From the sequence record LC819007.1: a DNA stretch of 64,000 bases. One strand, written 5' to 3'. Made by a program: the position numbers and the translations under genes. Below the pieces are notes generated by a model. It was not told the origin of the DNA. It did no database searches and saw only the letters and a program-made list of their open reading frames with translations. Of the stretch, positions 1 through 64,000 are shown one piece after another (position 1 is the first letter of the stretch; each line of letters opens with the position of its first letter).

Positions 1-289
1 GCGGAAACTGCTCTTTTGCCCACACGCTCGTGATTTCACGCAGACCAAAGCGGCCGAAGGTCCAGCGCTGCTCCGGCTCCCACGCTTCGGGGATGTGCAT
101 CGCTTCGCTTGCGATCGGAGCATCAATAACGCCCTCGTCGTTCAGCAATGCCATCGACGCCAGTGTCGTGTGCAGGAAATGCGGCATCACGCCGACATAG
201 TCGGTATCGGCGTTTTTGATAAAATCTGCGACCAGCTCTACCGTCTCGTCATCGATGACCTTTCGCAGGTCGATCACTTTGATGCTCAT
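1..289 (-). CDS. Hypothetical protein, 3'-truncated by window edge (MSIKVIDLRKVIDDETVELVADF...)
   Basis: Read manually: ATG at 289 preceded by GGAG, frame open to base 1; not in ORF track. Confidence 0.75.
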   Translation of the reverse strand, partial: MSIKVIDLRKVIDDETVELVADFIKNADTDYVGVMPHFLHTTLASMALLNDEGVIDAPIASEAMHIPEAWEPEQRWTFGRFGLREITSVWAKEQFP

Positions 290-347
290 AACTACTCCAG
301 GGTTAGATTGAGGGATTGCTACAAATAGTCCGGTACGGTAAAAAGAC

Positions 348-376
348 AGCATAAGAGGCGGGTTTCCCCGCCCCTC
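348..376 (-). terminator. Hairpin + TTATGCTG terminator-like element
   Basis: GC hairpin followed on minus strand by TTATGCTG right after stop of 379..957. Confidence 0.7.
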
Positions 377-378
377 AT

Positions 379-957
379 TTAAGCCGCCATGGCTTCGTAG
401 CTGTATTCCAGCGTCATGCTCAGGACCGGTTTGCCAGCCACCATAAAGGCGACGTGCATACCGGCTTGCGTCGGGGTGAACTTGACGTGATGCGGCGTGG
501 TCGAATCTTTCGGTTTGGCGGAAGTCCGCATCGCCTTGAACCCTTCGACCGCGTAGTGCGAGAACCGGGGATTGGCCATCAGTACTTCGTGGGCCTTACA
601 CCACTCCACGCTCTTGCCCAGCATCGAGAGATCGTGTTTGCGCGGCGGAACCTTGTCTTTCACGACGTCCGTGTAGACTGCCACGCTCTCACCACGCTCA
701 GAGAGCTTCACCTGTTCGAAGACCCGAGCATCAACCTTCGAATGGAACGTCACGATCAGGAGATCACCCTCACCATGCGTGCGAATGAACGAACCGGTAT
801 TCTTACCAGCGCGCACCCACAGACGATCGAGCGCTTCCCACAGCGCTCGCATCACCAGTCCGTTATCGAACTCGTGATCAAACCCCAGATCCCGCAAGGC
901 GTACATAAACGCCATCACATCGTCAAACGACTTCCCGGCAATGGTCTTGATCTTCAT
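379..957 (-). CDS. Hypothetical protein (192 aa)
   Basis: ORF track; co-oriented operon, ends at terminator. Confidence 0.8.
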   Translation of the reverse strand: MKIKTIAGKSFDDVMAFMYALRDLGFDHEFDNGLVMRALWEALDRLWVRAGKNTGSFIRTHGEGDLLIVTFHSKVDARVFEQVKLSERGESVAVYTDVVKDKVPPRKHDLSMLGKSVEWCKAHEVLMANPRFSHYAVEGFKAMRTSAKPKDSTTPHHVKFTPTQAGMHVAFMVAGKPVLSMTLEYSYEAMAA

Positions 958-986
958 GGCGGCTCATTCTAAAGTGACTGCGTTAG

Positions 987-1652
987 TTATCCCCAAGGAT
1001 GCCAGTTAGCGTCCTTGTCTGCTTTTTCTTCTGCGATCAGCTTGTCCAGCTCTGCCACGGTCCAGGGCAGTTCGTAGTCTGGACTGAGGCGACGGCGTGT
1101 CAACGGATTGAACACGCCCTTGGCCTTCAGTGCATGAGTCTCTTCCGAGTATTTCATCATGCCCGGATGACGACAGTCGGTCACACAGCCGTAGCTGTGG
1201 TCGTAGCCGAAACCTTCACGACGTGTGAAGCCATCGAAACCTTCAGAACCGTGGTAATAGATAAGCCATTCACGACCCATTCCTTCACTGATCGTGCGCA
1301 TCAGGATGTCGCCGGGCGCGACCACCAGGTGTTGGTACAGACCTGAACACAACATCATGAAGATCATTTCATCGGCGTGCTTGCAGCTGGCACGGCTCTC
1401 GTACTGGATACAGTCGTCGAGTTCTTCCTTCACCCGCCATTCGTACGTTTCGAAATACGCTGATGAGCTCTGCAACATGCTTTCCAGCCGACTGATAGCC
1501 ATCAGGTAGAAGTTCGCTGCATTCGGAATCGGCGGTGCGGTCACGCGTGGTGCGTTATTGATCGCGTATGCCGAATCTAGGAATGCGAAGACTTCAGCCG
1601 GTGCGTCTTTCTTGACTTTCAGTCGAGACGCTACCGCAGTGTAATTGGCCAT
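987..1652 (-). CDS. Hypothetical protein, paralog of 1662..2276
   Basis: Shares Y.(A/G).A(S/T)RLKV(K/R)K.APA, (Y/W).WRVKE and YESRA.C motifs with neighbour. Confidence 0.85.
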   Translation of the reverse strand: MANYTAVASRLKVKKDAPAEVFAFLDSAYAINNAPRVTAPPIPNAANFYLMAISRLESMLQSSSAYFETYEWRVKEELDDCIQYESRASCKHADEMIFMMLCSGLYQHLVVAPGDILMRTISEGMGREWLIYYHGSEGFDGFTRREGFGYDHSYGCVTDCRHPGMMKYSEETHALKAKGVFNPLTRRRLSPDYELPWTVAELDKLIAEEKADKDANWHPWG

Positions 1653-1661
1653 AATGGTTCC

Positions 1662-2276
1662 TTATGCCGCCTGATCGATTCGATCCAGCAGCTTGGTGCT
1701 CCAGGGAGGCACGAAAGCGTCAGCAGACGCCTTGCGCGAAGTCCGGCTGATCGCACCCACCAGGATCTTGGCTTTCATGTCCTGCGGGTACGTGAACCGG
1801 GTCGGATGTCGATCGTCATCGAGCACTTCCGTAAAGCCCCGAAGGGTGCAGTTGTACTCGAATCCGATTGTTTCGGTAAAGCGGCGTCGACGGCCGTCGT
1901 AACACAGCGCGATCTCTCGCACGCTCGTGGTATAGAGCTTACGGGCGACGATGTCTCCGTCGTTCACAATCAGCCACGGTTGAATGGACCGCAGCAGCAT
2001 GGCGAAGAGGTCGAGGCTGCCGAAATGGCAAGCCGCACGACTTTCATACACCCAGTGATTACCCTTGTTCTCCTTGACGCGCCATCCCCAGGTCTCGAAC
2101 GGATCAGCGACCGACGACAGCATCGTACGCAGCGTCGAGCTGTTACGCGAGCCGATCAGTGAGATCGACTCAGGCGGAGTGACAATGCCGTACAGATCAT
2201 CCAGCATGGCGATGGTGCTCGCAGGAGCGGACTTCCGTACTTTAAGCCGGGTGGCTATGCCTTCATAAGCACTCAT
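1662..2276 (-). CDS. Hypothetical protein, paralog of 987..1652
   Basis: As above; first gene after early-promoter-like motif at 2311. Confidence 0.85.
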   Translation of the reverse strand: MSAYEGIATRLKVRKSAPASTIAMLDDLYGIVTPPESISLIGSRNSSTLRTMLSSVADPFETWGWRVKENKGNHWVYESRAACHFGSLDLFAMLLRSIQPWLIVNDGDIVARKLYTTSVREIALCYDGRRRRFTETIGFEYNCTLRGFTEVLDDDRHPTRFTYPQDMKAKILVGAISRTSRKASADAFVPPWSTKLLDRIDQAA

Positions 2277-2310
2277 TCAGAAATCTCTTCAGTTGGGTTA
2301 ATTCACAGTT

Positions 2311-2320
2311 GTAATGTAAG
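2311..2320 (-). promoter_or_regulatory. Putative early promoter element (TTACATTAC)
   Basis: Resembles phiKZ virion-RNAP early promoter TATATTAC; intergenic, upstream of minus operon. Confidence 0.5.
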
Positions 2321-2390
2321 CTCAAAGAAATCTTCAAATCAATTTCGCTAAGGGTATAAACCGACCGAGCTTACGTCCATAGAATTTTAG

Positions 2391-2430
2391 CGGCATAAAA
2401 AAGTGGGAGAGGGCCAATGCCCTCCCCCCG
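2391..2430 (-). terminator. Hairpin + TTTTTTATGCCG terminator
   Basis: GGGAGGGC/GCCCTCTCCC stem then T-run-ATGCCG; closes the large non-coding region. Confidence 0.7.
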
Positions 2431-3178
2431 TAGTGTATTGTCACCTATGGACGCTCCACCAAACGCCATAAGATCCAACCCGCAAACAAACTACCACAGC
2501 ACGAACGACGCCTCTAGACTTTAGTGAGCGCGGGGAGGGGATACGGGCCCATCTACCTATCTTACCCCTCCCCACCGCCTCGGCCAGGTCACCATCAAAC
2601 CCGGGCAAAGAGTGGCGATGCCCACTCACTACCTCCAGTGTTCTCCGCGCATAAATGCACATTGGGTCAGCTCCCAACTCACTGAAGGAACTACGCTCGT
2701 TCTAACGTAGCTTTGCTTTTTACCGCATACCAAGATAGCGGTGTTGACCTCTCCTCGTTCACTTGGGCTTTCGAGGTTTCGCAATACCATATCCTTCTCG
2801 GGATAGGCTGGTGCTGCATGAGGTAGAGACAGGCTGCCGTACAACGACTTGCACATTTTCCCTACGCTGCTGCTACCCAGGCTACCCTTCTAAACCAGGC
2901 ACACAACCATTGCATGGCTGCGCCGGTTCATCTACGTTTGACTTTAATTGTCGACCACAAATCTCTTCGCTACGATAGTTCTTTGGAGGTGTCCCGGTCT
3001 TACATTCCGGCTACTGATCCGATGACTCGGGTGGAGGGAATCAGTGGCGGGCTGCCGTTGTAGGGAGATCTGAGTGTCGCCTGTCACTCACGACGGACGA
3101 AAAAATGTGACGGTCCAGAAAGATAGTCCACGAGCTTTCCGAACGTGAGAAGTTCGGTGCGGGCTTAGGGGACACAAC
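2431..3178 (-). ncRNA. Large structured ncRNA candidate (~750 nt; GOLLD/ROOL-class size)
   Basis: No credible ORF; more than ten hairpins, several with G-U pairs or GNRA loops on the minus strand; bounded by a TATG start motif and a terminator. Confidence 0.6.
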
Positions 3179-3195
3179 ATATGGGTAATTTTTTA
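3178..3195 (-). promoter_or_regulatory. Putative late promoter (AT-rich + TATG)
   Basis: Minus strand AAAAAATTACCCATATG; phiKZ nvRNAP late promoters carry TATG at -3..+1. Confidence 0.45.
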
Positions 3196-3253
3196 TTGCC
3201 ATCATACATAACAGCAAAAAAAAAATAACTCAGGTGGCCGAAGCCACCCAAGC

Positions 3254-3355
3254 TTACTTCAGCCAATGCACTAATGCAGCGATTACGCCCAGCACGATTA
3301 CCAGCTTGAGCTTGTTCTTCTGCACTTGCACATAGAACTCGGGCTCTTCCACCAT
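3254..3355 (-). CDS. Small membrane protein (33 aa, MVEEPEFYVQVQKNKLKLVIVLGVIAALVHWLK)
   Basis: Manual translation; hydrophobic C-half; follows 3360..3548 and precedes a hairpin. Confidence 0.6.
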   Translation of the reverse strand: MVEEPEFYVQVQKNKLKLVIVLGVIAALVHWLK

Positions 3356-3359
3356 CCGA

Positions 3360-3548
3360 TCAAACACAGTTCGTTTTCCCACCAGTAGCCTCCCTGTAAG
3401 CAGTGTAGACCATCTCACGAATCTTTCTAATGAGAGCGTCTTGAATAGCCTTGTCCTTTGCCGACATAACTGGTTGTTCTTTCTTTACCTTGAAGGGGGC
3501 AAGTTGATCGCGTCGTAGACGACGCTTGCGTTGATAAGTCGCATTCAT
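3360..3548 (-). CDS. Small basic hypothetical protein (62 aa)
   Basis: ORF track; ATGA-type overlap with upstream gene. Confidence 0.7.
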   Translation of the reverse strand: MNATYQRKRRLRRDQLAPFKVKKEQPVMSAKDKAIQDALIRKIREMVYTAYREATGGKTNCV

Positions 3549-3721
3549 GTCACTGCCTCCAAAGCTCTACGCAACTCCTGATTCTCTTTAAGCAGCTGGC
3601 TAAAGCGAAAACCTGCAGCAGAGCATTCACTGCAGGTGCCGCAGATGAGGTGGGATACGAGATCCTCATCCACGTAGTTACCGTCCTCATCCGGACGATG
3701 TATCGGAGGTCCTTGTGTCAT
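3545..3721 (-). CDS. Hypothetical protein (58 aa, CxxCxxC)
   Basis: Start re-assigned to MTQGPP (ATGA overlap with 3718 stop); CGTCSEC motif. Confidence 0.65.
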   Translation of the reverse strand: MTQGPPIHRPDEDGNYVDEDLVSHLICGTCSECSAAGFRFSQLLKENQELRRALEAVT

Positions 3722-3990
3722 TGTCCCTCCGGCCAGACGAGTGCGTCGGCTTTGCCTGTGAACACAGCCCACGCTGCCTTGATACGCGCCACCGTACCGA
3801 TCGCACACTGCGGACGATACGGCACCCACTTGTCGTTGATCTTGGCCGACATTTCTTTCGTGGTCTTCACGAGTTCAGCCATCTGCCAGATCGTCGGTTC
3901 CTGACCGAGCGGGCGCATCAGGCGCACCTTCACCAATACGTACAGCACAATTAACAACACCAAGATTCCCAGCTTTTGCAACAGTTTCAT
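3718..3990 (-). CDS. Membrane-anchored hypothetical protein (90 aa)
   Basis: Start re-assigned to MKLLQKLG, with AGGAG upstream; N-terminal TM helix. Confidence 0.75.
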   Translation of the reverse strand: MKLLQKLGILVLLIVLYVLVKVRLMRPLGQEPTIWQMAELVKTTKEMSAKINDKWVPYRPQCAIGTVARIKAAWAVFTGKADALVWPEGQ

Positions 3991-4035
3991 TTTTGTTCTC
4001 CTGAGTACAAAAAAATAAAGTGATAGGTATTTTTG

Positions 4036-4290
4036 CGGCATAAAGCAGCGCAGGGGGCGGCGATGATCCGAGGCTAACCCTTCCCCGTCCACCGCCGCCC
4101 TTCTCCCACACCGCACCTGCGGATTTGCCAACAGGTGCTTTTACGTCCGCATGCATCAAAGGCCGCACTTCGGAACGCTCCCGCGCAGGAAGCAGTTCAC
4201 ACATGGCGGCAGCACGCGGACGACGTCGCGGGAACTCCCGCGAGGGTCGGCGCCGTCGAGTCTCTCATTCCCGGGGGCGCCAGACACTTT
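4036..4290 (-). ncRNA. Structured ncRNA candidate (~250 nt) directly 3' of the tRNA cluster
   Basis: Five GC-rich helices including long-range 4144-4150/4216-4222; ends in TTTATGCCG; no credible ORF. Confidence 0.45.
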
Positions 4291-4304
4291 CCTACAACAA
4301 TACT

Positions 4305-4416
4305 TGGTCCCTTGAGGAGGATTCGAACCTCCGACCTACGTCTAGTGGTAGGCCCAGGCGGCTTACGCCGGCGGGCCTGATGATGACGTCGCTCTACCAG
4401 ACTGAGCTATCGCGGG
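4305..4416 (-). tRNA. tRNA-like gene (CAT anticodon) with 35-nt hairpin insert in the anticodon loop
   Basis: Canonical D arm, T arm (GGAGG TTCGAAT CCTCC), anticodon stem ACGTC/GACGT and CCA; 42-nt loop; two acceptor-stem mismatches. Confidence 0.7.
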
Positions 4417-4428
4417 CACTGGTGAAAC

Positions 4429-4516
4429 TGGTGGAGAAGGTTGGATTCGAACCAACGTAGGCACTAAGGCCAACAGATTTACAGTCTGCCCCCTTTAGCC
4501 ACTCGGGCACCTCTCC
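4429..4516 (-). tRNA. tRNA-Tyr(GTA)
   Basis: Cloverleaf, loop CTGTAAA, long variable arm, encoded CCA. Confidence 0.95.
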
Positions 4517-4531
4517 GATACTTCTGAAACT

Positions 4532-4607
4532 TGGCTCCCCAGGGTGGACTCGAACCACCGACCAACGGATTAACAGTCCGCTACTCTACCGACTGAGCTA
4601 CTAGGGA
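4532..4607 (-). tRNA. tRNA-Asn(GTT)
   Basis: 76-nt cloverleaf, loop CTGTTAA, encoded CCA. Confidence 0.95.
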
Positions 4608-4624
4608 TCTACTACAGGAAAACG

Positions 4625-4701
4625 TGGCGCGGCGTAGGGGACTTGAACCCCTGACCCCTGGCGTGACAGGCCAGTACTCTAACCAGCTGAGCTAACACCG
4701 C
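4625..4701 (-). tRNA. tRNA-Asp(GTC)
   Basis: Cloverleaf, loop CTGTCAC, G73, encoded CCA. Confidence 0.93.
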
Positions 4702-4715
4702 AAACTACAAAACTC

Positions 4716-4793
4716 TGGAAGGGGCGGTAGGATTCGAACCTACGAATACCGGAATCAAAATCCGGGGCCTTGGACCAGCTTGGCGACACCCCC
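4716..4793 (-). tRNA. tRNA-Gln(TTG)
   Basis: Cloverleaf, CCGGA/TCCGG stem, loop TTTTGAT, encoded CCA; G1-U72 and U73. Confidence 0.9.
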
Positions 4794-4800
4794 ATACTTC

Positions 4801-5105
4801 TGCATAACTATACTCCCCAGAGCTCCGGTTCAGGCGCGCAACGCGATTCGCAGATGCAGATCGTCGCGCTTTAGATCCTACTCTAGGGGCTATAGTTTCG
4901 CTGCTAACGATACAATAACTTGAAGCTTTGATTGATGGTCTTTGCTTCCTACACTTTAGGGAAGGGTATCAATCTTCCCAACGTGGCCGCGCCTCCTTTC
5001 GGTTAGCGCGCAGGTATGTCCAGGGCTCCCTTTCGGGCAGCTGAACCATGGCCAGAAGTCAATGCAGCTACATCGAGATTCTGTTAGGACCTGGGAGCGA
5101 ATGCA
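4801..5105 (-). ncRNA. Structured ncRNA candidate (~305 nt) directly 5' of the tRNA cluster
   Basis: Terminal pairing 4813-4820 with 5091-5097 and TGCA/TGCA; two GAAA tetraloop hairpins; no ORF. Confidence 0.5.
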
Positions 5106-5120
5106 GTGTGAGTCTTCGCA

Positions 5121-5306
5121 TCAAATAGGGTTGGTGTGTATTTTTTTACTCTGATTACTACTAGCCAATTCTTTCGCTTGAGCGGTAGCCATCCTGAGTG
5201 CCTCGTGTGGAGGAACCCCTTCATCAATCAAACGCAAAGCGATGTCGCGCATGGCGTCGATCGTCGCATCAATTGTTCGTTGGATTTCTTCTTTCGAGAC
5301 ACTCAT
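5121..5306 (-). CDS. Hypothetical protein (61 aa)
   Basis: ORF track; start MSVSKEE with GGAG upstream. Confidence 0.7.
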   Translation of the reverse strand: MSVSKEEIQRTIDATIDAMRDIALRLIDEGVPPHEALRMATAQAKELASSNQSKKIHTNPI

Positions 5307-5323
5307 GACTGACTCCACAAAAG

Positions 5324-5443
5324 TTAAGACCAGGCTTTGAGCAAACCGATCAGAATGACTTCGACGATAATGCAGGCAAGCAGCAAGTCGTCAAAGTCAC
5401 ACGACGGCTCATACCACGGTGCATTCGGATCTTCTTCTTCCAT
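5324..5443 (-). CDS. Small membrane protein (39 aa, MEEEDPNAPWYEPSCDFDDLLLACIIVEVILIGLLKAWS)
   Basis: Manual translation; start overlaps the stop of the upstream gene (TGATG). Confidence 0.6.
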   Translation of the reverse strand: MEEEDPNAPWYEPSCDFDDLLLACIIVEVILIGLLKAWS

Positions 5444-5787
5444 CAGTGCACCATCACTTCTTGGCGCTCTGGCGTGTCGGGTTTGATATACCGCGTCTCG
5501 GTCAGCTTACCTGTGAGCTCATCCACCTCAATAGAGAACGTAAAGGTGGTTTCGTTCTCATCGTCCAATGTGAATCGGACGAAGTACGCTGTGCAGGAAC
5601 CAGAGGACTTGATCAACGTGCCAGCCCTTACGTTCAGCCTTACCCGTACGCCAGGGGCTTCCTTATCAAGCGATTCATGAAACCCGGTGATGCAGCGCAC
5701 GAATCCCATAAAGTCACCGTAGGACTGTGCATTTTCTTCTACCCACTTAAACAACACATCCGGTTGACGAATCGTAGACACGTCCAT
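5443..5787 (-). CDS. Hypothetical protein (114 aa)
   Basis: Start re-assigned to MDVSTIRQ after the 5798 stop. Confidence 0.75.
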   Translation of the reverse strand: MDVSTIRQPDVLFKWVEENAQSYGDFMGFVRCITGFHESLDKEAPGVRVRLNVRAGTLIKSSGSCTAYFVRFTLDDENETTFTFSIEVDELTGKLTETRYIKPDTPERQEVMVH

Positions 5788-5797
5788 CGCAATCCCC

Positions 5798-6508
5798 TTA
5801 ATGAACCGTCGCGTTTTCGCCGTAGAGCGGGTACGGAGCTTCGTCGAAATCCTCCTGTTCGATTTCTTGCTCCGACTTCCATTGGTACTGAGCATGGAAG
5901 CCCATCAGCACTTCCAGCCACCAGACCTGTGCGTGCGGGGACGGTGTGATGGCGATCTTGTGCTCGACGCCCTCATCGTCCTTCACGATCAGAATCGGCA
6001 TCGCAAGCCAGTTGTACTTCTCTTTGATCGTGTGGGATTTGAAGCCCATCTCGACACGCAGCTTGTGCTTCTTGAGGAAGGTGTCCTCGAACTGCTTGCT
6101 GAGCTTGAGCGTGGAGAAGACGGTTTCCCAATCTTCCTTCTGGATGGCCGTCTTGTTCTTCAGACACGTCACGCCCAGGTTGACGATGGCGTCACAAAAC
6201 GTGAACCAGCGATTGAAACGCTCGGCCCATTCCGCGCCAGTGATCTTGTCCTTGCGCAGCGCCGATTGCTGGTCGCTGATGATGAACGGCAGCACCGCTT
6301 CGAATTCTTTACGGTCGAAGAAATAGCCATCAGCCTTTGAGCGCTCCTCGTCGATTTGCTTCTGCACTTCTTCGAGGGTAGCGATGATGCTGTTGTAATG
6401 CGGGTCGACTTGTTCAGCCAGTTCGATTTCTTCGTTCACCTTCGCCACGCCTGCGTCGATGTCGGCTTGAACGTCTTGCGGGATTTCGGGATTGTTGGAT
6501 TCGGACAT
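5798..6508 (-). CDS. Hypothetical protein (236 aa, acidic coiled-coil N-terminus)
   Basis: ORF track. Confidence 0.85.
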   Translation of the reverse strand: MSESNNPEIPQDVQADIDAGVAKVNEEIELAEQVDPHYNSIIATLEEVQKQIDEERSKADGYFFDRKEFEAVLPFIISDQQSALRKDKITGAEWAERFNRWFTFCDAIVNLGVTCLKNKTAIQKEDWETVFSTLKLSKQFEDTFLKKHKLRVEMGFKSHTIKEKYNWLAMPILIVKDDEGVEHKIAITPSPHAQVWWLEVLMGFHAQYQWKSEQEIEQEDFDEAPYPLYGENATVH

Positions 6509-6639
6509 AGGTTACTCGGTTAGTTTGAGAGAGGAGAGAGGGACTACGAAGGATATAGCTCAGGGTAAAAAGCGGCATAAAGGGGAGACGAGCGCCTCCC
6601 CTTTGTATCGTTTGGTCTTTCTTCCCGTAAAAGTGGTTG

Positions 6640-6990
6640 TTACTGATGACTCGTGTTTTCTATCACGATGTCAAACCCCGGGGCACGAACCAGTGCGCAT
6701 GCTCGAATGTGCGGCGTGCTCTGATGCGTGACCAATTCCAGACCAGTTTCATGACAGAATGTCAGCAATGCCGACAAACGGACCGTTTTACTTTGCGGTT
6801 CGATGAAGTTGTTCTTCATCGCTTCCAACAACTGGCCTTGCTTCTTATTAAAGGCGACGGTCTGCCCGTCCTTGTTGCGATTACGCGACAGGACAAGTCT
6901 ATTACCGTCTTTTGATACTACTGTGGATTGAGAAACGAACATGTCAAATTCGTCGATCAATCGCGCGCATTGCCGATAGGCTGCGTCCAT
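6640..6990 (-). CDS. Hypothetical protein (116 aa)
   Basis: ORF track; AGGAG upstream. Confidence 0.75.
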   Translation of the reverse strand: MDAAYRQCARLIDEFDMFVSQSTVVSKDGNRLVLSRNRNKDGQTVAFNKKQGQLLEAMKNNFIEPQSKTVRLSALLTFCHETGLELVTHQSTPHIRACALVRAPGFDIVIENTSHQ

Positions 6991-7072
6991 TTTTATTTAC
7001 TCCTATGCAGTGGTCTACTGCATAAGATGGCAGCATAAAGAGCAGGTCGAAACCCGCTCTTTAAGGGACGTT

Positions 7073-7675
7073 TTACACCATCGGATTCTGCGTACCGACT
7101 TGCTTGTCGTACTTGCCGCCACGGTCCTTGTAGCTGACCTTGCACTCCGCATCGGTCTTGTTGAACAGCAGCTGCGCGATGCCTTGTTCGACGTAGATCT
7201 TGGCGTGGGTGTTCGTCGAATTAACGATTTCCACCACCAGGTTACCTTCCCAGGTCGGCTCAAGCGGCGTGACCAGCGGGAAGATACCGACGCGCGCGTA
7301 GGTGCTCTTGCCCAGACACGTGACGATCAGGTCGCGCGGAATGTCGAAGTATTCCCGTGTGTGGCCGAGCATCATGCTATTCGGCGGCAGCACTACGTAT
7401 TCCAGGCCGTCTTCGTCGACGCAGAGCTTCGGTTCCGTGTAGACATCCACGTTGAGCTTGCGCGCATCCGAGAGCACACCGTTCAGATTCGTGAACAGCT
7501 TCAGCTCTTTCTTCGACAGCACGATGTCGTAGCCATACGACGACACGCCGTACGACAGAATGCGCTGGAGGCCTTTCGAGGTCTCCAGCGTTTTGACAGA
7601 TTCGCGCTCGAACGGCACGATCATGTTTTCTTGTTCACAGCGTTCGATGATTTGCCAATCGGCGAGAATGCTCAT
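7073..7675 (-). CDS. dcd: dCTP deaminase
   Basis: LSYGVSSYGYDI, GKSTYARVGI, TPLEPTWEGNLVVEI motifs. Confidence 0.95.
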   Translation of the reverse strand: MSILADWQIIERCEQENMIVPFERESVKTLETSKGLQRILSYGVSSYGYDIVLSKKELKLFTNLNGVLSDARKLNVDVYTEPKLCVDEDGLEYVVLPPNSMMLGHTREYFDIPRDLIVTCLGKSTYARVGIFPLVTPLEPTWEGNLVVEIVNSTNTHAKIYVEQGIAQLLFNKTDAECKVSYKDRGGKYDKQVGTQNPMV

Positions 7676-7695
7676 GATTTACTTTTAAGAGAAGG

Positions 7696-8211
7696 TTAGC
7701 GGTTGTGGCGAACGAGAATCTCGTCTGCCAGTTTCTTGAAGGCAGCGTGATCTTCGTGGGTGAGGAAGTGCTGGAACGAACGGTTCACGTCCTCCAGTTC
7801 ATGCCGGTAATGCACTTTGCCAGTCAGTAGATTCACGCAGTCGAATTCCACCAGGGTGCTGTGTGATCGCAGCCAGATACCCCTGGTTTCTTCGATGGTC
7901 CAAGTCGTGCCGATCTCGACCTTACGACGACCCTGGCAGGTGTCCTCGTAATGCTTGGCGAGCAGTCGACACATGGCCATGTCAACCATAGTAGCCACAC
8001 GGCTTTCGTAGGGCGTACCCTTCAGACTGAAGTCGTTATGAATCCGGCGTACAGCGTCTTCGTAATTGGTCGAGCCAAAGTACGACAACGCTATGGCCTG
8101 TTTGTGGAGCTCAGTTGCAAGAAGGCCGCGCGCAAAGAACGGATCTTCCGCGGTCGTCTTGCGATTGAGTTTTTCGGACAGGGTGTGTACCAGCATTGCA
8201 TTGGAAGTCAT
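7696..8211 (-). CDS. Hypothetical protein (171 aa)
   Basis: ORF track; downstream of early promoter-like motif at 8276. Confidence 0.8.
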   Translation of the reverse strand: MTSNAMLVHTLSEKLNRKTTAEDPFFARGLLATELHKQAIALSYFGSTNYEDAVRRIHNDFSLKGTPYESRVATMVDMAMCRLLAKHYEDTCQGRRKVEIGTTWTIEETRGIWLRSHSTLVEFDCVNLLTGKVHYRHELEDVNRSFQHFLTHEDHAAFKKLADEILVRHNR

Positions 8212-8275
8212 AAGGCCCTCACTAGGTTAGGAATGTCGAGCTCGGAACAACTGCCGAAGCCTCAACTCTACGTTA

Positions 8276-8283
8276 GTAATATG
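8276..8283 (-). promoter_or_regulatory. Putative early promoter element (CATATTAC)
   Basis: Matches recurring intergenic motif; phiKZ early consensus TATATTAC. Confidence 0.55.
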
Positions 8284-8377
8284 TTCCTGAAGATTTCTTC
8301 ACTTTACTTGTACATGCGATGGCCCTACCCAGTAATTTTCTTACGGAATCTTGTGGCAACCAATAACAGGAGCGATC

Positions 8378-9229
8378 ATGCTTGAGGCAATGGTCATGGC
8401 CGCCGCTATTAAAGCAGCCACGGGCGGGCAACAAATTTTTGACACAGTCGGTACAGCTAGTTTTGTTGTGCCGGCTACGGTTACGAAGATCTCTGCTGTC
8501 TGTGTGATGTCGGGTGCAAACGGTAGCGTGGGTGCTAACGTACCGGGTGGTGATGGCGGTGACTTGCGTTACGCAGTGAGTCTGGACGTAACACCTGGGG
8601 AGACGCTCACCATCTTTATTCCGGCGAGCACGGCAACCACCTCAACACCATGCACAATCAGTCGTGGCGCTACAGTGCTGCTCTCTGCTGGCCGACTGGG
8701 TGTGGGCAGTACCGCGATCGGTGGAAACATCGGTGGTGGTAACGGCGGTAACAAAGGTGTCTTCCAGGGATCGGGCTCGCCCTTCTCGGGAGCAGGTGGT
8801 GGCGCAGGTGGTTACGCTGGCAATGGTGGTAACGGCGGTAATGGCTCAGGTAACTCGCTAGGTACACCGCCAACCGCTGGCAATGGTGGTGGTGGAGGCG
8901 GTGGTGGCGCAAACTGCTCGACTAGTAACTTCAGTTCGGGTATTGGTGGTGGCGGTGGTGGCGTGGGTCTGAAAGGCCAGGGCGCATCCGGTGCGGCCGG
9001 TACACAGGGTAACCTGAATGCCAGTGTGGGCTTCACACCAGGTAAGGGTGGTAGTGGTGGCGCGGACGGTGAAAACAATCCGGGCAATCGCGGTTCAAAC
9101 GGTGGCGGCTATGGCGCAGGCGCAGGCGGCTCGTTCACTGGCGCGGCCGGCATAGGTGGTAAGGCAGGTTGCCGGATTATCTGGGGTGATGGCCGCGCTT
9201 ACCCGTCGACCAACACAGGCGACGTCTAA
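8378..9229 (+). CDS. Glycine-rich virion/tail-associated protein (283 aa)
   Basis: F.VPA.VT.ISAVCV..GA.G N-domain, GGGGGAGG tracts, C-terminal G(A/C)RIIWG..R.YPST; start MLEAMV with AGGAG. Confidence 0.8.
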   Translation: MLEAMVMAAAIKAATGGQQIFDTVGTASFVVPATVTKISAVCVMSGANGSVGANVPGGDGGDLRYAVSLDVTPGETLTIFIPASTATTSTPCTISRGATVLLSAGRLGVGSTAIGGNIGGGNGGNKGVFQGSGSPFSGAGGGAGGYAGNGGNGGNGSGNSLGTPPTAGNGGGGGGGGANCSTSNFSSGIGGGGGGVGLKGQGASGAAGTQGNLNASVGFTPGKGGSGGADGENNPGNRGSNGGGYGAGAGGSFTGAAGIGGKAGCRIIWGDGRAYPSTNTGDV

Positions 9230-9240
9230 CGAAACACAAA

Positions 9241-9278
9241 CATAAAGGGCAGGGCTTTCGCCCTGCCTCTTATGCTGT
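9241..9278. terminator. Bidirectional terminator between convergent genes
   Basis: CATAA-hairpin-TTATGCTG; tail motif present on both strands. Confidence 0.7.
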
Positions 9279-11086
9279 CAAAGCGCTGTAATGGTGCCGT
9301 CAACGTTCAACTGGTATTTCGCACTATCGTAGCTGCTAGTCACCAGTCGAGGCGCGCCGTAGAAGTCATGAGGCTTTAGCCCTACGATTTCCTGGATCGA
9401 ACCGCTCTTATACGCATAGACTTTAACAGCCTGTGCGTCAATGATGACGGTTCCTGGATTTGCCGGAGCAGCCGCAACGGCCGTTGCCGTCTGTGCTGAG
9501 GTCTTGTAGATCTTGCCCGTCAGGTTATCTACCGTTTGGAGCTTACCATCACGTAAGTACAACAACGTGGCGACGTTCATCGCACGGGAGATCTTCTGGG
9601 TTTGCAGCGTAGACGAGAGCGACGCCTTGATTACACTGAACAGGCGCACCGATACATTCCCACCCGGCGGCAGGTTGTACACAGTCCGAGCATCTTTCAT
9701 CAACTGAGCGAATGACACCTTGCCATTCCGGAAACCAATCTCAGAACGCACTACCGTCGAGATCTTGCTGTAGGTGAACGGTACAGCCAAAGCCAGCGTC
9801 AACGTATCGCCATTCTTAACCGGCGTGACATTCGCACCCGTTCCATACCAGTACGTAAAGGCTTGACCACCGGTGTAATACTGCTCGCCGATACGCTTGC
9901 CGTTCAGCAGGATTTCACCCCATACCGTACCGAGTGACGAACCATCTACGTTGGGCGCTAGATTCAGTGCCCCAGCTGCACTGGCGTACACATTACCGCT
10001 ATTGACTTCCGGCTGTCCCGTGGATGGATTCACCGAGCTGGCAAAGAGGATTTCAGCGCCTGCGATGTTGTACGTGTAGCGTGCCGTGATCACCGAACCA
10101 TCTGAAAGGGTTGCCAACAGATTGATGGTGTTCAGACCCGACGTAGAGACCGTCTGAGAGGGCACAGAAGCGGGCGCATACAAAGTCGTAGGGGTAACGA
10201 CGACGATCGACTCCGAAGCCCCTGCAGCGATGTTATCGCTGTCTGACATGCCTGCATACAACGGATGGTCGCCGTAGTGCGAACGGATGAAGCCAACGTT
10301 CACTGGCGTGCGGTCCACGTTCCCCGTCAGGTAGGTGCCGAACTTCACCGCGACGGCATTGGCGGTCTTGAAGAACGCCGGATCACTGGTGGTGACATCC
10401 GCAATCGAGGTGAGGTTGTAGCCGTGGTCGGTGATGATGATAATGCCGTTTCCATTCTCCCGGAACGTAGCGATGTCATTCACCGCTTGTGCTGTGATGC
10501 CGGGTGTGCCCTGCCATTGCGAACTCAGCACCAGTACCAGCGCAAACTGTTCGTAGTACGCCAGATTCGGATTCAGCTGACCACCGCCGTAATCATCCGG
10601 TGCGACAAAGGTAGGAGTGAAGCCCGCCAGGCCACAGACTTCAGTAAGCGTGTCGAAGAAGCCGGTGCTGCTAGTCGCCGAATTCGCTTTCACCGCATAG
10701 CTTGCGGGCGAGATCACATCGCCCATGATCAGCACTTTCTTGTTGCCCGCGGCAACCTTGGTCGGGTTGGCACACCACTTCAGTGCGTTGTACAGATACT
10801 TACACGCCGGCGACAGTGCGGCAAAGTTCGCGGGGTTCCGAGTGTTCGCACTGTTGTAGAACTTTGGGAAGCCGCCATCGTACACTACCCGACCCTTTCC
10901 GTCTTCGGTCACCGCGATAAACGGATTGGCCGGAGTGAGGGTGTCGTAAGCGATGTATTTCGAGATCGACGGCGGAGCACCGTTTTTCGTGACCGCGACC
11001 TGGGTGATGTCCGCGCTAAACGAGAACGACACCGTCTGGGCATTCAAATACGCCCCAGGTGCAACACTAGGAGTAATCGTCGCCAT
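9278..11086 (-). CDS. Virion-associated protein (602 aa)
   Basis: Thr/Ala/Ser-rich beta composition, VVYDGGFPKFYN motif; in tail cluster. Confidence 0.7.
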   Translation of the reverse strand: MATITPSVAPGAYLNAQTVSFSFSADITQVAVTKNGAPPSISKYIAYDTLTPANPFIAVTEDGKGRVVYDGGFPKFYNSANTRNPANFAALSPACKYLYNALKWCANPTKVAAGNKKVLIMGDVISPASYAVKANSATSSTGFFDTLTEVCGLAGFTPTFVAPDDYGGGQLNPNLAYYEQFALVLVLSSQWQGTPGITAQAVNDIATFRENGNGIIIITDHGYNLTSIADVTTSDPAFFKTANAVAVKFGTYLTGNVDRTPVNVGFIRSHYGDHPLYAGMSDSDNIAAGASESIVVVTPTTLYAPASVPSQTVSTSGLNTINLLATLSDGSVITARYTYNIAGAEILFASSVNPSTGQPEVNSGNVYASAAGALNLAPNVDGSSLGTVWGEILLNGKRIGEQYYTGGQAFTYWYGTGANVTPVKNGDTLTLALAVPFTYSKISTVVRSEIGFRNGKVSFAQLMKDARTVYNLPPGGNVSVRLFSVIKASLSSTLQTQKISRAMNVATLLYLRDGKLQTVDNLTGKIYKTSAQTATAVAAAPANPGTVIIDAQAVKVYAYKSGSIQEIVGLKPHDFYGAPRLVTSSYDSAKYQLNVDGTITAL

Positions 11087-11094
11087 CGCTTACC

Positions 11095-11454
11095 TCAGAC
11101 TTCTTTGAGGACAACGAAGACGCGAATGATAAACGAAAGCGTGGCGGTGTGCTGGTTCACCACGATCACATTCCCAGCTTCCTTGAAGCCGATACCGGCT
11201 ACCGCACCCGCTGGCACGTAATAACCAGTCGTGGGCGAGTCGACGTCGCTGTCGAGCACATACACTTCGATCTCGGTACGGGTGAGATCATACTTCGAGG
11301 CATTCGCGCCCAAGGCTGCAGCGCAGTCGAAGTTCCACACCTGGCCCGAGGTCAGGTCAGTTTTGGCGACATTAAGATACTGGCGACGCCCGTAGAGCGC
11401 CGCTTTGGACGCGAGAATCGCGCCATTCAGATTTGCATAGGGACCGGTAGCCAT
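11095..11454 (-). CDS. Small virion/baseplate-associated protein (119 aa)
   Basis: ORF track; TATG late motif upstream at 11508. Confidence 0.7.
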   Translation of the reverse strand: MATGPYANLNGAILASKAALYGRRQYLNVAKTDLTSGQVWNFDCAAALGANASKYDLTRTEIEVYVLDSDVDSPTTGYYVPAGAVAGIGFKEAGNVIVVNQHTATLSFIIRVFVVLKEV

Positions 11455-11588
11455 AATCGCTTGTCGAAAACAAAAAAATAAAGGCTCACTGGGGTGTGAG
11501 CCAAACTCATAGTAATCGACGGCATAAAGGGGAGGCCGAAGCCTCCCCCAAGTACAACACCAGAGAAAGCTTACTACGAGTCTACCTG

Positions 11589-12107
11589 TTAAGAGAAACG
11601 TAAGGTAGGCGTTTGCAAAACATTTGCGACGTGGAGCATGCCACCGAACGGAACAGAACTACTGTCCAGACCAGGGATAACATTTCCACTGTCCCGTACC
11701 ACCGGCTCGATGTGAGTCTGCCAAAACTCCATCGGACATCCCGCGTACGGTTGAAACACGCCGCCTTCCAAGACCGACAAGAAAGGCAACTGACGATCCA
11801 CGGCTTCGTGCGGATCGCGTAAAGCCACGACTGTCCTGCCTCCTGCGACTACCAGGTAATTGCTTTCGCAGAGCAACGTACCACCGATGTAATCCACCAC
11901 AGTACGGCAGATGTAGTGCATCGGCTTGCTCTTGTACCTGTGAATGAAGGCTGCGCTTACTTCATGCCGACCCAGCAAGAAGTCACACGCAAGCACCTCT
12001 ACAAACTTGCACAAACGATTGCGCACGTTACGATAAAGCATTTCGTACTGCTGAAAACGCATCCGGTCCTGCATCGTAACGCGATCACAAATTTCGTTGT
12101 TGAACAT
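11589..12107 (-). CDS. Hypothetical protein (172 aa)
   Basis: ORF track; ends at terminator 11520-11549. Confidence 0.7.
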   Translation of the reverse strand: MFNNEICDRVTMQDRMRFQQYEMLYRNVRNRLCKFVEVLACDFLLGRHEVSAAFIHRYKSKPMHYICRTVVDYIGGTLLCESNYLVVAGGRTVVALRDPHEAVDRQLPFLSVLEGGVFQPYAGCPMEFWQTHIEPVVRDSGNVIPGLDSSSVPFGGMLHVANVLQTPTLRFS

Positions 12108-12364
12108 CTCTAGCTACACCTTTCTCTGAGGTTATCGAATAGAAGAGAGTTTCAGGTTGGCTTCTGTTCCCTGTCACAATTGGTATCGTTATATGTGCTA
12201 CTGGCCGTCTGATTTTTACGGAAAAACCCTTCCACCAAGATTACTGCTTCCTAGTAAAAAATATATTTTCCTCATGTTCTACGAATGGTTGATCTCCAGC
12301 GCAGACAAGCGTAAAGCAAGCCTCCCCAGACCAGGCTCTACGTTTGTCATCGCGCCACCCCCGG

Positions 12365-12676
12365 TTACCGTGCGATCGTTATTCCTTTCACACGGGTCTT
12401 GCGCAACTGTGGCTGTTGCTCTCGACGCTTGGCAGTGCGTCGGTCGTGGTGCGCTTTACGGCTTTGCTGCGCGCGCACTTCCTTGTTGATTGCATTTACC
12501 CAGCCCATTTGCTGGTACGTGGTGGTGTGCTCGTAGCTCACGTGACCAAAGCACCACCAGCTACGCCAGGCGCGCTCTTGATCTGCGGTATGAGCAGCTG
12601 AGAGCAAAGCTCCCAACTTCTGTTTGAGCATGGTGCGCACAGGCGCACTCCCACCAATCACGACGATGTTACCCAT
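12365..12676 (-). CDS. Hypothetical basic protein (103 aa)
   Basis: ORF track; AAGGA upstream. Confidence 0.65.
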   Translation of the reverse strand: MGNIVVIGGSAPVRTMLKQKLGALLSAAHTADQERAWRSWWCFGHVSYEHTTTYQQMGWVNAINKEVRAQQSRKAHHDRRTAKRREQQPQLRKTRVKGITIAR

Positions 12677-12760
12677 CTTCTTATTCCTTGTGGTATTTGG
12701 GCTGTTACTCGGTCCGTACTATGGTTGTCGCGGTATAATCGTGCATATGCACGGAGCATA

Positions 12761-12973
12761 TTAGTCTTTCGGACCAAAATGCAAGAGGGCCAGCAATTCA
12801 TCACGAGTGTATTCGCCTTCGAGCAGAACCACCGGGACGTTACCTTCAGGCAAGCGATAATGCCACAGGGAGCCCGAGATCTCTTCCTGCCAGTCCGGTA
12901 CGCGGTCTTCAGCTTTGTTCAGGATTTCGATAGCCTGTGCATCGGTCATGGGCGTAGCTTGAGTCATGATCAT
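12761..12973 (-). CDS. Small hypothetical protein, paralog of 12977..13186
   Basis: Shared C-terminal LEG(E/R)(Y/F)T..EL.AL..F.P motif. Confidence 0.75.
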   Translation of the reverse strand: MIMTQATPMTDAQAIEILNKAEDRVPDWQEEISGSLWHYRLPEGNVPVVLLEGEYTRDELLALLHFGPKD

Positions 12974-12976
12974 CTC

Positions 12977-13186
12977 CTATTGATTACGTGGATGAAAGTA
13001 CATCAGGGCTGCGAGTTCTTCCAGGGTGAAGCGACCCTCCAGCTCCACACGCAACTGGTCGTCGTCATCGGTCTTCCAGTTCGGCTCACTGCTCCGAGTC
13101 TGCGAGGTCTCTACGTGGTTACCGAACTCCTGCGTCTGAATCACTAACTGCCGGGCTTCAGACTCGATTAAGTGTGTCATGGCCAT
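12977..13186 (-). CDS. Small hypothetical protein, paralog of 12761..12973
   Basis: As above. Confidence 0.75.
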   Translation of the reverse strand: MAMTHLIESEARQLVIQTQEFGNHVETSQTRSSEPNWKTDDDDQLRVELEGRFTLEELAALMYFHPRNQ

Positions 13187-13409
13187 CTCTAAGTGAGGTA
13201 CGATAAAGGCAAGTGAGCTGTTCCTACGTCACAGCTAAAAATGGGAAAGCATAACCACCCGTAGGGCACGACTGGCTGTCTCTACAATCCGAAGACTGTA
13301 GGGACGCGTCTCAGAGCAGCAGCAAACTACTCCATCGAATAGGGCCGGGAGGTAAAAAAGAAAAATCGACACACGCACCCAGCACCCCGAAGGGCACTGG
13401 GCAGATACG

Positions 13410-13898
13410 TCAGATCCAGCGACGGAGTTCTTCGTCCCAGAACTTGGTGTAGCGGTAAGCCCGCTCCAGGTTGTGACCTTCGAAGTCGTGAAACTCCATC
13501 ATGTCGTGGACTTTGATCCGGTCGCCGTTCAGATAGACGGCACGTACACGACCAAAGCAACGGATCAGGATTTCCGTATCACGGATCAGCATACTGAGCG
13601 CTAGCGCGTCGGCATTGACGGATTCGTGATGGGCCCAGACCGAGACTGCGCGTTCCCGGTTTTTGAGCGCATCCGTAGAGATCAGGATTTCGAAAGCGCG
13701 GAAATCGCCACCATGCTGCTTCGTGACTACGTACTGGGAAGCCTGTTCGAAAATGAGGTTGTTATCCAGCAGGATGACATTACCCTCTTTCCGGTTGGCT
13801 TCACGAATGTCCGCGTACTCTTCACGCGAAGCTGCAATGTCTTGCTCCGGAAGCAGATGCAACAGGTAGCGCACAGCGCTCGATTCCGTCTTTGCCAT
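13410..13898 (-). CDS. Hypothetical protein (162 aa)
   Basis: ORF track; AGGAG; early-promoter-like motif upstream. Confidence 0.8.
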   Translation of the reverse strand: MAKTESSAVRYLLHLLPEQDIAASREEYADIREANRKEGNVILLDNNLIFEQASQYVVTKQHGGDFRAFEILISTDALKNRERAVSVWAHHESVNADALALSMLIRDTEILIRCFGRVRAVYLNGDRIKVHDMMEFHDFEGHNLERAYRYTKFWDEELRRWI

Positions 13899-13925
13899 TT
13901 GATTCTCCTGTGTAAGTTCAAATAA

Positions 13926-13935
13926 GTGATATATG
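13926..13935 (-). promoter_or_regulatory. Putative early promoter element (CATATATCAC)
   Basis: Variant of recurring motif between terminator and gene. Confidence 0.45.
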
Positions 13936-13995
13936 GTCAGAAGAAGTTAGAAATGGATCGACGGCATAAGAGCCAGCCCGAAGGCCGGCTCAGGA

Positions 13996-14220
13996 TCAGT
14001 AATAGATCTTGTCTGCCCACCACGTCTGTGCCTTGAACGTGGATGGATGCGGATTCAAACGAATCTGCACGCGCTTGTCTTTCGACAGCTCTTTCAGCTC
14101 CGGCGTGATGGCACGAGCCAGCAGCAGCAGTCGATAACCGCGGAACAGCAACCGCTTAGCGGCTTCCGCAGCAACGGGTAGCTGCGCTTCGAACATAACG
14201 ACTTTGGGGAGAGGACGCAT
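13996..14220 (-). CDS. Hypothetical protein (74 aa)
   Basis: ORF track. Confidence 0.7.
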   Translation of the reverse strand: MRPLPKVVMFEAQLPVAAEAAKRLLFRGYRLLLLARAITPELKELSKDKRVQIRLNPHPSTFKAQTWWADKIYY

Positions 14221-14256
14221 GATGGTGAGGGATGGTTGATGGTGAATTACACACCA

Positions 14257-14688
14257 TTAGGTCATCGCCACACCGTTCAACCAGTACAGCTCGCCTTCCG
14301 ACTCGATATAGAAGATCTTGCCCGTAAGCGGGTTAATGATCATCCGGCCCGTACCGAAATCCTTCGCCGGGGTTTTGGTTGGGCTCGTCACCCATGCGCT
14401 ACCGTTGTAGGTGTACGTCACCTGACCCACGATATCGTACACCGGCAGTGTGGTTGTCGCGGCCTGGGCTGCTGTGACTTCATCCGAGGTCTGACAGAAG
14501 TACGCCGTTTGCAGCGCAAAATCAAACTTCAGCTGGTTGGTGCCGTCCACAGCAACGAAGCCCACTTTGCCCGCTGTTCCCGACTGGATCGTCAGATCTC
14601 GTGCGGAGTTGAAAGCAGCTTCAGCAGCCAAAGCATTCGGACCGTCGGCGAGTTGCTTGCCGAAGATATTGGGATAGGGATTCGCCAT
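14257..14688 (-). CDS. Small virion/tail protein (143 aa)
   Basis: Co-transcribed with 14692 and 15102 genes; YTYNGSAW motif. Confidence 0.7.
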   Translation of the reverse strand: MANPYPNIFGKQLADGPNALAAEAAFNSARDLTIQSGTAGKVGFVAVDGTNQLKFDFALQTAYFCQTSDEVTAAQAATTTLPVYDIVGQVTYTYNGSAWVTSPTKTPAKDFGTGRMIINPLTGKIFYIESEGELYWLNGVAMT

Positions 14689-14691
14689 CTC

Positions 14692-15102
14692 TTAACTCCC
14701 CGTGCGAATGATGAGAGTGTTGCCCTGCTGAGTGAAACCCAACACCCCGTTACTGCAATAGACAAAGCGTCCCGGACCGACGTCAAGAATCAGCTGATTG
14801 CCTGAGACCTTGGACCAGGCTGAATTCACCCAGTCCCAACGACTGCCGTCGCGCAGATCGTAGATCGAGCCGTGTGGTCCTGCCTGCTCTCGGGTTTTGG
14901 CATCAGCCAGTTGCGTATCCGTGAGAATGAACTCACCGAGCGCCACCATCCCACCTGCCAGTAACGTTTTGCTGGCATCGCCCTTAGCGAAGTAAGTGGT
15001 GCCAGTCGGCAGGGCAGGTACGTTCGTTGCGTGGTACGTGGCGGCACGACTCTGAATGGCGGTAGCAGTCGCGCCCGAGAGTACCGATTTATTGGAAAGC
15101 AT
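14692..15102 (-). CDS. Small virion/tail protein (136 aa)
   Basis: Start overlaps upstream stop; WDWVNSAW motif. Confidence 0.7.
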   Translation of the reverse strand: MLSNKSVLSGATATAIQSRAATYHATNVPALPTGTTYFAKGDASKTLLAGGMVALGEFILTDTQLADAKTREQAGPHGSIYDLRDGSRWDWVNSAWSKVSGNQLILDVGPGRFVYCSNGVLGFTQQGNTLIIRTGS

Positions 15103-16202
15103 TACATGAACCTCCGTACCTTGTCAGGTCCGACGTGAAACGTTTTACCCGTGTACGGGTTATGAAAGAGTCGCCACAGGCTGAGTGACTGCGCCATTTG
15201 CAGATCCGTCAAGACTGCGCCACCCGTCCACGACTTGTCAGAATTTTGCGTCCAGATCTGTTTGTTAAACGTATCGAAGATGATACGCTGATCACCTGTG
15301 AACGTTAGCGTCTTGAACGAAGCTGAGGCTTGGCTCTCGGCCATATAACCATAAGCCTTGGGGCCACGGAAAATGGCGAGATCCACGTCAGCGCTCAGAT
15401 CGAAGGTGAACGTCGCATCCGCCTTGTAGGTTTGCCAGTTCGAGCCGAACTCACTAGTCGACACTGTGATGATGTCGCCAGCTCGTACGACTTTCACCAG
15501 ACACGGGCCGAGTGCACCCCAGCCCTGACCAGCAGTGTTCGCGACGTAGCCCGACGCTGCATTGTTAGCGCCGTAGCCGCCATTACCCCAAGCGACTTTA
15601 TCACTGCGCAGGAGATATTTCTCACCGGCGTTCTGTTGGTAGTTCTTCACCACCGCAAACGACATTGAGTTACCGCCCGGACTACGGTTCACCACCAGTT
15701 TGCTTTCATAGCCGGTGGCGGCGTCTTTAGCGAACGCGATCACGAGACCAATGTCATCATCGTCAGCATCCGTCGAAGAGAGTTGGACTTCGAGCGTGTA
15801 GTTCTCATACTTAGTCCGGGAAACAAAACCGAGAACGGATACCGAGTTGACCGTACTCTTGATCGTATCGGTGGCGGAGTCGTAGGTCCAGCTGGTCAGC
15901 TCGGATGGCTGTGCCGGTTGAGCCGCAGTGCTGCGTTGGTGTGAGAAACGATACCAGGAATTGAACACGTCAGCCATCGACACCGTGCGAGCTTTTTCAG
16001 TAGTCAGCTCAGCCGCGGTTTCCGTAATGACAGCCAGTGTCACCGGACGAATCGCCTTGGGCACGTTGTTGTTATCGCCCTGGATAATCGAGCCTTCCTG
16101 ACTGATCGGGAAAGCGCCTTCCATGCGAGCCTTGGCTTCAGCCTGCACCGCAGCGATCTTAGCGGAACTGGCAAGCTGGCCTTGAAATTGATAGGTTGTC
16201 AT
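15102..16202 (-). CDS. Virion structural protein with lectin-like beta domain (366 aa)
   Basis: NYTLEVQLSSTDADDDDIGLV beta-sandwich motif; TATG late motif at 16226. Confidence 0.65.
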   Translation of the reverse strand: MTTYQFQGQLASSAKIAAVQAEAKARMEGAFPISQEGSIIQGDNNNVPKAIRPVTLAVITETAAELTTEKARTVSMADVFNSWYRFSHQRSTAAQPAQPSELTSWTYDSATDTIKSTVNSVSVLGFVSRTKYENYTLEVQLSSTDADDDDIGLVIAFAKDAATGYESKLVVNRSPGGNSMSFAVVKNYQQNAGEKYLLRSDKVAWGNGGYGANNAASGYVANTAGQGWGALGPCLVKVVRAGDIITVSTSEFGSNWQTYKADATFTFDLSADVDLAIFRGPKAYGYMAESQASASFKTLTFTGDQRIIFDTFNKQIWTQNSDKSWTGGAVLTDLQMAQSLSLWRLFHNPYTGKTFHVGPDKVRRFM

Positions 16203-16292
16203 GGCGTTGAAATGAGAGGGATGAACATAAAATTACAGCTGTGAAGACACTTTATGAGTCATCTCACCTTTCCATCCATCCCGGGGTCTATC

Positions 16293-16886
16293 ATGTTGTC
16301 CAAGTTGTCCATCCTTGCACGGTTAGCCGTGATTGCAATCGCGCTGTTTCTGTTCCTCATCAACACCACCGGCGTCTTGATGGTCTACTGGGCCCTGGGT
16401 GCGGGTTTCAGTTTGGCCACATTGTTTCGCATCAAACGCAAGACCCCGAAAGGTGAGACAGTGGGTTTTCCCAAACAGATACCGATCGCTCTGGGGCGGA
16501 CGTGTTACACTGGCACACAGCGCGCGTTCACGACTTACTTCGGTGGCTGGGCCGTCGACCAAGAGGCGATCAACATGGCAGCGATGCGTCGCGAAGACGG
16601 CTTTATCGTAGCGGTGGACCGCAAAGGCGGTTACGCTCAAATCGTGGACACGTTGTTCATGATGAAGCTGATCCGTTCTCCGGAACGTAGCTCGGTGATG
16701 AACTGGGAACGTGGTTATATCACTTCGGAAGGACAGTGGGTAACGGGTAAGAAGGTGATCAAGATTGCGCGGCTCGCAGGGCAGTTGCCGCTTGACACGC
16801 CGATGCAACGGTTGTTGTCAATCGAAGATCTGAATCCGCAAGACGAAGCAGCTTTGGCGCGACAGGCCATGTCGGTGGTAAGTTAA
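16293..16886 (+). CDS. Membrane protein with phage-type YITS.G.WV...IA.LAGQL domain (197 aa)
   Basis: Two N-terminal TM helices; start re-assigned to MLSKLS. Confidence 0.7.
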   Translation: MLSKLSILARLAVIAIALFLFLINTTGVLMVYWALGAGFSLATLFRIKRKTPKGETVGFPKQIPIALGRTCYTGTQRAFTTYFGGWAVDQEAINMAAMRREDGFIVAVDRKGGYAQIVDTLFMMKLIRSPERSSVMNWERGYITSEGQWVTGKKVIKIARLAGQLPLDTPMQRLLSIEDLNPQDEAALARQAMSVVS

Positions 16887-16887
16887 G

Positions 16888-16927
16888 CAGCATAAGCAGA
16901 GGGCAAGCGCCCTCTGCTTTTATGCCG
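16888..16927. terminator. Bidirectional terminator between convergent genes
   Basis: CAGCATAA-hairpin-TTTTATGCCG. Confidence 0.75.
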
Positions 16928-17626
16928 TTACGACGTGAAGGGTGCGCTCGGAGGCGTGAATGCTCCGGTGTAGAGTGCCGTGCCGTTCACAGTGCGAAAC
17001 TCGTCAATGTATCCGTTGTAGTTAAAAGGAGTCCCGGTGGTCGAGAGCGCCCAGTTACCAATCATCATCGGACCCGCTACATTGCCAAAGGTCGCACTGC
17101 TAACACGAGTCCCAGCCGACACTCCGTCTATCCACAGAGTGTAAAGATTGTTCTGCCGTGTGAGCGCAATGTGTTGCCACTGACCCGCTTTGAGACCACC
17201 CGCGTTGACAATCTTGGTGGCGGGTTGCGGCTCCCCATCCAGCTTCAAGTAGGCAGTGCCCTGATAAAACTCCAAATAGGCTGATTGGGCGGTATTGCCA
17301 CTTGTCGCATACTTACAGACTGGCACCGAATCGTAGTTAGTAAAACTAACCAGATATGACCAGAATTCCAACGTGAAGTCGGTGGTGAACCGCAGAGTAG
17401 GATCATCAGGAACAGTGACGCAGCTATTCCAGTTTGGAAGAGCGAGAGATGACCCGCCAAATTTAGACTGAATCGTGCTAAGCGCCGCTCCTGCCGATGC
17501 CGTCAACGGTCGACCACTAACATCAACAATCCCTGTAGAGCCATTCGGTCCGTCCAAATGCAGCAGCATCCGGTTAGGATCTCCGAGCGGTCTGGGTTTT
17601 CCGGTTGCTAAGATGAGTTCAAGCAC
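16928..17626 (-). CDS. LamG/concanavalin-A-like lectin domain virion protein (232 aa)
   Basis: LLHLDG..GST.IVD, SKFGGSS, DFTLEFW, WQHIALTR, GYIDEFR.V.G.ALY...FTPP. Confidence 0.85.
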   Translation of the reverse strand: MLELILATGKPRPLGDPNRMLLHLDGPNGSTGIVDVSGRPLTASAGAALSTIQSKFGGSSLALPNWNSCVTVPDDPTLRFTTDFTLEFWSYLVSFTNYDSVPVCKYATSGNTAQSAYLEFYQGTAYLKLDGEPQPATKIVNAGGLKAGQWQHIALTRQNNLYTLWIDGVSAGTRVSSATFGNVAGPMMIGNWALSTTGTPFNYNGYIDEFRTVNGTALYTGAFTPPSAPFTS

Positions 17627-17635
17627 TAGGGTTCC

Positions 17636-18937
17636 TTAGCTTATTGAGAGAAATTGAGCGGGATCAAGTGCTGTGCCTTTGACCAACCTCACCTTGCGAA
17701 TGTAGCCATTAAAATAGCCACTCGAAATGGTGTCGCCGCTATTACCCAACCAAATGCTGTTTGCAGTCCCAACAATCTTTACCGTTGTCGCAAAGCTGTT
17801 TTCCAGTACTCCGTTCACATACAGTTTTAAGCTACCTGCTTTACGGAGAAGGGCTAGGTGAGTGGGAGAATTATAAGCAATCTGCGAGACGCTAGACATC
17901 ACCGGAAACGTACCGTTGAGTCCAACGTTATAGCGAGTCGAATCGGCACTCTGATGACCTGCAAAAATCGATAGAGAACCGTTAGCCGCCCATGTGCTGT
18001 AATTGCTAAACAGAGCCGGAAAAGATACGGTTCGTGCAACTGGCTTGATCACCATTTCCAGCGTAAAGTCATTCGGAAGAATGAAGTCGGGCTGGGTAGC
18101 GGTCATCGTCACATACTGGGATGAGCCATTCAGCCCAATACCGTTTCCAGCAGTTGCCGCCGCGCCACCAATGCTGGAGACACCGCGAGCGTAGTGGCCG
18201 GCGTCAGTCATCGCACCAGCCATTGCATTGATATCGATCAACGTATCGTAGTGATCGAAAGGAGCGGTGGGTGGAGTAAAATCACCATCGTACAACACTG
18301 CGCCGACAATGCGGGTTTCATCCATGAAACCTGGGAACTGCGAAGCCGTGTTGTATTGGTTACCACCAATAGTCCAGGTTCCGCCAGATAAACCAAAACC
18401 CAGTGCAGAAGTGACAGAGAGTTGCGTCACTCCGTTGATGTAACCGGTATAGACACCGTTCTTCTTGACCACCGCCCAATGATTCCATTGGTTCAGTGGC
18501 CATGAACTGGTGGGTGCGAGGCTACGCCAGCCCGCGCCATCGGTCAGATAGATACCCAGACCCATGTTGCTCTGCTGACCAATCGTTGTCTGATGGGTAC
18601 TGTCGTTAGCCGTCTTACAGCTAAACATTGTGGTATCGCCAAAGCCAGCATTCCGGTATGCCCAGCCTTCGATGGTGAAATTATCCGAAAGTGTGAGCCA
18701 TACACTGGTTGCGATCTGAAGATTTCCGTTGCCCGGATTGAAAGACGAGCCGCCAAACTTGGACTGCGCGGTGCTCAGCGCTGCGGAGCCAGACACGGAC
18801 GTAGTGAGTCCATTGTCTTCCGGAATCGTCGTCGAGCCATTGGTCCCGTCAAAGTGGACCAGCATGAAAGTTTTAAGATCATTCGACGGCGCCACGACCG
18901 CCGGCTTCTTATAAGTAGAGAGAAGAGCTTCGAGCAT
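17636..18937 (-). CDS. Tandem two-LamG-domain virion protein (433 aa)
   Basis: Two LamG motif sets (NFTIEGW/WNHWAVV/GFMDETR and DFTLEM/HLALLR/GYIRKVR); start MLEALL. Confidence 0.85.
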   Translation of the reverse strand: MLEALLSTYKKPAVVAPSNDLKTFMLVHFDGTNGSTTIPEDNGLTTSVSGSAALSTAQSKFGGSSFNPGNGNLQIATSVWLTLSDNFTIEGWAYRNAGFGDTTMFSCKTANDSTHQTTIGQQSNMGLGIYLTDGAGWRSLAPTSSWPLNQWNHWAVVKKNGVYTGYINGVTQLSVTSALGFGLSGGTWTIGGNQYNTASQFPGFMDETRIVGAVLYDGDFTPPTAPFDHYDTLIDINAMAGAMTDAGHYARGVSSIGGAAATAGNGIGLNGSSQYVTMTATQPDFILPNDFTLEMVIKPVARTVSFPALFSNYSTWAANGSLSIFAGHQSADSTRYNVGLNGTFPVMSSVSQIAYNSPTHLALLRKAGSLKLYVNGVLENSFATTVKIVGTANSIWLGNSGDTISSGYFNGYIRKVRLVKGTALDPAQFLSIS

Positions 18938-19024
18938 GTTGGAATAATCCAAGGAATTTAGCCGTACACATACGATTCAGCGGCATAGAGGGCTGGTTTT
19001 CCCAGCCCTCTACACATTTGCTTT

Positions 19025-20035
19025 TTATGTCGTGATCAGTTCCAGCACAGGCCGCCAATACTGCTGCGTGTTATACGCCACAGTGTTGGTCTTGCCCGGA
19101 TGATACGTTGACCCAGATGGAGGCAGATAACCGCGAGTAACGGTTTTCAGGCCAGGGATGAGTTCTTGGTGCAGATTATTTTCATTCACCCCGACGTAGG
19201 CAGCCGAACCATTGAACGCCAGGTTCGCGTCGAACGCACCCCAGTTCTCGCCGCGCTGTGAAGCCGCTGTCCAGGAGAACATCTTCATCATCAGATCGCT
19301 CCATTCCGACCCAACCAGATTAAGCGTTGTGTCGTAGGAGTCGGCTGAGTACCAGGTATTGCCAATCGGCGAGGTGGCGACTGCCGCGGTGTTGCTGTTG
19401 ACAAAATCCGAAGTCAGATCGAAACCCGGCGGCACCGCAGTCGGGAGTCTGACCTTGAACTGCGAGTTCTGAACCGTGATAATGCGTTGCTGATTGACAG
19501 CAGCCAGCGTATTGTAGTCACGCGGACCATTGTCATTCGTACCATACACCAGGCCACCCGCGTACAGAACCGACCACGCAGTAGCACCCACGGGCTGAGT
19601 CGGAATGAACAGCGTCTTGCCTTTATAAGCAAACTTAAACCATTGCGGAGTGGCCCACGTGCTTTTGGTCGGTACGCTCACATTCGACCACGTAATGAAC
19701 GTAGTCCAGTCCATGAAGTCGGTTGCACTCAGCACGCCGTAATAACCCAAATCCTGATCGCCGGCGATCAGAGTCTGTGGACCAGGACCGCTATACGCCG
19801 CGGCCGTTGCCTGGATATTCGGCGTCTTAATGCTGTCCGATCCTTTAAAGACCTCCAACATGTAGTAGTACGTCACGCCAAACAGAATACCGGTGTCGGT
19901 GTAGGTAGTGGCGTTGCCTGCGATGGTGTCGTACACCGCCGGCAGATTCGCCGGGTCGATGGCAGAAGCCGAGCGATATACCCGAACGCCGTCTGCATTC
20001 GGGTTAAGATTTTGCCAGCCAATTTTGATTTGCAT
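19025..20035 (-). CDS. FN3 + conserved virion domain protein, paralog 1 (336 aa)
   Basis: FN3-like W...VYRS...YTDT...YYY N-terminus; GPGPQTL.GD..GYYG, WFKFAYKGKTLFI, WRPVLEL. Confidence 0.8.
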   Translation of the reverse strand: MQIKIGWQNLNPNADGVRVYRSASAIDPANLPAVYDTIAGNATTYTDTGILFGVTYYYMLEVFKGSDSIKTPNIQATAAAYSGPGPQTLIAGDQDLGYYGVLSATDFMDWTTFITWSNVSVPTKSTWATPQWFKFAYKGKTLFIPTQPVGATAWSVLYAGGLVYGTNDNGPRDYNTLAAVNQQRIITVQNSQFKVRLPTAVPPGFDLTSDFVNSNTAAVATSPIGNTWYSADSYDTTLNLVGSEWSDLMMKMFSWTAASQRGENWGAFDANLAFNGSAAYVGVNENNLHQELIPGLKTVTRGYLPPSGSTYHPGKTNTVAYNTQQYWRPVLELITT

Positions 20036-20056
20036 GGTAAAGCTACCTTAAATTCG

Positions 20057-21073
20057 TTAGAGCACCAATTCCATCACCGGACGCCAGCCACCGTAGAGAA
20101 TCACTCCCGACGTGTTGTTCACCGTAACCGTCACGTTTGGCGCAGTGGTCGTACAGGCAGAGTAACAGCCAGGATTCCACCCTGCGCCAGCGGTGCTGAT
20201 TCGACCACCGCGAACTGGAACGATGGTGTTTGCCATCAGCGGCGCTTGCTGACACATATCGCCGAGCGCTACGCCAGAAGCGTAGGGACCAAATTCATCG
20301 CGCAGATTAGTGAAAGTGCCGTACGCTTTGTCGCCAGTCCAGCGCAATGAATACGCACCTACAGTGCTCACAACGGCACCACAGATGTCATCGTACTCGC
20401 TGGCCATCGGTGCAGCCAGCAACGAGTTTCCGAGACCTAGCCCGGGGGCTGCATTCTGGGTCGCAGGCAATCCCTGAAGCATGCGAGGAATATACGAGAA
20501 CCCGCCAATAGTCATCGGCTTGTACTGGTTGGTTGCTGTTCCGCCGCTCGGGACAATCAAGCCATTGTCGTTGGTGCCGTACACGAGACCAAGACCGTAC
20601 AGGGTATTGTAGGTAATGCCGAAACGCGCAGCGTTTTTGGCAATAAACAATACCTTGCCCTTGTAGGCCATCTTGATCCAGTCTTTGTCAGGCGGTGAAC
20701 TGCCGGCCAAGGTAAGCGCAGTGCCCAGATTAGCGTAGGTAATAAAGTCAGCCGAGCGCACCGGACCAAAATAGCCGTAGTCCCAATCACCCGCCTGCAG
20801 TGTTTGCGGACCCGGACCCGTGTCTGCCGGAGCCACCGCACGGATCACGATATTCTTGGTGAGGACAATGTCCGTGCCTTTAACACTACCGATGCGATAG
20901 TAATACTTCGTCCCACGCACCGCTGTGGTATCGACGTAAGTGTTAGCACCTGCGGCGACCGAAGCGAGCGGAGTCGGTAAGGGCGTATCGGGAATCGGAC
21001 TGGTATCGCGGTACACATTCACGCTATCTTCCAGTCCGGTGTTGTAGTTGTTCCAATTGAGAGTGAGATTCAT
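20057..21073 (-). CDS. FN3 + conserved virion domain protein, paralog 2 (338 aa)
   Basis: Same motifs (GPGPQTLQAGD, WIKMAYKGKVLFI, WRPVMEL). Confidence 0.8.
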   Translation of the reverse strand: MNLTLNWNNYNTGLEDSVNVYRDTSPIPDTPLPTPLASVAAGANTYVDTTAVRGTKYYYRIGSVKGTDIVLTKNIVIRAVAPADTGPGPQTLQAGDWDYGYFGPVRSADFITYANLGTALTLAGSSPPDKDWIKMAYKGKVLFIAKNAARFGITYNTLYGLGLVYGTNDNGLIVPSGGTATNQYKPMTIGGFSYIPRMLQGLPATQNAAPGLGLGNSLLAAPMASEYDDICGAVVSTVGAYSLRWTGDKAYGTFTNLRDEFGPYASGVALGDMCQQAPLMANTIVPVRGGRISTAGAGWNPGCYSACTTTAPNVTVTVNNTSGVILYGGWRPVMELVL

Positions 21074-21086
21074 GCTTAACTCGTAC

Positions 21087-22082
21087 TTATGGGTTAAAGG
21101 TGGCGGTTATCGCGCTTACCGGTCGCTGGTTAGCGTTAGCCGGCACCGGGAGGCTCAGTCGCGTGATCCCAGTCAATGCAGACATAACCGTACCTACTGA
21201 GCGCTGTGCAGTTGTTTTAGGCACGCCTGCAGTCAGACGTTGAACGTTGGTCAGATCTCCCGCACCGGTCACGCTCGGTCCGCCATAACCGGATCGGAAA
21301 CCAGACGGAATAACAAAAGTATTACGGAAAGCGAACAGGTCGTTCGGCATCACTAATTCCAACACCGGGCGCCAAGCCATCAGCGCATTAGTGTTAGTCT
21401 TAAGAATAGACTGATACGAATTAATCGTACCGTTACCGCGACCCACGTAAGAGGTTGTGGCCGACGACATGGACTCGCGCGTGATATCCCAATTACTGGC
21501 GGTCATGCCCAAGTCCAGACCTGCTTGATAATTCGCCCAACGATCTGCGGGATAGTTAGCAACCGCTATAGAGGCTACGCGGTAGAGCAAGTCCGTCCAC
21601 ATCGATGCACGGACGGTGGTTTCATTTTGCGTTGAAGTGGTTGCATTAATCAACGTAGGATCAACTGCATCACCTGTGATTGTCTGGACTTTAAAGCGGT
21701 ACGGCCCTGTAGTCGCAAAGGTGAGTTGATTGACTGGCGCGCCATTGTTATACGTGCCGGTATCGTCTCGACCGTAAATAGCGCCCAGCCCATAAAGCGC
21801 ATTCCAAGAAATGCCGGTGATCATCGGCTTCTTGGCAATAAACAGATAACGCCCTTTGTAAGCGAACTTAAGCCAGGTAGCGCCATTGACCTGAGTGTAG
21901 CCCACCATGCCGCCTAACTGGGCAGCTAGCCCTGTAGAGCTGAGTAAGTCGCTCGAATTCACCTCACCAAAGAAACCAAGGGTTTGGTCACCGAACAACA
22001 TCTGCTGCGGACCGGGGCCGGAGTCGAGATAAACAGGTTTATTCCCCGCGCCTCCGCCACTCATTAAAAGTAATTCTAACAT
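21087..22082 (-). CDS. Virion protein of the same family, lacking FN3, with MLELLL N-terminus (331 aa)
   Basis: GPGPQQMLFGD, WLKFAYKGRYLFI, WRPVLEL plus C-terminal extension. Confidence 0.8.
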   Translation of the reverse strand: MLELLLMSGGGAGNKPVYLDSGPGPQQMLFGDQTLGFFGEVNSSDLLSSTGLAAQLGGMVGYTQVNGATWLKFAYKGRYLFIAKKPMITGISWNALYGLGAIYGRDDTGTYNNGAPVNQLTFATTGPYRFKVQTITGDAVDPTLINATTSTQNETTVRASMWTDLLYRVASIAVANYPADRWANYQAGLDLGMTASNWDITRESMSSATTSYVGRGNGTINSYQSILKTNTNALMAWRPVLELVMPNDLFAFRNTFVIPSGFRSGYGGPSVTGAGDLTNVQRLTAGVPKTTAQRSVGTVMSALTGITRLSLPVPANANQRPVSAITATFNP

Positions 22083-22158
22083 GGGACTCCCCCAAAAGCT
22101 TACATAGCATTTACAACAGCATAAAGACCGGGGCTGCCCCGGTCCCCACGCGTGAGTC

Positions 22159-23316
22159 TTACTGCAGGATTTCCTTCAACGTGCTATCGGCCAACGCCAA
22201 CCCAGTTACCGTCTTCAGCGTATCGAAGTTGGTGCCGTCATTGCTACCCTGAATCACAAGGCTGGAAGGCTGTTGGCTCGCACCAGTGAGTGCCGCAATC
22301 TTGATCGAGTCAAACGACCGCGCTTGTCCCAGATCCACCATCCACCAGTGCGGTGGTGTCTGACTTCCGGATGACCAGCGATGTTCAGGAAGCCCGTCGA
22401 TGATGCCGTCGATTGCATTGCCTGGCGCTTGTGGAAGCCCGGTCAGGGTATAGTAGCTGCTGGCCGTGGCGACAGTGCCGCTCTTGGTACACCAGTTCGT
22501 ACCGCTACCCGAGTCGAGAACCTGCACCTCACTCAGTGTACCGTATCCACCACCGATCGGCGCAATGCTGTTCAATCGAACATAGCGATACGAGCCCGAG
22601 TTCGGGAACGAGGTCGGCGGCGTGAACGATGCATTGGTGTAACGCGCAATCCCGTTGGTAAGACGGAAAGCATCTATCAGACCCGGAAAGGAGAAACCTC
22701 CGCCACCAGTACGCGCGCCTACCGTTGGCTTATAACCGCTGTACCACGGCACAGCCACACCGGAACCAATACTGCCCTGAGCGATACGAACACCGTCCAG
22801 ATATATCCAGATCGTCGCACCCTGTCTAACCGCCGCGATGTGTGACCAGACGTTTTGCGTCATGGAAACGGATGCAGAGGTCAGATCCAGCAACGTCCCA
22901 GAGTCCCCACGGATCAAAACTCGTGGCTTGGCTCCAGAGGCAATGTTACCGAGCAACTCGAATGAAAAGATTTGCTGGTTGCCCGCAGTCTCGCCCTGGT
23001 AGTAGATGCCACAATCGTTACTCGTGGGGATGTCCGAAATCCGATTAACGATGGCTTCAATCGTCCAGTCATTGGTGCCGAGGTTAAACTCGCTGGCATT
23101 GGGCGTGTTGTAGTTCGAGAGCGAACTCCGGAAGTCAACTGCCGTGCCGTGCGTGTCTGTAACAAAGGAAGGAGAACCTCCCGCAGTCATCGCGTGACCT
23201 TTTACATCGGTGCCGTTGCCATTAAACTGCATCAACAACTTGACGTACGAGAAATAGGGATCGGCTGGCGCAATCGATACGCCAGGAGGCTTCCCGCCCA
23301 ACAAAAATTCCAACAT
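22159..23316 (-). CDS. LamG + discoidin (F5/8 type C) carbohydrate-binding virion protein (385 aa)
   Basis: LamG motifs then ASSYY...NAIDG...WSS...WWMVDLG; start MLEFLL. Confidence 0.8.
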   Translation of the reverse strand: MLEFLLGGKPPGVSIAPADPYFSYVKLLMQFNGNGTDVKGHAMTAGGSPSFVTDTHGTAVDFRSSLSNYNTPNASEFNLGTNDWTIEAIVNRISDIPTSNDCGIYYQGETAGNQQIFSFELLGNIASGAKPRVLIRGDSGTLLDLTSASVSMTQNVWSHIAAVRQGATIWIYLDGVRIAQGSIGSGVAVPWYSGYKPTVGARTGGGGFSFPGLIDAFRLTNGIARYTNASFTPPTSFPNSGSYRYVRLNSIAPIGGGYGTLSEVQVLDSGSGTNWCTKSGTVATASSYYTLTGLPQAPGNAIDGIIDGLPEHRWSSGSQTPPHWWMVDLGQARSFDSIKIAALTGASQQPSSLVIQGSNDGTNFDTLKTVTGLALADSTLKEILQ

Positions 23317-23397
23317 AGCGAGCACCGGCTAGAAATATTCACATAGGATTTGCGTCATAAAAGCCGGGGTCTCCCCCGGCCCTTATGCCGTCAAACC

Positions 23398-24051
23398 TTA
23401 GACGGTCAGCTCAGCCGGAATGGTCGGCAGCTCTGCGAGAGTCGTGGCGTTGTCGATCTGTTCCTTCAGTGCCCAGCTCGCGCCGTACACTGCGGACACG
23501 CGCTGGAAGGCCGCGTTCGACATGGCAACCACGCCATTGGCCGAAACCTGCACGACCTTGTTTTCCAGCGTACGGAAAGGCAGCAACGCATCGCCCTGAC
23601 CAGCTGCGATCATGCCATCGGCCGTCACGCGCAGGCCCGTGATGTTGATACAGTCACGGTCACGCAGCTGCACGCCTTGTACGCCATCTTCGCCACCGAA
23701 GTCGTACTGGAAGCCGTTAGCCAGCGTGGTGTCGCGCAGAGTATCGACTTGCGCCGACAGCGTCGGTTTCTGAGCTGCGAGTTGAGCTGCGAGTTCGTCC
23801 GCGGAGAAAGCACGGGCAGTCCATTGCTGGGTCCACACGCCTTCCACTTGAACCGGCGCTGCTTCGGCCACCACGTCGCCCGTCGGTTGAGCGGTCGGAG
23901 CAACCACAGCGTAGCCGAGGTCTTCGATGATCGTTTCATCGGGTTCCGCAGCAAAGCTGGTGTTCGGATTGTCCTGGCGGATCTTGAACAACGACACCGG
24001 ATAGTCCAGTGTGTCGACCTTGATCAGCAAGGTGCTTGCAGTGATGTTCAT
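23398..24051 (-). CDS. Tail fibre assembly chaperone (DUF4376-like, 217 aa)
   Basis: N-terminal YPVS..IRQDNPNTSF motif; C-terminal RD..L..GF...VQLRDRD..NI, W.LKEQI..A. Confidence 0.75.
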   Translation of the reverse strand: MNITASTLLIKVDTLDYPVSLFKIRQDNPNTSFAAEPDETIIEDLGYAVVAPTAQPTGDVVAEAAPVQVEGVWTQQWTARAFSADELAAQLAAQKPTLSAQVDTLRDTTLANGFQYDFGGEDGVQGVQLRDRDCINITGLRVTADGMIAAGQGDALLPFRTLENKVVQVSANGVVAMSNAAFQRVSAVYGASWALKEQIDNATTLAELPTIPAELTV

Positions 24052-24102
24052 CTCTTTATTCCTGATGGGTGCGGGGCGAGCCGAAGCCCGCCCCTAGGTT
24101 AC

Positions 24103-27100
24103 TTAGGCAGTTGCGCCCACCGAGCCCGTCCACTTCGTACCATCCCAGAGCAGGATGACGTTGGTGTACGTTGCGCCCAGCGTCGGAGCCGTACCGCCGC
24201 TCCAGCTGATGGTCGGCCAGGTGATCGCTGCGGCATTACCCGTCACGCACACCACAACCGTCATCGCACGGTTGGCACCCGGTGCGTTAGCAAACGCGAG
24301 AGTCTTGGCCGTAGCCGCGCTCACCGTGAATGCCTGGTTCGCAGCCAGGTCCAGCGTCGCCGTTGCAGCAGCAATCGGCAAGTCGTAACGGTCCAGGCGC
24401 TTCAGACCGATCGTCGTAGTGCCGTTGTTATACGCAACGTAGTACGAGCTGTCGTTCGGCGCCAGCGGTGACGTGAGGCCAGCGAGGTCAACCCAGTTGC
24501 CACCCTTCTGCACGTAAGCCTTGGAATCGTTCGGTGCAGCCACCGCAGTGAGCGTCGACAGATCCGTCCAGTTACCACCCTTTTGAACGTAGGCTTTGGC
24601 GTCATTGGGAGCAATCGCTGCCAGCAACGTCGAAGCATCGGTCCAGTTGCCGCCCTTCTGAACATACGCTTTCGTGTCGTTCGGAGCAGCAACAGCGGTC
24701 AGTGTGGAAAGATCCACCCAGTTACCGCCCTTCTGGGCGTAGGCCTTCGTGTCGTTCGGGGCTTTCGCGGCAGCCAGCGTAGCGAGGTCCGTCCAGTTAC
24801 CGCCGGATTGGACATACGCCTTGGCATCGTTCGGTGCCTGAGCTTGCTGCACCCATGCGCCATCCTTACGGATGTACACACCGTGATCCAGCGGAGCCTC
24901 ACCCACGACCGGTGCCGGCAGCGGCACCCATGCGCCGTTCTCACGAACGTACATGGTGTCGTCGAGGTTGGCGTCGTACACGTTACCGCCACCCAAGAAG
25001 CCGAGCCAGCTCCAGGCCACCGTGGTGGTTTTCTGGAAGAAGCGCAGCGTCGAGCTGTTGAGGAAGTAGTCGCCCACCACCCCGTCAGCCGGGTTCGGAT
25101 CGCGACCGAGCACAATCCAGCGCGTGCCTTGGTCACCACGATCACCCTTCAGACCCTGGATACCCTGTACGCCCTGCAGACCTTGCAAGCCCTGCAGACC
25201 GCGATCACCCTTGGGACCCTGAATCAGACCCACATCGATGAACGCCGTGCCCGTCCACGCCCAACCATGCAGCGTGTCGGAAGCGATGTACATGTCGCCA
25301 GCGTTGGTCGCCGAACCCGGCAGAGCCGAGCTGGTAGCCACCGTACCGAGGATCTTCACGCCCGGGCCCATTGCACCCGTATCGCCTTGGTCGCCCTTGT
25401 CGCCCTTGTCGCCTTTCAGACCTTGAATACCCTGGATACCTTGCAGACCTTGGTCGCCTTGCAAACCTTGCAGACCCTGATCGCCCTGGTCACCCTTCCA
25501 TTGACCTGCGTCAACCCAGACCGTACCGTTCCACGACCAGAGATGACCTGCTACCGTCCAGGCGTCGCCTGCGGTGTTGCCAGTAGCCGGAAGACTGCCA
25601 GTATCGGGCTTGGTGCCGAGGACCTTGACGTTGGCACCAGTATCACCCTTGTCGCCCTTATCCCCCTTCACGCCTTGGATACCTTGAATGCCTTGGAGAC
25701 CGGTGTTACCCGTGTCACCCTTATCACCCTTGTCTCCTTTAACGCCTTGAATACCCTGCAGACCCTGATCGCCCTTCGGACCTTGAATCATGCCGAGGTC
25801 TTCGAACGCAGCACCCGTCCAGCCCCAGAAATGGCCCTGGATCAGGTAACCATCACCAATGGCTTCGGTGGTGTGTGCGGGCAGCTGCGAGGAATCCGCA
25901 AACGTACCGAGAATTTTGATACCCGGGCCAAGGTCACCCTTCACACCTTGAACACCCTGAATACCCTGAATCCCTTGGATACCCTGGTCGCCCTTGTCTC
26001 CCTTATCGCCTTTATCGCCCTTGACACCCTGAATACCTTGGATGCCTTGGTCACCCTTCGGACCGATGAACGGACCGAGATCCTGCCACGCATTGCTGGA
26101 GAACAGGAACAGGTGCGTGCCGGCGATGTACGCGGTTTGATCCGGAGGCGTAGCGGGCAACGAAGCTTGATCTGCCACCGTGCCCGTGATCACGAGACCA
26201 CGACCGGTCGGACCCGTCAGACCCGTGTCGCCCTTTGCGCCCTTGAGCGAAGCGAGCCACTGAGTCTGCGTACCCACGAAGCCGTTGTCGACTGCCGTCT
26301 GGTAAGCCGAATCACCTGCCACACCTTGGAGCGACGCAAGCCATTGTGCTTGCGTACCGACAAAGCCACCAGCCACTGCCGCCGTATAAGCGGAGTCGCC
26401 GTTTGCACCCTTGTCGCCGGTGTCTCCCTTGACACCTTGGACACCCTGCACACCTTGCAAGCCTTGCGGACCTTGCACGGGACCCACGTCGATGAACGCG
26501 GAACCGGTCCATGCCCAGCCGTGGAGCGTATCCAGGGCAATGTACATGTCGCCAGCCGTACCCGAGCTGCCCGGGAGTGCTGCGCTGTTGGCAACGGTGC
26601 CCAGGATTTTCACGCCAGGACCCATCGGGCCGACGTTACCTTGATCACCCTTATCACCCTTCGGACCTTGCGGACCGACGAGCGTGGCCAACCAGGCCGA
26701 TTGCGAACCGACGAAGCCGCTGTCCAGCGCGAGCTGATACGCCGTCTTACCGACCAGCGATTGCAGCCAGGCAGCCTGCGTGCCAACGAAACCATTCGCC
26801 TGAGCGACTTGGTAGGCGGTCTTACCGTTGAGCGACGTGATCCACTGCGAAAGCGTCATCGTGCCCGGGATCAGACCGGCATCCTTCGCGAGCTGGTAGG
26901 CCGACTTACCATCCGGACCCACTTGACCCACCGGCACCCAGCTCGTGCCGTCCCACACCCACATCACTGCATCGATGATGAACGCGTCACCTGCGGTGTT
27001 GCCTTCCGGACCCGGGGGGAGATCACCCACCGTCTGGAACGAACCCAGCACTTTCAGGCCGATACCATCCGAACCGTGAAGCGAATCCATCCAGTCTTGT

Positions 27101-28173
27101 TCCGTGCCGCTGAAGCCCGCGAGCAGCGCGAGTTCATAGGCCGACTTACCTTCGGGCCCTTGCAGGTTACCGAGGTCCGTCCACACACCACCCGACAGTG
27201 CCCAGAATTCCGGTCCGATCAGGTAGCAGTCACCTTCTTGCGATTCGCCAACCGGCGGGAGCGACGCTTGATCGCCCACTGCGCCGAGCAGACGTGCGCC
27301 ATTGCCCATCGGACCTTGCGGGCCTGCAGCACCATCAGCGCCGTCATCGCCCTTCGGACCCTTGAGCGAAGCCAGGTACTCGGCTTGCGTACCCACGAAA
27401 CCGCCAGCGACGGCCAGTTCGTAGGCGGACTTGCCGTCCGTACCATTCGTGCCGTTCGTGCCATCAGCGCCCTTCGCGCCAGTGTCACCCTTGACACCCT
27501 GGTTGCCTTGCAGGCCTTGAATACCTTGAATGCCCTGATCGCCCTTCACGCCTTTCAGCGAGGCAACCCAGGCAGATTCAGAGCCGACAAAGCCACCAGC
27601 GACAGCCGACTCATACGCCGACTTACCAATAGCGCCGTCAGCGCCGTTGGTGCCGTTCGTACCGTCATGACCGTCCGCGCCCTTCAGGCTAGCCAACCAC
27701 TGCGCTTGCGTACCGACAAAGCCGCCCAGTACAGCGAGTTCATAAGCGCTCTTACCCGCTGCGCCATCCGAACCGCTCGTACCGGTATCACCTTTGTCAC
27801 CTTTGTCACCTTTAAGACCTTGGATACCTTGGATACCCTGGTCTCCCTTGGCGCCGACAAGGCTGGCAAGCCACTGGGCTTGCGTGCCGCCATAACCACC
27901 GGCTTGCGCCAGTTCGAAAGCGGATTTGCCATTCGTACCATCGGCACCTTTGGCACCGACCAGCGACGCAAGCCATTGAGCCTGCGTGCCGCTATAGCCG
28001 CCGTCAACGGCGACCTGGTAAGCGGATTTACCCGCCACCATCAACTGCGCCAGGGTGAACTTAACGTTCTTGCCACCCTGGATGGCCTCGACCACTTCCG
28101 CACCAGTGATGGCTGCTGCGTCAGGGAGGTCAGAGATCCGGTAATACAGTGCGGGATCGAGTGTATCACTCAT
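24103..28173 (-). CDS. Collagen-like long tail fibre (1356 aa) with GKSAY repeats and tandem foldon-like repeats
   Basis: Extensive Gly-X-Y tracts, repeated globular spacer modules, APND..AYVQKGG.W repeats. Confidence 0.9.
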   Translation of the reverse strand: MSDTLDPALYYRISDLPDAAAITGAEVVEAIQGGKNVKFTLAQLMVAGKSAYQVAVDGGYSGTQAQWLASLVGAKGADGTNGKSAFELAQAGGYGGTQAQWLASLVGAKGDQGIQGIQGLKGDKGDKGDTGTSGSDGAAGKSAYELAVLGGFVGTQAQWLASLKGADGHDGTNGTNGADGAIGKSAYESAVAGGFVGSESAWVASLKGVKGDQGIQGIQGLQGNQGVKGDTGAKGADGTNGTNGTDGKSAYELAVAGGFVGTQAEYLASLKGPKGDDGADGAAGPQGPMGNGARLLGAVGDQASLPPVGESQEGDCYLIGPEFWALSGGVWTDLGNLQGPEGKSAYELALLAGFSGTEQDWMDSLHGSDGIGLKVLGSFQTVGDLPPGPEGNTAGDAFIIDAVMWVWDGTSWVPVGQVGPDGKSAYQLAKDAGLIPGTMTLSQWITSLNGKTAYQVAQANGFVGTQAAWLQSLVGKTAYQLALDSGFVGSQSAWLATLVGPQGPKGDKGDQGNVGPMGPGVKILGTVANSAALPGSSGTAGDMYIALDTLHGWAWTGSAFIDVGPVQGPQGLQGVQGVQGVKGDTGDKGANGDSAYTAAVAGGFVGTQAQWLASLQGVAGDSAYQTAVDNGFVGTQTQWLASLKGAKGDTGLTGPTGRGLVITGTVADQASLPATPPDQTAYIAGTHLFLFSSNAWQDLGPFIGPKGDQGIQGIQGVKGDKGDKGDKGDQGIQGIQGIQGVQGVKGDLGPGIKILGTFADSSQLPAHTTEAIGDGYLIQGHFWGWTGAAFEDLGMIQGPKGDQGLQGIQGVKGDKGDKGDTGNTGLQGIQGIQGVKGDKGDKGDTGANVKVLGTKPDTGSLPATGNTAGDAWTVAGHLWSWNGTVWVDAGQWKGDQGDQGLQGLQGDQGLQGIQGIQGLKGDKGDKGDQGDTGAMGPGVKILGTVATSSALPGSATNAGDMYIASDTLHGWAWTGTAFIDVGLIQGPKGDRGLQGLQGLQGVQGIQGLKGDRGDQGTRWIVLGRDPNPADGVVGDYFLNSSTLRFFQKTTTVAWSWLGFLGGGNVYDANLDDTMYVRENGAWVPLPAPVVGEAPLDHGVYIRKDGAWVQQAQAPNDAKAYVQSGGNWTDLATLAAAKAPNDTKAYAQKGGNWVDLSTLTAVAAPNDTKAYVQKGGNWTDASTLLAAIAPNDAKAYVQKGGNWTDLSTLTAVAAPNDSKAYVQKGGNWVDLAGLTSPLAPNDSSYYVAYNNGTTTIGLKRLDRYDLPIAAATATLDLAANQAFTVSAATAKTLAFANAPGANRAMTVVVCVTGNAAAITWPTISWSGGTAPTLGATYTNVILLWDGTKWTGSVGATA

Positions 28174-28196
28174 CTCTTTTATCCTTTTGTGTTAAA

Positions 28197-28745
28197 TCAG
28201 GAAACCGGCTTTTCGAGCACGCGAATGCGACGCTTTTCATCAGTCGGGATGTTACCGTCGACATTCCGAGCGGACGGCTGCTTGGAGTTTGGTGCGTAGG
28301 GGAAAAAGTAATCCCCCGGCAACCACGCGAGAGACGTGGAAGTAATCGTCAACGTAAGTCCATTGACCGGAATGCTGTCAATAGCGGCATCCACGACTTC
28401 GTCCGCCACGAGATCCAAGCCGAGCCCCGCATTGATCTGCGGCAGGATGGCATGAATGGTCGTGGGGAAGCTCATGGGATCGAAGGGGACCAACTCCCCT
28501 TCCGGTAGTCGGCTGAGCGCATCCATGCTCAACCGCTTGTAGTTCACATCCTTCGGCGGGTCACGACGAGTCGTAGTGTAGGCCGTGGCAGGAACCGTTG
28601 TCGAACCAGCAACTGGATCGGGACCCGCAGACGGGGTCCCGAAGTCGAAGTTGACAGCACTCGGCAACACCGGCGTCTGGGCTTTACGGATCAGTTGTGA
28701 CAGGCGCACCTGGCTCGTGCCCTGATAAGGCTTGATACGAGACAT
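28197..28745 (-). CDS. Conserved jumbo-phage tail/baseplate-associated protein (182 aa)
   Basis: Start MSRIKPY; Y.RL...L..L, ILP.IN..LGL, SLAW motifs. Confidence 0.65.
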   Translation of the reverse strand: MSRIKPYQGTSQVRLSQLIRKAQTPVLPSAVNFDFGTPSAGPDPVAGSTTVPATAYTTTRRDPPKDVNYKRLSMDALSRLPEGELVPFDPMSFPTTIHAILPQINAGLGLDLVADEVVDAAIDSIPVNGLTLTITSTSLAWLPGDYFFPYAPNSKQPSARNVDGNIPTDEKRRIRVLEKPVS

Positions 28746-28866
28746 ATTTGACCTTGTCGGCTTGGTGGAAAAAACAAAACGACCCGTTTGGCAAACGAGT
28801 CGCCAATTAAGTCTATAAAATTGCGGCAAAAAAATACAGGACCAGGTTACCCCAGTCCTGTATCGG

Positions 28867-29280
28867 TTACGGCTTCTCGATCTCGGTAACCGGCGCACTC
28901 AGAATCGCGGTAACACGATCTTCAGTGAGCAGGTTCTCGGAGACAAAGAATTCCAGGCCTGCTTTGACATCCGGATCTTCCAGGTCGATGAACTTCGCCA
29001 GCGTCAGACGATCGTAGATCGCCCGCGCCATTGGGTTCGTCTGTACAGCACCCAGAATGGTAGCGTGTTCTTGCAGCGTGAAGCGACGCACCAGCGCCAG
29101 GGTCGAGACCTGACGAGAAAGCGTGCCCTGCATCCCGCTGATTTCAGCAGTCGCCCAAGCCTGAGCGGTTTCTGCATCAGCCCACGGTTCTTGCGTGTTG
29201 GGGTCAAGCGGTTGATCGCGCATCACAACACCATCCCTGAGAATGGTGAGCGTGCCGTCTTTAAATTCAAAGGTGTACAT
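28867..29280 (-). CDS. Tail fibre chaperone-like protein (137 aa)
   Basis: QPLDPNTQEPW, RFT..E, IDL.DP....GL motifs. Confidence 0.7.
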   Translation of the reverse strand: MYTFEFKDGTLTILRDGVVMRDQPLDPNTQEPWADAETAQAWATAEISGMQGTLSRQVSTLALVRRFTLQEHATILGAVQTNPMARAIYDRLTLAKFIDLEDPDVKAGLEFFVSENLLTEDRVTAILSAPVTEIEKP

Positions 29281-29292
29281 GCTGCTCTCTGA

Positions 29293-29823
29293 TTAGCGCC
29301 ATCTGAATGACGGCGGAACGACGGTGCCGCCACCGCCTCCTGTGAACGACCCCATCTGGGCGTACGAAACTGCGGTCTTCCGGTCGTGCTGGCCGTCCTT
29401 ACGCAAACCAGTAGCATGGGCTTTAGCCTTAGCCGTGGTCACGAAAGGACGCGAGGTAGCCGATACGGGCGGATTGGGATTAGCAAAGGACCGAGCAGAC
29501 TTGTGGTCGTGCGGTCGGCCCTTCAGCTGCATCGCGTGAGACTTAGCGATCCGCTTAGTCGTGTAGCTGCGCTGGTTAGCCGTTGCTTTGGCTCGACCAA
29601 ACACACTGACCTTCGCTTTTGCTGTAGCCCGCACCGGGGGTGCTTTCACAGCCCCCGGATTGAAGGTTGCGACCCGCTTGAAAAAAGCAGGTGCAATCTT
29701 TGGCACGATCATCGAAGCATTGGTAAAGCCACTCGCGTAGCTTTTGCCGCGCTTCTTGACAGGGACCGATTTCGTTGCGCCCGGATTAAACGAGGCGGTT
29801 ACCGAAACTCGGATTCCGTTCAT
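29293..29823 (-). CDS. Basic tail-associated hypothetical protein (176 aa)
   Basis: ORF track; overlaps the upstream stop; FNPGA repeat. Confidence 0.6.
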   Translation of the reverse strand: MNGIRVSVTASFNPGATKSVPVKKRGKSYASGFTNASMIVPKIAPAFFKRVATFNPGAVKAPPVRATAKAKVSVFGRAKATANQRSYTTKRIAKSHAMQLKGRPHDHKSARSFANPNPPVSATSRPFVTTAKAKAHATGLRKDGQHDRKTAVSYAQMGSFTGGGGGTVVPPSFRWR

Positions 29824-31505
29824 GTCCAGGCATCCACCGAGAGATCACCAGGACCCGTGATCGTGAACGGCACCAGCGTCGGACCGGCAGTCGTCGTCTG
29901 GATCTGCGAGGACGAGAGCGTCATATTCGCCGTCGGCGAGAGGTTCACTGTGGCCGCGATAAACGCACCGTTGATGTCCTTCACCGCTACCGACAGGTTG
30001 CCCTGTACCGGACCACCCGTGAAGTTGTAGTTGTTGCTGTCGAACGACACGGAGATCGTGTTGACCTGACCCGGCGGCGAGTAGAAGTTCAACCCCAGCT
30101 CACAGAAGACCGTGGGCTTAGCCGAGTCTGGTGTGATGTACCAGAAGCGCCCGGTGCTGTCAAACCCGTACGGCTCCGCTTCCCACCACTGGCTTGCGTT
30201 GTTGCGTTGCACGTAGACACTGTCGACCTTCGACAACACGCCTGCTGCACCCATCGACCAGAATTCGTAACGATCGTCGTAGACCATCACGAAACGCATG
30301 TTCGAATCGTCCGAACCCAGGAATGAACGCGGACCCGGCGCCAGCTGATACGTGCCGAGATACTGGGCCGTGTTCTTGTCGCTGAGTTTGTAGACGTACA
30401 TCGTCGCTGTCGCACCGTTCGGCACGTTGCCGTAGGGCTCCAGACCAAACACCAGCAGGTACTTGTTACCGTCCGTGTGACTGACGAGCACGATACGTGC
30501 AGCCGTCGGCGTACCGGTCGTGCCTTGTAGCGTCATCGGGTTCTGGTCCAACGTCACCAGGTTGTTGCTGACCGTCGGTGTACCGTTCACTCCGCTGATC
30601 TGCACCCGGTGGATTTCCATGGTCCCGGACGTACGCCACAGCACGTAGCTGGACAACTCGTTGACGTCGCTGGCGTAAGCATACGACGGGGCTGAGTTAG
30701 CGTAGCCAAGACCAATCGCTCCAGCCACACCCGCGCCTGTCGGCGTAGCCATACCCGCATTGATCGTCGTGAGCGCCAGCGTCGATTTCAACACAGCGTG
30801 GACTGCGATCTGCGTTGCCTGCTGAGACGAACTGGCGTTGATACCCAGAAAGTACCAGCGCAGGTTCTCATCATTGATCCGGTAGTGATACTGGATTGCG
30901 GTGCCAATCGGCGTGTGGCTACCGATCACTACACCGGTGGTGCCCGCTGTGACTGAACCGGCCGGATAGGATTCGAGTGCAGAGCAGCCGCCGTTGGCAT
31001 TGCTATAACGCAACATGCCAATCCAGCCACCTGGCCCGGGTGGCAGCCAGGCAGTCAGTTCGTTACCGCCGTTGATGCCAGTGACAAACACGCTTTCCGA
31101 ATTGGTAATCACACCTGTTTCGGTATCCGCGTCGATCACGAGGTTATCCGAGCTAGCGGCCAGCATCTGACGAAAGCGCGTCGAGTCGAGCCACAGACCC
31201 GATGTTGTCACGCCCGCCCAGTTACCGCATAGCGCGACATCCATGTCATCCAGCTGGATGTGAGGCGTGCCAGCATTAAGGTTGGCGTTGCGAGTCTGGG
31301 GCTGATAGCCGCGTTTCAGACGCATCGACCAGACGGAGGTCCCACCATTCGCACGGTAGTAGTTGTTAGCCGGAATCGCGGTCTTACCCACCAGCTCACT
31401 CAGGTCGCTGGTCCGGTAGACGTGGCCGTTGATGTGGAGCTTGTCGTTAAACTCCTGGATGAGCTTACCTGGCGCCATCCCTTTGTAATTGATAAGTCTT
31501 GGCAT
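29820..31505 (-). CDS. Tail-fibre-associated beta-rich protein (561 aa)
   Basis: ORF track; propeller/Ig-like composition; in fibre operon. Confidence 0.7.
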   Translation of the reverse strand: MPRLINYKGMAPGKLIQEFNDKLHINGHVYRTSDLSELVGKTAIPANNYYRANGGTSVWSMRLKRGYQPQTRNANLNAGTPHIQLDDMDVALCGNWAGVTTSGLWLDSTRFRQMLAASSDNLVIDADTETGVITNSESVFVTGINGGNELTAWLPPGPGGWIGMLRYSNANGGCSALESYPAGSVTAGTTGVVIGSHTPIGTAIQYHYRINDENLRWYFLGINASSSQQATQIAVHAVLKSTLALTTINAGMATPTGAGVAGAIGLGYANSAPSYAYASDVNELSSYVLWRTSGTMEIHRVQISGVNGTPTVSNNLVTLDQNPMTLQGTTGTPTAARIVLVSHTDGNKYLLVFGLEPYGNVPNGATATMYVYKLSDKNTAQYLGTYQLAPGPRSFLGSDDSNMRFVMVYDDRYEFWSMGAAGVLSKVDSVYVQRNNASQWWEAEPYGFDSTGRFWYITPDSAKPTVFCELGLNFYSPPGQVNTISVSFDSNNYNFTGGPVQGNLSVAVKDINGAFIAATVNLSPTANMTLSSSQIQTTTAGPTLVPFTITGPGDLSVDAWT

Positions 31506-31601
31506 TGCAAAATTCTCTCTTGATGAAACGAGGCGCTCGTTGGAGAGACGAGCGTTTGAGGGGAAAGAGGTCCAGCCATAGGATGACGGGACCCCTCATG
31601 A

Positions 31602-34460
31602 TCACTTGTAGTCGAACGTCAGCACCAGATCGCTACCACCTGTTCCTACAATCTGCAGGGAAATTGCGTAGCCTGGTTGCAACGAATTCGACAACTGGAT
31701 GTAGTCGTTTGAACTACCGGATGAAATCGGCAGCGAGACGGTTTCACTGAAGCCATCGCCGTGACTGATGAAAATATTCAGAATCAGGTCCACCGGACTC
31801 GGCGTACCCAGCTGAATCCGGATACCGGTGAGCATCGAAGCATCGGCAGGCGGATACCAAGGCACTGCAGTCGTCAACGGCGAGATCTTGCCATCGAAGG
31901 CAGCCATTTTCTGGCGAGTCGCTGTCGGGATTTCTACCAGCAACCATTCTCCATTCTTGCGAACGTAGGTGCCGTTATCCTTCGGGGCTTCCAAGACGTC
32001 AATCGGCACCCACTCACCATCGAGTCGAGCCTTGGGAATGCCGTCCGGGTTGGCATCGTAGACGTTACCTCCGCCCAGATACCCCACCCAACTCCACGTC
32101 ACGTTACTGGTCTTTTGAAAGAACCGCAACGTGTCAGAGTTCAGGTAGTAGTCGCCAGGCAATCCGTCGACTGCGTTGGGGTCACGACTCAGCACGATCC
32201 AGCGGTTACCGGTATCGCCTTTGACCCCTTGAATTCCCTGCACCCCCTGGATGCCTTGAATCCCCTGGATACCTTGCGCGCCACGATCACCCTTTGCACC
32301 TTGGATTGGACCCACATCAGTGAAACCCGCACCGGTCCAAGCCCAACCATGCAAGGTGTCCTGAGCAATGTACATATCGCCCAGATTCGTAGCGCTACTC
32401 GGCAAGTCACCACTGGTCATCACCGTGCCAAGAATCTTGACTCCCGGCCCCATCGGACCCGTGTCGCCAGTATCCCCTTTCGCACCTTTGTCCCCAGCGT
32501 TGCCTTGAGGGCCGAGATCCCCCTTGTCTCCTTTATCTCCCTTATCCCCTTTGATACCTTGGGCGCCTTGCAAGCCTTGAATGCCTTGCACACCCTGCGC
32601 GCCCTGCAGACCCTGAATCCCTTTGTCCCCTTTCTCGCCCTGGTCACCTTTCGGACCACGGACGTCACCGGCGTCAACAAAGAACGTGCCGTTCCAGCTC
32701 CAGAGGTGGCCGTTGATCAGATAGCTGTCACCTTTGTTGGCAGCGCTACTGGGCAACTGACTCGGATCAGTGAAGGAACCCAGGACAACAAAGCCAGGAC
32801 CAATGGGGCCTTCGGGACCGATATCACCTTGGTCACCTTTTACCCCTTGTTCGCCCTGATCTCCTTTGTCGCCTTTGTCTCCTTTAACACCCTGAATCCC
32901 TTGCTCACCTTGTTCACCCTGTTCTCCTTGAGGACCACGCACCGGACCAGCATTGGTCCAGCCTGTAGGGGTGTTGATGTAGAGATCCGTACCGATGACG
33001 TAGGCATCGTCGATTGCTGCGTCAGTCGGCAGGGAAGCGGTGTCCGGGACTGTGCCGAGAATCGCAAGACCGCGACCCATAGCACCCTCAGGACCGGCTG
33101 GGCCTGACGGACCAATGTCACCCTTGTCGCCTTTGAGTGAAGCCAGCCACGAGGCCATATCGCCGACGTAGCCTGCGTCTACAGCCAACTGGTAAGCGGA
33201 TTCTCCGTTCTTACCATTCAGTGTTGCCAACCACTGAGTCTGTGTACCAGCAAAGCCTGCGGCAACAGCGAGTTGATAGGCGGAGTCACCCTTCGCTCCC
33301 GTATCACCCTTATCACCTTTGACCCCTGCTGTGCCATCAGCACCAGTGTCACCCTTAGGACCGCGAATGACCCCGAGGTCTTCAAAGGCTTCACCAGTCC
33401 AGCCCCAGAAGTGATCGTCGATCAAGTAACCGTCACCGATCGCATCTGCTGTCTCAGGCAACGCGCTGGAATCATCCAACTTACCCAGGATCTTGATCCC
33501 TGGCCCCAGATCACCCTGATCGCCTTTCTCACCCTTAGGTCCTTGGTCACCCTTGAGTCCAGTGAGTGAAGTCAGCCACTGAGCTTGAGTGCCTTGGAAA
33601 CCATTGGCCACTGCGACATCAAAGGCGCTCTTACCCGAGATCGAGGCCAGCCACGAGAGCTGGTCCCCCGAGAAGCCGTTGGCCTGCGCAACCTGATACG
33701 CTGACTTCCCGTTCAGTGAAGTAATCCACTGGGACAGGGTCATCGACGAGGAAATCAATCCAGCGTCTTTGGCCAACTGGTAAGCCGACTTACCCGGTGC
33801 ACCGACCTGACCCACTGGAGACCACTGGTTGGTGTCCCAGACCCACATGGTCGAGTCGATGATATACGCATCACCCGACTTGTTATCGAAGTTGGGCAGA
33901 TCTCCGATGGCGTGGAACGAACCCAGCACTTTAAGACCAATGCCGTCTGAGCCGCGCAGAGACGCCAGCCAGTCTTCTTCGTTACCCTGAAAGCCTGCTA
34001 CCACCGCCAGCGAGTAGGCACTCTGGCCATCCGGTCCCTGCAGGTTACCCAGGTCTCGCCACTCTCCCGCAATCATCGCGTAGAAGTGGGAGTTGACCAG
34101 ATAACAGTCACCTTCATCAGTCTCGCTCGGATCAGGCAGGTCAGCCACAGCTTGCACCGCACCCAAGAGTCGAGCACCGTTACCCATGGGTCCCTGCGAG
34201 CCAGTGTCGCCCTTGGTGCCCTTCTCACCAGCCGGACCATGCAGACTGGTCAGCCACGCTTCGAGATCTCCCTCGAACCCGTTCTCTACCGCCAAGTCGT
34301 AGGCGTTCTTCCCCAGGACCTTCAGCTGAGCTAAAGTGAACTTGACGTTCTTCCCGTTTTGAATTGCTTCGACGACTTCTGTGCCATCGACGGTTGAGGC
34401 ATCGGGTAGATCGGAGATCCGGTAATACAACTCTGAATTGACAGATGGATCATCGCTCAT
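31602..34460 (-). CDS. Collagen-like tail fibre, paralog of 24103..28173 (952 aa)
   Basis: Same YYRISDLPDA N-domain, GKSAY repeats, Gly-X-Y tracts, EAPKDNGTYVRKNGEW foldon-like motif; start MSDDPS. Confidence 0.9.
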   Translation of the reverse strand: MSDDPSVNSELYYRISDLPDASTVDGTEVVEAIQNGKNVKFTLAQLKVLGKNAYDLAVENGFEGDLEAWLTSLHGPAGEKGTKGDTGSQGPMGNGARLLGAVQAVADLPDPSETDEGDCYLVNSHFYAMIAGEWRDLGNLQGPDGQSAYSLAVVAGFQGNEEDWLASLRGSDGIGLKVLGSFHAIGDLPNFDNKSGDAYIIDSTMWVWDTNQWSPVGQVGAPGKSAYQLAKDAGLISSSMTLSQWITSLNGKSAYQVAQANGFSGDQLSWLASISGKSAFDVAVANGFQGTQAQWLTSLTGLKGDQGPKGEKGDQGDLGPGIKILGKLDDSSALPETADAIGDGYLIDDHFWGWTGEAFEDLGVIRGPKGDTGADGTAGVKGDKGDTGAKGDSAYQLAVAAGFAGTQTQWLATLNGKNGESAYQLAVDAGYVGDMASWLASLKGDKGDIGPSGPAGPEGAMGRGLAILGTVPDTASLPTDAAIDDAYVIGTDLYINTPTGWTNAGPVRGPQGEQGEQGEQGIQGVKGDKGDKGDQGEQGVKGDQGDIGPEGPIGPGFVVLGSFTDPSQLPSSAANKGDSYLINGHLWSWNGTFFVDAGDVRGPKGDQGEKGDKGIQGLQGAQGVQGIQGLQGAQGIKGDKGDKGDKGDLGPQGNAGDKGAKGDTGDTGPMGPGVKILGTVMTSGDLPSSATNLGDMYIAQDTLHGWAWTGAGFTDVGPIQGAKGDRGAQGIQGIQGIQGVQGIQGVKGDTGNRWIVLSRDPNAVDGLPGDYYLNSDTLRFFQKTSNVTWSWVGYLGGGNVYDANPDGIPKARLDGEWVPIDVLEAPKDNGTYVRKNGEWLLVEIPTATRQKMAAFDGKISPLTTAVPWYPPADASMLTGIRIQLGTPSPVDLILNIFISHGDGFSETVSLPISSGSSNDYIQLSNSLQPGYAISLQIVGTGGSDLVLTFDYK

Positions 34461-34594
34461 CTTTCTCACCCTGAAAAATAAATAGAAAAAGGTAGACCCT
34501 ACCTTTTTATCCATAGAATTTGAGTTAAAAAATACAGGGTAAGTGACAGCATAAAGGCCCGGGTTTCCCCGGGCCCGTATGACGCTAGGCTGCT

Positions 34595-35863
34595 TTAGAA
34601 GCCGAGGTCGATGTCCGCGCCGATCACTTCCTTCGACACGTTCTCGGTGGAGACGACGTTGACCAGGTACTGGTTGTTGTCCTGCTCTTGCGGCGACTTC
34701 TGGTTCTCGTTGATGTCGATCCAGTCACGCATGTAGTTCAGCGGGAGTTGGGACGGCATCGTGACACCCAGCTGCGTTTCGACTTCGCGCAGGATGCCGA
34801 ACGAGATACAGACTGCGCGGCCATTGAACAGCGTCCAGTCCTTGAGCTTCGCCACCGTGACACCCGGCAGCTCATCGCCGTCGGAGTGCAGGTAATCCAC
34901 CCAGTTCATTTCACCCGTGAGCACCTCGCACACCGCAGCGATTAGGATCGGACGGATTACTGCGAATGCAGCGCGACCCCACGGTGTCGCCATCAGGTGC
35001 TTGAACACCGCTTCGCCGAACGGCACGTGGTTGGTGTACTCGTCACGGCAGATGGACTGCACCGCTGCACCGATCGGCTCGAACAGGCTCATCTCGCAGA
35101 TCGCGAACGTGACTGCGAACGAGGCCATGAACTGGATACGTTCCAGCATGTACACCGCAGCGATCAGCAACACGACCGCTTGTTCGATCTCCGGCGTACG
35201 GACACCCGTGGTCTGCCATTCCAGAGAAGCGAGCCGCGCACGCTCCATGATCCGGCCAACGGCTGCCATGCGACCGTGTGCTTCACGCACAGCCAGGATT
35301 TCGTTCAGAATCACCGACGGGTCATCGAACGAGCCGCGCACGATTTCCGAGTAGGTCATCGCGTGCAGGTTTTCGTTGTCGATGATACGACCATAGCCGA
35401 CGCGGGACTCCGTTGCCGTACAGAGCGGAATCAATACGTCTGCCAAGCCACGAGCAGCCGTGCTGTCGCCTTCCCACTGCCAGGCGAGGGTACGGATCAT
35501 CATCCGGTAGATCGACGGGCTACAGGTCTTGAATTGCGCCACACACAGCGAGTAGTCGAACTCGTTGTGCTTCCAGTCACTCGCCTTCAGCTCTTCGAAG
35601 AGCGAGAAGAGATCCGGATAGGCCATGTGGATCGTATCGAGCAGGCCGCCCGGCTGGCCCAGGAACAGTTCGGGCTTCTGGTAGTCGTTCTTGTTGACGT
35701 TGAAGATGCGCGTGGAAAGCTGTTCACCGCGCTGCGCTAGCGTCAGGTCGACGTACCCGGCGCGTTCGAGCGCTTCACGGCCCGCATTGGTGATCACGAT
35801 GTTGTTTGCGTTTTCGGACATGTTCTTACTGAGAGATGGGAGGTGAATGAGGTCCTGCTTCAT
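34595..35863 (-). CDS. nrdB: Ribonucleotide reductase class Ia beta subunit
   Basis: Metal ligands and radical Tyr: W.GDS, ENLHAMTY, ERIQFMASF, DEYTNH. Confidence 0.92.
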   Translation of the reverse strand: MKQDLIHLPSLSKNMSENANNIVITNAGREALERAGYVDLTLAQRGEQLSTRIFNVNKNDYQKPELFLGQPGGLLDTIHMAYPDLFSLFEELKASDWKHNEFDYSLCVAQFKTCSPSIYRMMIRTLAWQWEGDSTAARGLADVLIPLCTATESRVGYGRIIDNENLHAMTYSEIVRGSFDDPSVILNEILAVREAHGRMAAVGRIMERARLASLEWQTTGVRTPEIEQAVVLLIAAVYMLERIQFMASFAVTFAICEMSLFEPIGAAVQSICRDEYTNHVPFGEAVFKHLMATPWGRAAFAVIRPILIAAVCEVLTGEMNWVDYLHSDGDELPGVTVAKLKDWTLFNGRAVCISFGILREVETQLGVTMPSQLPLNYMRDWIDINENQKSPQEQDNNQYLVNVVSTENVSKEVIGADIDLGF

Positions 35864-35954
35864 GCGATACCGAAGACCAGTATTTTCTCATCCAAGAAAT
35901 TCGAGGGCATAAACAAGGAAGAGGCGAACCCCTCCCTTGTTTAGTGCTTACTGC

Positions 35955-38741
35955 TTACAGCTTGCAGGCGCCGCCACCGCACGCGTCTTCCTGTTCGGAT
36001 TCAACGTACTCCACATCCGGCATGGAGAACAGCTTGATCCATGCTTCTGTGTTCCAGACGTGCCAGCTGTTGCCGATCAGATAGCTGTCGCCGAACTGGT
36101 CACCCGTACTGGGCAAGTCACCGACACGCGCTACCGTACCGCGGAACTTCACGAGACAGTCCGTACCGAAGAGTTCACGTGCGACTGCGAACTTCTCTTC
36201 CGCTTCCGCGTAAGCTGACGGCTGCTTCACTTCAAACGACACGGCGTCTCCCGACGCTGCTTTGCTGATTGCCAGTGCAGCAATTTCTTCTGCACCCGGC
36301 GCGTAACCCGGAATGCCGCCACTGCTCAGATCCAGCGGTGGTTGCTTGGCACTGAAGTCGTGATCAGCCGGAAGCAGTGCCTTCACGACCTTGCTTTCTG
36401 CCGCCACTGCCGCGATCACGTGTTCCGCATCATTCGCCGCTGCTGCTTCCGTGGCTTTCGCCGCTTCTGCCGCACCCGGGATCTTGTCCACCAACGAAAC
36501 TGCCGCCGCCGTATCCTTGACCTTCGGACGCAGCGTGTTGGTGTAGTAGCGGCTCTTCATACCCCGCATGATCATGTACAGGAAATTCCGAACCACTTCT
36601 TCTTCCGAGACCTTCGTCTCACCCGACTTGAACTTGCGATACAGATCCGCCGAGATGCCCTGGTCCGTCCACTTCTGCATCACTGCATAGCAGTCGATCA
36701 GGTCTTCGGTTGCGATGTCCCACGCCGATTGATACGCGTCGCCGAGGATATCGCCGTCCACCGCCGCCCAGCGAATCATGTTGTTGTCGCCATCGCCCTT
36801 GGTGATCACCACCGAACGGATCGGGTAGACCGAGTTGGTCGAGCCCAACGCCTTCGAGGACGATTCGCCCGGCATCATGGACGACAGCACGCTGTGACCG
36901 AGCCCGCCGTTGTCGATCAGTTGCTGCTTCACAGCAGCCCAGTCGTACACGTTCTCGAACGATGCGATCTTGTCGACGTTCTTGTTGTACGTGTCGAGCG
37001 GCGTCCAGCCTTCCGGCCACTTCGTCTTGTGCATCCACGGCGCAACACCACGCTCCTTCGAGATCTTGATCGAAGCCTGGATCAGGAAGTACATGTGACG
37101 TTCGAACACACGGTGAATTTCCTGCTTGCCTTCCACCGTATCCCAGCGCAGACCCTTGCGAGCCATGTGCGTGGCCAGACCCATGATACCGACGCCGGCG
37201 TTCATCCGTTGCTTGGCCGTATAGGCCAGGTGCGGGAACGGGTACTTGCCGTTCAGAACCGTGAAGTCGATCATCTTCAGCGCGTAGTAGCAGGCGTCGA
37301 AGTAGTCGGCGTCATCCGTGATGTTCTCGATCGGGATCGCGGCCAGGTTACACATGGCAATTTCGCCACGGCCGTGATCTTCGTAGCTGTACAGATCGCG
37401 CATGTCGTAGTACGGGGCCTGGATCTCGAAGATTTCCTGGCACAGGTTCGACGAATGGATGCGATGCGTCGGCGTGATCTTGAACGGCGTATGGCGGTTC
37501 GCTTCGTGGATGTTCGTCAGGTACGCCGTACCCGTGTCGAACGCTTCCGCGAACGAGTGCAGCACCAGCTTGCGCGCCGAGATGTACTTCTTCGGGAACA
37601 GCGGATCGTTCTCGTACTTGTTGTACAGTTCGACGAAGCCCTTGATGTCGTCCGAGAAGAACTTGTCGAAGAGATCCGGCGCCGAGAACTTCGTGAACGT
37701 GAAGATGTCTTCCGACTTCTGCACCTTCGCCGCGAACCACGGATTCACCAGCATCGAGAAGTGCAGTTCGCGCAACTGCTTGTCCGCCGGTTGCAGCGGA
37801 TTGCGGTATTGCACGATGTCCACAGCTTCCGGATCGAATGCGGAGAAGCTCGTCGTTCCAGCACCAGCACGGGCAGCTTGCTTGTTCGCGATGGTCGCTT
37901 CAGCATTGGCCTTGTAGTAGCGGTACTTGCCCGCGTGCTTGACGCGGCCCTTGGCAACCGGGTCGCCGACGGTACGCGTGTTGATGAACGAACCGAGACC
38001 AGCCGAGTTCACGGTCATTTTGTACGCAATGTGGTCGCCAATCGCGAGCGACTCCGCGTCGTCGTCCGACGTGAAGATGCAGCACGAGGCGTAACCGTTG
38101 TGCGTCGAGCCCAGGTACAGGTAGTTCGGCGTCGGTGCCGAGAGCTTCTTGCCCGAGAGCTTTTCGTAGAACTTGCGCACGTGCATCATGCGCTGAGCCT
38201 TCGGCTCTTTCTCGGCGAGTTGCATCGCCATACGCATGTACAGGTGCTGCGGCGTTTCGAAGATCTCGCCGGTGGCGTGATTGCGAATCGCGTACTTGTC
38301 ACGGATCTGCTTCAGCGCAAATTCCGGATAGAAGAAATCCCGGGTATGGTCGATGATCGATTCGATCTTCGCGTATTCTTCACGCGAGTAGTTCAGTTTG
38401 CACATCAGGCCCAGTTCTTCGCTGGCCAAGCGCGTGTGTTGTTCGTAGACGGTCGGCGGGGTGATGCTACCGTAGACGTCCTTGCGGTACACGGTCGCAA
38501 ACAGGCGTCCGGCCATCAAATACGCAGGCCACGTCCGGATTGCGAGCAACTCTTCGATCAGCGCGAGCATCAGTTCACGCGTGGAGGCCTTCTCGGGTAG
38601 CTTCGCGACAGCGGCCAGCGCCGCTTGAGACCAGTCCACACGGTTCGAAAGGTGATTGGCGGCCCATTCGCCCCAGCCATTCAGCTTGCCTGGGATCATA
38701 GGCTCTTCAGAGCCATTTCGCTTGATAAGAGTCTGCAACAT
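35955..38741 (-). CDS. nrdA: Ribonucleotide reductase class Ia alpha subunit with extended C-terminal tail
   Basis: ASCC, SSNLCQEI, MPGESSS, KSRYY motifs; C-terminal CGGGACKL cysteine pair. Confidence 0.95.
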   Translation of the reverse strand: MLQTLIKRNGSEEPMIPGKLNGWGEWAANHLSNRVDWSQAALAAVAKLPEKASTRELMLALIEELLAIRTWPAYLMAGRLFATVYRKDVYGSITPPTVYEQHTRLASEELGLMCKLNYSREEYAKIESIIDHTRDFFYPEFALKQIRDKYAIRNHATGEIFETPQHLYMRMAMQLAEKEPKAQRMMHVRKFYEKLSGKKLSAPTPNYLYLGSTHNGYASCCIFTSDDDAESLAIGDHIAYKMTVNSAGLGSFINTRTVGDPVAKGRVKHAGKYRYYKANAEATIANKQAARAGAGTTSFSAFDPEAVDIVQYRNPLQPADKQLRELHFSMLVNPWFAAKVQKSEDIFTFTKFSAPDLFDKFFSDDIKGFVELYNKYENDPLFPKKYISARKLVLHSFAEAFDTGTAYLTNIHEANRHTPFKITPTHRIHSSNLCQEIFEIQAPYYDMRDLYSYEDHGRGEIAMCNLAAIPIENITDDADYFDACYYALKMIDFTVLNGKYPFPHLAYTAKQRMNAGVGIMGLATHMARKGLRWDTVEGKQEIHRVFERHMYFLIQASIKISKERGVAPWMHKTKWPEGWTPLDTYNKNVDKIASFENVYDWAAVKQQLIDNGGLGHSVLSSMMPGESSSKALGSTNSVYPIRSVVITKGDGDNNMIRWAAVDGDILGDAYQSAWDIATEDLIDCYAVMQKWTDQGISADLYRKFKSGETKVSEEEVVRNFLYMIMRGMKSRYYTNTLRPKVKDTAAAVSLVDKIPGAAEAAKATEAAAANDAEHVIAAVAAESKVVKALLPADHDFSAKQPPLDLSSGGIPGYAPGAEEIAALAISKAASGDAVSFEVKQPSAYAEAEEKFAVARELFGTDCLVKFRGTVARVGDLPSTGDQFGDSYLIGNSWHVWNTEAWIKLFSMPDVEYVESEQEDACGGGACKL

Positions 38742-38993
38742 AATCGTGTTTTTGGAGAGAAATGGTTAATGTGTGCTTAAACAATGGGAGAACGATGGCT
38801 TCTCCAACACACGAAGGATCAGTCCGGTAATTTTACCATGACGCATAAGGCGGCCAGTCGACACGAACGGGTTTCGTCGTGTCTTTAGAGGGGTTAGTCA
38901 CACCCTCCTCTCGGCTTCGGCATACCATAAAGTACAAAAAAATAAGAGCCGGCATAAAACCCCGTGAGCCACGAGGGCTCACGGGGCTAGGCC

Positions 38994-39443
38994 TTAGTTA
39001 GGCACGATAATGCGCGATTCGTCGGGCTCTTCCACGGGTTCCGGGACTGGAAAATGGACCAGCATAGGCGCAAATTCCACATTCTCGTTGACCGTGCAGG
39101 TTCCTGCCAGCATAGCCTTGGGCTGAATGGTGATCTGCCCGCGTTTGAGGTCCAGCGAGTAGCAGTACATCACGCGAAAACGATCTTCTTCCGTCCAAAC
39201 CGAGAGATCCTGACGATCGGCCAGCACTTCATGCGAATTCATCATGAAGTTCAGGTCCAGAAACAGCGTGGAGGCCATTACAGCCGCGTGTTTCTTCTGA
39301 TCCTCACGATTCCCGAGGCACTGCTCCAGCACTGCGGCCTTTCCCTCGCAGAATTGCAGCAATTTCTTCAGCTGCGGGTCAGGATTCTTGTGCACCTCGT
39401 CCGCCATCTTCGACAGAAAGGCGATTTCGCCACGCTTATCCAT
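38994..39443 (-). CDS. Conserved hypothetical protein (149 aa)
   Basis: Start MDKRGE overlaps stop of 39436..40020. Confidence 0.75.
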   Translation of the reverse strand: MDKRGEIAFLSKMADEVHKNPDPQLKKLLQFCEGKAAVLEQCLGNREDQKKHAAVMASTLFLDLNFMMNSHEVLADRQDLSVWTEEDRFRVMYCYSLDLKRGQITIQPKAMLAGTCTVNENVEFAPMLVHFPVPEPVEEPDESRIIVPN

Positions 39444-40020
39444 TACAAAGCCTATTTCCTTCAGCGTCTTCAAGCGCGCTGTGTATTTGAGTTGGGTTAC
39501 ACATCTGAAACACCACCAAACCGTTGTCCCAGATGTCTGCGAGTCGATAGACACTACCGAAGTCCATCACCGCCGGGCTTTTGAAGCGTTGCAGTACACT
39601 GATGATCGTGCCGATAAACTTCTGCAGCGCAGCGGTGAGCATAATCAATTGCTCTTGGACTTGTTCCTCGATGATCCGCGGATCTGATAGACGACTCCGG
39701 ACTCCTTGACGTAGGGCTTCGATATCTCGGGAGGTAATGAACTCGTCCGTGACGGCGACAACGCTCTCCCAATCGCAGTAATAATAGCAAGCCAGATCGA
39801 TGACATCTGCAACCTCCACTTGTAGACAGGGCGGAACACTCGTGATGAACCGCACGATCTCGTCACGTATAGTAATCGAGAAACGTGCGGGCATGCGCTC
39901 CAGAACACGCGGATAGTGACAATCGAACTCTTCTACCGCGTAGATTGGGATGAAGTCAAAGAGACCTTGATCCACCCCCAACGTGAAATACCGATCATCA
40001 CCATTTGGGACTATCATCAT
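39436..40020 (-). CDS. Hypothetical protein (194 aa)
   Basis: ORF track. Confidence 0.75.
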   Translation of the reverse strand: MMIVPNGDDRYFTLGVDQGLFDFIPIYAVEEFDCHYPRVLERMPARFSITIRDEIVRFITSVPPCLQVEVADVIDLACYYYCDWESVVAVTDEFITSRDIEALRQGVRSRLSDPRIIEEQVQEQLIMLTAALQKFIGTIISVLQRFKSPAVMDFGSVYRLADIWDNGLVVFQMCNPTQIHSALEDAEGNRLCNG

Positions 40021-41248
40021 ACGGTATCATGTTATCGACGGGTTTGCTACCGTCAGCATTGACCCATTTGTCGTTCTCGTCGAAAGACCCGAACTCTTCA
40101 ATTGGGTCCGGCGGAATGGGTTTCCATGTTGCACCGGATTCCTTGAACGCCTTGTCACGGGCCGCTTCTTCAGCGAACTCTCGCTCGATAAGAATGCGCT
40201 CCATGTCCTCACCAGTAGGATCGGGTCGCCACGTCGCGCCCGACTGCTTAAACGCCTGCTCTCGCCGGTAGTTCTCGTACAGTTCCTGGATCTCGTCCCA
40301 GCGATCCAGTTCACCATCACTAGTGTTCCGGTAATTCGGGCTGTTCGGATCGAGAATCTCCAGTACCTTGGCATGAAGCGCCGCTGCATCCGAATCATCA
40401 GCGCGAACAGGCTGGCTGAGCTTGAAGCTCTTCTGAGCCAGTGTCCCGATATCGGTCTGGATCGTAGTGACTCGCAAACCGTTCGGGCTGGTGTGGCCCT
40501 CGATCGTGAAGTTACCCGTCAAAGGCGGCATTGAATCTAGCAGGCTATCGCCCACCCGCAAGGTCATGTCAACGGTGCCGTCCGGATTGACGTATCCCTC
40601 GCCAGTAGGGTCGCCCGAAAGCAAACCCTTCACCGGCTGATCGATATACTCGCGGCCACCGTAAGCTTCGACGAACTGTTCGTACGTCTTCAGCTGCAGC
40701 ACTATAATGCCACGCGCATACTCCGCGACGCCATAGATCGATTCGCTCTCCACAATGGGAAAGCGTGCGTTGATCAAATAACGCTGCACGACGCTCGCGA
40801 TCTCGTAGAGCACGTCCATCGAGTTGGTGAAGGGACCACCGCCGAGGATGGCTGATGTGTCACTGTCTTCCAGTCCGAGCCTCGCTTGGATCTCAGCAGC
40901 CACCTCGTTTTCGAATGCACCCCAGAGCATATCCGGGATGTCCGATTCATTACCGAGGCAGTCTGTGACGATCTCAGCGATACGTCTGACATCAAGCGCA
41001 CCTACACCGTCAATGCTGATCACCCGCAGGTACTTGGCAATGTCGCTCACGTCGATAAAAACGATGAACGGCAAGTCCTTGACGCAGTAGAGATACTCGT
41101 CCTTGTTGGCGAAGTCATCAAAGGACACCTTGGGCGTGTCCATGATGTCTGCGGGCATAATCGGTTGCCGGAAGAAGTTGTCGTCCTTCTGGTACTTCAG
41201 CACGCCACGGTCTTCTGGCGGCTCTTGGTCCTGTTCAAGTATAGTCAC
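39998..41248 (-). CDS. Acidic hypothetical protein (416 aa) with a short C-terminal duplication
   Basis: ORF track; (E/D).AFK(Q/E)SGATW(R/K)P occurs twice. Confidence 0.8.
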   Translation of the reverse strand: MTILEQDQEPPEDRGVLKYQKDDNFFRQPIMPADIMDTPKVSFDDFANKDEYLYCVKDLPFIVFIDVSDIAKYLRVISIDGVGALDVRRIAEIVTDCLGNESDIPDMLWGAFENEVAAEIQARLGLEDSDTSAILGGGPFTNSMDVLYEIASVVQRYLINARFPIVESESIYGVAEYARGIIVLQLKTYEQFVEAYGGREYIDQPVKGLLSGDPTGEGYVNPDGTVDMTLRVGDSLLDSMPPLTGNFTIEGHTSPNGLRVTTIQTDIGTLAQKSFKLSQPVRADDSDAAALHAKVLEILDPNSPNYRNTSDGELDRWDEIQELYENYRREQAFKQSGATWRPDPTGEDMERILIEREFAEEAARDKAFKESGATWKPIPPDPIEEFGSFDENDKWVNADGSKPVDNMIPYDDSPKW

Positions 41249-41249
41249 G

Positions 41250-41732
41250 TTACATCCTTTTCATTACGAATTCTACGAGATCCATGGCGCCCAGCTTCTC
41301 AAAGATCATGAGCTTTTGATTGGAGCGGGCAACACGATAAGGGAAGAAATCCTCAAAGTCGTGCGTCACGCGATTCATCAATTCCTCGTACTTGTTAAGA
41401 AAAGCGGCGTCTACCACTTCATCGACCATAGGCGTCATGCCCGCGCCTCGTCCAGTGACAAGTATCCGGCGCGACATATCGTTGCCGTGCCAGAGTTGCA
41501 GCGCGCTGGTCAGATCAAGACACTTCTCGCCCCACACATCGGCAGGCACCAGGGTATAGGCCTTCTGCATCACTGCGTTGTTGTGCGTGATGAGATGTTT
41601 GGGATAGCGGAGCACGGTATCAAACAGAAACTTCAATTCCGTGCGCGTGGTGCGCGGTAGACTCAGCTGACGGGCGCTATCGTTCAAGACTGCATCATTG
41701 GAGAGGTCGTCCAGGTCGGTGAGACGTCTCAT
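41250..41732 (-). CDS. Hypothetical protein (160 aa)
   Basis: ORF track. Confidence 0.75.
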   Translation of the reverse strand: MRRLTDLDDLSNDAVLNDSARQLSLPRTTRTELKFLFDTVLRYPKHLITHNNAVMQKAYTLVPADVWGEKCLDLTSALQLWHGNDMSRRILVTGRGAGMTPMVDEVVDAAFLNKYEELMNRVTHDFEDFFPYRVARSNQKLMIFEKLGAMDLVEFVMKRM

Positions 41733-41830
41733 ATCTCCCTCCTAAGAAATATACACAGAATCCCCGCTCGTTGTAAAAACGGGCGTGACGGCATAAAAGC
41801 CAGACTGCCCGAAGGCAATCCGGCCAGCAA

Positions 41831-42148
41831 TCAGTAATTCGGTCGTTCGATGGCGAAACCGAAGGGTTGGCCGGCGAATCCCATCGCCGCCATGTTCACA
41901 CGCATTTCGTCTTCCGACTCACCTTCGATCACGATGGGAGTGTCGAAGAGGTCCGGATTCAGACGGCGCATCGCGCTGATCGTGTCAGCGTCGTGGGTGG
42001 TATGCGTCGGGTATTCGACCGCAACATTCACGTCACGGAAACCGGACTGGCGGAGAGCCGCAGCAACCACGGTGCAGAGTTGGCTATTTTCTTCAGCCGT
42101 ACCGCCATTGACAGCGATGGACATGCCGGCAGCGAAATTGTTGAACAT
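41831..42148 (-). CDS. Hypothetical protein (105 aa)
   Basis: ORF track; ends at terminator 41790. Confidence 0.75.
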   Translation of the reverse strand: MFNNFAAGMSIAVNGGTAEENSQLCTVVAAALRQSGFRDVNVAVEYPTHTTHDADTISAMRRLNPDLFDTPIVIEGESEDEMRVNMAAMGFAGQPFGFAIERPNY

Positions 42149-42290
42149 GATGGGCTTTGCGATGTTGAGGTGTTAAGAAGCGTCGGTGAGTGGTTTTATG
42201 GACCGACGGTGCTATGAAGAAGGGGACTGAGGAGGTGGCTCAGTTCCCCTTGCGCATAACAATGATGCTTGTGTTTTTCTTTGCAGAAAA

Positions 42291-42560
42291 TCAGCTGTCA
42301 GACATGTGATTCAGCGCGTCCTGGTTGCGCATTTCGTGACACACCTGATCCAGATCACTCATCGTTTCCTTCAGCACGTCAACGCACTGCTGGTGGAAAT
42401 CGATCTTGTACTGATCCCCGCGCTGGATACGGTCACGCCACTTCGGATACTTCTCGTGCTCCTTGCCGTGTTTGGCATGGAGCGCTTTATGCCGGTCCAG
42501 CTGCGACTGGTGATAGGCGAGGAGGTCTTGCAGGTTTTTGATCTTAACGGAATTGGTCAT
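42291..42560 (-). CDS. Hypothetical protein (89 aa)
   Basis: ORF track. Confidence 0.7.
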   Translation of the reverse strand: MTNSVKIKNLQDLLAYHQSQLDRHKALHAKHGKEHEKYPKWRDRIQRGDQYKIDFHQQCVDVLKETMSDLDQVCHEMRNQDALNHMSDS

Positions 42561-42652
42561 GGCATCATAATTCTGGAAAAAGCCCCGGGAGAGACGGACG
42601 TGAACATGTCTCTCCCGGGGAAAACCCTCCCCCCGGAGGGTTTGGAGATACG

Positions 42653-44608
42653 TTACGCGAAGAAACTGAGGAACGTGCGATAGTCGATGATCTCGACGCC
42701 GAGCATGGTGGCCTTGCGAACCTTGGAGCCCGCAGATTCACCCGCTACCACGTAATCGGTTTTCGCACTGACACTACCAGCTACTTGACCACCGGCTGCG
42801 AGCACGCGGTTTTCCAACGAGTCCTTGGTTTCCGGGAACTTGCCCGAGAAGACAAAGGTCTTGTCTGCCACGCCCATGACCTTGACGATATCGCCCATCT
42901 CTTCGATCTGCAGATGCACGTACAGATCCATGGCGTCCTGCTTCTTCTGTGCGTTCGAAAAGAAGTTGGCGATGTTCGCGGCGGTGCTGGGTCCAACGTC
43001 CGGTGCCTTGAGTTCGAGCACCTTCTCAGGCGTGTCGAGTTCAAAGAGGGCTGCATGTCGATGGATACGTTGCGCCAGCTTACGAGCGGTCGACTTACCC
43101 ACCTCCAGAATCCCCAGAGACATGATAAAACGGTCCATGGTGGTGCTGGTGGAGGCAGCGATAGCCCAACGTAGCTTCTCGGCTGAGTAAGCCGTGTAGC
43201 CATCGAGCGACTCGATCTCAGCGACAGTGAGCCTGTACAGATCGGCTGTACGATGAACGATCCCGGCCTTGAGCATCAGGTCAATCGTGTTCTCGGCGAG
43301 ACCGTCGATGTCCAACACATCTCTGGACACGGCGTAGGCAATGCTGGCCACGGCTTGCGCCTCACAGCGAGAGTTGTCGCAGTAATACGCGGCACCCCGC
43401 TTGACCACACTGCCCGTACAGCACGGACACACTGCAGGGAACAACACAGGGCGAGCCTCGGGTGACGCACTGAGCAACTTACCAAAGTGCGGAATCACGT
43501 CACCCGAACGATACACCTCGTAGTTGTTGCCGATCGCGATCTGCTTCTCGCGAATCCGGTCTTCGTTGTGCAGCGACACCGAGGTTACAACGACACCCAT
43601 AAGTGGCGTTGCGGTGATCTTGGCCACCGGCGCGATTTCACCTGTACGCCCAACCTGGAAAACAACGTCGACGACAGTGCATTCTCCTTTAATTGGAGGA
43701 AACTTGTACGCAAAGGCCCATCGTGGAGAATGCGACGTCTCGCCAAGCTGGACCTGTTTAGCTGTATCGTTAATTTTGAAGACCATCCCGTCAATGTCAA
43801 ACGGGATATCCCCTCGTTCACGAATCTCTGCGATCTGTTCGAACACTTCGTGGATCGCCGATGGCGTAAGCAGGAAGCAACTGAGCATTGAGAACCCGAG
43901 ATTCTTGAGCGTCTCAAGCTTGTCCGTGTATGCGTTGAAGACAAAGTCAGCTCCTTCGATGTCGTAAGGAACGAACGAAATGCCGTGCGTATGCCGACTC
44001 GGTTCATCCCGACCCAGCAACCCCACCACCGCACTGCGACAGTTGGCATAACGTTCTGATAGCGAGTTCATGACTTCTAGCCAGCTCTTCTTGACTAGGG
44101 CTTCCCCACGGATCTCTACCGTTCCCTTGGTGTCAATCCGGTCTCGAACAAACTGCGCTGCGTGCTTGGTAATGTCTTCACCGTATTCGCCGTCTCCACG
44201 CGTGAGCGAGCGAGTGAACATCCCATCGACGTAATGGTTCGATACCGCCATTCCGTCGTACTTGAATTCACCGACAACCTGAACCTCTGGGCCGAACATA
44301 CCAGTCCAGAGATTAATCCACGACTGCGCTTCGTCGCGATCCAACGCATTCTCCAGCGACTGCATCGGGAATTCGTGGCGCAGGTGATCCTTTTCCTTGT
44401 TGCCAGGCTCCACGTAACCAACCTTGTAGGTCGGTGAGAGTTCCAGGGTTTGATCCGGGTTAGCTTGCTCCCAGGCGATCAGGGCTTTACGTGTCTCGTC
44501 GTACTCCGGGTCAGAGATGGGTGATTCTCCGCCCGAATGGTAGATACGATGGTATTCCGCCATTTTACTAGCTAGGCTGACATACTCTAAGTAATTATTG
44601 ATGATCAC
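42653..44608 (-). CDS. ligA: NAD-dependent DNA ligase (own GTG start at 44608; also the C-terminal part of an 862-aa HNH fusion ORF)
   Basis: ISDPEYD, KYDG, TRGDG, EIRGE, DGMVFK, RWAFAYKF, VGRTG, HhH and BRCT; AAGGAG 6 nt before GTG. Confidence 0.93.
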   Translation of the reverse strand: MIINNYLEYVSLASKMAEYHRIYHSGGESPISDPEYDETRKALIAWEQANPDQTLELSPTYKVGYVEPGNKEKDHLRHEFPMQSLENALDRDEAQSWINLWTGMFGPEVQVVGEFKYDGMAVSNHYVDGMFTRSLTRGDGEYGEDITKHAAQFVRDRIDTKGTVEIRGEALVKKSWLEVMNSLSERYANCRSAVVGLLGRDEPSRHTHGISFVPYDIEGADFVFNAYTDKLETLKNLGFSMLSCFLLTPSAIHEVFEQIAEIRERGDIPFDIDGMVFKINDTAKQVQLGETSHSPRWAFAYKFPPIKGECTVVDVVFQVGRTGEIAPVAKITATPLMGVVVTSVSLHNEDRIREKQIAIGNNYEVYRSGDVIPHFGKLLSASPEARPVLFPAVCPCCTGSVVKRGAAYYCDNSRCEAQAVASIAYAVSRDVLDIDGLAENTIDLMLKAGIVHRTADLYRLTVAEIESLDGYTAYSAEKLRWAIAASTSTTMDRFIMSLGILEVGKSTARKLAQRIHRHAALFELDTPEKVLELKAPDVGPSTAANIANFFSNAQKKQDAMDLYVHLQIEEMGDIVKVMGVADKTFVFSGKFPETKDSLENRVLAAGGQVAGSVSAKTDYVVAGESAGSKVRKATMLGVEIIDYRTFLSFFA

Positions 44609-45241
44609 AGCGCTCTCCTTAGACGATCGCTTTTGTTTTGTTCTTTGGATAGCGTCTTCAAAAGACCATCCGTATTTTAGACGACTCTGAACTAGGGTAT
44701 AGTCCAGATCCAATTCGCGACACCACTCAGCCAGTGTTTTCGTTTCCCCGTCAAATTCGAAGCGACGATTTCTACTGGTATTGTTGGCTTGCTCCTGACG
44801 AGTTGCCCACCGACAGTTTTCCTTACAATAGCCTTTGGTCCCATCATTCCGCTCGACCGTATGATCAGGCGAAGGACGGGGACCCATGTCACGATAAAAG
44901 GCGCCAAAATCATCACGCCATTCGTCAGACATGGTGATACCAGCGCCACCGTACTTGTGGTAGTGCTTATGTTTCTCGTAGTAGCAGCGATTCTTGATTC
45001 CTCGCCAGACGACATGTTCAGGCGTTTCGCTAAGCCCATGCGTATAACGATTGTCTTTCTGGAGACATCCGCAGCTTTTCGTCTTGCCGCTCCGCAAACT
45101 ACCCACCAGCACTGTGACCGTGTTTCCACACTCACAGTTGCAAACCCACTGGTATTGACCACCAGTTCCGAGTTCGGGATGTTTGTGTGCGACAGTCAGT
45201 CGGCCGAAGGTCTCGCCTGTTAAGTTAAGGGGAGCTGGCAT
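44609..45241 (-). mobile_element. HNH-family homing endonuclease, fused in frame to ligA
   Basis: NLTG..FGRLTV, CNCECG, KSCGC, YGGAGI, GY..ENCRWAT; no stop before ligA. Confidence 0.85.
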
Positions 45242-45246
45242 GATGC

Positions 45247-45990
45247 TTAAGGTTCTTTGTACTCATCAAGAATGAAGTGCCGCGCAACCATCGCCCCGGG
45301 CGCGTTTGGATATTCGTCACTGACCACGATGCCGCGCAGCGGCAGCATATACGTGTCTTGACCGTGAATCATTTCGTCAACCGTTTTAGCGATAGTCTCG
45401 TAGCAGGCAAACATCGAATACTCGGTTGTCATGGACTTGCCGATGTCTTCGAGGATGTCATCCACGTCTACCGATTGCCCGTCGACATAAAGACGCTCTA
45501 CCCGACACACCACCGACTGGCTAGTGTATTGCGGCAGTCTGCCCAGCCGAATGAACTTACGAACCGCATTCGGCACAGCGTGGGCGGGTAACTGCTTGCG
45601 ACGAAACTGTTGCGGGTCCGAGATCGTCAGAATCACGTGCATCGTGATCTTGCCGTGGTGCGGAATATCAGAAGGCACAAAACGCAGCGCCGTAAGGTCC
45701 GACAGACGCTCGCCCTCTTCTCCCGTTCCCTTCAGGATCAGACTACGGAACTTACCGTCCTGGTAATTGACGCTCGCTTCCAGACCGTAGTTGTCGTACG
45801 AGACGAGAACAGTCCGGTCCTTGTAGTCTGCCATCGCGGCGAGCACATGCTCGACGATATTCTTGCGGTCTACGGTTTCGGTGATAAAGATGGGAAATGC
45901 AACGGGATGTCGCTCGATGCCTCGCACCGGTCCCTCTTTGCCCAACAGGTCTGTGCTGTCGTCGAGTTTCATGATGAAGGCCTCATTCAT
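45247..45990 (-). CDS. Degenerate LigA adenylation-domain paralog (247 aa)
   Basis: Aligns to KYDG..RGDGEYGED region of neighbour, but KYDG reads DNYG. Confidence 0.6.
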   Translation of the reverse strand: MNEAFIMKLDDSTDLLGKEGPVRGIERHPVAFPIFITETVDRKNIVEHVLAAMADYKDRTVLVSYDNYGLEASVNYQDGKFRSLILKGTGEEGERLSDLTALRFVPSDIPHHGKITMHVILTISDPQQFRRKQLPAHAVPNAVRKFIRLGRLPQYTSQSVVCRVERLYVDGQSVDVDDILEDIGKSMTTEYSMFACYETIAKTVDEMIHGQDTYMLPLRGIVVSDEYPNAPGAMVARHFILDEYKEP

Positions 45991-46079
45991 TTTGCAGTAG
46001 ACTCCTTACACTTGAATACCGCTCGTAGTAAAAAGCGGCATAAGACCCAGAGAGCCGAAGCCCTCCGGGTCGTGGCTCT

Positions 46080-46445
46080 TTATGCCTTTGCAATAGGTTC
46101 TTCGTGCTTGCCTTCTTCACACTTGTGAAACCGCCAGCAGCCGATATCTCTCAACACGTAGACCTTGTACTCGTTACGCGAACGCATCACGATCACCGGT
46201 TCTACCTTGTCTTCAGTACCCTGCGGTGACTTCCACTTCACTGATGTAGTGTAGCCAGTCAGAATACCGTCGCAACCGAAGGCAGCACTGAGTCGCGGGA
46301 CAAACTCGATGACAGCGTCCAGTGGCGGCCAATACCCTTTCGGATGTGGTGTGTAAGAGAATCGTTCATCCCACAACGGAATCATCCCTTCGTACGGATC
46401 AGGCCCCGGATCAGGTAACCTCACCTTGATACCGTCCCCCATCAC
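46080..46445 (-). CDS. Hypothetical protein (121 aa)
   Basis: ORF track; overlaps upstream stop. Confidence 0.7.
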   Translation of the reverse strand: MMGDGIKVRLPDPGPDPYEGMIPLWDERFSYTPHPKGYWPPLDAVIEFVPRLSAAFGCDGILTGYTTSVKWKSPQGTEDKVEPVIVMRSRNEYKVYVLRDIGCWRFHKCEEGKHEEPIAKA

Positions 46446-47056
46446 GCCACCGCCTTCACTTCACTGCGTTCGACGTAGTTACCAGCCTCGTCGATCTTGC
46501 CTTGCTCGCGCAACGTGTACTCCAACGCCAACCACTCGTTGTAGCTGAGATCGGTGGCTTCCCACTTGTCCGTGACGTCGCACTGAGTCCAACAATTGGG
46601 CACTGACGTTTCGACGATCTTGAGCATGCCTGGTGTGAACTCAGCATAGTCAATGACTTGTCGCCACTTGTAGACTTCGGTGTACTCGTAGAGCGTCGTC
46701 GACGCTTCACCGATGACTGCAAAGCCACCGAGGTTACGAGCAAACGGACCAACCGGTTCACCCACTGGCGTGTAAGCGCCCTTCAGCAGCGTGTCGGGGT
46801 CAGAGATCAGCGAGAACTCGACGAAGATACCAATCGGTGGCACCACGCCTTCAATCGTGTCTTCCTTCGAGGCCCGCAGGAATTCGAACTCGCCCTTTCC
46901 TGCTTTACCCTTGCAGTCGAAGAAACGCTGCGGCGGCATCCGTACGTCAAGACGCTTGGATTGCTCGCCGTCTTTGTAAGGCTTGAAGATGCGGTGCAGC
47001 AAGGTGAGACGTTTGCCTCGGTCTCCCTGATTGAACGATACTGGAAAATCAGCCAT
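46442..47056 (-). CDS. Hypothetical protein (204 aa)
   Basis: ORF track. Confidence 0.75.
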   Translation of the reverse strand: MADFPVSFNQGDRGKRLTLLHRIFKPYKDGEQSKRLDVRMPPQRFFDCKGKAGKGEFEFLRASKEDTIEGVVPPIGIFVEFSLISDPDTLLKGAYTPVGEPVGPFARNLGGFAVIGEASTTLYEYTEVYKWRQVIDYAEFTPGMLKIVETSVPNCWTQCDVTDKWEATDLSYNEWLALEYTLREQGKIDEAGNYVERSEVKAVA

Positions 47057-47103
47057 GCTCTTTCCTTTAAGTACGCCGGGGCCGCAACCCCGGCGCTATG
47101 CCG

Positions 47104-48978
47104 TTACTTCCAGCTGGTGAGGGTGATCGTGCGCTTGGTGCTGTCCTTCAGCGTCACTTCGAAGACCATGCCTTGGCGCAGCATCGCACCGCCGACTGCC
47201 TTCTCGGCGTTGAGCCCTTCCATCGGGATACGCTTCGAGAGTTCGCACAGGGCGCGCGACATGCCGAAGTGATCGCTACGGATCGAACTACCGAGGATGG
47301 CCGTGCCGAAGCGTTCCAGACCACGCGCAAACTTCGATGCGAAGCCTTCGATGTGGACCAGGTAGTTCGGCTCCGAACCCGGAATGCGGTTCGAGGTCAG
47401 GATAGCTGCCACCGGCAGGTTTGTCGTTGAGTGCGCCGGGAACAGAACAGCGTCCGGGTTCATCACGCGGCAGAACTCTTGATAACCGATCGGCTGCGGC
47501 GTGTTCAGGATCGACGCGTACGGACCGACTTCCTTGTCGAAGGTCAGCAGTTCATCGTGTTCACCCTCGGTTGCCGCCGTCGTAGCGAACGCTGCGATTG
47601 CATTGACGTTCAACTCCGACAGACGAATGCTTTCGTAGTTCGGCAGCTCAGCGAGGAACGACATGGCCGACATCGACACTGCGACGTTGACGCCGCCCAG
47701 CACCTTGTCCATTGCGGCGTTGGCACTCAGGTCCTTGTTCTTTTCGACCTTCAGACCCGAGATGGCTTGCGCCACCGGATCGAAGTCAGCCGGGGGTTCG
47801 ACCTGGAAGTCAGCTGCCGGCGTGAAAGCGTCTTCTGCCGACCACACCACCGACTGTACTTCTTCCAGACGCATCAGGCGACGACGCATCGTGTTCTTCA
47901 AACCGCGCGCTTCCAGGAAGGCGATCGCTTGATCGAAACTGGCTTCCGACGCTTCAGCCGTCTTCTGCTTGTAGTTCTCGCCCGACGTAGCCTGTGCGAG
48001 CAGGTTCTTGACGTTCATCAGAACCTTTTCCATCATGGTCGGGTCTTCCTTACACTCGCGCTCGCCATCGAGCACGATGCCCAGGCAGGAGCCAGAGATA
48101 TGGCGCATCCAGCTGTTCTCGCGTCGCTGCATCGTCGACCACAGCCACAACAGGCCACGGCCCGTTTCCTTGTGGACACGACGCGTATCGACGATCAGCT
48201 TCACCAGTGAGTGACCGTGCACGAGCGCCGTGTGTTCCTTCTTGCCGATCTTGGTCTCGATGTACGTGAAGATCTTCGAGAGCAGATCGGTGTTCAGTTC
48301 GTTTGTGACGAAACGCTGGAACCAGTCCTGCACGTACTTGGCGTCGAACACCGGGTACAGGCTTTCGTTGAAACGTCGGATCGTGAGCTTGCTCTTCACG
48401 CCGAAGAAGTGTGTCCAGCCGCCGATCTCGTGTTCGGTCAGCACGTGTGCAAGTGCCGCGACCGGGGTGAGGACAGCACGCGCTGCTTTACGCTCGCCAA
48501 GACGATCGAACAGTACCGCTGCGATCGGGTTGCTTTCCGCTACTTCACGCAGCGCATCGACGACCGGGTAGGTAATTACACCATTGTCGTCCATCACCGC
48601 GAGACCGGCAATGTTTGCCCACACGTGACGGCAGTGCGAACAGTTGTAGTGCTGGTGGGTAGCCGCCGGCAGCGACTGATGGAAGTCGTGGAAATCGACC
48701 GGGCCGTAGCTGGTTTCCATCTTGCCGTCGCGCTGGACCATCTGGGCCTTTTCGGCGACGAGGTGCTTGCCGCTCGTGATCGCGGCTTCGACACGCTGCC
48801 CAATCACTTCACGCAGTTGCTTGTAGAAGCGATCTGCGTCTTCGAAATCTTCTTTCGTCTGAACGTCAACGGCTTGCTCGTCGCCAGTCACATCAGCCAG
48901 TGCGGCGATGTGGTTGATTTCTTCCTGCGTAGCTTGCTCGTGGTACGCGGTCGTATAGGTGATTTCTTTATCGGTCAT
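47104..48978 (-). CDS. Conserved large phage hypothetical protein (624 aa, HYNCSHC motif)
   Basis: ORF track; strong codon bias. Confidence 0.85.
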   Translation of the reverse strand: MTDKEITYTTAYHEQATQEEINHIAALADVTGDEQAVDVQTKEDFEDADRFYKQLREVIGQRVEAAITSGKHLVAEKAQMVQRDGKMETSYGPVDFHDFHQSLPAATHQHYNCSHCRHVWANIAGLAVMDDNGVITYPVVDALREVAESNPIAAVLFDRLGERKAARAVLTPVAALAHVLTEHEIGGWTHFFGVKSKLTIRRFNESLYPVFDAKYVQDWFQRFVTNELNTDLLSKIFTYIETKIGKKEHTALVHGHSLVKLIVDTRRVHKETGRGLLWLWSTMQRRENSWMRHISGSCLGIVLDGERECKEDPTMMEKVLMNVKNLLAQATSGENYKQKTAEASEASFDQAIAFLEARGLKNTMRRRLMRLEEVQSVVWSAEDAFTPAADFQVEPPADFDPVAQAISGLKVEKNKDLSANAAMDKVLGGVNVAVSMSAMSFLAELPNYESIRLSELNVNAIAAFATTAATEGEHDELLTFDKEVGPYASILNTPQPIGYQEFCRVMNPDAVLFPAHSTTNLPVAAILTSNRIPGSEPNYLVHIEGFASKFARGLERFGTAILGSSIRSDHFGMSRALCELSKRIPMEGLNAEKAVGGAMLRQGMVFEVTLKDSTKRTITLTSWK

Positions 48979-49116
48979 GTTGCACTTTCAACTTCGATAG
49001 GTTGATGGGTTTGTCTTACACATCAACTTCGAGGTGGGTTAAAAAGAACTACAACGGCATAAAGGCCTGGGTGCTGCAGCACCCAGGCCGTGCCCTGCTA
49101 AATAGTGCAGTGCGCT

Positions 49117-49767
49117 TTAGTAAGTGTTCCTAGCCGAGACATAGAGAAGAGTCGTCGACTTTGTCGGGAGAGACACGACAGAGGAGGCAGCACTAACTGA
49201 AGAAGCGGAGGTAATTCCACGAGGATTCTCAAAACGTCCAGCGTCTACCAGCGGATACTCGTTTTGGAACCGATACAATAGGTCGGCCTTCCGGGCCAGC
49301 TCATGACCTGCACGGGCAAGTGCGATATAGTTTCGCGCGTTACCCGAATAACACTTCAGGGCAGGATGAATCTTGCCCTTGGAATCGTCCAGACACTCGG
49401 CCAGGACTTGGGTTCCAACTTCAATGTTGGTGTCGATGTTTAATGGACTTCGACCTTTGAGCTTGTCACGATGGAACCGAGGGACGATCTGCATCAGTCC
49501 GCTGGCGCCGTAGTGGTTTCGTACATTAGGTCGGAAGCGACTCTCTTGACGCATGACAGCCATGATCAGGAAAGGATCGATGTTAAACCGTTGAGCATTG
49601 GTGAACACCGCCTTCGCGATATGGTTCGCGTCAGACTTTGACACTGCGTGATTCTCGTCCACGATAAGCTGGGCCATTGCGGCCTGCGTGGGCGACGGAT
49701 CGGCGTAAGCGATCGCCGATAACAGAAGCACGACGACCGCTAGGGCCGCTGTCTTCAGGACTTTCAT
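49117..49767 (-). CDS. Lytic transglycosylase (SLT domain) with signal peptide
   Basis: AVMRQESRF, GASGLMQI, NIEVG..VL, ALKCY motifs; hydrophobic N-terminus. Confidence 0.9.
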   Translation of the reverse strand: MKVLKTAALAVVVLLLSAIAYADPSPTQAAMAQLIVDENHAVSKSDANHIAKAVFTNAQRFNIDPFLIMAVMRQESRFRPNVRNHYGASGLMQIVPRFHRDKLKGRSPLNIDTNIEVGTQVLAECLDDSKGKIHPALKCYSGNARNYIALARAGHELARKADLLYRFQNEYPLVDAGRFENPRGITSASSVSAASSVVSLPTKSTTLLYVSARNTY

Positions 49768-49946
49768 GTTTTCCCCATGAGTAAGGTTAAGCCGTGTAGG
49801 GTCGGTATTTTGACGCTACAGGTTGGGATGGCCTTATGTTGATTGTTGCTTCTGGCCATGCGCTTGTATAGGATACTGCCGTACGAACACAAGAATCTGT
49901 TCGACGTGTTAATTTCTATCGGTCTCCTACAGGGGTTACTCTAGTA

Positions 49947-49956
49947 GTAATATGTG
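49947..49956 (-). promoter_or_regulatory. Putative early promoter element (CACATATTAC)
   Basis: Recurring motif just downstream of terminator 49991-50018. Confidence 0.55.
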
Positions 49957-50031
49957 GCCAGGGAATCGTTCAGTTAGCGCTATCTGACGACGGCATAAGA
50001 GCCAGCTCGCGCCGGCTCCTATACCAGATAA

Positions 50032-50045
50032 GGATCACCTCCTTT
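50032..50045 (-). promoter_or_regulatory. Perfect extended Shine-Dalgarno (AAAGGAGGTGATCC) with no downstream start codon
   Basis: Plus strand GGATCACCTCCTTT matches the conserved 16S rRNA 3' end. Confidence 0.5.
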
Positions 50046-50203
50046 AGTTCGTCAACCTCATATCGCTCTCCTTACACAAAGGCGACACTGATAGCAAAAC
50101 AATCTTCAAAGCACTAACCGTTTTCATTGCGCTAGTGATTCTCCTGTCTTTTAGAACTGCTGGAGGAAAGGTTGAGTAGGGGATACTGCTCCTACACAAG
50201 ATA

Positions 50204-51172
50204 TTACAATTTCTTGACGATCATCAGCTGTCGGACCAGATCCAGTCCAGCAACCAAGTCAAGACGGAAGCTAGCAGCGTCTGGATGACCCCCTCCGCCG
50301 AATCGGGTAGCGACAGTTTTCGCATTGACTTTCGAGTTTTCATTCGAACGCAAATTGAACACCACAATGTCACGTTTGATACGGAACCCGATCGAGAGGT
50401 CCACCTGCTTTTCCTTGCAGATGAAACCACCCAGCTGGGAATGCAGGATGCCCATGCCGTTGTGGACGGCGTAGCGGCCGAGCGTTTTTGGAACTTTCGG
50501 AAGGTACTGAGTGATATCCGGCGTATCGCTCAACAAATCGGGACACGGCGTCGCGACCTCTTCCTCGATGTCTCCGTACACGAGATTGCCACCGAACACA
50601 ATCGTGCGCATCGCGCTCTCGTTGCTCTGCTCCAGGATCAGACCGGTCTTGATGGCGTTGTCCATCACCGCCGCATCAGTGGCGAGCAGATCCCACTTCT
50701 CCCAGTTCTGTTTGACCCGGTCGTAGTGCAGATAGGCTTCGAACGCTGCGGTGTGCTGAAACTTCCACGCCCACATATCGAAGTCGTTCACCAGCAAACA
50801 GGCGAGGGGTGGCGAACGATCACCGAAGAAGTGTTCCCAAGCCAGCAGTGCCCCGGACTTGGTCTTGTCGAAGAACACGTAGGGCGCACCCCGCAGGCGT
50901 TCCTCAGCCGACTCGTGGTGATCGAGCACGCACAACAGACCCACTTTCTCGTGGACCTTGTCAAGTGTCTCGCGATCGTAGGAGAAGTCCAGGATGTAGA
51001 CCTGATCATTGACCGTGAGCGTGTCGATGTCGAGCGGGAAAGCCTGCTGGTACTGGACTTCCTTGAACTGGATGCCGTCCGGTTTCACATCCGGGTTATC
51101 CCGGAAATAACGCCACGCGCAATAACCGGCAAAGCGACCGTCGCTATCGGCGTGGTGAAGAATATGGATCAT
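50204..51172 (-). CDS. DHH/DHHA1 family phosphoesterase
   Basis: HHADSDG, ILDFS, LDHH, GGGHPDAASF motifs. Confidence 0.9.
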   Translation of the reverse strand: MIHILHHADSDGRFAGYCAWRYFRDNPDVKPDGIQFKEVQYQQAFPLDIDTLTVNDQVYILDFSYDRETLDKVHEKVGLLCVLDHHESAEERLRGAPYVFFDKTKSGALLAWEHFFGDRSPPLACLLVNDFDMWAWKFQHTAAFEAYLHYDRVKQNWEKWDLLATDAAVMDNAIKTGLILEQSNESAMRTIVFGGNLVYGDIEEEVATPCPDLLSDTPDITQYLPKVPKTLGRYAVHNGMGILHSQLGGFICKEKQVDLSIGFRIKRDIVVFNLRSNENSKVNAKTVATRFGGGGHPDAASFRLDLVAGLDLVRQLMIVKKL

Positions 51173-51177
51173 CGCGC

Positions 51178-51285
51178 TTACCTGGTGATGTCGAAGTGTT
51201 CGTAGCAGTAATTGCTATTCGGCATGGGCTTGTTCGCGCAGCCCTTGTGCATGCAGGGTAGCATGAACGTATAGCGCTTGTACAT
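51178..51285 (-). CDS. Tiny Cys/His zinc-finger-like protein (35 aa, MYKRYTFMLPCMHKGCANKPMPNSNYCYEHFDITR)
   Basis: Manual translation; GAAAGGA SD; C-x4-C-x10-C-x2-H. Confidence 0.65.
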   Translation of the reverse strand: MYKRYTFMLPCMHKGCANKPMPNSNYCYEHFDITR

Positions 51286-51302
51286 GAGAGTCCTTTCAAT
51301 AG

Positions 51303-51637
51303 TTAATGGTAGCCCGCCACAACGCTGGGGATGGCCTTGACGATAGCCGACACGCCTTCCTCACTCAGCACGGTGATACGGACTTCGTGACAGATACGTT
51401 TTCCAGCTGTTGAATCAGCTGGCGCATCATGCCGATGTCTTCGCCTTTCTTGAATCCACCGAGACGGCCGGCGATGATGGGCATCGTCGGGCTTTCGTCC
51501 TGGGTAGGAGTGGCTGACCAATGGGGCAGCTGGATGCTGCACAAATGCTGGTCACTGCCGATCAGGATTTTCTTGGCACTTTCCAGGCAACGCTCACACT
51601 GGATGTATTCGGTACAGAAGGAACCGAGCTTGGACAT
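51303..51637 (-). pseudogene. Hypothetical protein split by a -1 frameshift at GGAAAAC (51397-51404)
   Basis: MSKLGSF..PIIAGRLGG frame stops at 51365; the -1 frame continues RICHEVRITVLSEEG to 51303. Confidence 0.55.
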
Positions 51638-51723
51638 GATGGTCTCCCCGCGAACGGATGCTACAGTAAATGAAAGGTCGGTAAATAACAGCATAAGCAG
51701 AGGGTCGCCCCTCTGCCTACACG

Positions 51724-54078
51724 TTACCAGCTGAACTTCTCCAAACCAAGATTCAGCGGTGCTGCAGTGTCGGCAGGCTGCTTGTTAGCAGGCTGGTTCA
51801 CAGCAATACCGCTATCTTCGAGCGAGACCGAGCGCATCTGTCGATAACGACGATGAGTTTCGCTTTCTTCCCGACCCCACGGTGTGCCGTCAGCAAAGAA
51901 ATGCAACGGATCGAGTCCGAGGCTCTCCCCTGCCATGTGTCCCGGATGCTTCTCCGGCGTGATCGTCGGCTCGCCCGGCGTGGTTTCAGAGACTGAACGC
52001 GCCGTCTGCAGATTCATTTCCGTGGTGTTGTTGAGCAACCCCCAGAGTTCAATCCCGTCTTCCGTATCCAGCCATTCCAGACCCACACCTGACGTACCAG
52101 CCGTACCCAGCATCTGTTCGACCTGAGCTTTCGACCAGGCCATGATGTCGAGCGACCGAGTCGAGATGTTCGGTTCTTTGCCGGTATCCAGATACACGTT
52201 CCAGATCTGAACGACTTCGGTCTGACCCAGACGATCCACCCGTGAGCAAGCCTGCTCGTATTCGTGATCGCGGAACGGAGCGTTCAGGAACACGACGGTA
52301 TTCGCCATGATCAGGGGCACTGCCGTGGACAACGATTGCAGCGTAGCGATCAACGGGTTAGCGCGACCGTCCTTGTCGAACTGACCGACGATCTGTGGGA
52401 GCTCGCTATTCGTCTGTCCGTAGACCTTGAGCGGTGCGCCGCCTTCAGCCTTCAGGATGTCTGCTGCGCGATCCACCACTTCCACGTAGCTCGTGAACAC
52501 CACCGTCTTCTTCACCGAGTTCTCGATGATCTCAACCAGGTTGGTGTCGAACTTCTCGCCCGTCTGCATGTCAGTCGCGTGATACTGCTTCCACGCATTC
52601 AACATGTCGACGTTACACTGCGTGCGACGCTTACCGAGAATCCGCCCCAGTGCTTCGCCCTGCACTTTCAGCTTCACGTACTTGTAGACCGAACGCGCGT
52701 TCTTGAAGTCTTCCTTCAGTTCCTTGGGCAGGACTGGCAGGATCTTGTTCTTCTCGAAGGCGTTACAGAAGATCGGCTCTTCCTTGTGGATCATCGGGTC
52801 GTAAGCCGTATGCAGCAACTTCGCTGTGCGCACGTATTCGTCGAAGAGCTTGATCTCAGCCGGTGACTTGATCGTGCGTTCGTAAGCGCGGAGCCCAGCT
52901 TGATACATGGCCACATACTTCTCCATGTTCTGCTTGTAATACTCCAGTCGCTCCTTGACGAACTTGGACATGTCCTTGCTGATGGCGTCCAGCGTGTAGT
53001 CCTGTCCGTTGGGCAGCGTTACGTCGATACGGAACTGCTCCACCGTATTGCCGACGATTTGCTTCTTGTCAATCAGGAAGGTCATGTAACCCAGGCGGTG
53101 CGCCAGGATATCCAGACCACGCGCCGACGACAAACCGAAGATGGCCTTGAAGCGCTCTTCCGCTTCCTGGTCAAAGTACGGGTCGATCGAGCGCAGGATA
53201 GGAATCACTTCCGAACCCATGGCCTTGATCGGCGTGCCCGAGGACCACAACGTGTCTTCACTACGCACGAGCTTCACGAGCTTCAGGAACAGCTCGGTGC
53301 GCATCGACTTCAGCTCGTTGAGGTTGTGCGACTCGTCGAGAATGATGTTGATCTTCTTGTTGCGGAAGAACGGATCACTGAAGAACTCCACCATGCGGTC
53401 GAGTTGCTCGTAATGCGCGATGTAGTAGCGGCAACCCTTCTTGGGTTCTTCACCCGAAGTCGACTTCCAGTACGGCTGCTTGGCCTTGAACACCCAGTCG
53501 AGCGTATCAGCCCAGACGCGGTCCACTGCGTTCTTCGGCACGATACAGATGGTGATGTCCGTGTTCAGACACTCGGAGAGGGCAATACCCGTAATGGTCT
53601 TGCCCGAGCCCGGCGCAGCACCCAGGATCGCGCCCTTGAGTTGCCAGCGTGGAACCGACTCGTTGTAGTACGCGAGGAACTCGTTCTGGTGCGGCAGCAG
53701 CGTGACCGAGAGACGGTCCAGTGCCGAGAGATCCAGGCGTGCGGAGAACTTGTCCTGAAACGCCGTCTTCATCCAGATATTAGTTTCCATCTGGTTGAGG
53801 ATGTCCTGCACGGCCGAGCGATTCACGCGAGCGCGGCGCTCACCCATCAGGCGCTTACAGACGTAGTAGAAGTCCGGCGCAAAGAACGGGTGCAAGTCCA
53901 ACTGACGACTTTTGATCTTGCGAAACATATTGGACGAGATCTTTGACGTCTTCCACAGCTTGTCGATCTCGTACAGAAAGGGTGGCACTTTCATGCCCAG
54001 AATACGGACGGTCTTGGGGTCTTCTTGCTTGACCTCCACGCCCGTGAAGAAACTTGTGATATTGTCGATGTCGAACAT
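51724..54078 (-). CDS. SF2 (SNF2/DEAD-like) helicase (784 aa)
   Basis: APGSGKT, LDESH, SGTP, QACSRVDRLGQ motifs; start MFDIDN. Confidence 0.92.
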   Translation of the reverse strand: MFDIDNITSFFTGVEVKQEDPKTVRILGMKVPPFLYEIDKLWKTSKISSNMFRKIKSRQLDLHPFFAPDFYYVCKRLMGERRARVNRSAVQDILNQMETNIWMKTAFQDKFSARLDLSALDRLSVTLLPHQNEFLAYYNESVPRWQLKGAILGAAPGSGKTITGIALSECLNTDITICIVPKNAVDRVWADTLDWVFKAKQPYWKSTSGEEPKKGCRYYIAHYEQLDRMVEFFSDPFFRNKKINIILDESHNLNELKSMRTELFLKLVKLVRSEDTLWSSGTPIKAMGSEVIPILRSIDPYFDQEAEERFKAIFGLSSARGLDILAHRLGYMTFLIDKKQIVGNTVEQFRIDVTLPNGQDYTLDAISKDMSKFVKERLEYYKQNMEKYVAMYQAGLRAYERTIKSPAEIKLFDEYVRTAKLLHTAYDPMIHKEEPIFCNAFEKNKILPVLPKELKEDFKNARSVYKYVKLKVQGEALGRILGKRRTQCNVDMLNAWKQYHATDMQTGEKFDTNLVEIIENSVKKTVVFTSYVEVVDRAADILKAEGGAPLKVYGQTNSELPQIVGQFDKDGRANPLIATLQSLSTAVPLIMANTVVFLNAPFRDHEYEQACSRVDRLGQTEVVQIWNVYLDTGKEPNISTRSLDIMAWSKAQVEQMLGTAGTSGVGLEWLDTEDGIELWGLLNNTTEMNLQTARSVSETTPGEPTITPEKHPGHMAGESLGLDPLHFFADGTPWGREESETHRRYRQMRSVSLEDSGIAVNQPANKQPADTAAPLNLGLEKFSW

Positions 54079-54192
54079 GGTGCGCTCGGGGAGGAATATT
54101 TGTTCAAAAGATTGAGCGGCACTATGACGACAAAAAAATAAAGAAGACGGCATAAGAGCCAGCACCCGAAGGCACTGGCTCTCAATCAACAA

Positions 54193-55143
54193 TTACTCGA
54201 TACGACCAGCTAACACTGCGGCTTGACGACGACCAGACGGATCAGGCATTTTGAACCCGTGATTGGTTCGCACGCCATCGCTGTCTGCGTAGACTTTCAT
54301 CTCGGAGAAGAAGTCCTGCAGACGCGCAGTCGACTCCGTTTCCATCGCCGTGAGCCAAGACACAATGCCTGGCTTGTGCTTGCCGCTTTGCGCGCGCTCT
54401 GCCTGTTTGCTCGACAACGAGGTCACATATGTCGCGGTGATCTCATCGACCGACGCCAGCATCGCGTCCATCAACTCGATCCAGCATCGCGTACCTTGAC
54501 GAAGATCACCGGTTTCACGCAGGTAATCCGACAGACGGAAGTTCTTGACTTGACGCAGATGCTCGGTCACTCCCTGACGGATAGCAACCACTGCGATCGA
54601 ACCACCGATGTCCACGATCGACTTGTTCGTGATAGCGTAGTAGAACTCCGCCGTCCCGAACGGACCACCAGTGATTCGATACAACGAAAGCTCCAACGCT
54701 GGTTCGATGAACTTCGGCTTCCGAGCAGCTTCTCTCCGTGCTGCGTAGAACGCTCCGCAACCTTCTGCGAGCGCCGACAGCTTTTCCATGAACAGATCGT
54801 AGTTCTTGGCGTAGACGGTATCCGCGATCGCAAAGAACTCTTCAGTGGACAGGAACTGGAGATCTTCATCGGCGACGAACATTTCATAATCGTTCGCCAC
54901 GCGAATCTGGTCGGTGATGCCCTGCAGGATAGAAGCAGCCGTGCTGTCCATGGCGGCCTCTTCCTTCGACGACATGTCGCTGTCCTTTTTCAACTCGGCC
55001 TTGAACTTGCGGTCGATATCATTGACCACCGCACGCATGCGTCGTTTTGCATCAGCACCTTCGGCACGCACGGTCTTGAAACCCGGCACACCGAAAATCG
55101 AGAACGACATAACGACAACGCGATTGTTGATTGCTTCAGACAT
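54193..55143 (-). CDS. Hypothetical protein (316 aa)
   Basis: Start MSEAINN with GGAGG. Confidence 0.8.
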   Translation of the reverse strand: MSEAINNRVVVMSFSIFGVPGFKTVRAEGADAKRRMRAVVNDIDRKFKAELKKDSDMSSKEEAAMDSTAASILQGITDQIRVANDYEMFVADEDLQFLSTEEFFAIADTVYAKNYDLFMEKLSALAEGCGAFYAARREAARKPKFIEPALELSLYRITGGPFGTAEFYYAITNKSIVDIGGSIAVVAIRQGVTEHLRQVKNFRLSDYLRETGDLRQGTRCWIELMDAMLASVDEITATYVTSLSSKQAERAQSGKHKPGIVSWLTAMETESTARLQDFFSEMKVYADSDGVRTNHGFKMPDPSGRRQAAVLAGRIE

Positions 55144-55272
55144 GATAACCCCTCCATGGGTCGATAGTTGCAGGCATCCATACCTGCATACAAAAAGGTG
55201 TCTGGGTAAAATCTTGAAGAAAAACAAAGAAACGGCATAAAGGCGAGGAGACCGAAGCCTCCTCGCCTGAGC

Positions 55273-55587
55273 TTACGCCTGTGGGAACAGTGCGCGCATG
55301 CAACGCAGGAATACCTTTTGACCCATATTCGGGTTGGTGCATTCCTTCATCATGTTGCCAGCCAGTCCCTTGGCTGCGTTCGTGTCACCGAACTCTTCCT
55401 TGGCAAACGCTTCGAAACGTTCACGCAGGATGGCTTCGGTAATGCCGCACGCCTGGAGCGTGTTAGAGAACACACGAGCATACACCGTCAGTCCTTCCGG
55501 ATCGGCGTTATGCAGGTCGTTCAGCAACGAGCTGAAGTGAAGGGCTGCCGAATCGACGGCCTCGCTGATTGCTTTCGGGTCGACCAT
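55273..55587 (-). CDS. Hypothetical protein (104 aa)
   Basis: ORF track; AAGGAG. Confidence 0.75.
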   Translation of the reverse strand: MVDPKAISEAVDSAALHFSSLLNDLHNADPEGLTVYARVFSNTLQACGITEAILRERFEAFAKEEFGDTNAAKGLAGNMMKECTNPNMGQKVFLRCMRALFPQA

Positions 55588-55597
55588 CGCTAGCTCC

Positions 55598-55939
55598 TTA
55601 CGAAGTCTTGCGAACCATTGCCGCGAGTTGCGTCGTGAGGATATACCACTTCACGAACTTGCGGGCGTCGGCCGCCGTCTTGATGGACAGATACGCGCTT
55701 TTCGCGTGGCTGTAGGTGCTGTTGACGACCTTGCCTTCGACCTTGTCGGTCAGGTAGACAGTGTAACGGTCGCCGACCCATTCCAGACGCACACGGCCGA
55801 TGTACTTGCGGTCGCCGAAGTTGATTTCGATGACATTGTCGTCATCCAACTGACGCACGCGCACGACGCCGTCGATGTCGAGGTGGCCACGCAGAGTGAC
55901 GATAGCTTTGACGATTGCGTTTTTGCTATTCGTTGCCAT
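55598..55939 (-). CDS. Hypothetical protein (113 aa)
   Basis: ORF track; AGGAAG; early motif at 55996. Confidence 0.75.
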   Translation of the reverse strand: MATNSKNAIVKAIVTLRGHLDIDGVVRVRQLDDDNVIEINFGDRKYIGRVRLEWVGDRYTVYLTDKVEGKVVNSTYSHAKSAYLSIKTAADARKFVKWYILTTQLAAMVRKTS

Positions 55940-55995
55940 AGCTTATTACTTCCTTTTTTGGGTTAGGATGAGATACTGGATTGTACCTCATCTAA

Positions 55996-56003
55996 GTAAT
56001 ATG
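55996..56003 (-). promoter_or_regulatory. Putative early promoter element (CATATTAC)
   Basis: Recurring intergenic motif. Confidence 0.55.
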
Positions 56004-56026
56004 CTGTTGATTAATTTTGGAATCGA

Positions 56027-56440
56027 TCAGGCTTTCTTACCACGGCTACGACAGAATTCACGGAACTCCTGCTGGAAGCGAGGACTCGCGTAACACCAGC
56101 CCCACGGATACGCGGTGTTCACTTCACGCTTGAGAATCTTGGGTGCCTTGAGTTTCTCGAATGCTTGGGCGTCTTCTTCAATGGCTTTGGAGACAGCTGA
56201 CATCGGCGTAGCAACTGCCCGTGCCTGTTGTTGCTTTTCCAGCTGCTCAGCGAAGATCTTGCGGATCGTAAAGACCGTACCGTTCCAGTAAGCGTCACGC
56301 ATGGCCTTACGGATACGTTCCTGTACCGGTTCATCTAACCACATCATCATTTCCGGCGGGAAATACTCAGCGATCATCTTTTCGACCGCTTCGTTAAAGT
56401 CGTGTTCCAGCTTAACTTCGTCTTCGTTCGGCGTACTCAT
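56027..56440 (-). CDS. Hypothetical protein (137 aa)
   Basis: Start MSTPNED with GAGGA upstream. Confidence 0.7.
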   Translation of the reverse strand: MSTPNEDEVKLEHDFNEAVEKMIAEYFPPEMMMWLDEPVQERIRKAMRDAYWNGTVFTIRKIFAEQLEKQQQARAVATPMSAVSKAIEEDAQAFEKLKAPKILKREVNTAYPWGWCYASPRFQQEFREFCRSRGKKA

Positions 56441-56522
56441 TACTGTTTCCTCGGACGGATATAAAGTATCTTGTGTGTCAGGATAACCTGACCGTTTCAA
56501 CCCACATTAGAAGGGTGCGGGA

Positions 56523-56966
56523 ATGGCTATGAGAATTGCCTTTTGGAAAGGCACCGATCCGGGGTTCTCCGGTGTAATCGACCGCGCGGTCCGTTGGTGG
56601 ACGCACGGCATTTATTCGCATTGCGAACTGATCTTCAGCGATGGCTGGACGGGTTCGGCTTCGCAGAGCGACAAGGGCGTCGTATTGCTTCAGCGCCCGA
56701 CCAACTACTACGATCCCAAGGACTGGGACCTGGTGGAGATTGAAGGGGACGAAGACTACGCGCGTGCGTGGTTCAAGAAGTACCGCGGCTCCCCATACGA
56801 TCTGTTGGGTGACTTCGGTTTTGTGTGGCGGCCTTTCGTGGGTCTGGATGGCGCATTCTTCTGTTCGGAGGCAATTGCCAACGCACTGAAGTGGCCCGAC
56901 GCTTGGCAGTACAGTCCTCGTTTGCAGGCGAGCATCGTGGCTATCCCTAAGTATGTTCCTGCCTGA
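56523..56966 (+). CDS. Permuted papain-like (NlpC/P60, YiiX-type) amidase
   Basis: YSHCELIF (His) precedes G.PYD and FFCSE (Cys). Confidence 0.8.
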   Translation: MAMRIAFWKGTDPGFSGVIDRAVRWWTHGIYSHCELIFSDGWTGSASQSDKGVVLLQRPTNYYDPKDWDLVEIEGDEDYARAWFKKYRGSPYDLLGDFGFVWRPFVGLDGAFFCSEAIANALKWPDAWQYSPRLQASIVAIPKYVPA

Positions 56967-57050
56967 TAAAAAAGATGTTGAGAGCCAGGATGGGACGCCA
57001 TCCTGGCTTTTATGCCCGCGATATCTTATGTCATCCTAGGAAATCCCACC

Positions 57051-57752
57051 ATGCTTGAGGCACTTTTAACTGTAAAGAAAGCGGCCGTTGCCCCGGGAGG
57101 GTGGCCGCAAGAACAGCCGCTTCTCGGCTTTAACTACGACCGCAATGCCAGCACCGGTACGACCGCAATCACTTCTTCTCATAGTGCTGGCCAGTTGATT
57201 GTCCCTGGTGTAGCACTGCCAGGTTACACCAAGGTGCTAAACGGTAACCAGCAATCTAACTCGTTCTCTCCGTCTGCAGCAATGGGCGTGGCGGCGGGTG
57301 ACTTCACGATGGAAATGCGCGTGTTGCTGAAAGGCACCTCAGGCTACGTGCATTTGTGGTGGAGTACGAGTAGCTTGTCTACTGGGATTCGTTGTGAGGA
57401 CTCGGGCTATGGCGATCGACTCGTGCTATTTGTCGATGCGAATACCCACGTCTTTAATACCACGAAGACCAAGTCCGACATGCAGGTGTGGCGACATATC
57501 GTCATGCAGCGTAAGAACGGCAACCTCCAGTTCTTCTGGGACGGCGTGCGTTCCGGTATTGCTGCGGATCGTGGTGCTACGTACACTACCGCAGATCTTC
57601 CGGCATCAGGCAGCTTGGCTAGCTTTACAGGTTCTGGTATCGGTTATGCTGGATACGGTGCTGGTTACTGCTGCGCCGAGTGGGCATTCTACAATCGCGC
57701 CAAATATACAACGGGTGACTTCACGCCGCCGTCGGGTGCTATTGCTCCCTGA
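57051..57752 (+). CDS. LamG-like virion protein (233 aa), MLEALL N-terminus
   Basis: DFTMEM, WRHIVMQR, AKYTTGDFTPPSG motifs. Confidence 0.75.
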   Translation: MLEALLTVKKAAVAPGGWPQEQPLLGFNYDRNASTGTTAITSSHSAGQLIVPGVALPGYTKVLNGNQQSNSFSPSAAMGVAAGDFTMEMRVLLKGTSGYVHLWWSTSSLSTGIRCEDSGYGDRLVLFVDANTHVFNTTKTKSDMQVWRHIVMQRKNGNLQFFWDGVRSGIAADRGATYTTADLPASGSLASFTGSGIGYAGYGAGYCCAEWAFYNRAKYTTGDFTPPSGAIAP

Positions 57753-57813
57753 AACAAAAAAAGAAAGACAGTCACGAGAGAGTACCCCGTGAGGGGTACT
57801 CTCTCTATGCCGC

Positions 57814-58329
57814 TTACTCCTTGAACTGCATCACAACGCAGGTGTTGCCATCTTGCAGGAACATGCCAATGGTCGGTTCACCCAGCTCGGCTTCCTTCGT
57901 GGCGCTGATAATCAACGGCACGTTACCGGTCGCTTCCTTGAAGGACTGCAGGATCGTTTGCAGTGCCGGCAGATATTTCATGCCAAGACCGCTTTCCTGC
58001 AACGCCACTTCCAGCTCAGTATTGAGATGCGCATGCGGCTCGGACGAGAGCATGTGATCAAGAGCACGTGACACCGGCATTTGGCGGCCGTCTGTGAAGC
58101 TCACTTGCGTCGCGCGGATGCGGAAGCTGACTTCTTCGTAGTCGCCATCGCCGTCGCGCTGCATGCCGTAGTCAGCGACGACCAGCTTCATGCGGCGCGT
58201 GTTGAGCAGCTCGCCTTCGGTCGCGCTGTCTTCGTGTTCTTGCTTGGCCGCGAAATTGTAGCGCGTGAGCACCGATGCTTCGCAACCGAGGATAGCTGCC
58301 AGGAGGTTCAGCGATTTTGCGTATTCCAT
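57814..58329 (-). CDS. Hypothetical protein (171 aa)
   Basis: ORF track. Confidence 0.75.
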   Translation of the reverse strand: MEYAKSLNLLAAILGCEASVLTRYNFAAKQEHEDSATEGELLNTRRMKLVVADYGMQRDGDGDYEEVSFRIRATQVSFTDGRQMPVSRALDHMLSSEPHAHLNTELEVALQESGLGMKYLPALQTILQSFKEATGNVPLIISATKEAELGEPTIGMFLQDGNTCVVMQFKE

Positions 58330-58423
58330 GATTCTCGTTTCCTTTATTTAGGATTTGTGGTTTGGTACTTCGAAAGAACTGGCGGGTCGCACCCGCCAGG
58401 TTACTGCTTACTACTACTACTAC

Positions 58424-58972
58424 TTACGCGACAGCCATCAGTTCGTCGATGTGCTGTTCGAAGAAGCCGATGTACGCGCTGCCGTTCAGAATGCCTTCGA
58501 GCAATTCTTCCGACACGTCGTCTTCCGTCTCAAGCGCGGTGACAGCGATCATGTCACCTTCTTCGGTGATCAACACCATCGACAGGTACTTGCCGTTGAT
58601 GCGATCCGTCGGGCAGTTCATCGTCATGAAGAAACGACGTTGCACTTGCGGGAAAGCTTCAGCGATTGCGACAGCCCAGTCGTGGTCCAGGATGCCCAGA
58701 TCGCTTTCTTCGCTCTGAGCCAACTCCATGCAGGAGAGCTTGCCCAGCATTTTCATACCGCCCTTGAGTGCGTCAATAGCGGCGTCACCCATACCCAGGC
58801 CGCCGAGCGTTTCGCCACCGAACGTGGTGTGGTTCAGGATCAGCTTGTTGTCGGCTGCACGATAGCTTGTGATCGTAGCGGCAACGTTCTCATCCGGACC
58901 GTCAACCTTGCGCAGGCTCAGGCCGAGTGCGTTGACGAGGGAGACGAGAACTTGGCTGGTGTTTGCGATCAT
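58424..58972 (-). CDS. Hypothetical protein (182 aa)
   Basis: ORF track; early motif upstream at 59034. Confidence 0.75.
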   Translation of the reverse strand: MIANTSQVLVSLVNALGLSLRKVDGPDENVAATITSYRAADNKLILNHTTFGGETLGGLGMGDAAIDALKGGMKMLGKLSCMELAQSEESDLGILDHDWAVAIAEAFPQVQRRFFMTMNCPTDRINGKYLSMVLITEEGDMIAVTALETEDDVSEELLEGILNGSAYIGFFEQHIDELMAVA

Positions 58973-59133
58973 GATTTATTTCCTGATTTAGAGTTAGGTT
59001 ATTGAGCCACTTGGTTTGCATAGCTCATGTTTAGTATATGTGGTTGAAAATTATTCCATTTCAATTGAACGCAACAAAAGAAAAAAGAACGGCATAAAAG
59101 CGGAGAGGGCAATCGCCCTCTCCGTATGCCGTT

Positions 59134-59547
59134 TTAGTCCTGACCCAGACCAGGGAAGAGGTAGACGCCGTGCAGTCCTATGATCTCGGCTTCGAACTGC
59201 ATCGTCCGTAGCTTGCCGTGGATAGGCACGTTTTCATCCAGCATCTGCTGAAACCACTTACCCTTCGGCGTATCCAGCACCTTGAACGTCACGTAAGCCG
59301 AGACAGGGTCTTCGTACGCGTCATCGATAACCGTGATCTTAGTGATACGACCAGCCACGTCATCGACCGAGTTACTTACGAACATCGCTGGGAACTGGCC
59401 ACCGTGCTCGTACACATAGGCGCGTCCCTGTTTGATCAGGTTCTCGAAATGGAACACCGCGACCTTATCAAGGCGCGCGCCATTGGGCTTTTTCTTGAAG
59501 ACGACAGCATTGTAGGTGCCGTCTTCCAGTCGGGTTATAACGCTCAT
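59134..59547 (-). CDS. Hypothetical protein (137 aa)
   Basis: Start MSVITRL with AAGGA. Confidence 0.7.
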   Translation of the reverse strand: MSVITRLEDGTYNAVVFKKKPNGARLDKVAVFHFENLIKQGRAYVYEHGGQFPAMFVSNSVDDVAGRITKITVIDDAYEDPVSAYVTFKVLDTPKGKWFQQMLDENVPIHGKLRTMQFEAEIIGLHGVYLFPGLGQD

Positions 59548-59554
59548 GATTCCT

Positions 59555-60091
59555 TTAGATAAAAGGGGGTTTCCAGGCTTTACCAGAGAGAATGCCGACC
59601 ATGATGTCGTCCGTGACTTCACCCGCATACTCCATCTCCGAGATCGAGATGAAGTCGCTTGAAGCCGTCACCACACACATGGCTTGGATATTGGCCTTGA
59701 AGGGTTGGAAGATATCGCGGAAGGTGAAGTACACTTGGTCGATATGGTTCGGGCACGCAGCGAGCGTCTTCTTAGCCCAATCGCGTTGGGCAATCCCCAG
59801 GGTTTTATCGTCACGTTCGTAAAGCACATCCATCTGCTGCACGCTGCGCATGAACGCCATCCCTTCTCGCCAGGCATACAACACACCTGCTGCGTCTTCG
59901 AGACGGGGGTAGTGCGTGACATTCATCGTCATGCGTCGGTCTTCACCCAGCCAGAGCGTGGTGTCCGTACCGACGTAAGTCGTCACGTGCTCGGGCGGGA
60001 CATAACCGATCTCGTGTTTGATGGGGTCGTAATAAAACTGCTTCATTTTGAACTGCTCGATGAGACTCAGCGCTTCCTGGTTCATGCCCAT
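59555..60091 (-). CDS. Hypothetical protein (178 aa)
   Basis: Start MGMNQEA with GAGG. Confidence 0.7.
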   Translation of the reverse strand: MGMNQEALSLIEQFKMKQFYYDPIKHEIGYVPPEHVTTYVGTDTTLWLGEDRRMTMNVTHYPRLEDAAGVLYAWREGMAFMRSVQQMDVLYERDDKTLGIAQRDWAKKTLAACPNHIDQVYFTFRDIFQPFKANIQAMCVVTASSDFISISEMEYAGEVTDDIMVGILSGKAWKPPFI

Positions 60092-60095
60092 ACCC

Positions 60096-60614
60096 TCACG
60101 ATTTGTGAACGAACTTGGTGCGATAGAACGTCTTGGTGTAGCCCTTGTCTTTGGCGTAGTCGACCCAGTCACTGGCGAACAGGATGAACGGATCGTACAT
60201 GCCGCTGACTTCGTGATCTTCCACGAACTTGCAGGCTTCGGCAATGGTCTTGCAGTCACGCAGTAGCCGGTTGTAGGCATACTGGATTTCGCGGTTGGCG
60301 TTGAGCAGCTGGAACTTCTGCGTACTCACCGGCGTGAAGGTGATGACGTTGTCTTCCGTCTCGGCGAACATCACCATCACTTCCCCTGCGTTGCTCACGT
60401 GCACGAAGAAGCAGGCGATAGAGTCCTTCGGCAGCTTGTCCTTCATGCCGTTACGCACCCAGCGGATGAACTGGTTGCCTGAGAGCGTAATCGGCACGAA
60501 CAGCCCGTACTCGGTGCCGTACGCTTCAAACGGATCGATGTGGACTGCGCCGGCGTCACAGACTTCCACCGTGCGGAAAGCGACTGCGTCCTTATTGAAA
60601 ACGATATTAACCAT
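60096..60614 (-). CDS. Hypothetical protein (172 aa)
   Basis: Start MVNIVF overlapping upstream stop. Confidence 0.7.
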   Translation of the reverse strand: MVNIVFNKDAVAFRTVEVCDAGAVHIDPFEAYGTEYGLFVPITLSGNQFIRWVRNGMKDKLPKDSIACFFVHVSNAGEVMVMFAETEDNVITFTPVSTQKFQLLNANREIQYAYNRLLRDCKTIAEACKFVEDHEVSGMYDPFILFASDWVDYAKDKGYTKTFYRTKFVHKS

Positions 60615-61524
60615 TCTGCGCTTCCTCCGCCTTTTGTTCTTCTTCACTCACCAGCTTGTAGCCCGTGATCTCTTGTGCAGCCTTGAACCACTTGGTCGTG
60701 CGCTGTTCCTCTTTGTCGAAGGAGAACTGAGGATCGTTGCTGAAATGCATCATGCCGTCCTTGATCTCGCCGAACGAGAAGAACATAGCGATCAGCTCGG
60801 TGAGCATTTCATTCGACCGCTTGAAGTCTGACTCTTCGATGCGCTTGGCTTTCAGACTGGCCTTCATCGCACTATCGGTGTGGTCGTAGATGGCGAAGAG
60901 GAAGTCGTTACCAGCCACTGGCGGAAACAGATCGAGCACTTCTTTCTTGACATCGAAGGTCTCGAAGCCAGGACCCGTCGGAATACCGCAGTCGCGTAGC
61001 GAAGCGTAGATGTCGTCAAACGCCAGGCCATGGTCCAGCAAGATCGTGGCCGTCTTCTTGCCAGCACCGATCACAGCCGTCTCTTGGTTGTCGTAGGTGA
61101 AGAAGTCGCCGCGGTAGCACACGAACGTATTCTCCAGACCCATCGCCATCAACTGCTGGTCTTGATCGTCCGTCTCGCGAGCGAGATACTGGCCAAGCAG
61201 ATCACGCAAACGCCTGCAGCGCTCGCGGAACTTGAAGAAGCCGTCCAGTTCGAGGACAGCGATCTTGTAGAATTCGGTGTCGAGTATCCGCTGCTCCGTG
61301 AAATAGGAGAGCGCGATAATCGAGGCGAGGATTTCCTGGTGCTCCTTCTTGGCAGCGCGTGACTTACGATCGGAGAACTCGAAGCCCGAAGTGCCATAGA
61401 CACAGTACGGGGTGACTGCGATCTTGCTTTCGTCGCGAATGCCGATCATGCCGGTGCCGTGGCCGTTCACGACTTTACGGCGATCCGCTCTTAACTGTCC
61501 TTTGTGTGCAATGATGGTCGTCAT
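60607..61524 (-). CDS. Putative Ntn-hydrolase / HslV-proteasome-like protein (305 aa)
   Basis: MTTIIAHKGQLRADRR N-terminus, SKI..T, GTSG, IGAG motifs. Confidence 0.5.
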   Translation of the reverse strand: MTTIIAHKGQLRADRRKVVNGHGTGMIGIRDESKIAVTPYCVYGTSGFEFSDRKSRAAKKEHQEILASIIALSYFTEQRILDTEFYKIAVLELDGFFKFRERCRRLRDLLGQYLARETDDQDQQLMAMGLENTFVCYRGDFFTYDNQETAVIGAGKKTATILLDHGLAFDDIYASLRDCGIPTGPGFETFDVKKEVLDLFPPVAGNDFLFAIYDHTDSAMKASLKAKRIEESDFKRSNEMLTELIAMFFSFGEIKDGMMHFSNDPQFSFDKEEQRTTKWFKAAQEITGYKLVSEEEQKAEEAQNG

Positions 61525-61611
61525 GTTTTTTATCGTACGAAAAAGAAATTACGGCATAGAACCCCAGAGAGCCGAAGCCCTCTGGGGAACTGTTACTTCA
61601 GCGACGTGTTC

Positions 61612-61908
61612 TTAGAACACTTCCTTCTGCTTCCACTCGCTGCAGCCCTGGCGTGCGACCGGAGCAGCTTGCTTTTCGGCGGCCTTCGTGGCGGCCGGCT
61701 GTTCAGCAGCGAGCACTTGCGTGTACGATTCTTCGCCGGTGATCGTGAGATCGTAGACGCCCGGAGCAACCGTGTCCTGGTCAGCCGGCAGCGCCAGCTT
61801 CAGGTTCGTGGTGCCGTCGGAGAAAGTGGCGTTCTTTTCCTTGTAGGTTGCGGTGATCTTCGAACCAACGCCGAAAACTGCGGCCAACTTCTTTGCGAGT
61901 GCGGACAT
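61612..61908 (-). CDS. Hypothetical protein (98 aa)
   Basis: ORF track; strong codon bias. Confidence 0.75.
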   Translation of the reverse strand: MSALAKKLAAVFGVGSKITATYKEKNATFSDGTTNLKLALPADQDTVAPGVYDLTITGEESYTQVLAAEQPAATKAAEKQAAPVARQGCSEWKQKEVF

Positions 61909-61992
61909 GTTACTTCTTCCTTCTGGATGGTTGAGTAAGAGAAACAGGAGGACCGAGCAGTGCTCATGGAATGGTACAGCGAGGTAAATTTG

Positions 61993-62181
61993 CTACTGAG
62001 TGCGCGTGGGCGGAATCGGTTCGCTCGGCGGCGTATCGAGTTCCTTGACCATGGCAGACATATCGTTGCGCAGCTTGATGATGCGATCACGCAATTCGCC
62101 CTTATACATGTCTTTGTAGATCGGGCTTTCGAGATACTCGTTGATGTCGCACACCGCGTCGCTCAAAACGTCAGAGATCAT
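61993..62181 (-). CDS. Hypothetical protein (62 aa)
   Basis: GGAG SD; early motif at 62198. Confidence 0.7.
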   Translation of the reverse strand: MISDVLSDAVCDINEYLESPIYKDMYKGELRDRIIKLRNDMSAMVKELDTPPSEPIPPTRTQ

Positions 62182-62197
62182 ACGCTACTCCAAGTTA

Positions 62198-62208
62198 GTG
62201 ATATGTGG
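62198..62208 (-). promoter_or_regulatory. Putative early promoter element (CCACATATCAC)
   Basis: Recurring intergenic motif. Confidence 0.5.
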
Positions 62209-62215
62209 TCAAAGC

Positions 62216-62932
62216 TCAGTTCGATCGAACTTCCAGTCGGTGCCGCTTGATGGCTACAGCGTTCAATGACTTGACCAGCGCAGAGCCAGAACTCTTATCG
62301 CGGGCCAGATTGTCTTTCAGATCCGGTCGCACGAGGACGTCGAAGTGCTCCAGTGCCCGAGCGCGCACTGACGCCACATACGCCTCGACGTCCTCACGGA
62401 CCCCAGGACGGCCTCCGCCTAGCAAGTCATCGTTGGATACCAACGACTCCACGCGAACCAGCAGGCGACGCCATACGTCAGGCTGAGACACACCCTGAGC
62501 GACAGAAATGAAGTACGAGAGCCCCGTGAGCTTGTGCTTGTACTCGAACACGTTGCTCTCGACACTACAGACCCGGAAACCCTTCTTCTTTACCTTGAGT
62601 TCTGTGTAACCCGCAGCAGTGAACAGTGAGGCCATCGGCTCCGAGATATAGAACACCGGAATCCAGTAGCACTTCTCCACCTCAGCTGCAGCGTCCTTCA
62701 GGATCTGTGCCACCGTACACTTGCGGGTGCCATTCTTGCCACCGCCGAAGAAGTAAAGAAAGTTACGCCAGTAGCCGTGCGCATCGGTCGAGTGTTTCTT
62801 CACAAAGCGTTTGAGCTTGGTGTCAAGAAACACGACCCAGCCTTCTACCGCATTGGTGCGGTTAAACTCTGTACCCGTCTTCCCTGCGAAGAATAACGCC
62901 ATACGACGTTCCAGCTCTGTTTCAATTTTCAT
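62216..62932 (-). CDS. Hypothetical protein (238 aa)
   Basis: ORF track. Confidence 0.75.
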   Translation of the reverse strand: MKIETELERRMALFFAGKTGTEFNRTNAVEGWVVFLDTKLKRFVKKHSTDAHGYWRNFLYFFGGGKNGTRKCTVAQILKDAAAEVEKCYWIPVFYISEPMASLFTAAGYTELKVKKKGFRVCSVESNVFEYKHKLTGLSYFISVAQGVSQPDVWRRLLVRVESLVSNDDLLGGGRPGVREDVEAYVASVRARALEHFDVLVRPDLKDNLARDKSSGSALVKSLNAVAIKRHRLEVRSN

Positions 62933-62977
62933 GTCGGTAGTCTCTTCCTTTCGTTATAGCGCTGTGGTGAAACGCCA

Positions 62978-63628
62978 TCATTGCGGTTTGTTTCGATAAG
63001 GCGGTAGCTTCAACGCCTCTTCGAAAGATAGACCTCGCTGTAATCTTTGGTAGATGGTGAAGTAACTGAGATTTAGCTCTCGACACCATTCCGTAAGAGT
63101 TTGTGTTTTGCCGTTGTAAAGAATTCGAACATTGTTGCGGCGATTGTTTTGCTGCTGTATTTGAGTAGCCCAACGGCAATTCTCTTTCGAGTAACCGAGG
63201 TCATTCTTTTCACGATCAATGGAGTGCTGGGGAGATGGTCTAGGTCCCATATCTCGATAAAAAGCTTCGAAGCTCTCACGCCATTCATCTGACATCGTGA
63301 TTCCGCGACCACCATAGTCTTTGTAGTAGCCGTCGTTCGGATTGTAACAGCGTCTCTTAATTCCATCCCAGGCATGGAATTCTGCAGAATTAGTAAGACC
63401 ATGTGTCGTCATTCTTGCTTTGACGACTTCTTTGCGAAGACAACCACAGCTCTTAGTATCGCCTCTGCGTAGACTAGCAGCCATAACTTGAACAATGTTC
63501 TTCTCTTCTTCCTTGCAGTTGCATTCACAAATCCAAATTTGGCTAAAACGCCCGTGCCTTTCGAAAAGAGGTTCGATAACCGTCAGTCTTCCAAACACTT
63601 GTCCGGTAAGGTTATGTTGCTTAGTCAT
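62978..63628 (-). mobile_element. Free-standing HNH-family homing endonuclease (216 aa)
   Basis: NLTG..FGRLTV, KSCGC, YGGRGI, HSIDR..N..GYSKENCRWAT; visibly AT-richer than flanks. Confidence 0.88.
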
Positions 63629-63649
63629 TGCAGTAATTTAATTTAAAAA

Positions 63650-63700
63650 GGCATAAAAGGGGGATGAGCTTTCGCCCATCCCCGTTCAGCCGTTTATGCC
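63650..63700. terminator. Hairpin flanked by GGCATAA and TTTATGCCG
   Basis: GGGGATG/CATCCCC stem with the recurrent tail motif on both strands. Confidence 0.65.
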
Positions 63701-63702
63701 GC

Positions 63703-64000
63703 TTAGCGTTCGAGCACGTCGATGCTGTCCGCGTCGTCGTCTTCGTCTTCGCTCGTGTCGGGGAACTCGTCGTCACCCGGCACGTCCACACCAGCGAGCG
63801 CCGGTGCTTCTTCGAAGGTGCTGACATCGATCATGACTTCCGACTGGAAAATCGCCGGGTTGATCGTGCGCATTGCTTCGACCACTTCTTCCTCGCGATC
63901 CAGGTGCGTCGGATGCGAGTTGTTGGTGACGTCATCGAAACCATGCGTATTGAAAGTTGCTGCCACCAGCCGCGCTGCGAGATCGCCGTCCGATTGATCG
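63703..64000 (-). CDS. Acidic hypothetical protein, 5'-truncated by window edge
   Basis: Frame of the 63703..63966 ORF stays open to base 64000. Confidence 0.7.
   Translation of the reverse strand, partial: DQSDGDLAARLVAATFNTHGFDDVTNNSHPTHLDREEEVVEAMRTINPAIFQSEVMIDVSTFEEAPALAGVDVPGDDEFPDTSEDEDDDADSIDVLER

What the first reader, a model, noticed from the sequence alone, without database searches (positions are those of the whole stretch)
2431..3178. ~750-nt ORF-less, densely structured RNA with its own start motif and terminator
Seen: an otherwise gene-dense genome leaves ~750 nt with no credible ORF. The minus strand holds more than ten hairpins, e.g. CCGAAC/GTTCGG (3139-3157), GTCAC/GTGAC, CAGCCAT/ATGGTTG, TATCC-cGAGAa-GGATA, ACCGC/GCGGT, GCTACG/CGTAGT, TTGGG/CCCAA, GAGTGG/CCACTC and a long GGGGAGGGG/CCCCTCCCC stem. 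G-U pairs and GNRA loops favour the minus strand. It starts at a TATG late-promoter-like site (3181-3178) and ends at a hairpin-TTTTTTATGCCG terminator (2391-2430). Established: GOLLD and ROOL are giant phage ncRNAs of this size class, often near tRNA arrays, with unknown function. Inference: this is a GOLLD/ROOL relative or a new giant ncRNA class.
Basis: partly seen in the sequence, partly recalled or inferred. Interest (0 to 1): 0.78.

Follow-up and report, generated by a model that had tools for sequence, protein, structure and literature searches.

The report
New giant structured jumbo-phage RNA
A gene-free 0.8-kb stretch of a Ralstonia jumbo phage encodes a large, intricately folded non-coding RNA of a family not in Rfam; it sits beside the phage's tRNA genes, as the enigmatic giant phage RNAs GOLLD and ROOL do, but shows no detectable relationship to them.

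Summary
The window is Ralstonia phage FLC4-3B, an RP12-like, phiKZ-related jumbo phage. Window 3178/3173-2396, minus strand, is an unannotated, ORF-free stretch of about 785 nt between two intrinsic terminators.

I recovered homologues in eight lineages: FLC4-3B/FLC1-1B, RP12/RP31, one IMG/VR genome and five metagenomic or Logan lineages. The RNA is 67-82% identical between lineages, while the adjacent protein is 38%.

Indels break every reading frame and substitutions show no codon periodicity.

Base-pair covariation is strong. In the universal 263-nt 3' core, 98% of cells pair. Of 68 pairs, 27 changed on both sides, against 2-6 in slid controls and 0/500 shuffles. The 5' domain and 3' tail covary too. 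Invariant G-U pairs fix the minus strand.

The core is always present. The roughly 320-nt 5' domain and the 3' tail are optional: two lineages carry 350-420-nt mini versions.

No Rfam family matches at E<=10, including GOLLD, ROOL, RNase P and introns. The model finds nothing in phiKZ, RSL2, RSF1, Ea35-70 or SA002.

This is a new family of large phage ncRNA. Transcription and function are not shown.

The parts
3217..3254 (-). Intrinsic terminator of the upstream 42-aa membrane-protein gene (hairpin 3254-3227 plus a T run). It sets the upstream limit of the RNA unit.
   Evidence: Terminator scan. The stem shows a compensatory change in RP12.
3173..3196 (-). Promoter-like region. It has an A-rich tract plus a TTACCC box (3194-3183) and then a TATG (3181-3178). 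The family-conserved TATG position is 3176-3173, which reads TGTG in FLC4-3B.
   Evidence: The eight lineages were aligned or read by eye. All show an A/T-rich tract plus a TTnCCC-like box. All but FLC4-3B have TATG right at the 5' edge of conservation. TATG with G as +1 is the phiKZ nvRNAP late-promoter motif, and AAAnTTACC is the phiKZ middle-promoter motif (PMC4666361). The start site itself is inferred.
2396..3178 (-). The whole predicted RNA, about 780-785 nt. The 5' end is inferred at G3178 or G3173 and the 3' end in the U run 2402-2397.
2859..3172 (-). Accessory 5' domain of about 315 nt. It is closed by UCCC/GGGA and contains hairpin 3157-3139, the CUC-CACCC-GAG hairpin, the invariant block GUCGACAAUUAAAGUCAA and the GCA-GCCA-UGC hairpin.
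   Evidence: RNAalifold on six lineages gave 71 pairs. Of these, 90.6% of cells pair and 19 pairs changed on both sides, against 0-8 in slid controls. The domain is reduced to about 75 nt in L027 and L029.
2876..3134 (-). Long-range helix of about 22 bp (5' strand 3134-3112, 3' strand 2898-2876) that encloses most of the 5' domain.
   Evidence: Most pairs are invariant or change on one side only; one pair changes C-G to U-A in two lineages.
2522..2784 (-). Universally conserved 263-nt core with ten helices. These include the P-c hairpin (GCUACGUU...AGCGUAGU), the GUUGGG-AGCUGA-CCCAAU hairpin, the UAGUGAGU/GCUCACUA closing helix and the 11-bp GGGGAGGGG stem capped by an invariant 24-nt apical region.
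   Evidence: Model R1 scores 188-290 bits in all eight lineages. Covariation: 98.2% of cells pair, 27/68 pairs changed on both sides, 0/500 shuffles reach the observed value, and slid controls give 2-6.
2444..2473 (-). 3'-tail hairpin with the invariant loop UUGGUGGA.
   Evidence: Stem pairs covary. The GGUGG loop co-occurs with the single CCACC motif in 7 lineages, and both are absent in L029. This makes a loop-loop contact a candidate; it is inferred.
2391..2428 (-). Intrinsic terminator of the RNA: a 10-bp GC-rich hairpin (2428-2405), a U run and the recurrent tail TTTTATGCCG.
   Evidence: Compensatory changes in the stem. The tail motif occurs 7 times against 0.32 expected.
4429..4793 (-). 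Array of four tRNA genes (Gln, Asp, Asn, Tyr), 1.25 kb upstream on the same strand. This is the conserved genomic neighbour of the RNA.
   Evidence: tRNA genes lie 1-2 kb upstream in RP12, the UViG, Ga0495606, L029 and L027.

Best explanation
Window 3178/3173-2396, minus strand, is a stand-alone gene for a non-coding RNA of about 785 nt. The RNA belongs to a family not in Rfam and found only in RP12-like Ralstonia jumbo phages and their uncultured soil, rhizosphere and wastewater relatives.

Shown:
- The region is non-coding.
- It is under much stronger purifying selection than the neighbouring protein genes.
- An elaborate secondary structure is maintained by compensatory substitutions on the minus strand.
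- The family is modular. A 263-nt 3' core of ten helices, with invariant loops and junctions, is always present. A roughly 315-nt 5' domain closed by a 22-bp helix, and a 3' tail hairpin, are dispensable.
- There is one copy per genome.
- It lies 1-2 kb downstream of the phage's tRNA genes.

Inferred:
- Transcription starts at a phiKZ-type TATG promoter served by the phage's own RNA polymerase.
- Transcription ends at the phage's standard hairpin-UUUUAUGCC terminator, giving a discrete transcript.
- The RNA acts in trans through its three-dimensional fold, as an RNA-only assembly, RNP scaffold or ribozyme, rather than by antisense pairing. The reasons are that the most conserved positions are unpaired loops and junctions, and that an optional peripheral domain around an invariant core is typical of fold-dependent RNAs.
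- A loop-loop contact between CCACC (5' domain) and GGUGG (3' tail) probably clamps the two peripheral parts together.
- By analogy with GOLLD and ROOL, and because of the tRNA linkage, a role in tRNA handling or translation during infection is the likeliest area. I put that at no more than about 25%.
For: Identity and context.

No coding signal.

Strand-specific folding: z = -3.6 on the minus strand against -1.0 on the plus strand. Invariant G-U pairs appear in the pair table.

Homologues in eight lineages. The RNA is 67-82% identical between lineages, while the adjacent protein gp124 is 38% identical to RP12. FLC and RP12 genomes align by BLASTn over only 35% of their length (PMC11530567).

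Covariation:
- Core: 27/68 pairs changed on both sides, 98.2% of cells paired, 0/500 shuffles, slid controls 2-6.
- Full length: 43/190 pairs.
- 5' domain: 19/71 against 0-8 in slid controls.
- 3' tail: 9/26 against 1-5 in slid controls.

Modularity: the L027 and L029 mini versions.

Boundaries: TATG sits at the edge of conservation. Mean identity is 0.48 upstream against 0.61 inside, and 0.62 inside against 0.41 downstream. The terminator is confirmed and its tail motif is over-represented. The phiKZ TATG promoter is documented (PMC4666361).

Copy number and spread: single copy in the family's genomes and absent from five other phiKZ-like phages.

tRNA linkage.

Presence in RNA libraries: two root metatranscriptome samples and one wastewater cDNA run hold the core. 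In the one root run laid (X10), two short contigs about 90% identical map inside the RNA, one running some 10 nt upstream of the conserved ATG.

CCACC/GGUGG co-occurrence.
Against: No RNA-seq, Northern or RACE data exist for any cultured member. The metatranscriptome contigs could come from contaminating DNA, and one of them seems to run about 10 nt upstream of the proposed start.

FLC4-3B itself carries TGTG at the family's TATG position. The A-rich/TTnCCC-N-TATG pattern occurs only once in the window, so it is not a general promoter signature of this phage.

Only about eight effectively independent lineages exist. Many pairs are invariant and therefore uninformative, and the pair counts were made on alignments fitted to the structure.

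Nothing in the sequence identifies a substrate, partner or chemistry. The functional part of the statement rests on analogy.
Confidence: 0.8

Rival explanations
1. It is a highly divergent true homologue of GOLLD (or ROOL) that the Rfam models are too narrow to detect.
For: [quoted passage not shown]
Against: cmscan against all 4227 Rfam 15 families gave no GOLLD or ROOL match on the window at gathering level. At E<=10 it also gave none on the 1.2-kb region or on four other homologues, two of them the compact versions. No shared sequence block was seen.
Confidence: 0.06
2. It is a cis-acting leader, such as an attenuator or riboswitch-like 5' UTR, that controls the downstream array of paralogous ~200-aa genes (gp124, gp123 and so on) by regulated read-through of its terminator.
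For: The RNA is always followed on the same strand by members of the gp124/phrog_4334 family. The conserved TTTTATGCCG tail contains a TATG.
Against: It ends in a strong 10-bp GC hairpin plus U run of the same form used at six other hairpin sites in the window. A variable spacer of 115-470 nt separates it from the next gene. A length of 350-840 nt with ten or more conserved helices far exceeds known leaders. The immediately adjacent gene differs in length and identity between lineages.
Confidence: 0.06
3. It is a ribozyme or RNP RNA that acts directly on tRNAs, as an RNase-P-like processor or a binder of tRNA 3' ends.
For: It is constantly linked to the tRNA genes, which in RP12 is the only tRNA gene annotated in a 280-kb genome (PMC5468394). 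Two invariant loops contain UGGUG, which is complementary to a CACCA tRNA 3' end, and each mini version keeps one of them. From my own knowledge, RNase P and T-box RNAs bind the CCA end with GGU/UGGN motifs.
Against: No RNase P or T-box model matches at E<=10. No P4-type pseudoknot was identified. UGGUG also complements the RNA's own CCACC loop, which explains it without invoking tRNA. A 4-5-nt motif is weak evidence.
Confidence: 0.1
4. It is protein-coding (small ORFs or an unusual code) or a DNA-level element such as an origin or packaging site, not an RNA.
For: ORFs of 42-78 aa exist on both strands. A 49-52-aa antisense ORF is open in four lineages.
Against: Frameshifting indels are present and substitutions show no third-position excess. 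The antisense ORF is truncated in L019 and L028. A translated search found no relatives. Strand-specific G-U pairs and compensatory changes are properties of RNA, not of duplex DNA.
Confidence: 0.03

Closest known systems
GOLLD RNA (Rfam RF01998)
   Same: It is phage- or prophage-encoded and about 800 nt long, often beside tRNA genes, with an ornate multi-helix fold. [quoted passage not shown] Its function is unknown.
   Different: No sequence or structure match to the covariance model. GOLLD hosts are Lactobacillales, marine and lake bacteria; here the hosts are phiKZ-related jumbo phages of Ralstonia and uncultured soil relatives. No tRNA is embedded in the RNA. Oligomerisation was not tested.
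ROOL RNA (Rfam RF03087)
   Same: It is a large ornate RNA of phages and prophages, found near tRNA islands, with no known protein partner or function. It forms RNA-only cages through kissing loops (PMC12286853). The present RNA has conserved self-complementary motifs (AGCU in a hairpin loop, GGGCCC in an apical region) that could in principle do the same.
   Different: No covariance-model match. The helix topology differs. ROOL has no optional 5' domain.
Bacterial RNase P RNA
   Same: It is similar in size to the mini versions (350-420 nt), functionally tied to tRNAs, and has a conserved core plus peripheral stabilising domains. Both carry loops containing GGU.
   Different: No match to any RNase P model at E<=10. 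The conserved regions CR-I to CR-V and the P4 pseudoknot were not recognised.
Transcription units of the phiKZ non-virion RNA polymerase
   Same: TATG sits at the 5' edge, where the final G is the start site in phiKZ. An AAAnTTACC-like box lies upstream (PMC4666361). RP12 and RP31 replicate without host RNA polymerase (PMC5468394).
   Different: The box lies about 8-13 nt from the TATG, not about 24 nt. FLC4-3B has TGTG at the conserved position. The start site has not been mapped.

Membership tests
GOLLD RNA (RF01998) | Match to the family covariance model (sequence plus structure) | tested here: not met
   No hit at gathering score on the 64-kb window. No hit at E<=10 on window 2200-3400 or on L014, L027, L028 and L029.
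GOLLD RNA (RF01998) | Phage-encoded, near tRNA genes, with a conserved 3' region and a variable 5' region | tested here: met
   tRNA genes lie 1-2 kb upstream in six lineages. The 3' core is universal and the 5' domain optional. This is a shared organisation, not evidence of homology.
GOLLD / ROOL | Homo-oligomeric RNA-only nanocage | not testable with these tools
   This needs cryo-EM, mass photometry or native gels on the in-vitro transcript.
ROOL RNA (RF03087) | Match to the family covariance model | tested here: not met
   no hit at E<=10.
RNase P RNA (bacterial A/B, archaeal) | Match to a family covariance model | tested here: not met
   no hit at E<=10, including on the 350-420-nt mini versions.
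Group I / group II introns | Match to intron models, and insertion within a host gene with flanking exons | tested here: not met
   No Rfam hit. The element lies between a terminator and the next gene's upstream region, and no interrupted ORF is present.
tRNA / tmRNA | ARAGORN or Rfam detection inside the interval | tested here: not met
   tRNAs are found only at 4429-4793, with none inside 2391-3178.
Structured non-coding RNA gene (generic) | Conserved secondary structure supported by compensatory substitutions, and no coding signal | tested here: met
Structured non-coding RNA gene (generic) | A discrete transcript | tested here: inconclusive
   Relatives' contigs lie within the RNA in a root metatranscriptome (X10) and a wastewater cDNA run. 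A DNA origin cannot be excluded, and no data exist for a cultured phage.
phiKZ-type nvRNAP late promoter | TATG motif whose G is the transcription start | tested here: inconclusive
   TATG sits at the 5' edge of conservation in 7 of 8 lineages. FLC4-3B has TGTG there and a TATG 5 nt upstream. The start site is not mapped.

The most novel reading that the evidence does not exclude
This is a new class of ornate RNA made by phiKZ-related jumbo phages with their own RNA polymerase. Its invariant 263-nt core would be either a ribozyme or the building block of an RNA-only multimer held together by the conserved self-complementary motifs (AGCU hairpin loop, apical GGGCCC). In this reading it acts on tRNAs or ribosomes during infection. 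That would make it a third, independently evolved counterpart of GOLLD and ROOL, one that comes with cultured virulent phages and a culturable Ralstonia host.
Probability: 0.2. Interest if true: 0.9.

Novelty: new variant of a known kind. Interest (0 to 1): 0.72.

Why it matters
Very few bacterial or phage RNAs above 500 nt have covariation-proven folds: rRNAs, RNase P, introns, OLE, GOLLD, ROOL, HEARO and raiA. Each has been a source of new RNA biology, and the functions of GOLLD and ROOL are still unknown.

This family adds an independent example of the same kind: large, ornate, phage-borne and next to tRNA genes. Its setting favours experiments:

- There are four cultured virulent phages (FLC4-3B, FLC1-1B, RP12, RP31) on culturable Ralstonia hosts.
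- There is a single copy per genome.
- Natural mini versions already define a 263-nt minimal core.

As far as my searches of the held literature show, it would also be the first large structured ncRNA described in the phiKZ-related jumbo phages. RP12 and RP31 replicate without the host RNA polymerase. That raises questions about where such an RNA is made and where it acts.

If the recurrent pairing of giant RNAs with tRNA genes has a common cause, a third unrelated family makes that question testable by comparison.

Tried and rejected
**Rfam.** I ran gathering and E<=10 searches on the window and on four homologues. They found nothing but the neighbouring tRNAs and chance sub-threshold hits such as SNORD73 and HOTTIP_1.

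**Coding readings.**
- ORF lists, codon-position counts and indel lengths gave no coding signal.
- A translated search with the 75-aa sense ORF found no relatives.
- The antisense 49-aa ORF is not conserved.

**Homologue hunting that added nothing.**
- One viral-contig scan was wasted on an off-by-one pattern.
- The 17-mer TCGACAATTAAAGTCAA gave seven chance loci, L007-L013, none confirmed by nhmmer or the covariance model.
- A dCTP-deaminase-anchored scan returned only the two known IMG/VR genomes.
- Two genome-contig scans found nothing.
- blastn of the L027 and L029 versions against 50,697 phage records found only the five Ralstonia records.

**Spread to other phages.** Model R1 found nothing in Ea35-70, SA002, phiKZ, RSL2 or RSF1. 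It found no second copy in FLC4-3B, RP12 or the UViG.

**Promoter generality.** The A-rich/TTnCCC-N-TATG pattern occurs only here in the window. The only exact match to TTATGTCCC elsewhere, at 59997-60005, lies inside coding sequence.

**Tertiary contacts.**
- A possible pairing between GUCAAAC (5' domain) and GUUUGAU (core hairpin) shows one compensatory change in RP12 but mismatches in three lineages. I judged this by eye and did not adopt it.
- The CCUAAG/UAUGG pair in FLC4-3B, which looks like a tetraloop receptor, is not conserved in other lineages.

**Neighbouring proteins.** Pfam and PHROGs give only families of unknown function, so no partner is suggested.

**Literature.** I found no description of this RNA in the RP12/RP31 or FLC genome papers. 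The 2023 survey of viral structured RNAs does not mention Ralstonia, jumbo phages or RP12.

Full report
**Identity of the window**

The stretch is 100% identical to Ralstonia phage FLC4-3B (LC819007.1, 291 kb) and 98% identical to its sister FLC1-1B. It is 73% identical over 800 nt to phages RP12 and RP31. These are phiKZ-related jumbo phages. RP12 and RP31 replicate in the presence of rifampicin, that is, without host RNA polymerase (PMC5468394). FLC and RP12 genomes align by BLASTn over only 35% of their length (PMC11530567).

**The observation**

In all four GenBank records the interval is unannotated. FLC4-3B has 1046 nt between gp125 and gp124, and RP12 has 917 nt between ORF128 and ORF127. 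The interval is framed on the minus strand by two intrinsic terminators. One lies at 3254-3227 and ends the upstream small gene. The other lies at 2428-2405 and is followed by a U run.

The longest ORFs inside are 75-78 aa. The minus strand folds at -297.9 kcal/mol (z = -3.6 against shuffles). The plus strand gives z = -1.0.

**Homologues**

Motif scans and searches anchored on neighbouring proteins recovered eight lineages.

Full-length versions (777-839 nt):
- FLC4-3B and FLC1-1B
- RP12 and RP31
- IMG/VR UViG_3300049460 and JGI Ga0495606
- a group of Logan soil contigs (L019, L020, L023 and others)
- MTEW/MTET metagenome contigs (L014, L033)
- JGI Ga0495636 (L028)

More distant versions, in which only the 3' part aligns:
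- L027 (Logan SRR28388881)
- L029 (Logan SRR25400369)

Between lineages the full-length RNAs are 67-82% identical, with invariant blocks of up to 40 nt. The adjacent protein gp124 is only 38% identical between FLC4-3B and RP12. The non-coding stretch is therefore among the best-conserved DNA in this region.

Gene callers left the same gap of about 1 kb empty in every metagenomic contig.

**Not coding**

- Substitutions against RP12 fall 88/81/70 on the three codon phases, and against the UViG 45/40/44.
- Indels of 1, 2, 4 and 7 nt are frequent.
- Sense ORFs share only the peptides dictated by invariant RNA blocks and then diverge by frameshift.
- A 49-52-aa antisense ORF that is open in four lineages is cut to 30 aa and 9 aa in two others, and shows no codon-position bias.
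- A translated search of the 75-aa ORF against 5.8 billion proteins found nothing.

**Structure**

*Full length.* RNAalifold on six full-length lineages predicts 190 pairs, of which 43 keep pairing through changes on both sides.

*Core.* I built a covariance model (R1: 263 positions, 68 pairs) from the part shared by all eight lineages, window 2784-2522. It scores 188-290 bits on every lineage. On the model alignment:
- 98.2% of cells form standard pairs.
- 27 of 68 pairs have changes on both sides.
- The covariation score is 0.266.
- No shuffle out of 500 reaches the observed value on four of the five measures; the fifth, further pair types, was reached by 12.
- Sliding the 3' partners by 1-3 columns drops pairing to 37-49% and double changes to 2-6.

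*Peripheral parts.* My own slid-control calculation gives:
- 5' domain: 19 of 71 pairs with double changes (controls 0-8), 90.6% of cells paired (controls 31-43%).
- 3' tail: 9 of 26 pairs with double changes (controls 1-5).

*Strand.* Several pairs are invariant G-U, for example five G-U or U-G pairs kept in all or nearly all sequences. These would be A-C mismatches on the other strand, so the RNA is on the minus strand.

*Caveat.* There are only about eight independent lineages, and the core alignment was fitted to the structure.

**Architecture**

Reading 5' to 3', the RNA has four parts.

1. A 5' domain of about 315 nt (3172-2859). It contains hairpin 3157-3139 and a long-range helix of about 22 bp (3134-3112 with 2898-2876). 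It also holds three invariant motifs: the CUC-CACCC-GAG hairpin, GUCGACAAUUAAAGUCAA, and the GCA-GCCA-UGC hairpin.
2. A variable linker that carries lineage-specific insertions.
3. The core of ten helices with invariant loops and junctions. These include the loop AGCUGA, the junction GGUAAAAAGCAAAG and a 24-nt apical region containing GGGCCC.
4. A 3' tail: a hairpin with the invariant loop UUGGUGGA, followed by the terminator.

The two distant lineages show what is dispensable. L027 is about 420 nt and keeps a condensed 5' leader of about 75 nt plus the core and tail. L029 is about 350 nt. It has an unrelated 75-nt leader and ends directly after the core's closing helix, which is followed by the U run.

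Each RNA contains exactly one CCACC, always as YCCACCNGAG, together with the GGUGG tail loop. L029 lacks both. This presence/absence pattern suggests a loop-loop contact between the two peripheral parts. That is an inference, because both motifs are invariant.

**Ends**

Conservation begins at a TATG in seven of eight lineages, including L027 and L029, whose downstream sequences differ. FLC4-3B has TGTG at that position and a TATG 5 nt upstream, at 3181-3178. An A/T-rich tract and a TTnCCC-like box lie upstream (AAAAAATTACCC in FLC4-3B).

In phiKZ, TATG with its G as +1 is the necessary late-promoter motif of the non-virion RNA polymerase, and AAAnTTACC marks middle promoters (PMC4666361). Mean pairwise identity is 0.48 in the 80 nt upstream against 0.61 in the first 80 nt of the RNA. 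It is 0.62 in the last 80 nt against 0.41 downstream.

The 3' hairpin covaries. Its tail TTTTATGCC occurs seven times in the window against 0.32 expected, each time just after a GC hairpin, so it is the phage's usual terminator form.

The composite promoter pattern is not repeated elsewhere in the window, so the promoter assignment stays tentative.

**Expression**

No transcriptome exists for a cultured member. Public runs hold relatives' versions:
- soil and rhizosphere DNA metagenomes, one with a 26-kb contig aligned over about 870 nt (2405-3271) with 110 differing letters;
- a wastewater cDNA run;
- two root metatranscriptome samples.

In the one root metatranscriptome laid (X10), two contigs of 286 and 253 nt, about 90% identical, map inside the RNA. 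One of them runs about 10 nt upstream of the conserved ATG. This is suggestive only, because DNA carry-over cannot be excluded.

**Comparison with known families**

cmscan against all 4227 Rfam 15 families gave no hit in the interval at gathering score. At E<=10 it gave none on the 1.2-kb region or on L014, L027, L028 and L029, apart from neighbouring tRNAs and chance fragments. GOLLD, ROOL, OLE, RNase P, tmRNA and group I/II intron membership are therefore not met.

R1 finds one copy in FLC4-3B, RP12 and the UViG. It finds none in phiKZ, RSL2, RSF1, Ea35-70 or SA002. blastn with three divergent versions finds only the five Ralstonia records among 50,697 phage genomes. L029's AAA protein is 56% identical to RP12 ORF123 and matches no other sequenced phage, so even the distant versions belong to the RP12-like clade.

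The resemblance to GOLLD is one of kind. GOLLD is phage-borne, about 800 nt or more, near tRNA islands, with a conserved 3' region and a variable 5' region (PMC12286853). Here tRNA genes lie 1-2 kb upstream on the same strand in FLC, RP12 (its only annotated tRNA gene), the UViG, Ga0495606, L029 and L027.

**Mechanism**

Shown: a conserved, modular, strand-specific fold. Its most conserved positions are unpaired, and its periphery can be lost.

Inferred: a discrete transcript made by the phage polymerase that works in trans through its three-dimensional structure, as an RNA-only assembly, an RNP scaffold or a ribozyme.

A tRNA- or translation-related role is the likeliest area, for three reasons: the genomic linkage, the GOLLD/ROOL analogy, and the two invariant UGGUG loops, which could pair with a CACCA tRNA 3' end. 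I rate that at about 25% at most, because the same loops are also explained by the internal CCACC motif.

The neighbouring proteins are of unknown function.

**Verdict**

This is a real feature and a new family of large structured phage RNA. It is not a member of any Rfam family, and its transcription and function remain to be shown.

Noticed in passing
window 3257-3382 (-): The gene just upstream of the RNA is probably a 42-aa single-pass membrane protein starting at a GTG behind an AGGGAGG Shine-Dalgarno sequence, not the 33-aa product annotated as gp125. The 42-aa form matches phrog_36842 end to end (E = 1e-16). 42-aa genes sit directly before the RNA in the UViG-type, L019-type and L028 contigs; RP12 has a 41-aa gene there. 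L027 has a 51-aa version that shares the ...FDRMVE..FYV.VQK.KL... motif with FLC4-3B.
   Followed up: partly
window 2392, 16918, 38951, 41790, 57008, 59091, 63650: The motif TTTTATGCC occurs 7 times against 0.32 expected, always immediately after a GC-rich hairpin. It looks like the signature terminator tail of this phage. Because it contains TATG, it could also be a restart site for the phage RNA polymerase.
   Followed up: partly
L029:1234-1600 and L029:820-922: In the distant relative L029, another roughly 350-nt gene-free, hairpin-rich stretch with its own terminator lies directly upstream of the mini RNA. Rfam also calls a 103-nt tRNA-like match there that ARAGORN does not report. This may be a tRNA with an insertion.
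   Followed up: no
window 382-2207 (-): Downstream of the RNA, gp124 and gp123 both match phrog_4334 (unknown function). gp124-family members follow the RNA in the other lineages, and in most lineages other than FLC4-3B an AAA+ ATPase (PF00004) lies further downstream. Homologues exist in Erwinia Ea35-70-like phages, which lack the RNA.
   Followed up: partly
window 3173-3181 (-): FLC4-3B differs from its 99%-identical sister FLC1-1B exactly at the putative start. It has a 3-nt insertion and TGTG instead of TATG at the family-conserved position, with a new TATG 5 nt upstream. This may be a natural shift of the start site.
   Followed up: no
window 2914-3063 (+): An antisense 49-aa ORF starts in the complement of the invariant GCAGCCAUGC block and is open in four lineages. 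It is truncated in two others and shows no codon bias, so it is a by-product of RNA conservation and a trap for gene callers.
   Followed up: yes
window 4305-4416 and about 10.5 kb before the window: Earlier notes of this scan report a tRNA-like element with an insertion, and another structured RNA of about 370-570 nt, in the same phage. Model R1 finds no second copy of the present core anywhere in the genome, so these are not paralogues of it.
   Followed up: partly

What the first reader, a model, noticed from the sequence alone, without database searches (positions are those of the whole stretch)
4305..4416. tRNA-like gene with a 35-nt GNRA hairpin inserted at the canonical 37/38 intron position
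Seen: CCCGCGA-TA-GCTC AGTCTGGTA GAGC-G-ACGTC-[ATCATC AGGCCCGCCGGCGTAAGCCGCCTGGGCCTACCACT A]-GACGT-AGGTC-GGAGG TTCGAAT CCTCC-TCAAGGG-A-CCA. Removing 4344-4378 leaves a 77-nt tRNA with loop ATCATCA (anticodon CAT). The insert folds as AGGCCC/GGGCCT plus CGGC-GTAA-GCCG. The acceptor stem has G4.A69 and C5.A68 mismatches, and A32/C37 are atypical. Established: bacterial tRNA introns are self-splicing group I/II and far longer; short 37/38 introns are archaeal or eukaryotic, and no bulge-helix-bulge is evident here. Inference: either a protein-spliced or repaired phage tRNA, or an unspliced tRNA mimic, for example a decoy for anticodon nucleases or other tRNA-sensing defences.
Basis: partly seen in the sequence, partly recalled or inferred. 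Interest (0 to 1): 0.75.

Follow-up and report, generated by a model that had tools for sequence, protein, structure and literature searches.

The report
Valine-type tRNA mimic in jumbo phage
At the end of its tRNA gene cluster, a Ralstonia jumbo phage encodes a conserved tRNA-shaped RNA whose anticodon loop is blocked by a hairpin but still keeps the bases that mark a valine tRNA, so it is most likely a non-decoding tRNA mimic from an undescribed phage RNA family, not a tRNA with an intron.

Summary
The element is real. It lies on the minus strand at 4305-4416 of Ralstonia phage FLC4-3B, directly 3' of tRNA-Gln/Asp/Asn/Tyr. Default ARAGORN, the Rfam tRNA model and the genome paper all miss it.

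Thirteen relatives turned up: FLC1-1B, RP12 (with an equivalent BLAST hit in RP31), Burkholderia phage FLC9 (3 copies), a 323-kb IMG/VR genome (4 copies) and three smaller contigs. In the 13 hits aligned to the family model, 96.6% of stem cells pair and 15 of 21 pairs show compensatory changes (0/500 shuffles).

The 5' side of the loop, which holds the proposed CAU anticodon, differs even in the closest relative. The 3' side ends N-A-C-N-A/U in all 14 members, and the discriminator is A73 in all 14. A35, C36 and A73 are the valyl-tRNA synthetase identity set. So the insert sits 5' of a valine anticodon remnant.

U33 is not conserved, the insert sequence is free, and in relatives the insert is a T-arm module or a whole tRNA. 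The acceptor/T helix carries a 3'-strand irregularity in 13 of 14.

Best reading: a stable, non-decoding tRNA-Val mimic. Its partner and role are inferred, not shown. Splicing to a working tRNA and pseudogene decay are both unlikely.

Another first-reader note on this window (s1-162070) also called it a tRNA mimic.

The parts
4305..4416 (-). Whole tRNA-like RNA gene 'X' (112 nt, C1 to A76 with encoded CCA)
   Evidence: Sequence. ARAGORN -i call. Family model hit at 96.6 bits.
4410..4416 (-). Acceptor stem 5' strand CCCGCGA. It pairs with 4309-4315 (UCAAGGG), with a 2x2 internal loop G4.A69/C5.A68.
   Evidence: Pair 7:66 is A-U here and G-C in FLC1-1B.
4391..4407 (-). D arm GCUC-AGUCUGGUA-GAGC
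   Evidence: 100% of cells paired across the 13 aligned members.
4385..4389 (-). Anticodon-stem 5' strand ACGUC. It pairs with 4338-4342 (GACGU).
   Evidence: All five pairs covary in the family and 100% of cells are paired.
4379..4384 (-). 5' side of the internal loop, AUCAUC.
   Evidence: FLC1-1B has AUUACCU, FLC9 AUUUA and RP12 ACCA.
4350..4378 (-). Insert: 29-nt hairpin AGGCCCGCCGGC-GUAA-GCCGCCUGGGCCU
   Evidence: Folds. The FLC1-1B copy keeps the stem and a GNRA loop (GAAA). Other members carry unrelated hairpins or tRNA-like modules at this site.
4343..4349 (-). 3' side of the internal loop, ACCACUA. C34 = 4347, A35 = 4346, C36 = 4345, U37 = 4344, A38 = 4343.
   Evidence: A35 and C36 are invariant in 14/14 members. 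The last loop base is A in 12 and U in 2.
4316..4337 (-). Variable loop AGGUC plus T arm GGAGG-UUCGAAU-CCUCC
4305..4315 (-). Acceptor 3' strand UCAAGGG, discriminator A73 (4308) and encoded CCA (4305-4307)
   Evidence: A73 is present in 14/14 members. The four neighbouring tRNAs also encode CCA.
4429..4793 (-). Upstream tRNA cluster on the same strand: Gln(UUG) 4716-4793, Asp(GUC) 4625-4701, Asn(GUU) 4532-4607, Tyr(GUA) 4429-4516
3991..4304 (-). 314-nt ORF-poor spacer between X and gp127. It is context only, not shown to belong to X.
   Evidence: 3 differences in 314 nt between FLC4-3B and FLC1-1B. About 78% identical to RP12 over parts of the X-plus-spacer query.

Best explanation
X is a functional, non-decoding tRNA mimic derived from a valine tRNA. 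It belongs to a previously undescribed family carried in the tRNA clusters of some jumbo phages of Burkholderiales and in environmental relatives. Inferred steps: it is transcribed with the tRNA cluster, and the host tRNA-processing enzymes cut it out to give a stable RNA of about 112 nt with a CCA end. Shown by comparison: selection keeps an L-shaped tRNA body, A35-C36 with A/U38, and A73. These are the bases valyl-tRNA synthetase reads. Also shown: the U-turn side of the anticodon loop is replaced by a hairpin of free sequence or a larger module, and the acceptor/T helix carries an irregularity on its 3' strand. Inferred: the RNA therefore cannot decode on the ribosome and probably binds EF-Tu poorly. 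It presents a tRNA-Val look-alike to a protein that reads tRNA-Val. That protein could be host ValRS, which may charge it poorly, or a tRNA-Val-directed nuclease or modification enzyme, for which X would act as a decoy or sponge.
For: The tRNA fold is under selection. Across the 13 aligned members, 96.6% of cells pair and 15/21 pairs change on both sides, with 0/500 shuffles reaching this. Controls with the partner slid by 1-3 columns give 31-52% pairing. RNAalifold recovers the cloverleaf independently, including a 2-nt bulge in the acceptor 3' strand. A35 and C36 are invariant in 14/14 members and A73 in 14/14, while N34 takes all four bases and N37 takes three. ValRS identity rests on A35, C36 and A73, with G20 and G45 minor (PMC9976931). 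G45 is present in AGGUC. U33 is not conserved and the 5' side of the loop is free. Between FLC4-3B and FLC1-1B almost all differences in X fall in the insert and loop. The only two outside them are the compensating pair 7:66. The NACNA motif, the hairpin and its GNRA loop are kept. The flanking tRNA-Tyr and tRNA-Asp show 0 differences and the spacer 3/314. X has the same strand, spacing and encoded CCA as the neighbouring tRNAs. The phage has five canonical tRNAs and no tRNA-Val (PMC11530567). The family is multi-copy in some genomes: 3 copies in FLC9 and 4 in a 323-kb genome.
Against: There is no expression or processing data; no RNA-seq run holding this phage was found. The window copy has the weakest acceptor stem of the family (5/7 pairs), and its lowest-energy fold in isolation is not a cloverleaf. 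ValRS needs a regular acceptor helix (PMC9976931), so charging may be poor or absent. G20 is U here. No tRNA-Val-specific nuclease is known to me. No conserved protein lies next to the clusters. Conservation of A35/C36/A73 rests on roughly 8-10 independent lineages.
Confidence: 0.6

Rival explanations
1. X is an intron-containing tRNA. Proteins cut out the insert and the phage RNA ligase reseals the loop, giving a decoding tRNA (Met-CAU, or Val-NAC).
For: ARAGORN in intron mode accepts it. All four sequenced phages tested that carry X encode an Rnl-type RNA ligase (PF09414 plus PHA02142 OB fold). FLC9 and RP12 also encode RtcB. In L147 and L008 the insert is a complete tRNA, which RNase P and 3' processing would excise. 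Insert sequences vary freely, as intron sequences do.
Against: The anticodon inferred under the 37/38 rule differs among orthologues: CAU, UAC, GAG and no call. No single excision rule leaves a 7-nt loop with U33; at best 7 of 14 members do (worked from the tables). Position 37 is a pyrimidine in 5 members. No bulge-helix-bulge is present and no splicing endonuclease was found. RtcB is absent from FLC4-3B, FLC1-1B and the 323-kb genome with four copies, yet present in BcepSauron, which has none. CAC, the anticodon here, would read GUG, which I expect the GC-rich host already decodes well (my inference, not tested).
Confidence: 0.12
2. The tRNA body is only a carrier. It gives processing signals and stability to whatever sits in the anticodon loop (a hairpin, a T-arm module or a whole tRNA), as engineered tRNA scaffolds do. 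The cargo is the functional part.
For: The same site holds very different inserts across the family: hairpins of 18-46 nt, T-arm plus hairpin plus D-like modules, or a full tRNA.
Against: The hairpin cargo has no conserved sequence. A pure carrier gives no reason for invariant A35-C36 and A73, nor for the recurrent irregularity in the acceptor/T helix.
Confidence: 0.15
3. X is a decaying tRNA pseudogene that a small palindromic insertion disrupted.
For: The acceptor has two mismatches. Standard finders give no call. The Rfam tRNA model falls below threshold for the window copy.
Against: Compensatory changes occur in all four stems across the family, and at 7:66 within the closest pair of phages. 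The insert site and the NACNA motif are conserved across very divergent phages. Some genomes carry several copies.
Confidence: 0.05
4. X is a processing signal, a tRNA-like cleavage site that releases the conserved 314-nt downstream RNA.
For: X is the last tRNA-like unit before a conserved non-coding stretch in FLC4-3B, FLC1-1B and RP12.
Against: In FLC9, L013 and the 323-kb genome, family members sit between ordinary tRNAs with no such downstream RNA. This role does not explain the conserved anticodon-side bases.
Confidence: 0.05

Closest known systems
Phage T4 'species 1' stable RNA (rnaC), with rnaD, at the end of the T4 tRNA cluster
   Same: Both are small RNAs encoded at the 3' end of a phage tRNA cluster. 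T4 rnaC has a canonical T arm, pairing between its 5' and 3' ends and a large internal insert, and the record annotates it only as a small, stable RNA with no function given.
   Different: There is no detectable homology; the family model hits only T4's tRNAs and not rnaC. rnaC has no obvious D arm or N-A-C-N-A motif.
Valine-accepting tRNA-like structures of plant RNA viruses (TYMV type)
   Same: Both are viral tRNA mimics that do not decode yet keep the valine identity bases A35 and C36 in an anticodon-like loop. Large stem-loop insertions can be tolerated there (PMC9976931).
   Different: Those structures form the 3' end of an RNA genome, with a pseudoknotted acceptor. X is a free-standing gene with an ordinary acceptor topology. 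The Rfam Tymo_tRNA-like model does not match X. Valylation of X is untested.
Bacterial Y RNA-like YrlA (tRNA-mimicking module bound with Ro/Rsr)
   Same: Both are non-decoding RNAs with tRNA-like D/T elbows. The nested family members in FLC9 contain a closed-acceptor tRNA-like module with YrlA-like topology.
   Different: The Rfam YrlA model scores about 20 bits against a threshold of 69. No Ro/TROVE protein is encoded in these phages. X has free acceptor ends with CCA.
Archaeal/eukaryal intron-containing tRNAs
   Same: Both carry a short insert in the anticodon arm. The pattern scans also found genuine examples in archaeal genomes.
   Different: X has no bulge-helix-bulge, the phage has no splicing endonuclease, and the insert is not at 37/38 when judged by conservation.
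Phage tRNAs with anticodon-loop changes that escape host tRNA nucleases (for example T5 tRNA-Lys against PARIS)
   Same: Both are phage tRNA-cluster products plausibly shaped by conflict over tRNA cleavage. RNA repair ligases are present in these phages.
   Different: Those tRNAs are still decoding tRNAs with 7-nt loops; X cannot be. This comparison rests on my own knowledge and on the news item PMC11455837, which I saw only in a search listing.

Membership tests
Canonical elongator tRNA (Rfam RF00005) | Score at or above the family's gathering threshold (29 bits) | tested here: not met
   The window copy gets no RF00005 hit at gathering or at E<=10. The FLC9 orthologue reaches 42 bits with a 41-nt insertion.
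Canonical elongator tRNA (Rfam RF00005) | 7-nt anticodon loop with U33 and a purine at 37 | tested here: not met
   The loop is 42 nt. U33 is not conserved in the family, and position 37 is U here.
Canonical elongator tRNA (Rfam RF00005) | Cloverleaf with 7-bp acceptor, D arm, anticodon stem and T arm | tested here: met
   All four helices are present and covary. The acceptor here has 5/7 pairs.
Protein-spliced (archaeal/eukaryal type) intron-containing tRNA | Bulge-helix-bulge motif at the exon-intron junctions | tested here: not met
   A 6 x 7 nt internal loop lies between two helices, with no 3-nt bulges flanking a 4-bp helix.
Protein-spliced (archaeal/eukaryal type) intron-containing tRNA | A splicing endonuclease is available | tested here: not met
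   PF01974 is absent from FLC4-3B, FLC9, RP12, the 323-kb genome and BcepSauron. The bacterial host was not searched.
Protein-spliced (archaeal/eukaryal type) intron-containing tRNA | The same mature anticodon loop in orthologues after excision | tested here: not met
   ARAGORN -i gives CAU, UAC and GAG for three orthologues and does not call the RP12 orthologue.
Group I intron-containing bacterial/phage tRNA | Self-splicing intron with the P1-P9 core, usually over 200 nt | tested here: not met
No intron family matched in Rfam.
tmRNA | tRNA-like domain plus tag reading frame | tested here: not met
   ARAGORN finds no tmRNA. The Rfam permuted tmRNA model scores 11.7 bits against a threshold of 47.
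YrlA / bacterial Y RNA | Rfam RF02553 score at threshold, and a Ro (TROVE) partner | tested here: not met
   21 bits against 69. No TROVE domain in the phages.
Valine-identity tRNA or tRNA-like substrate of ValRS | A35, C36 and discriminator A73 | tested here: met
   Invariant in 14/14 family members. The identity rules come from PMC9976931.
Valine-identity tRNA or tRNA-like substrate of ValRS | Regular A-form acceptor helix; minor elements G20 and G45 | tested here: inconclusive
   G45 is present (AGGUC). Position 20 is U. The acceptor is irregular, with a 2x2 loop here and bulges in relatives.
Valine-identity tRNA or tRNA-like substrate of ValRS | Actual aminoacylation with valine | not testable with these tools
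   This needs an in vitro charging assay or an acid-urea gel.

The most novel reading that the evidence does not exclude
Some jumbo phages carry a dedicated family of tRNA-Val mimics. Host ValRS, or a tRNA-Val-directed defence nuclease, recognises them through A35/C36/A73. A built-in insert and a bent acceptor/T helix keep them off the ribosome. They would act as decoys, sponges or non-ribosomal valine carriers. In the nested forms, excision of an inner tRNA would leave a naturally split tRNA mimic.
Probability: 0.3. Interest if true: 0.8.

Novelty: new variant of a known kind. Interest (0 to 1): 0.6.

Why it matters
Phage tRNA clusters are usually read as codon-usage helpers or as spare parts against host tRNA nucleases. 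This RNA keeps the shape and the valine identity bases of a tRNA but has lost the ability to decode. The family shows strong covariation, occurs in several copies in some genomes, and is absent from Rfam and from the genome annotations. That points to a second, non-translational use of tRNA-like RNAs by large phages. It also gives a direct test: does ValRS bind or charge it, and does deleting it change host range? In addition, it shows that standard tRNA finders miss such genes or, in intron mode, assign them misleading anticodons.

Tried and rejected
1. RNA-seq evidence. No run holds this phage. The best runs share only 5-11% of sampled words, probably conserved tRNA words, so I did not lay reads.
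2. Rfam. Gathering and E-value modes on the window, on relatives and on other insert-bearing tRNAs found no family for the inserts.
3. Protein partners in the phage genomes. No TROVE/Ro, CCA-adding enzyme, class Ia synthetase or splicing endonuclease was found. RtcB presence does not track the family. Only an Rnl-type ligase is common to the carriers.
4. Conserved neighbouring proteins. None is shared between the FLC4-3B/RP12 group and the FLC9/L146/L013 group.
5. Homology to T4 rnaC/rnaD. None was found with the family model.
6. Uniform excision rules. I tried 6+1, 3+4, 2+5 and 0+7 nucleotides from the two loop sides. None gives U33 in all members (worked).
7. A second T-arm-like site at genome position 260832 is not tRNA-like.
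8. Literature searches for phage tRNA introns, tRNA mimics and jumbo-phage tRNA-like RNAs found no description of this family.
9. I did not run the complex predictor. A ValRS-X model scored against shuffled RNAs would show only tRNA-likeness.

Full report
**Where the window comes from.** The window is identical to Ralstonia phage FLC4-3B (LC819007.1), a 291-kb jumbo phage; window base 1 is genome base 124001. The finding lies on the minus strand at 4305-4416. It is 12 nt downstream of tRNA-Tyr, the last of a same-strand cluster Gln-Asp-Asn-Tyr. The genome paper reports five tRNA genes, and the GenBank record annotates no feature at this position (PMC11530567).

**Checking the observation.**
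- acceptor CCCGCGA/UCAAGGG with G4.A69 and C5.A68 mismatches;
- D arm GCUC-AGUCUGGUA-GAGC;
- a 5-bp stem ACGUC/GACGU that closes a 42-nt loop;
- variable loop AGGUC and T arm GGAGG-UUCGAAU-CCUCC;
- discriminator A73 and an encoded CCA.

Inside the loop, a 29-nt hairpin with a GUAA tetraloop is flanked by AUCAUC on the 5' side and ACCACUA on the 3' side. Default ARAGORN and the Rfam tRNA model do not call the element.

**Relatives.**
- Orthologues at the same place exist in FLC1-1B (X plus its downstream region 97.5% identical) and in RP12. RP31 gives an equivalent BLAST hit, whose sequence I did not read.
- Burkholderia phage FLC9 carries a diverged copy.
- Pattern scans of IMG/VR and metagenomes added L013, L079, L146 and L147 (listings).
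- A covariance model built from 12 members finds 1 copy in FLC4-3B, 1 in RP12, 3 in FLC9 and 4 in a complete 323-kb IMG/VR genome. It finds none in BcepSauron.
- Members score 77-118 bits, and ordinary tRNAs score 68 bits or less. Two other insert-bearing tRNA-like genes (L010 at 72.5 bits, L015 at 67.6) fall just below the members.

**The fold is under selection.** RNAalifold recovers the cloverleaf on its own, including a 2-nt bulge in the 3' strand of the acceptor. On the 13 hits aligned to the model:
- 96.6% of cells are standard pairs;
- 15 of 21 pairs show changes on both sides;
- no shuffle out of 500 reaches the observed values;
- sliding the partner by 1-3 columns drops pairing to 31-52%.

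Within the closest pair of phages, X differs mostly inside the loop and insert. The only two differences outside them convert pair 7:66 from A-U to G-C. tRNA-Tyr and tRNA-Asp are identical between the two phages, and the 314-nt downstream spacer has 3 differences. The hairpin changes remove a mismatched C and turn GUAA into GAAA, so both the stem and a GNRA loop are kept. This rules out random decay.

**What is conserved in the loop.** It reads AUCAUC, AUUACCU, AUUUA, ACCA, CAUUUU and CAGUGA in the six hairpin-type members. ARAGORN's intron mode accordingly gives Met, Val and Leu for three orthologues and does not call the RP12 orthologue.

The 3' side always ends N-A-C-N-A/U immediately before the 3' strand of the stem:

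| Member | Motif |
|---|---|
| FLC4-3B, FLC1-1B | CACUA |
| FLC9 X | CACCA |
| RP12 | UACCA |
| L013 X | GACAA |
| L079, L146_a | UACAA |
| L146_b, L146_c | CACAU |
| L146_d, FLC9 n2, L147 | AACAA |
| FLC9 n1 | AACUA |
| L013 n | CACAA |

A and C at the two middle positions are invariant in 14 of 14. The discriminator is A in 14 of 14. N34 takes all four bases. NAC is the valine anticodon. A35, C36 and A73 are the main ValRS identity elements, with G20 and G45 minor and a regular acceptor helix also required (PMC9976931). So the insert sits 5' of a valine anticodon remnant and replaces the U33 side. It is not at 37/38.

I tried every simple excision rule. The best leaves U33 in only 7 of 14 members, and position 37 is a pyrimidine in five.

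**Other family traits.** The insert is variable:
- Six members carry unrelated hairpins of 18-46 nt.
- In FLC9 n1 and n2, L013 n and L146_a, b and d it is a T arm plus a closed hairpin, often followed by a D-like segment. That amounts to a second tRNA-like module.
- In L146_c the insert is a non-T-arm structured element.
- In L147 it is a complete tRNA, and in L008 a similar nested arrangement holds tRNA-Ile inside a degenerate outer tRNA-like gene.

The acceptor/T helix is irregular on its 3' strand in 13 of 14 members:
- a 2-nt bulge after the fifth pair in 7;
- a 1-nt bulge in the acceptor in 2;
- a 1-nt bulge in the T stem in 2;
- the 2x2 loop in FLC4-3B and FLC1-1B, which looks like loss of GC from an ancestral CC-AA-GCGGG.

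**Enzymes.**
- All four carrier phages tested (FLC4-3B, FLC1-1B, FLC9, RP12) encode an Rnl-type RNA ligase.
- RtcB is present in FLC9, RP12 and BcepSauron. It is absent from FLC4-3B, FLC1-1B and the 323-kb genome with four copies, so it does not track the family.
- No splicing endonuclease, Ro/TROVE protein, CCA-adding enzyme or class Ia synthetase is encoded.
- No conserved protein neighbour is shared across the family.
- FLC4-3B has only five canonical tRNAs (Arg, Tyr, Asn, Asp, Gln) and no tRNA-Val.

**Interpretation.** Shown here:
- a conserved tRNA-shaped RNA gene;
- a blocked, non-canonical anticodon loop;
- retention of the valine identity bases.

Inferred:
- It is processed like its neighbours. 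It shares their strand and spacing, and all of them encode CCA.
- It cannot decode.
- It engages a protein that reads tRNA-Val.

ValRS is the obvious candidate, but the irregular acceptor argues for poor charging. A decoy or sponge role for a tRNA-directed nuclease is possible and untested.

Rivals:
- Splicing to a working tRNA: about 0.12.
- The tRNA body as a mere carrier for the insert: about 0.15.
- A processing signal for the downstream RNA: about 0.05.
- A pseudogene: about 0.05.

**Comparison with known systems.** The nearest analogue by position is T4 species 1 RNA (rnaC), a stable RNA with a T arm at the end of the T4 tRNA cluster, for which the record gives no function. The family model detects no homology to it. 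The nearest analogue by logic is the valine-accepting tRNA-like structure of tymoviruses (PMC9976931). YrlA resembles the nested modules, but neither its model score nor its Ro partner is present. I found no description of this family in Rfam or in the searched literature.

**Verdict.** The intron reading with anticodon CAU is not supported. The tRNA-mimic reading is supported and sharpened to a valine-type mimic family. Function remains untested. I rate it a new variant of a known kind, with interest 0.6.

Noticed in passing
L030 ~7258-7355, L031 3833-4185 (three in tandem), L036, L044, L049 (a 244,834-bp contig, probably vibriophage KVP40 by its size) 4568-4815, L060, L062, L065, L072, L077: This is a separate, widespread group of phage tRNA genes, 113-124 nt long, in contigs of 36 to 340 kb. 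They carry an insert of about 45 nt (a hairpin followed by an ACAGCA/ACAGCU motif) inside the 5' strand of the anticodon stem, and an intact 7-nt anticodon loop follows. Rfam's tRNA model accepts them with the insertion, but no Rfam family covers the insert.
   Followed up: partly
L151, L153, L155, L157, L158, L161, L168-L174 (Nostoc/Calothrix); L167 = L119 (Polyangiaceae); L080, L089, L120: Bacterial tRNA genes carry a conserved insert of about 48 nt (consensus ...GUUCACCCCUUGCC-loop-GGCCGACGAAUUAGGGUUA...) between position 26 and the anticodon stem, with varying anticodons after it. No Rfam match was found for the insert.
   Followed up: no
L008/L016/L113 ~7330-7500; L147 2869-3022 (minus): A complete tRNA (Ile-GAU; Arg-UCU) is nested inside the anticodon loop of an outer valine-type tRNA-like gene. 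Processing of the inner tRNA would split the outer one just 5' of its NAC motif.
   Followed up: partly
L005 2386-2496 (RP12): This is a type II (long variable arm) tRNA-like gene with a 25-nt anticodon loop. ARAGORN calls it Ser(act) with an 18-nt intron. It lacks the NAC motif and belongs to a different kind.
   Followed up: no
window 3991-4304 (minus): A 314-nt ORF-poor stretch lies between X and gp127. It is nearly identical in FLC1-1B (3 differences) and partly conserved in RP12, with several GC-rich hairpins. It may be a separate non-coding RNA, as another first-reader note suggests.
   Followed up: partly
window 4532-4607 and 4716-4793: tRNA-Asn and tRNA-Gln differ at 22 and 18 positions between FLC4-3B and FLC1-1B, while tRNA-Asp and tRNA-Tyr between them are identical. 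The tRNA cluster is a mosaic in which single tRNA genes are swapped.
   Followed up: no
L021, L024, L033, L040, L057, L064, L075 and related IMG/VR loci: A further group of roughly 98-nt tRNA-like genes has a conserved 26-nt extra segment in the anticodon arm (GCGAGCGCCAGCGGUCAUGAACGCGAACGCUCAUC...). L021 also holds an RT-15 RNA (Rfam RF03018).
   Followed up: no
window spacers 4417-4428, 4517-4531, 4608-4624, 4702-4715 and 4292-4304: The short spacers after each tRNA and after X share a GUUU...GUAG(U)-like motif. The bases just before family members often read UCAGUG or UCGAUG. These could be processing signals.
   Followed up: no

Follow-up and report, generated by a model that had tools for sequence, protein, structure and literature searches.

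We analysed a stretch of 64,000 nucleotides from sequence record LC819007.1 (the window), which belongs to the Ralstonia jumbo phage FLC4-3B. It contains the genes for both subunits of a class Ia ribonucleotide reductase (RNR) and two collagen-like tail fibre genes, with the following features.

35955-38741, minus strand: nrdA, class Ia RNR alpha subunit, 928 aa plus stop (open reading frame list, translation)
36543-38741, minus strand: catalytic body of NrdA, aa 1-733, up to the conserved Tyr-Tyr pair (R1 alignment)
36468-36542, minus strand: proximal tail, aa 734-758, which aligns with the short tail usual in phiKZ-type NrdA (phiKZ, PS119XW)
36216-36467, minus strand: Ala-rich linker, aa 759-842, differing in length between lineages, the start of the insert (composition, AF2)
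36165-36215, minus strand: conserved amphipathic helix just ahead of the module, aa ~843-859 (helix in both AF2 models)
36024-36158, minus strand: predicted folded four-stranded beta-module, aa 862-906 (profile, hhalign, AF2, Foldseek)
35982-36023, minus strand: acidic peptide, aa 907-920, nearly invariant and predicted to be disordered (pLDDT below 50)
35958-35981, minus strand: redox pair C-x4-C (Cys921, Cys926) and the last two residues (translation)
34595-35863, minus strand: nrdB, RNR beta subunit (Pfam Ribonuc_red_sm, E 6e-18; GenBank gp161 at 34595-35821)
31602-34460, minus strand: collagen-like tail fibre gene 1, gp160 (Pfam Collagen, E 3e-28; PHROG tail-fibre families)
34041-34181, 33804-33941, 33366-33503, 32940-33074, 32661-32798 and 32304-32447: the six modules of fibre 1 (HMM, 41-70 bits)
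24103-28173, minus strand: collagen-like tail fibre gene 2, gp155 (translation, annotation)
27163-27303, 26920-27063, 26476-26619, 26068-26202, 25786-25926, 25498-25635 and 25222-25365: the seven modules of fibre 2 (HMM, 22-70 bits)

The GenBank counterpart of nrdA, gp162, is annotated from 38699. Only nrdB separates nrdA from fibre gene 1, whose start is ~1.5 kb from the nrdA stop, and fibre gene 2 is located ~7.8 kb from nrdA. The nrdA-nrdB order is also found in RP12 and in all metagenomic contigs. In all relatives, fibre genes follow immediately downstream of nrdAB, in the same orientation.

NrdA has the all-alpha domain and the ten-stranded barrel of its class: it matches Pfam Ribonuc_red_lgN (PF00317, E 1.1e-16), and residues 218-733 match Ribonuc_red_lgC (PF02867, E 1.3e-79). 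The protein matches PHROG 84 with E 1e-221. Residues 5-737 align with structures of E. coli R1 (PDB 4r1r, 2r1r and others, E 4e-104). At the N-terminus the alignment to E. coli R1 runs from residue 7, and no Pfam ATP-cone match was found at E<=1. The phmmer alignment to E. coli R1 indicated that NrdA keeps the active-site Cys, the Asn-x-Cys-x-Glu motif, the second Cys and the Tyr-Tyr columns. We take these columns to be C225, N437, C439, E441, C462, Y730 and Y731 in E. coli R1 numbering. The gene for the ferritin-like beta-subunit partner, nrdB (Pfam PF00268), is adjacent to nrdA. Judged by its sequence, the catalytic body of NrdA is intact, including the Tyr-Tyr pair and the terminal C-x4-C.

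Beyond the Tyr-Tyr pair, the tail is composed of several distinct parts. The barrel domain stops at residue 733, right after Tyr-Tyr, and no Pfam domain was found in residues 734-928. An insert of ~165 residues separates the proximal tail from the terminal C-x4-C. The linker is rich in Ala as previously described, with 29% Ala in residues 740-835 compared to 9.9% in the core. Its length differs among lineages, and the whole NrdA proteins measure 928, 901 and 886 aa. AF2 predicted low-confidence helices and disorder for it (pLDDT 43-74). In the helix that precedes the module, three hydrophobic or small positions are invariant across five lineages. The beta-module is 43-45 aa long, is present in NrdA as a single copy, and is flanked by this helix and the acidic peptide. 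It is the sole confidently folded unit of the tail in the predictions, with pLDDT of ~94 and 80-87, while the values of the linker and of the last 22 residues are 35-74. The redox Cys pair is located on this 22-residue end, for which the pLDDT is below 50, 15-20 residues away from the module. No G-X-Y runs are found anywhere in the NrdA protein.

The E. coli-type NrdA is similar in the alignment over residues 5-737, the catalytic columns, the Tyr-Tyr pair, the C-x4-C spacing and the adjacent nrdB, but does not have the ~165 residues and the folded beta-module before the Cys pair. The closest proteins outside the clade are the phiKZ-type NrdAs (phiKZ, PS119XW and relatives), which are 54-56% identical over residues 1-735/750. 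They have the same nrdA-nrdB order and C-x4-C end, and the Cys columns of the tail pair are invariant and common to them as well. However, only ~30 residues connect their Tyr-Tyr to the Cys pair, without linker, helix, module or acidic peptide.

The module is related to spacer modules in the two fibres. A preliminary description of this DNA had pointed out a fibre-like stretch in the NrdA tail followed by the normal Cys pair. The stretch is indeed located at residues 862-904 (36030-36158), and the tail ends with C-x4-C at residues 921-926. An HMM constructed from nine fibre modules only recognised the NrdA tail among 850 six-frame open reading frames of the window with 32.9 bits (i-E 2.3e-9); the next match in these frames has an E value of 2. 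In the whole 291-kb genome, the module HMM matches the two fibres and NrdA, and nothing else. The profile-profile alignment that had been proposed as a check, of NrdA tails against fibre modules with hhalign, produced a probability of 96.1% and an E value of 3.5e-9 over 41 columns. The NrdA tail also matches PHROG tail-fibre families (phrog_15437, E 2.2e-5), and the module is contained in PHROG families 15437, 3904, 27485 and 13666. The last 95 residues of NrdA, searched with phmmer against 1.84 billion proteins, gave 126 matches at E<=1e-3, aligned at the module. They are mostly multi-repeat collagen-like proteins, with collagen-type G-X-Y runs in 106 of the 126. Pfam domains in the 41 shorter ones include Collagen (27), Mtd_N (3) and Fibritin_C (2), plus Collar and Phage_fiber_2. 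Pfam and NCBIfam contain no model for the module in the NrdA tail, the fibres or the foreign carriers.

The NrdA and fibre modules have in common invariant Gly, Leu-Pro, Gly-Asp and aromatic positions, a length of ~43 aa and a predicted four-strand fold. Several invariant positions specific to the NrdA modules go beyond the signature of the fibre family. The context is different. Fibres contain 6-14 repeats of the module, which abut G-X-Y triple helices directly on both sides, whereas in NrdA a single module is located inside a cytoplasmic enzyme and is neither repeated nor flanked by collagen or trimerising segments. On the evidence of profiles and predicted structures, the NrdA tail module is a true homologue of the 13 spacer modules in the two collagen-like fibres of the phage.

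The fold of the module was analysed with AF2, which produced four strands with a pLDDT of ~94. The alignment used was seeded with fibre modules, hence the fold prediction is no independent confirmation of the homology. Foldseek searches against BFVD matched the module to phage fibre, collagen-like and head-fibre models with E values down to 7.6e-5, several with an rmsd of 1.2-2.9 Å over ~50 residues, with predicted models on both sides. Against the PDB, no Foldseek match was found at E<=1e-3, and the top match was a putative tailspike of phage GVE2 (7chu, E 0.17). A search of the PDB with the sequence profile (alignment A1) gave a sub-threshold match to 8rk3 (E 0.02); with the larger alignment A3, collagen chains dominated the matches and the search was uninformative. 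The 8rk3 and 8rk4 structures contain the N-terminal anchor (‘thigh’, DUF2793) of gp54, the receptor-binding protein of phage JBD30, and the weak profile resemblance spans Leu-Pro ... Gly-Asp-x-Tyr. In the Foldseek search this protein was at rank 23 (75 columns, 24% identity, below significance). Its anchor is a helix-plus-sheet in a trimer, an arrangement resembling the helix and module of NrdA. The module does not reach the gathering threshold of DUF2793, and the PDB resemblance is below significance. DUF2793 (PF10983) has no match in the NrdA tail or fibre 1, and its match in one foreign module protein is sub-threshold (E 0.042).

The module had been described as a copy of that in the neighbouring fibre. 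The resemblance to fibres was borne out, but the fibre module quoted in that comparison belongs to fibre gene 2 (25498-25635, residues ~850-890), ~7.8 kb away, and not to the nearer fibre. The notion of a copy did not hold. Among the modules of the phage's two fibres, the best reaches 19.9 bits against the NrdA module and ranks 107th of 678 module matches, whereas foreign modules attain up to 40 bits. No significant DNA similarity between nrdA and either fibre gene was found with blastn (best E 0.077). A recent duplication from the neighbouring fibre was therefore rejected.

The same insert architecture is found in FLC1-1B, RP12/RP31, a 283-kb IMG/VR genome (P0001 lineage) and two more metagenomic NrdA fragments. 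Altogether five lineages carry the insert in all public data searched, and their modules are ~50-70% identical. Searches of IMG/VR, JGI metagenome contigs and 50,697 phage records found no lineage beyond those from the protein searches. The P0006 contig was considered as a possible split gene, but it simply contains a run of N. An assembly chimera, which the preliminary description had allowed for, is contradicted by the presence of the insert in five lineages, from independent isolates and from metagenomes of different samples. The acquisition of the module is older than the split of the five lineages.

Conservation varies along the protein. Compared to RP12, NrdA is 82% identical in the core, 60% in the module, 51% in the alignable linker and 95% in the last 21 codons, where the dN/dS is 0.03. 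Fourteen of the 43 module columns and 15 of the last 18 columns of the tail are invariant in the five lineages, and the acidic peptide is the most conserved stretch of the entire tail. Compared to FLC1-1B, there are zero non-synonymous differences over the 735 codons of the catalytic body, and five of the six amino-acid differences are located within the module (dN/dS 0.44). These five changes fit relaxed constraint as well as co-evolution with a partner. Positive selection on the module was considered and rejected, with dN/dS values of 0.44 and 0.2 and with dS against RP12 saturated in the module. Taken together, NrdA is almost certainly an otherwise ordinary class Ia alpha subunit whose redox tail gained a vertically inherited insert of ~165 residues, composed of tether, helix, fibre-family module and acidic peptide.

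The tails of class I RNRs have been described as short and disordered (PMC9669993). A family-wide survey found folded C-terminal domains in class II only, and called RNR C-termini poorly understood (PMC9669993). The class II enzymes are similar to this NrdA in that a folded domain is located in a cysteine-bearing C-terminal extension of alpha (PMC9669993). However, their extensions belong to another RNR class, have other folds and a presumed metal- or cluster-binding chemistry, and are not related to the module in sequence or fold.

In class I RNRs, the cysteine pair of the tail moves into the active site to re-reduce it and then swings out, where thioredoxin or glutaredoxin reduces it in turn. 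We propose that the swinging arm has become a swinging domain in this NrdA, with the module as a docking handle. With the long Ala-rich tether the cysteines would reach further, whether in cis, across the dimer or from one dimer to another. Positioned 15-20 residues from the cysteines, the module and the acidic peptide would equip the arm with a defined surface for docking, which may bind the reductant, the active-site entrance, or both. We do not propose that the module itself takes part in catalysis. A parallel is found in the E2 subunits of 2-oxo-acid dehydrogenases, in which the lipoyl group is carried on small beta-domains with Ala/Pro-rich linkers. The analogy consists of an Ala-rich flexible tether and a small beta-domain that present a redox group to several sites. 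In NrdA, two cysteines on a disordered end form this group in place of a cofactor on the domain, and no homology is claimed.

A number of observations are consistent with the proposed swinging domain. Conservation is graded, from the variable linker through the module to the near-invariant end, as a functional handle predicts. The insertion point is located between the segment shared with phiKZ-type tails and the Cys pair. The catalytic residues, the Tyr-Tyr pair and C-x4-C are intact, no unit of the tail other than the module is predicted to fold with confidence, and the insert has been kept in five lineages. The folded C-terminal domains of class II enzymes provide a precedent. Genes for a thioredoxin or glutaredoxin were recognised neither near nrdAB, where the neighbours have no Pfam matches, nor in the genome annotation. 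A crude and weak genome scan for C-x-x-C gave one annotated candidate for a redox partner, gp208, which is a zinc ribbon. We hold the proposal tentatively, as the most likely of the readings considered, at somewhat less than even odds.

Several alternatives were weighed. The helix and module may instead join three tails, so that alpha dimers assemble into RNR clusters or lattices and dNTP synthesis is concentrated, for instance close to the nucleus of this phiKZ-related phage. Outside NrdA, the module was found in trimeric fibre-type proteins only, and these obligately trimeric contexts favour self-association over partner docking. The direct connection of fibre modules to triple helices at both sides, the conserved amphipathic helix ahead of the NrdA module, and the resemblance to the JBD30 gp54 trimer point in the same direction. 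On the other hand, trimerisation of the fibres may be driven wholly by collagen, which NrdA does not have, and the PDB resemblances are below significance. We consider such self-association unlikely on balance. It is decidedly unlikely that the module is an assembly element by which the tails of RNR dimers trimerise or are latched to form a body of higher order, or attach to something built by the phage such as the nucleus shell. There is also a modest chance, if a minor one, that the module is a harmless passenger without a specific binding function. Illegitimate recombination would have placed a stable mini-domain in a disordered tail that tolerates it, making the arm longer or stiffer at most. 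No other part of the enzyme tolerates insertions as well as the tail, the modules of fibres act as spacers, the NrdA module evolves faster than the core, and the clade with the insert is small. This is difficult to reconcile with an insert whose fold-determining residues are kept in five lineages at saturated synonymous divergence. The acidic peptide acquired with it is the most conserved stretch of the tail, and several invariant positions are specific to NrdA, which also argues against a passenger.

The preliminary description had suggested that the module could tether RNR to the virion. NrdA would then co-assemble with fibres or ride in the particle. The restriction of the module to two fibres and NrdA within the genome, and the conserved position of nrdAB next to fibre genes, are consistent with this. 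However, many foreign modules are closer to the NrdA module than those of the phage's fibres are, and a 100-kDa enzyme grafted into a collagen trimer is without precedent. Among the 32 proteins of the RP31 virion proteome, the module-bearing fibre ORF150 is present and NrdA (ORF153) is absent (PMC5468394, Table S3), which speaks against tethering. We regard it as very improbable. Short aromatic and Gly-rich motifs can recur, and the similarity was originally noticed by eye. Nevertheless, the E values from four independent methods, the predicted-structure matches, an uninterrupted reading frame that closes with the canonical Cys pair, and the same architecture in independent isolates and different metagenome samples leave a negligible probability for chance resemblance or an assembly or annotation artefact.

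The insert is real and conserved, and its role is inferred; the practical weight is limited, since only a small clade of giant Ralstonia phages carries it, amounting to five lineages across the public data searched. The analysis revealed a class Ia enzyme with a folded, conserved domain 15-20 residues from its redox cysteines, whereas class I tails are treated as disordered arms. It provides a clear example of domain transfer from a gene for a structural protein to an enzyme of core metabolism, the module family being otherwise confined to virion fibres. It also brings to notice a very widespread fibre module for which there is no Pfam or NCBIfam model or solved structure. If the module were an assembly element, dNTP synthesis would be organised beside the replication compartment, and a structural domain would have been reused for a metabolic ‘factory’. 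If it docks the reductant or joins tails, this NrdA would be a natural and testable variant of the search of the tail between its two destinations.

Over the nrdA region the window matches Ralstonia phage FLC4-3B at 100% identity (LC819007.1, 291,257 bp; window coordinates are those of the record minus 124,000). This phage and FLC1-1B, its near twin, are jumbo myophages infecting Ralstonia pseudosolanacearum; RP12 is their closest described relative (PMC11530567). Kinship with phiKZ was reported for RP12 and RP31 (PMC5468394), and in a tree based on PicA, an import protein, RP12 falls among the nucleus-forming chimalliviruses (bioRxiv 10.1101/2024.03.21.585822). The NrdA tail is not mentioned in these three accounts. 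The genes concerned are:

35955-38741, minus strand, nrdA, an ORF with a 928-residue product
34595-35863, minus strand, nrdB, downstream of nrdA
31602-34460, minus strand, fibre gene 1 (gp160), starting about 1.5 kb from the nrdA stop
28197-28745, minus strand, DUF7941 gene, directly upstream of fibre gene 2
24103-28173, minus strand, fibre gene 2 (gp155), source of the fibre module quoted in the preliminary description

NrdA contains the RNR all-alpha and barrel domains in Pfam. The barrel stops at residue 733, and residues 734-928 have no Pfam match. E. coli R1 structures align to residues 5 to 737 (E 4e-104), and the active-site Cys, Asn-x-Cys-x-Glu, the second Cys and Tyr-Tyr are conserved. 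NrdA is class Ia in all defining features tested except the ATP-cone, for which Pfam gave no match at E<=1 although the N-terminus aligns with E. coli R1 from residue 7. Past the Tyr-Tyr pair it continues for 195 residues and has a C-x4-C pair at the end. The Ala-rich linker described earlier is there (29% Ala), and the quoted module stretch lies behind it at residues 862-904 (36030-36158). The GenBank nrdA start in FLC4-3B and FLC1-1B is an internal Met, 14 codons past the first ATG (38699-38741, minus strand). RP12, which is annotated in the long form, shares these 14 residues as conserved sequence, and they align with the E. coli R1 N-terminus; the longer start, ATG 38741, is probably correct.

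The insert is present in five lineages. A word-indexed search with the tail alone returned only two full-length proteins, RP31 NrdA and the metagenomic P0001 (901 residues). An exhaustive search added P0006 and P0013, C-terminal NrdA fragments of more distant relatives, each with the helix, module, acidic peptide and C-x4-C, followed by nrdB. Two contigs with synteny to FLC4-3B, one from JGI (93 kb) and one from Logan, encode P0001, whose tail is identical to that in a 283-kb IMG/VR genome. Among 50,697 phage records the tail occurs only in FLC4-3B, FLC1-1B, RP12 and RP31, and scans of IMG/VR and JGI metagenome contigs gave no further lineage. The nearest NrdAs outside the clade, from phiKZ-type Pseudomonas phages, are 54-56% identical, and the alignment ends at residues 735-750. 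These genes end about 30 residues past Tyr-Tyr, with the C-x4-C pair as in FLC4-3B. Five lineages carry the insert and the nearest outside NrdAs lack it, so it entered the tail as an insertion in the shared ancestor of a small clade centred on Ralstonia phages. The same distribution rules out an assembly chimera, which had been considered. The P0006 fragment begins after an N run within nrdA (L007, MTEW01003993.1), and the upstream part of nrdA precedes the gap; a split gene was rejected in favour of a scaffolding artefact.

The NrdA module belongs to a family of phage-fibre domains that is very widespread, as indicated by several independent comparisons. An HMM built from nine fibre modules, with NrdA left out, was searched against the 850 stop-to-stop ORFs of the window. 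It found 13 significant domains in the two fibres, and the NrdA tail was the sole non-fibre match (32.9 bits, i-E 2.3e-9; next ORF E = 2). Across the whole 291-kb genome the same three genes matched and no others. The proposed profile-profile similarity proved significant: aligned to the 13 fibre modules, the NrdA tails gave 96.1% probability in hhalign (E 3.5e-9, 41 columns). PHROG tail-fibre families also matched (phrog_15437, E 2.2e-5). With the last 95 NrdA residues, phmmer returned 126 of 1.84 billion representative proteins at E<=1e-3, mainly long proteins with many matches each at query positions ~30-75, the module. G-X-Y triplet runs are present in 106 of the 126. The 41 shorter matches include 27 with Pfam Collagen; others have Mtd_N, Fibritin_C, Collar, Phage_fiber_2, Phage_fiber_rpt or Phage_tail_C. 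The family has no model in Pfam or NCBIfam.

The predicted structure is consistent with this assignment. AF2 of residues 814-928, with NrdA tails and modules as input alignment, gave four strands (pLDDT ~94) and a helix ahead of them (~70-77). For residues 715-928 the module is the only well-predicted unit (80-87). The Ala-rich region appears as low-confidence helices and disorder, and the final 22 residues, the acidic peptide and Cys pair, are below 50. Among predicted viral structures Foldseek gave 10 matches at E<=1e-3, returning phage tail-fibre, collagen-like, head-fibre and adsorption proteins. Several superpose at 1.2-2.9 Å over ~50 residues, and RP12's own fibre is lower in the list (E 2e-3). 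No PDB match was significant; the best was a putative tailspike of phage GVE2 (E 0.17). Lower in that list is the JBD30 receptor-binding protein, also the best sequence-profile match, sub-threshold at E 0.02. The N-terminal 'thigh' domain of that protein, by which the trimer is anchored on the baseplate, is described as a bundle of three helices at the centre with sheets around its periphery (PMC11445458). We take this likeness as a lead only. The NrdA module agrees with the fibre-module family in sequence and predicted fold, but differs from it in context.

The insert had been described as a copy of the tail-fibre spacer module, with the fibre gene about 1.5 kb away. That gene, gp160, is indeed at this distance, but the quoted module belongs to the farther gp155. 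In module-by-module scoring the NrdA module pairs best, outside NrdA, with foreign modules (40.0, 35.9 and 35.6 bits), whereas modules from the phage's own fibres reach 19.9 bits at most, 107th of 678. With the tail as query, blastn gave nothing significant elsewhere in the window (best E 0.077). These results rule out a recent copy of the neighbouring fibre: the insert is a fibre-type module acquired long ago. The position of nrdAB next to fibre genes is conserved among relatives and might have helped the capture.

The fibre genes have features of their own. In fibre gene 1 the longest ORF begins at 34514; since the GenBank start at 34460 agrees with the N-termini of the RP12 fibre and fibre 2, its first 18 codons (34460-34514, minus strand) are probably not translated. 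Both fibres contain a second repeated unit of ~30 residues between collagen segments, and fibre 2 ends in five or six tandem ~25-residue repeats (about residues 1100-1240), all lacking Pfam cover. In RP12 and P0001 contigs a homologue of the DUF7941 gene lies between nrdB and a single fibre gene, which suggests a conserved fibre-accessory pair and the gain of a second fibre gene beside nrdB in FLC4-3B. G+C is 0.60-0.62 over 24000-28000 (fibre gene 2) versus 0.52-0.57 elsewhere, with negative GC skew; Gly/Pro-rich collagen codons are the likely cause.

Compared with RP12, the NrdA core is 82% identical (dN/dS 0.14), the linker 51% over its alignable part with variable length, the module 60% with saturated dS, and the final 21 codons 95% (dN/dS 0.03). 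Columns invariant across the five lineages number 14 of 43 in the module, three in the helix and 15 of the final 18. FLC4-3B and FLC1-1B, whose genomes are 99.0% identical, have no amino-acid change in the 735-codon core. Five of their six NrdA differences fall within the 47-codon module (36018-36158, minus strand), which is very unlikely if changes were uniform (about 2e-6 by our own estimate). The module dN/dS of 0.44 points to weaker constraint than in the core or to partner-driven change, and does not demonstrate positive selection.

NrdA is apparently a functional class Ia α subunit. Its redox arm has gained a long tether and a folded module, and the acidic peptide beside the cysteines is strongly conserved. 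The arm may work as a 'swinging-domain' arm, in which the tether would supply reach and the module and acidic peptide a docking surface. The main rival is RNR clustering, in which the helix and module would retain the trimer habit of fibres; next comes a neutral passenger domain. Tethering of RNR to the virion, as suggested earlier, is disfavoured because NrdA is absent from the 32 proteins of the RP31 virion proteome, a band-excision study of limited depth that did include the fibre. A crude search of nrdAB neighbours, genome annotation and C-x-x-C motifs found no phage-encoded thioredoxin or glutaredoxin. The gp208 product, a candidate from the C-x-x-C scan encoded outside the window (LC819007.1 196321-196680; L013:9321-9680), has two C-x-x-C pairs and weak zinc-ribbon matches, and was rejected as a redoxin, having no thioredoxin fold.

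In a survey of RNR extensions across the family, class I C-termini are disordered double-cysteine tails, and folded C-terminal domains are reported in class II only (PMC9669993). The FLC4-3B tail, in contrast, carries a predicted folded module, and we therefore count this NrdA as a variant of a known enzyme. It is a moderately surprising case of domain shuffling, with a function that can be tested.
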